A stretch of DNA of 8,773 nt from a virus (lineage: Duplodnaviria; Heunggongvirae; Uroviricota; Caudoviricetes): the IMG/VR virus record IMGVR_UViG_2671180433_000013, one strand, 5' to 3'. The notes below the pieces were generated by a model, which was given only the letters and a program-made list of their open reading frames with translations, did no database searches and was not told where the DNA came from. The translations under genes and the position numbers were made by a program. Shown here in pieces: positions 1 through 8,773 of this stretch (positions are counted from its first letter, which is position 1; each line of letters opens with the position of its first letter).

Positions 1-1429
1 AGTACGGCTGAGGCGGGTTCGGTGATCACCCAGTTCAGCCAGGCGCTGGCACAGGGTGTGTTGCGCGGTGAGGAATTTAATTCGGTCAATGAAAGCGGAG
101 ACCGGATCATTCGTGCACTGGCTGCGGGTATGGGCGTGGCCCGTAAAGACCTTAAGGCGATGGCGGACGACGGCAAACTGACGGCGGATAAAGTCGTTCC
201 TGCGTTAATCAGCCAGCTGGGGACATTGCGTGATGAATATGCCGCCATGCCGGAAACGGTTTCCAGTAGTATCACGAAGGTGGAAAACGCCTTTATGGCC
301 TGGGTGGGCGGTGCGAATGAGGCCAGCGGGGTGACGAAAACGCTCTCCGGTGCGCTGAACGGTGTTGCCGGCAATATTGATAATGTGGCCGCGGCAGCAG
401 GTGTGCTGGTTGCTGTCGGGGTTGCACGCTACTTTGGCAATATGGCCTCCGGAGCGATGTCTGCCACGGCAGGACTTGTGACGGCTGCACGTAATGAAGT
501 TGCACTGGCGGAAGCACAGTTCAGGGGAACGCAGATTGCCACGGCGCGGGCAAGGGCAGCCGTGTACCGTGCTCAGCAGGCCGTGGCGGCAGCCCGCGGG
601 ACGGAGATGCAGATTGCAGCAGAGGCCCGTCTGGCGGCCACACAGGAACGCCTGAACAGAAATATTGCTGCCAGAAGCGCCGCCCAGAATGCGCTGAACA
701 GTACAACGGCGGTGGGCTCACGTCTGATGAGCGGTGCGCTGGGACTGGTTGGAGGCGTACCCGGACTGGTGATGCTGGGAGCTGCCGCATGGTACACGCT
801 GTACCAGAATCAGGAACAGGCCAGGGAGTCTGCGCGCCAGTATGCACTGACGATAGATGAAATCGCGCATAAAACGCCATCAATGTCTCTGCCTGAAGCC
901 TCAGATAACGAAGGGCGAACACGGGAGGCGCTGACAGAGCAAAACCGGCTGATTGATGAGCAGGCCAGCCGGGTGAAATCCCTGCAGGAAAAAATCGCCG
1001 GGTATCAGTATGTGCTGGCGAACCCGGGCTGGACGACCGGTGACGGATTCATGATAAACCATCTGACCTCGGTGAAGACCGTAACGGAAGGGCTTGCTCA
1101 GGCAACAGAGCAGCTTGCCGTTGAGCAGTCCCGTCTGGCACAGATGCAGGAAAAAGCGCAGTCCATTCAGGATGTGCTTGCCGGGCTGGAAGACCGTCGT
1201 GTGGCGTTAATTCGTCAGCAGGCGGCAGAGCAGAATAAGGCGTACCAGTCCATGCTGGTTATGAACGGTCAGCATACGGAATTCAACCGTCTGCTGGGGC
1301 TGGGTAATGAACTGCTTCAGCAGCGGCAGGGACTGGTGAATGTGCCGTTACGGCTGCCACAGGCCACTCTGGATGATAAACAGCAGAGTGCCCTGACAAA
1401 AACAGAGCGTGAGCTGGCCCTGTCCAGAC
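1..1429 (+). CDS. H: Tail tape-measure protein, internal fragment (copy A); open from the window edge and ending at a single N at 1430
   Basis: Frame 1 is open from base 1 (the track's GTG at 22 is not a real start). The translation is near-identical to the copy at 1556..2984 and continues the same protein family as the gpH-like C-terminus at 3421..4736. The frame breaks at N (1430) and reads SRXFFG-stop through the junction. Confidence 0.6.
1..1429 (+). repeat. Repeat copy 1 of the tape-measure segment (window-truncated at its 5' end)
   Basis: 1..1429 aligns base-for-base with 1556..2984 (offset 1555) apart from scattered and clustered substitutions. It ends at the same ...CTGTCCAGAC breakpoint. 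Confidence 0.9.
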
Positions 1430-1441
1430 NCTTTTTCGGAT

Positions 1442-2984
1442 AATGCGGCCCTGTTTGCCCGTTCGGCTGCCTCGATGCGTGAATATGGTTACAGTGCTGA
1501 TGATGTGCTGAAGGTGACGGAGGCCATTTCCACGGGGCTGAAAATCTCCGGTGCCAGTACGGCTGAGGCGGGTTCGGTGATCACCCAGTTCAGCCAGGCG
1601 CTGGCACAGGGTGTGTTGCGCGGTGAGGAATTTAATTCGGTCAATGAAAGTGGTGACCGGATCATTCGTGCACTGGCTGCAGGCATGGGCGTGGCCCGTA
1701 AAGATCTGAAGGCGATGGCGGACGACGGCAAACTGACGGCGGATAAAGTCGTGCCCGCGTTAATCAGCCAGCTGGGGACATTGCGTGATGAATATGCCGC
1801 CATGCCAGAAACGGTCTCTGACGGGATCACAAAGGTGGAAAACGCCTTTATGGCCTGGGTGGGTGGTGCGAATGAGGCCAGCGGGGTGACGAAAACGCTC
1901 TCCGGCGTGCTGAACGGTGTTGCCGGACAGATTGATAATGTGGCAACAGCCGTGGGGGCACTGGTTGCCGTCGGGGTTGCCCGGTACTTTGGCAATATGG
2001 CCTCCGGAGCGATGTCTGCCACGGCAGGACTTGTGACGGCTGCACGTAATGAAGTTGCACTGGCGGAAGCACAGTTCAGGGGAACGCAGATTGCCACGGC
2101 GCGGGCAAGAGCAGCCGTGTACCGTGCTCAGCAGGCCATGGCGGCAGCCCGCGGGACGGAGATGCAGATTGCAGCAGAGGCCCGTCTGGCGGCCACACAG
2201 GAACGCCTGAACAGAAATATTGCTGCCAGAAGCGCCGCCCAGAATGCGCTGAACAGTACAACGGCGGTGGGCTCACGTCTGATGAGCGGTGCGCTGGGAC
2301 TGGTTGGAGGCGTACCCGGACTGGTGATGCTGGGGGCTGCAGCATGGTACACGCTGTACCAGAATCAGGAGCAGGCCAGGGAGTCTGCGCGCCAGTATGC
2401 ACTGACGATAGATGAAATCGCGCATAAAACGCCGTCAATGTCTTTGCCTGAAGCCTCAGATAATGAAGGACGAACACGGGCGGCGCTGACAGAGCAGAAC
2501 CGGCTGATTGATGAACAGGCCAGTCGGGTGAAATCCCTGCAGGAAAAAATCGCAGGATATCAGTATGTTCTGGCGAACCCGGGCTGGACGACCGGTGACG
2601 GATTCATGATAAACCATCTGACCTCGGTGAAGACCGTAACGGAAGGGCTTGCTCAGGCAACAGAGCAGCTTGCCGTTGAGCAGTCCCGTCTGGCACAGAT
2701 GCAGGAAAAAGCGCAGTCCATTCAGGATGTGCTTGCCGGGCTGGAAGACCGTCGTGTGGCGTTAATTCGTCAGCAGGCGGCAGAGCAGAATAAGGCGTAC
2801 CAGTCCATGCTGGTTATGAACGGTCAGCATACGGAATTCAACCGTCTGCTGGGGCTGGGTAATGAACTGCTTCAGCAGCGGCAGGGACTGGTGAATGTGC
2901 CGTTACGGCTGCCACAGGCCACTCTGGATGATAAACAGCAGAGTGCCCTGACAAAAACAGAGCGTGAGCTGGCCCTGTCCAGAC
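1442..2984 (+). CDS. H: Tail tape-measure protein, internal fragment (copy B), running into a 21-N gap
   Basis: Frame 2 ORF reads [49 protein letters not shown]..., then repeats the copy-A sequence with a few substitutions. It ends at ...TERELALSR directly before the N run at 2985..3005. No start codon is needed because it is an internal fragment. Confidence 0.6.
1556..2984 (+). repeat. Repeat copy 2 of the tape-measure segment
   Basis: Direct repeat of 1..1429. It is preceded by 125 bp (1431..1555) of tape-measure sequence that copy 1 lacks only because the window starts there. Confidence 0.9.
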
Positions 2985-3005
2985 NNNNNNNNNNNNNNNN
3001 NNNNN
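2985..3005. other. Run of 21 N (scaffold or assembly gap); a single N also sits at 1430
   Basis: Literal n characters in the sequence, both placed exactly at the repeat-unit breakpoint after ...CCAGAC. Confidence 0.95.
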
Positions 3006-3420
3006 CTGGCGAACCCGGGCTGGACGACCGGTGACGGATTCATGATAAACCATCTGACCTCGGTGAAGACCGTAACGGAAGGGCTTGCTCAGGCAACAGA
3101 GCAGCTTGCCGTTGAGCAGTCCCGTCTGGCACAGATGCAGGAAAAAGCGCAGTCCATTCAGGATGTGCTTGCCGGGCTGGAAGACCGTCGTGTGGCGTTA
3201 ATTCGTCAGCAGGCGGCAGAGCAGAATAAGGTGTACCAGTCCATGCTGGTTATGAATGGTCAGCATACGGAATTCAACCGTCTGCTGGGGCTGGGTAATG
3301 AACTGCTTCAGCAGCGGCAGGGACTGGTGAATGTGCCGTTACGGCTGCCACAGGCCACTCTGGATGATAAACAGCAGAGTGCCCTGACAAAAACAGAGCG
3401 TGAGCTGGCCCTGTCCAGAC
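3006..3420 (+). repeat. Partial repeat copy 3 (last 415 bp of the unit) immediately after the N gap
   Basis: 3006..3420 matches 2570..2984 and 1015..1429. It differs by an A-to-V substitution (KAYQSM to KVYQSM). Unique sequence follows from 3421. Confidence 0.9.
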
Positions 3421-4736
3421 TGAAAGGGGAGGAAAAAGAGCGTGCCCGGCTGGGGTATGCGGCGGATGACCTTGGTTTTGTGGGGGATTCGTATCAGGAG
3501 GCGAGACAGCGTTATATCAGTAATGCTCTGGAAGCCTGGCGTAATAACGAGGCGAACAAACCTAAATCCCGGGGTGGAAAATCAGAGACGGAAAAAGCGG
3601 AAGACAGTTTTTCCCGGCTACTGAAGCAGCAGAAAGAGCAACTGGCACTGGCGGGTCAGAATACAGAGCTGGCGAAGCTGAAGTACCAGACTGCGCAGGG
3701 CGAACTGAAAACCCTGACGGAGATGCAGAAGCAGGAACTGCTGCGTAACGCGACCCTGATTGACCAGCAAAAAATCCGGGAACAGTTGCGATCCCGGGAA
3801 GAGACCCTGAAGAATGATAATGTGGCTGCGCGTGCATCAAATGAAGCCGAACTGCTGGGGTACGGGCAGGGAGAACGAGCCAGGGAACGCATGCGGGAGT
3901 TGCAGCAGATCCGCGACAGCTTCCGCCAGAAGGATGCGGACCTTCAGTCTCAGTATCAGACCGGGGATATCAGTGAGGATTTTTACAGACAGGCACGGGC
4001 ACAGAACGCGCAGTATCTGAGCGAACGCCTTAAGGACCAGGCAGCCTTTTATGCCGAATCGGATGTGCAGCGTGCGGACTGGCAGAAAGGGCTGCAGGAG
4101 GGGTTCAGTAACTGGGTGGATAATGCGTCCGATTACGCCTCACAGGCAGCACAGCTTGCGACGGAGGGTATCTCAGGGATGGTGAATAACATCACGGAGA
4201 TGCTGAACGGGAATAAAGTGGAATGGCGCAACTGGGCCTCATCAGTGCTGCAGGAAATATCAAAAGTTCTTATGAATGCCGCGATTGTCAACGGGATCAA
4301 GACGGCGGCAAACAGTATGTCCGGTGCAGGAGGATTTATTGGCAGCATTGGTGACTGGCTGGGCGGTGCGGTGGCCAATGCAAAAGGCGGCGTGTATACC
4401 TCGGCAAACCTGAGCGCGTACAGCAACAGTATTGTGGATACGCCCACGTACTTTGCCTTTGCAAAAGGGGCCGGGCTGATGGGGGAAGCAGGACCTGAAG
4501 CCATAATGCCCCTGACCCGGGCGGCGGATGGCTCGCTGGGGGTGCGAGCGGTGGGCAGTATGAACGGTAGTGCGGGCCTGGTGTATTCCCCGGTCTACCA
4601 TATCGCCATTCAGAATGACGGGACTAATGGCCAGATAGGGCCGGAGGCGGCAGGCAGCCTTGCGCAACTGATTGACCAGCGGGTGCAGGCGGTGATGCTG
4701 TCCATGCGACGTGACGGAGGAATACTGAGTGGCTGA
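3006..4736 (+). CDS. H: Tail tape-measure protein, C-terminal portion (lambda gpH-like); stop TGA at 4734..4736
   Basis: Frame 0 ORF. The first 415 nt repeat the end of copies A and B, then unique sequence follows (SRLKGEEKERARLGY...). There is a long charged, coiled-coil-like stretch and a C-terminus with NDGTNGQIGP and RDGGILSG, recalling the lambda gpH C-terminus (NDGTNGQIGP...RDGG). Position immediately upstream of M/L/K/I fits. Confidence 0.8.
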   Translation: MANPGWTTGDGFMINHLTSVKTVTEGLAQATEQLAVEQSRLAQMQEKAQSIQDVLAGLEDRRVALIRQQAAEQNKVYQSMLVMNGQHTEFNRLLGLGNELLQQRQGLVNVPLRLPQATLDDKQQSALTKTERELALSRLKGEEKERARLGYAADDLGFVGDSYQEARQRYISNALEAWRNNEANKPKSRGGKSETEKAEDSFSRLLKQQKEQLALAGQNTELAKLKYQTAQGELKTLTEMQKQELLRNATLIDQQKIREQLRSREETLKNDNVAARASNEAELLGYGQGERARERMRELQQIRDSFRQKDADLQSQYQTGDISEDFYRQARAQNAQYLSERLKDQAAFYAESDVQRADWQKGLQEGFSNWVDNASDYASQAAQLATEGISGMVNNITEMLNGNKVEWRNWASSVLQEISKVLMNAAIVNGIKTAANSMSGAGGFIGSIGDWLGGAVANAKGGVYTSANLSAYSNSIVDTPTYFAFAKGAGLMGEAGPEAIMPLTRAADGSLGVRAVGSMNGSAGLVYSPVYHIAIQNDGTNGQIGPEAAGSLAQLIDQRVQAVMLSMRRDGGILSG

Positions 4737-5070
4737 GATAAAAACGCTGCATCTGGTCCCGCGTGAAGGGATGCAGGTGAGTGAGAAGCCGTCGGTGGTG
4801 AGGGTGCGGTTTGGTGACGGTTATGAACAGCGCCGCCCCACAGGGCTGAATCCTCAACTGAAGACGTTTCAGGCGGTGTTCCGGGTGACGGATGAGTCAA
4901 CCCGGCGCTGGCTGGAAGAGTTTTTATCGTGGCATGGTGGTTACCGTGCCTTTTTGTGGCGACCGCCGAAACATAACCGGACGGTGAGGGTTGTGTGCCG
5001 TGAGTGGAGTGTCACGGATAATGCCCGGTACAGTGATTTCAGTTGCACGATAGAGCAGGTGGTGAACTGA
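4729..5070 (+). CDS. M: Minor tail protein M (lambda gpM homologue), 113 aa, GTG start
   Basis: Translation MAEIKTLHLVPREGMQVSEKPSVVRVRFGDGYEQRRPTGLN...IEQVVN aligns with lambda gpM (..VRKVRFGDGY..., C-terminal ..EQVVN). GGAGG at 4716..4720 lies 8 nt upstream of GTG 4729. The start overlaps the tape-measure stop (GTGGCTGA). Confidence 0.85.
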   Translation: MAEIKTLHLVPREGMQVSEKPSVVRVRFGDGYEQRRPTGLNPQLKTFQAVFRVTDESTRRWLEEFLSWHGGYRAFLWRPPKHNRTVRVVCREWSVTDNARYSDFSCTIEQVVN

Positions 5071-5768
5071 TGCAGGATATTCACGAAGAAAGCCTGAACG
5101 AGTCGGTTAAGTCAGAGCAGTCACCGCGGGTGGTACTCTGGGAAATCGACCTGACGGTACAGGGTGGTGAGCGGTATTTTTTCTGTAATGAGCTGAATGA
5201 AAAAGGGGAGCCGGTCACCTGGCAGGGGCGGCAATATCAGGCATACCCGATTGACGGCAGCGGTTTTGAGATGAGCGGGAAGGGCAGCAGTGCCCGCCCG
5301 TCGCTGACGGTGTCCAATCTGTTTGGTCTGGTCACCGGAATGGCGGAGGATTTGCAGAGCCTGGTGGGGGCCACGGTGGTCCGCCGCCGGGTGTATGCCC
5401 GTTTTCTGGATGCGGTGAATTTTGTGGCGGGCAATCCGGAAGCGGACCCGGAGCAGGAGCTGAGCGACCGCTGGGTGGTGGAGCAGATGTCAGAGCTGAC
5501 GGCCATGACAGCCTCGTTTGTGCTGGCCACACCGACCGAGACGGACGGGGCGCTGTTTCCCGGTCGCATCATGCTGGCGAACACCTGTATGTGGGATTAC
5601 CGGGGAGATGAATGCGGGTATAACGGTCCTGCGGTGGCGGATGAGTTCGATAAACCCACCACCGATATCCGTAAGGACAGATGCAGCAAGTGCATGCGCG
5701 GGTGTGAGATGCGCGGCATGGTGGCTAATTTTGGCGGTTTCCTTTCCATTAACAAACTTTCGCAGTAA
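5070..5768 (+). CDS. L: Minor tail protein L (lambda gpL homologue), 232 aa
   Basis: Starting at ATG 5070 gives MQDIHEESLNESVKSEQSPRVVLWEIDLT...GGFLSINKLSQ, collinear with lambda gpL (MQDI...VVLWEIDLT...FLSINKLSQ). It has the C-terminal Cys cluster (ECGYNGP...CSKCMRGC). The start overlaps the M stop (TGATG). The track ORF from 5043 is an upstream in-frame extension. Confidence 0.88.
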   Translation: MQDIHEESLNESVKSEQSPRVVLWEIDLTVQGGERYFFCNELNEKGEPVTWQGRQYQAYPIDGSGFEMSGKGSSARPSLTVSNLFGLVTGMAEDLQSLVGATVVRRRVYARFLDAVNFVAGNPEADPEQELSDRWVVEQMSELTAMTASFVLATPTETDGALFPGRIMLANTCMWDYRGDECGYNGPAVADEFDKPTTDIRKDRCSKCMRGCEMRGMVANFGGFLSINKLSQ

Positions 5769-5773
5769 ATCCA

Positions 5774-6517
5774 ATGACACAGACAGAATCAGCGATTCTG
5801 GCGCATGCCCGGCGGTGTGTGCCTGCGGAGTCGTGCGGCTTCGTGGTGAGAACGCCGGAGGGGGAGCGGTATATCCCTTGTGTGAATATCTCTGCAGAGC
5901 CGGAGGCGTATTTTCGTATTGCACCGGAAGACTGGCTGCGGGCAGAGATGCAGGGGGAGATTGTGGCACTGGTCCACAGTCATCCCGGTGGTCTGCCCTG
6001 GCTGAGCGAGGCCGACCGGCGGCTGCAGATAAAAAGTGCACTGTCCTGGTGGCTGGTCTGCCGGGGGGAAATTCATAAATTCCGCTGTGTGCCACATCTG
6101 ACAGGACGGCGCTTTGAGCACGGGGTGACGGACTGTTACACGCTGTTCCGGGATGCCTGCCATCTGGCGGGAATTGATATGCCGGATTTTGAGCGTGAGG
6201 ATGACTGGTGGCGCAACGGTCAGAACCTGTACCTGGACAATATGGAGGCGACTGGTTTTTACAGGATTTCCCTGCCTTCCGCACAGCCTGGCGATATCCT
6301 GCTGTGCTGCTTTGGTGCTTCGGTACCGAACCATGCCGCCATATACTGCGGCAACGGTGAGCTGCTTCACCATCTGCCTGAACAACTGAGTAAACGGGAG
6401 AGGTATTCTGAAAAATGGCAACGACGAACGCATTCTGTCTGGCGTCACCGCCACTGGCACGCATCTGCCTTCACGGGGATTTACAACGATTTGGCCGCCG
6501 CCTCAGCCTGTATGTGA
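5774..6517 (+). CDS. K: Tail assembly protein K (lambda gpK homologue) with JAMM/MPN and NlpC/P60 motifs, 247 aa
   Basis: MTQTESAILAHARRC...; JAMM-type motif HSHPGGLPWLSEAD (HxH-x7-S-x2-D); NlpC/P60-type catalytic Cys (GVTDCYTLF) and His (PNHAAIYCG). ATG at 5774 is 5 nt after the L stop. The 3' end overlaps I by 103 nt. Confidence 0.85.
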   Translation: MTQTESAILAHARRCVPAESCGFVVRTPEGERYIPCVNISAEPEAYFRIAPEDWLRAEMQGEIVALVHSHPGGLPWLSEADRRLQIKSALSWWLVCRGEIHKFRCVPHLTGRRFEHGVTDCYTLFRDACHLAGIDMPDFEREDDWWRNGQNLYLDNMEATGFYRISLPSAQPGDILLCCFGASVPNHAAIYCGNGELLHHLPEQLSKRERYSEKWQRRTHSVWRHRHWHASAFTGIYNDLAAASACM

Positions 6518-7095
6518 ACACGGCAGCGGAAGCCATTCGCGCCCTGTCGATGCAGATGCCGGGCTTTCGCCGTCAGATGAACGAAGGCTGGTACCAGATA
6601 CGTATTGCCGGTGATGACACGGCACCGGAGGCGGTGTATGCCCGTCTTCACGAACAGCTGGGTGAGGGAACGGTCATCCACATTGTGCCGCGACTGGCCG
6701 GGGCCGGAAAGGGTGGACTGCAGATTGTGCTGGGGGCGGCAGCCATCGTGGGCTCTTTCTTCACGGCCGGAGGCTCGATGGCGTTATGGGGTACAGCCCT
6801 GAGTGCCGGTGGTTTTTCTGCCACCACGATGCTGTTTTCACTGGGGGCCAGCATGATACTGGGCGGTGTGGCCCAGATGCTGGCCCCGAAGGCAAAAACA
6901 CCGGAGTACAAAAGCACGGATAACGGTAAACAGAACACGTACTTTTCCTCCCTGGATAACATGATTGCCCAGGGTAACCCGATGCCGGTGCCTTACGGGG
7001 AAATGCTGGTTGGCTCCCGCCGTATATCCCAGGACATCAGTACCCGTGATGAAGGCGGGGGCGGAAAGGTCGTGGTTATCGGGCGGCAGGGGTAA
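6415..7095 (+). CDS. I: Tail assembly protein I (lambda gpI homologue), 226 aa
   Basis: MATTNAFCLASPPLARICLHGDLQRFGRRL... matches the lambda gpI N-terminus (..ARICLYGDLQRFGRR..). Conserved hydrophobic Gly/Ala-rich segment and C-terminal ..KQNTYFSSLDNM..VVVIGR. GGAGAGG lies about 10 nt upstream of ATG 6415. Stop TAA at 7093..7095. Confidence 0.85.
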   Translation: MATTNAFCLASPPLARICLHGDLQRFGRRLSLYVNTAAEAIRALSMQMPGFRRQMNEGWYQIRIAGDDTAPEAVYARLHEQLGEGTVIHIVPRLAGAGKGGLQIVLGAAAIVGSFFTAGGSMALWGTALSAGGFSATTMLFSLGASMILGGVAQMLAPKAKTPEYKSTDNGKQNTYFSSLDNMIAQGNPMPVPYGEMLVGSRRISQDISTRDEGGGGKVVVIGRQG

Positions 7096-7134
7096 AAAGA
7101 ATAAAAAAATCCCGCAGTGTTGCGGAACTGCGGG
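7094..7134 (-). terminator. Intrinsic terminator oriented for the minus strand (3' end of the sodC transcript): 8-bp GC-rich stem plus U-tract
   Basis: Inverted repeat CCCGCAGT-gttgcgga-ACTGCGGG at 7111..7134. On the minus strand the hairpin is followed by ATTTTTTTATTCTTTTT (plus-strand A-run 7094..7110). There is no T-run after the hairpin on the plus strand. Confidence 0.6.
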
Positions 7135-7252
7135 AGCGTTACGAAGATTGAGTGTAAGGAATTATTCTTATGTCACGACAAAAACATTAACTCAGAGAGG
7201 GAGGATGTGCCGTTCTTTTCAGGGAGAAAGGATTTATCGTCCTGAGGAATAA

Positions 7253-7276
7253 AGGTAAGGGGCCCGCACCTTACCT
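7253..7276 (-). terminator. Stem-loop just 3' of the sodC stop (possible proximal terminator or stabiliser)
   Basis: Inverted repeat AGGTAAGG-ggcccgca-CCTTACCT. On the minus strand it is followed by a weak TTATT tract. Confidence 0.3.
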
Positions 7277-7282
7277 GACTGA

Positions 7283-7810
7283 TTATTGAATGATGCCGCA
7301 GGCCATTCTCGCACCACCACCGCCCAGGGGCTCCGGATGGTCATGATGGTTATCACCGCCAGCATGAAGCATGAGAGAACGCCCTTTAATCTCTTTTAAT
7401 GAGTTCAGTCTCGGGGCCAGGACCGGGTAGTTCGCTTTTCCGTCATGCGTCACGAACAGCGCAGGGAGGTCGCCCGGGTGTCCATCCGGAGACCAGGGGC
7501 CAAGATGTTTGCCGGTGTTTTTCGGGTCAAAGTGACCGCCAGCCGATAATGCTGCGACCGGTTTTCCGTCTTTCAGTGCCGGGGCGCAATTTCCTTTTTC
7601 GTGCACATGAAAACCATGAATGCCTTCAGACAGAGAGTGAAGGGCTGGTGTGAACAGCAGACCGTAGGGGGTCTCCTGAATGGTTATTTTTCCAATGCTG
7701 ACTTCTTTTCCGTCAGCACTGACAAGGTTCATTGGGACTTCCTGTTCTGCTGCGTATCCGCATGATGCTGCTGTCAGCATGGCAATGGCAGCAATGATTT
7801 TACATTTCAT
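7283..7810 (-). CDS. sodC: Periplasmic copper/zinc superoxide dismutase (SodC family), 175 aa, prophage moron
   Basis: Minus-strand ATG at 7810..7808 is preceded by GAGGG at about -6 (the track ORF extends further upstream without support). The N-terminus is signal-peptide-like ([23 protein letters not shown]). Cu,Zn-SOD signature blocks are present: [46 protein letters not shown]. Collinear with E. coli/Salmonella SodC. Stop TAA is at 7285..7283. Confidence 0.9.

Positions 7811-8773: not shown

Follow-up and report, generated by a model that had tools for sequence, protein, structure and literature searches.

An apparent triplication of a tape-measure gene in an E. coli draft record, probably the product of a scaffold mis-join

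The tape-measure protein gp67 of the Stx2-converting phage 1717 (YP_002274275.1; HK97-type) has 1080 aa and is encoded by a gene of 3243 nt. How does the gene studied here compare with it? We analysed a window of 8773 nt, which is the entire draft record CYBE01000084.1 (GCA_001286205.1). The tape-measure gene of this window has the same Pfam domains as gp67 and is followed by the same genes in the same order, M-L-K-I-J. The difference lies in the form in which the gene was deposited: it is present in three overlapping pieces with N's, while its first ~373 nt (125 residues) fall outside the record.

A second comparison is with phage lambda. From the work of Katsura and Hendrix on deletion and duplication mutants of gpH, the length of the gene reportedly sets the length of the tail. 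Taken at face value, the window would resemble an internal duplication of such a ruler protein. In contrast to the lambda variants, however, the joints here are N's at which the sequence restarts at differing points, the copies are allelic and the arrangement is found in no relative.

The third comparison is with short-read drafts of STEC/EPEC-type E. coli in which scaffolds are mis-joined at multi-copy prophage genes; there, too, contig ends lie in prophage and IS repeats, and N placeholders link contigs whose reference coordinates overlap. Nothing essential separates the window from these; what is specific to CYBE01000084.1 is the chain itself, from allele A to allele B to C. Judging from the sequence comparisons described below, we put at about 0.93 the probability that the triple repeat consists of three overlapping draft contigs strung together with N placeholders, and is not a real duplication.

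Layout of the blocks and joints

N's occur in exactly two runs in the window, one of length 1 (position 1430) and one of length 21 (2985-3005), and these separate three blocks. The features of the tape-measure region are as follows, with gene positions in phage 1717 coordinates:

1-1429, + strand: block A, a tape-measure allele fragment (gene nt ~499-1927) that opens the record; its 3' end is the breakpoint X, after ...CTGTCCAGAC
1430, no strand: single N, a placeholder at the scaffold joint A/B
1431-2984, + strand: block B, a tape-measure fragment (gene nt 374-1927)
1431-2569, + strand: upstream part of block B, probably the authentic 5' portion of the gene that is resumed in block C
2570-2984, + strand: tail of block B, redundant with 3006-3420
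2985-3005, no strand: run of 21 N, a placeholder for the scaffold gap B/C
3006-8773, + strand: block C, of which the first 415 nt (3006-3420) are the segment common to A, B and C
3421-4736, + strand: unique C-terminal part of the tape-measure gene, ending at the stop codon (Pfam Phage_HK97_TLTM and Tape_meas_lam_C) and collinear with the phage 1717 protein

In gene coordinates blocks A, B and C overlap one another. The homologue of the entire block A lies inside block B (1556-2984), and the segment 3006-3420 repeats both 1015-1429 and 2570-2984. With lengths of 1429 nt (96.4% identity) and 415 nt (99.5-100% identity), these repeats are far beyond chance. Nothing real is lost at 2985-3005, because 415 nt of the gene are present in both B and C.

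Are the three copies, and the two joints between them, equivalent? The initial annotation had described three copies of ~1.43 kb with a single breakpoint for all. The N joints and the common end at ...CTGTCCAGAC are as it described, but A and B differ at 51 sites and the third copy measures 415 nt. In the same way A, B and the overlapping part of C do all terminate at X, but the second and third copies restart differently: beyond X, the first joint takes the sequence back to gene nt 374 (position 1431), the second to the point matching A position 1015 (position 3006), so that the joints are not equivalent. The A-to-B joint as written runs from ...CTGTCCAGAC through the N into CTTTTTCGG. Block C alone goes on beyond X, with TGAAAGGGG..., and to this extent the earlier statement that only the third copy continues into unique C-terminal sequence was correct.

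Allelic differences and the origin of block A

What distinguishes the copies? All of the differences between A and B lie in the first 1014 nt, where they form one cluster between 96 and 429 and another between 780 and 1014; over their final 415 nt the two blocks are identical. Third codon positions account for 40 of the 51 sites, and the 44 codons affected comprise 35 synonymous and 9 non-synonymous changes. On sequence grounds, this is the pattern expected of mosaic, allelic homologues under purifying selection, and not that of a recent tandem duplication. The last A/B difference is at A position 1014, and block C starts with the very next base, the counterpart of position 1015. Block C departs from the tails of A and B at two sites, 3232 and 3257, having T,T where both A and B have C,C. 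The block boundaries sit at the points where alleles merge, as an assembly graph produces, and the comparison of A with B is consistent with lambdoid prophages that share one host and carry allelic tape-measure genes, which were broken at the branch points of such a graph.

The ends of the record were considered in the same way. Its 5' end is inside the tape-measure gene, a 1.5-kb segment of which can be present at as many as 8 places in one complete E. coli genome. Its 3' end is 100 nt into an IS66-family element, the left end of which is found in as many as 20 copies in a genome. Repeat boundaries thus coincide with the two termini of the record as well as with its two inner joints, which is typical of short-read drafts.

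How might such a record have come about? The window is one whole scaffold, taken from a draft assembly of E. coli short reads, and the isolate probably carried at least two lambdoid prophages bearing related tape-measure genes. Block A would then be the allele of the second prophage of this same isolate. Contigs would have ended at position 1015, where the two alleles become one, and after X, where they part again, giving three in all: A, the allele of the other prophage; B, the resident 5' part; and C, the 415-nt segment with the rest of the tail module. A scaffolder or gap-filler may have chained A, B and C by means of read pairs that mapped ambiguously in the common 415 nt, the 1 N and the 21 N being presumably written as gap estimates despite the overlap of the contigs in gene coordinates. 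A lone N is what some scaffolders write where a gap is unresolved or negative. What we find is what a mis-join should leave behind: the joints are gap characters, the blocks so joined overlap on the finished reference, the block ends are points of merging or divergence, A and B stop at the identical base, and the record ends in an IS. The case would illustrate that lambdoid prophages residing together can interrupt a short-read assembly at the exact points where their alleles merge. The initial annotation had invoked collapsed or ambiguous repeat contigs; the ambiguity it was right to suspect, but this would lie between paralogous prophage alleles (A against B and C) rather than in a collapse within one gene.

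From where does allele A derive? Its source could be a second prophage or a mixed culture, or several alleles may have been merged into one consensus. No exact natural copy of it was found in the complete E. coli genomes, the best being 97.4% identical over 1429 nt, and the stretch 860-1060 had no exact match in those genomes either (98.0% at best). The 3' variant combination of allele A was not found in IMG/VR. Protein databases clustered at 90% identity would not tell such alleles apart, since these are 96-99% alike. That allele A lacks an exact match in 5426 complete genomes and in IMG/VR would be in keeping with its derivation from a second strain, through mixed culture or contamination, in which case the scaffold would be an artefact still. 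We consider this derivation very improbable, since genomes with a related tape-measure gene often hold several copies (up to 8 places for the 1.5-kb segment), which makes a second prophage the simpler source, and the window has no other sign of mixture.

The gene in finished relatives and in a sister contig

If the three blocks are contigs of a mis-joined scaffold, is the gene single in its relatives? We searched 50,697 phage records with a 4800-nt query. Its three pieces collapsed onto 2934 nt in 91 phages, all of them Stx-converting or lambdoid; this length corresponds exactly to 1431-2984 plus 3421-4800. Positions 1431-2984 gave a one-piece match in ~1904 complete E. coli genomes, with block B 99.2% identical. 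Twenty IMG/VR loci were compared, two of which (L014 and L018) end before X. The 18 that reach X are, without exception, collinear through it with B and the sequence after X, in single-copy order, and 14 of these 18 have essentially no gaps along the whole 2.93 kb. Thirteen other loci that were examined contain the normal junction, CCAGAC followed directly by TGAAAGGGG, as does, at block C, the window's own record (L022).

The A-to-B joint behaves quite differently. A synthetic junction of 120 nt gave no match of at least 80% coverage in 5426 complete E. coli genomes; its two 60-mer halves, counted together, match at 6 places per genome in the median and at 13 at most. The pattern ...CCAGAC N{0,1} CTTTTTCGG... 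was absent from IMG/VR, from the GTDB representative genomes and from JGI metagenome contigs. That the window's own record is retrieved by this pattern shows that its N is matched by an N in the searched sequence. An apparent '100% coverage' of the B-to-C joint in complete genomes was rejected on inspection of its parts: each hit is made up of two parts of the normal 415-nt segment whose order is reversed.

Directly downstream of the tape-measure gene are the minor tail genes M, L, K, I and J, in an order that matches L001 and L021:

4729-5070, + strand: gene M (Pfam Phage_min_tail)
5070-5768, + strand: gene L (Pfam Phage_tail_L)
5774-6517, + strand: gene K (Pfam Prok-JAB and NLPC_P60)
6514-7095, + strand: gene I (Pfam Lambda_tail_I)
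7944-8726: gene J, a truncated ORF that reads into the IS66-family element
8674-8773, + strand: left end of the IS66-family element, which interrupts gene J (100/100 identity to L021 8894-8993)

The matching segment of L021 lies just upstream of the IS66 tnpA. M-L-K-I is the usual context 3' of a lambdoid tape-measure gene, and the tail module is otherwise ordinary and Stx-phage-like.

Patterns specific to A, to C and to the joint did not retrieve the window from IMG/VR or from the GTDB representatives; an exact-protein search with the truncated J ORF led to its record. The truncated J protein reading into the IS is encoded by four draft assemblies. Since neither the complete E. coli genomes nor IMG/VR contain the J::IS66 junction, we take these four to be close relatives. 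The junction is present in a sister contig, L023 (CYFK01000100.1; GCA_001286445.1), which is 6743 nt long and without N. This contig is continuous from B-specific sequence into C, through X into the C-terminal part, and on through M, L, K, I, sodC and J::IS. Compared with 1579-2781 of the window it has 0 mismatches, the B-specific 1579-2569 included, and at the sites equivalent to 3232 and 3257 it has T,T, as block C does. As far as sequence can tell, this directly supports a real gene in which B-specific sequence is followed by C. The T,T of the sister contig also shows that the tail of block B, with its C,C, is foreign to the allele continuing in block C.

What, then, is the true gene? The comparisons indicate that 1431-2569 + 3006-4736 is probably the best reconstruction of the fragment present here. 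The real gene is single-copy and consists of the N-terminus (~373 nt, outside the record) followed by these two segments. The initial annotation had proposed 1431-2984 + 3421-4736; this is indeed collinear with the finished relatives, but the sister contig favours 1431-2569 + 3006-4736. The joined segments give an open frame of 2870 nt, that is, 955 aa and a stop codon. Aligned with residues 126-1080 of the phage 1717 protein, 941 of the 955 residues are identical (99%), with 0 gaps, and Pfam recognizes PF20155 TMP_3 (1e-44), PF06120 Phage_HK97_TLTM (2e-90) and PF09718 Tape_meas_lam_C (6e-18) in the fragment. Our reconstruction and the earlier one are two bases and one residue apart (Ala to Val, at fragment position 455), and Val at this position is also found in phage 1717. 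The central claim of the initial annotation, a scaffolder artefact and not an in-frame duplication, is supported by the single-copy relatives, by an A-to-B joint that occurs in no collection scanned and by a sister contig that is contiguous through X.

Reading frames and the case for a tandem repeat

How much weight can the reading frames bear? As written, the ORFs are 22-1443, 1409-3034 and 2964-4736, and they do occupy frames 1, 2 and 0, the change of frame that had been offered as a signature of artefact. The argument is a weak one on its own. Block B is 1554 nt in length (3 x 518), so that A and B are in frame, without a stop codon, once the N at 1430 is dropped. Since the N's are placeholders, and A and B are in frame when the N is ignored, the frames are not decisive. 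The B-to-C joint would be in frame only if the length of the gap were 2 mod 3.

Might A and B after all be a genuine tandem duplication? The unit would be 1554 nt (518 aa), A then B, the N at 1430 would be spurious and only the B-to-C joint would be artefactual. The protein would have ~1598 aa, compared with 1080, and the tail would be roughly 50% longer than those of relatives. The two copies would have since diverged, or been patched by recombination, and a single molecule would lead from A-specific sequence through ...CCAGAC to CTTTTTCGGATAATG. The uninterrupted frame of A and B without the N speaks for such a repeat, as does the start of the sister contig, which lies inside B (at position 149 of the block and, in gene coordinates, 23 nt from the start of block A), so that the contig, taken alone, is compatible with an A-like copy upstream of B. 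We nevertheless judge a tandem repeat very improbable: the in-frame spacing is a 1-in-3 coincidence; the junction is in no finished genome, nor in IMG/VR, the GTDB representatives or the JGI metagenomes; a mosaic divergence of 3.6%, mostly synonymous, followed by 415 identical bases, points to alleles of different phages; a real junction, being unique, should have assembled through, yet the A and B contigs stop at the identical base; the tail of B has the C,C of A and not the T,T of C and the sister strain; both joints are N characters, at which the sequence is interrupted; and the unit boundaries restart at different points, gene nt 374 in one case and the equivalent of A position 1015 in the other.

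If, as we think, contigs were mis-joined, the ORFs called on the public record (22-1443, 1475-3034 and 3006-4736) would be the pieces of one gene together with a piece of a paralogue, and not real gene products. They should not be taken for variation in tape-measure length or for new proteins. The biological importance of the arrangement is little; its practical value is in the curation of CYBE01000084.1. Several IMG/VR contigs, for example L005, L006, L013, L014 and L018, end within the tape-measure gene.

Tape-measure ORFs and allele A

How does the tape-measure gene appear in the public record, CYBE01000084.1? Three ORFs are called there:

22–1443, + strand: called ORF, 473 aa
1475–3034, + strand: called ORF, 519 aa
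3006–4736, + strand: called ORF, 576 aa

All three are artefactual fragments of tape-measure genes, and as proteins of 473, 519 and 576 aa they are already present in protein databases. For allele A (window 1–1014), the tape-measure fragment of the first block, a close counterpart was found in no collection searched. Its top matches among complete E. coli genomes reached 97.4% over the block and 98.0% over 860–1060, and its 3′ variant combination was not found in IMG/VR. Allele A may be a rare allele, or a consensus of several prophage copies made by the assembler.

Gene J, its interruption and the neighbouring sodC

The region downstream of tail gene I contains:

7283–7810, − strand: sodC, prophage-borne Cu/Zn superoxide dismutase (Pfam Sod_Cu)
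7944–8773 (including the IS end), + strand: tip-attachment gene J, interrupted, cut after about 243 codons

sodC sits between tail genes I and J, on the strand opposite to both, and E. coli O111:H11 88.0502 is annotated with the same I–sodC–J arrangement. Gene J is interrupted by an IS66-family (ISEc22-like) element whose left end starts at 8674; the J ORF runs on into this element to a stop at 8726. The resulting junction protein is common to four draft assemblies (GCA_001286205.1, GCA_001286445.1, GCA_001285865.1 and GCA_001284885.1). A search of 5426 complete E. coli genomes and of the IMG/VR contigs found the junction in neither set, so adsorption is probably defective in this prophage.

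Genes L and K in the sister drafts

Against L023, the sister contig from GCA_001286445.1, the third block (3006–8773) shows 23 mismatches, of which 21 fall within 552 nt of gene L (window 5111–5663, L023 3097–3649); the other ~5200 nt hold just two. This cluster could be a recombination patch, or paralogous prophage alleles mixed in one of the two drafts. Two further sister contigs, L024 (GCA_001285865.1) and L025 (GCA_001284885.1), both break inside gene K, starting at the equivalents of window positions 6130 and 6154, at most 25 nt apart. Such close breakage in two drafts suggests another repeat boundary common to co-resident prophages.

Follow-up and report, generated by a model that had tools for sequence, protein, structure and literature searches.

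The gene at 7283-7810 on the minus strand of the analysed window, an 8,773-nucleotide stretch of viral DNA (IMGVR_UViG_2671180433_000013), is a complete and intact gene for a Cu,Zn superoxide dismutase, SodC, and its assignment to this family is secure. In all probability it is a phage moron, that is a lysogenic-conversion cargo gene, of the prophage sodC-F type of E. coli O157:H7, carried here as the F2 allele. Family membership, exact allele and exact context are all already known, and the gene is in this sense an ordinary one: the copy identifies the window as a piece of a lambdoid prophage of the STEC/EPEC type and leaves the knowledge about the enzyme unchanged.

The open reading frame runs from an ATG at 7810 to a TAA at 7285-7283 and encodes 175 amino acids, exactly within the boundaries given in the initial annotation. 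The reading as a complete member of the SodC family is borne out by three kinds of matches. The protein covers positions 3-133 of the 133 positions of the Pfam profile Sod_Cu (PF00080) with E=7e-32 and 111 bits (cut-off 28.9), it matches the NCBIfam equivalog NF007628, "superoxide dismutase [Cu-Zn] SodC", over positions 2-172 of 172 with 214.9 bits (cut-off 165), and it aligns with solved bacterial SodC structures from Haemophilus ducreyi (1z9n), Yersinia (2wwn), Salmonella (SodCI, 1eqw) and E. coli (1eso) at E-values of about 1e-55 to 1e-62. A protein search for the metal ligands had been set beforehand as a check, and every ligand of both metals was found, none being lost: the Cu ligands H68, H70, H93 and H149, checked in the sequence, are conserved with the solved bacterial SodCs, and the Zn ligands H93, H102, H111 and D114 are in place in the alignment with the same structures. 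In an alignment with human SOD1, the Cu ligands are the counterparts of H46, H48, H63 and H120, and the Zn ligands correspond to H63 (the bridging residue), H71, H80 and D83. The active-site arginine R168 and the disulfide pair C75/C171 are invariant in five aligned prophage SodCs and in the alignments with PDB chains. Two other interpretations of the locus were rejected. A longer open reading frame of 344 amino acids (7283-8317) contains the gene with an in-frame upstream extension antisense to J, and the annotated homologues all have 528 nt. N runs occur elsewhere in the window, but an assembly artefact at sodC is ruled out by the collinearity of the region with hundreds of complete genomes.

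At the protein level the product is 100% identical to the protein annotated as SodC in E. coli O157:H7 EDL933 (WP_000649830.1), and this exact sequence is recorded on 977 contigs. The DNA is nearly as invariant: over 7124-7943 the window and the EDL933 copy differ at a single position, 7268, and the cassette at 7096-7943 is up to 99.8% identical to STEC copies, with O121 and O157 strains at 99.1-99.6%. At least 80% of the cassette is present in 547 of 5426 complete E. coli genomes, at up to 8 places per genome, and the K-I-sodC-J layout (6400-8673) has counterparts in 540 genomes; two Stx2a-converting phages have it too, with the gene annotated as sodC. The same layout is also annotated in EDL933 and in Sakai Sp4. 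SodC-F1 and SodC-F2 of O157:H7 differ only at nucleotide 335, which specifies leucine in F1 and proline in F2 (D'Orazio et al. 2008, PMC2569942); since codon 112 of the window is CCG, the gene is the F2 allele, whereas the copy of phage Stx2_EH2201 is F1. Residue 112 adjoins the Zn ligand H111 and is proline here but leucine in F1, SodCI and SodCIII. Among species-representative genomes of other genera (Serratia, Pseudomonas, Pragia and Leminorella) we found chromosomal sodC genes only, with 61-68% identity and no prophage context. In this genome set the nearest relatives outside Escherichia are about as close as the chromosomal SodC of E. coli (61%), and a donor lineage of the phage gene is therefore not evident. 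The features of the region are collected in Table 1.

Table 1. Coordinates of sodC, of its signals and of the flanking features, counted from the first letter of the window.
Feature	Position	Strand	Remarks
Tail assembly gene I	6415-7095	+	Lambda_tail_I, E=1.8e-16; convergent with sodC
Intrinsic terminator	7094-7135	-	9-bp GC-rich stem at 7110-7135, 8-nt loop, U7AUUCUUUUU to 7094
Conserved 3' module, distal sodC 3'UTR	7096 to about 7200	-	also in PhiR5_1 and Sakai Sp15, which lack sodC at this junction
Post-stop hairpin with weak U-tract	7253-7276	-	weakened by the substitution at 7268
sodC coding sequence, SodC-F2 allele	7283-7810	-	175 codons and TAA; Pro112 codon CCG at 7475-7477
Signal peptide, aa 1-20	7751-7810	-	signal peptidase I site A20|A21; mature protein of 155 aa
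Relaxed lipobox AASC, aa 14-17	7760-7771	-	Cys17, followed by Gly18
AT-rich divergent sodC/J spacer, presumed sodC promoter	7811-7943	-	133 bp, 39.8% GC
Shine-Dalgarno sequence GAGGG	7815-7819	-	4 nt 5' of the ATG; read from the sequence
Tail tip gene J, 5' part, truncated	7944-8673	+	FNIII-A_GpJ, E=5.9e-41; divergent from sodC
End of an IS66-family element, interrupting J	8674-8773		begins GTAAGCG; 96.5% identity to IS66-like tnpA regions in many E. coli genomes

Around sodC, Pfam identifies lambda-type tail genes on the plus strand in the order M, L, K (JAB and NlpC/P60 domains), I and J; the FNIII-A domain match of gpJ is carried by 7944-8726. These flanks bear out the earlier placement of the gene, antisense between I and J, convergent with I and divergent from J. 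A comparison of its composition with that of the flanking tail genes had been suggested, and sodC is lower in both GC (53.0% versus 56-60%) and GC3 (50.6% versus 62-73%). The spacers on either side of sodC have a GC fraction of 0.40-0.44, and the AT-rich upstream region that had been claimed does exist, with its low GC content (Table 1) compared to the tail genes. At the same I-J position sodC is missing in close relatives, including PhiR5_1, many Stx1a and Stx2c phages and the Sakai prophages Sp15, Sp14 and Sp11, which have a 240-bp spacer instead. This patchy presence, the deviant composition, the ribosome binding site of its own and the downstream terminator all speak for the moron reading.

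On the 5' side, the predicted ribosome binding site was located at 7819-7815. A strict scan for the sigma-70 consensus over 6800-8200 found no promoter, and a relaxed scan returned weak candidates only, with 8 of 12 positions matching, which we do not count as evidence; the best of these was TTGGTA-16-TAGGAT with an upstream TG, from 7929 to 7902. By analogy with Salmonella sodCI we also looked by eye for a repeat resembling a PhoP box 5' of sodC and saw nothing convincing. The promoter activity of the upstream region rests on a published fusion of the 299 bp 5' of the ATG to lacZ, which was active and RpoS-independent, the rpoS data being given as "not shown" in that paper (PMC2569942). The spacer at 7811-7943 is identical to that of the EDL933 copy, and the J-coding part of the 299-bp fragment carries a few differences. 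The promoter presumably lies within this fragment, and sodC would be transcribed from it, in or just beyond the 133-bp spacer, against the direction of the phage late operon.

Two hairpins follow the gene. The proximal one, directly after the stop codon, has a predicted stability of -12.4 kcal/mol (z -0.75) in the window compared to -17.4 kcal/mol (z -3.55) in the EDL933 copy; it is weaker because the substitution at 7268 breaks its stem. On the plus strand this position is A here and C in EDL933 and Stx2_EH2201, and it interrupts a stem of 10 bp. The distal hairpin is the strong minus-strand terminator that had been noted before, and its presence stands: its predicted stability is -16.1 kcal/mol with z = -4.25, and none of 200 shuffled sequences was as stable. 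It works on the minus strand only, since the plus strand has no T-run after the stem. Within 7097-7123 the window departs from EDL933, Stx2_EH2201 and PhiR5_1 in the terminator loop, which has 6 nt fewer here, and in the A/T tract next to it; the 9-bp stem is unchanged. The transcript would end at the post-stop hairpin, at the strong terminator beside the end of I, or at both. Such an end would keep antisense transcription out of the tail genes, and the antisense orientation together with the strand specificity of the terminator would insulate these genes from the transcription of sodC. Late transcription modified by Q would read through on the other strand, as judged from the biology of lambda.

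The initial annotation had treated this terminator as part of the insert and had proposed to compare the I-J junction with prophages that lack sodC. We used PhiR5_1 as the comparison phage, whose I and J genes are about 94% identical to those of the window and which has no sodC. Homology between the two continues past the stop codon of I through the terminator to about 7200, breaks there, and resumes at the start codon of J. On the sodC strand the shared module reads GTTAAT...GTCGTGACATAAGAATAATTCCTTACAC... to the U-tract. As this module of about 100 bp (7096 to about 7200) is common to phages without sodC, the event is best described as an exchange of cassettes in which sodC makes use of a resident terminator. 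The absence of sodC from the other prophages was thereby confirmed, but the terminator does not appear to have been imported with the gene, and a simple insertion does not describe the junction, because the terminator module is common to both arrangements. Judged by these alignments, the gap between I and J appears to be an exchange slot, bordered by the terminator module and the start codon of J, that is occupied by sodC in some phages and by a short antisense non-coding unit in others.

Which of the two occupants came first is a separate question. It is possible, though on balance doubtful, that sodC is the older occupant and that the 240-bp spacers replaced it; "inserted" would then be the wrong word, which concerns the history of the locus only and leaves its function unchanged. 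Neither variant is a simple indel of the other, each having unique sequence between the module and the start of J, and Fels-1 carries sodCIII in the same slot, which would agree with an old presence of sodC. On the other hand, the GC3 of sodC is below that of the tail genes, sodC is missing at this junction from the majority of the matching phage records and E. coli genomes, and tail operons of the lambda type are generally compact. The direction of the exchange is inferred.

The spacers without sodC contain signals of their own. They measure 240 bp in PhiR5_1 (2197-2436) and in Sakai Sp15 (3192-3431, both in positions of the respective records) as well as in Sp14 and Sp11, and most Stx1a and Stx2c phages without sodC have an I-J spacer of the same size. 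On the antisense strand of PhiR5_1, a promoter-like sequence, TTCACA-16-TATAAT, with 11 of 12 consensus matches lies directly before the module, from which an RNA of about 95 nt is predicted. Many of the complete E. coli genomes that were sampled contain the unit of promoter, body and terminator from this spacer (query 82-242) at 97.5-98.1% identity and without annotation. The Hfq CRAC peaks EcOnc22, EcOnc23 and EcOnc24 are homologous to each other (Tree et al. 2014, Table S2, PMC4104026), and EcOnc22 was seen as an RNA of about 85 nt on a northern blot and was destabilised in a delta-hfq strain (PMC4104026). We placed the three peaks inside the 240-bp I-J spacers of Sakai Sp15, Sp14 and Sp11, respectively, in antisense orientation and 22-83 nt from the start of J. 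The segment that bears the peaks is the part replaced by the sodC cassette and is missing from the window. No EcOnc peak is listed in Table S2 for the sodC-bearing spacer of Sakai Sp4 (PMC4104026). Rfam scans by E-value over 6900-8100 of the window and 2150-2480 of PhiR5_1 returned matches at chance level only (archaeal snoRNA models, and MicX with 21 bits against a gathering threshold of 75). On the tail-gene strand, the sodC-less spacers carry a terminator-like hairpin 5' of J, with a 10-bp stem followed by TGTTTTTGTG (PhiR5_1 2371-2394, plus strand; Sp15 3242-3265). This hairpin overlaps the EcOnc22 Hfq peak, which is on the opposite strand, and it is missing from the sodC-bearing window. 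Among known phage RNAs, AgvB and AsxR were rejected as the shared module: they are located 3' of PR' and their sequences are unrelated. The Pas sRNAs were set aside as well: PasA, PasC and PasD are neighbours of the Q, lysis and esterase genes, and neither I-J nor sodC is mentioned as a context in their description (bioRxiv 10.64898/2026.05.13.724894).

Given these RNAs, the module at 7096 to about 7200 could itself be an Hfq-binding regulatory RNA, derived from the 3'UTR of the sodC mRNA or transcribed alone, so that the locus would encode an enzyme and a riboregulator. The module is kept in spacers with and without sodC while the rest up to J is swapped, it is preceded by the near-consensus promoter (11 of 12) in PhiR5_1, its GC-rich stem with a U7 tail has the form of the usual Hfq-binding 3' module, and the Hfq CRAC peaks EcOnc22, 23 and 24 fall into I-J spacers without sodC, with an Hfq-dependent stability of EcOnc22 (PMC4104026). 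Still, we regard this as unlikely. The EcOnc22-24 peaks sit J-proximally, outside the shared module, in the segment that is missing here, the sodC-bearing spacer of Sp4 has no listed peak, the window has other sequence where PhiR5_1 carries its promoter-like site, the predicted fold of the 3'UTR is no more stable than that of its shuffles (z -0.28), and there was no match in Rfam. Accordingly low is the probability we give to a functional, Hfq-dependent regulatory RNA that would be released here as a fragment of the sodC mRNA 3'UTR, and to I-J as a conserved riboregulator locus that exchanges its cargo. The shared module would be of wider interest only if such a regulatory function of its own were true. 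The preferred reading is that the module serves as the resident terminator of whichever cassette occupies the slot.

That the enzyme is secreted, as had been proposed, is supported by a predicted Sec-type signal peptide with a cleavage site. It consists of an n-region with K2 and K4, a hydrophobic core at residues 5-16 with a mean hydropathy of 2.2 in the h-region, and the site G-Y-A|A with G and A at positions -3 and -1. A lipobox is present in relaxed form only: a relaxed pattern of the PROSITE style fits residues 7-17, whereas the strict pattern L[AS][GA]C fails because position -3 is alanine. The initial annotation had left open whether the region LTAASCG is a site for signal peptidase I or an imperfect lipoprotein site. 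This question was already answered in favour of both, since both processing routes were shown experimentally: the signal peptide can be cleaved either between residues 20 and 21, by signal peptidase I, or at the lipobox AASC, by signal peptidase II, according to LipoP and fractionation (PMC2569942), and the G/A at -3/-1 and the mature length of 155 residues are as published. SodC-F1, which has the same signal peptide, partitions into soluble periplasmic and membrane (detergent) fractions, and F2-tagged strains were reported to behave similarly (PMC2569942). We consider it very unlikely that the product is essentially a lipoprotein anchored in the outer membrane and that the soluble form is an artefact of overexpression. 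The relaxed lipobox at residues 7-17, the lysines K2 and K4 of the n-region, the glycine at +2, which predicts sorting by Lol, and a detergent-phase fraction obtained from plasmid-expressed and chromosomally tagged protein alike (PMC2569942) would agree with a lipoprotein, but the strict lipobox L[AS][GA]C is unmatched, the sequence G-Y-A|A downstream of it is a good site for signal peptidase I, and chromosomally tagged SodC-F1 was split between soluble and membrane fractions (PMC2569942). With dual processing as the preferred reading, the precursor of 175 residues would be exported via Sec; one part would be cleaved after Ala20 by signal peptidase I and give the soluble, dimeric periplasmic enzyme of 155 residues, and the other part would be lipidated at Cys17 and retained at the membrane. 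The enzyme would bind Cu and Zn and dismutate periplasmic superoxide, by which the lysogen would be protected from exogenous oxidative stress.

The prophage that carries the gene is itself damaged. Homology to J does not extend beyond 8673, which leaves the gene with about 243 codons, and the prophage, or at least its tail operon, is defective because J is cut by the IS66-family element. Further irregularities lie in the tape-measure (H) region at 1-4736, where there is an N at 1430 and an N run at 2985-3005. Three segments of this region repeat one another in part, with a period of 1555 bp; they are 94-100% identical and joined at N runs, and the repeats comprise 1-300/1556-1855 and 1015-1314/2570-2869/3006-3305. 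They look like a scaffolding or assembly artefact from near-identical prophage copies rather than a real tandem duplication. The sodC region is unaffected by the interruption of J and by these repeats and is collinear with complete genomes. It is hardly credible that sodC is the silent, decaying cargo of a dead prophage: the IS66-family element in J, the N runs and repeated segments of the tape-measure region and the substitution in the proximal hairpin would fit such a decay, but the open reading frame is undamaged and matches an expressed allele exactly, the upstream spacer is identical to that of the EDL933 copy, and defective prophages typically keep their cargo genes.

That phage cargo can harden enteric pathogens against oxidative killing is textbook knowledge, for which prophage sodC genes serve as an example. 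Several properties of the sodC-F genes have been published. Chromosomally tagged SodC-F1 and SodC-F2 accumulate in O157:H7 lysogens during logarithmic, stationary and anaerobic growth, unlike the chromosomal SodC, the results on the co-regulation of F1 and F2 being given as "data not shown", and deletion of sodC-F lowered survival in 250 µM H2O2 in vitro (PMC2569942). SodC-F1 is dimeric, about three times as active as the monomeric SodC and resistant to proteinase K and EDTA, and its melting temperature is higher by 10-14 degrees (PMC2569942). Its activity of 19380 U/mg was measured on the Leu112 protein, unlike the Pro112 protein encoded here (PMC2569942), and the dimeric state and the activity, known from F1, would extend to the Pro112 F2 protein by analogy. 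Expression in the lysogen, RpoS independence, protection against H2O2 and dual processing are properties of the published sodC-F1/F2 genes and of the gene family that the copy in the window probably shares.

The closest known system is the SodC-F1/F2 pair of O157:H7 (D'Orazio et al. 2008, BMC Microbiol 8:166), with which the window agrees in its protein, in the gene layout and upstream spacer, and in the signal peptide with its AASC lipobox. Compared to the SodC-F copy of EDL933 it differs by the substitution at 7268, by the terminator loop shorter by 6 nt and by I and J flanks that are only about 96-97% identical. SodCIII of Salmonella phage Fels-1 lies in the same I-J slot and, like the gene described here, runs antisense to the tail genes, but it shares only 60% of its amino acids with the protein described here, has unrelated non-coding flanks, lies 53 bp from the stop codon of I and has a signal peptide free of cysteine. 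SodCI of Salmonella phage Gifsy-2, described as dimeric and as contributing to virulence in the literature to which PMC2569942 refers, is prophage-borne as well and antisense within the block of tail genes; it differs by its identity of 59% and by its slot, which is flanked by gene L and by a lom-like gene that lies downstream of M. The I-J spacers of Sakai Sp15, Sp14 and Sp11 with EcOnc22, 23 and 24 use the same slot and the antisense strand and end in a module homologous to 7096-7200, whereas the segment with the Hfq peaks is theirs alone and the window has the sodC cassette in its place. The chromosomal SodC of E. coli (1eso) has the fold family and the ligands in common with the phage enzyme, but its identity to the mature protein is only about 61%, and it is a monomeric, RpoS-dependent and fully soluble protein of lower stability that is made only in the aerobic stationary phase (PMC2569942).
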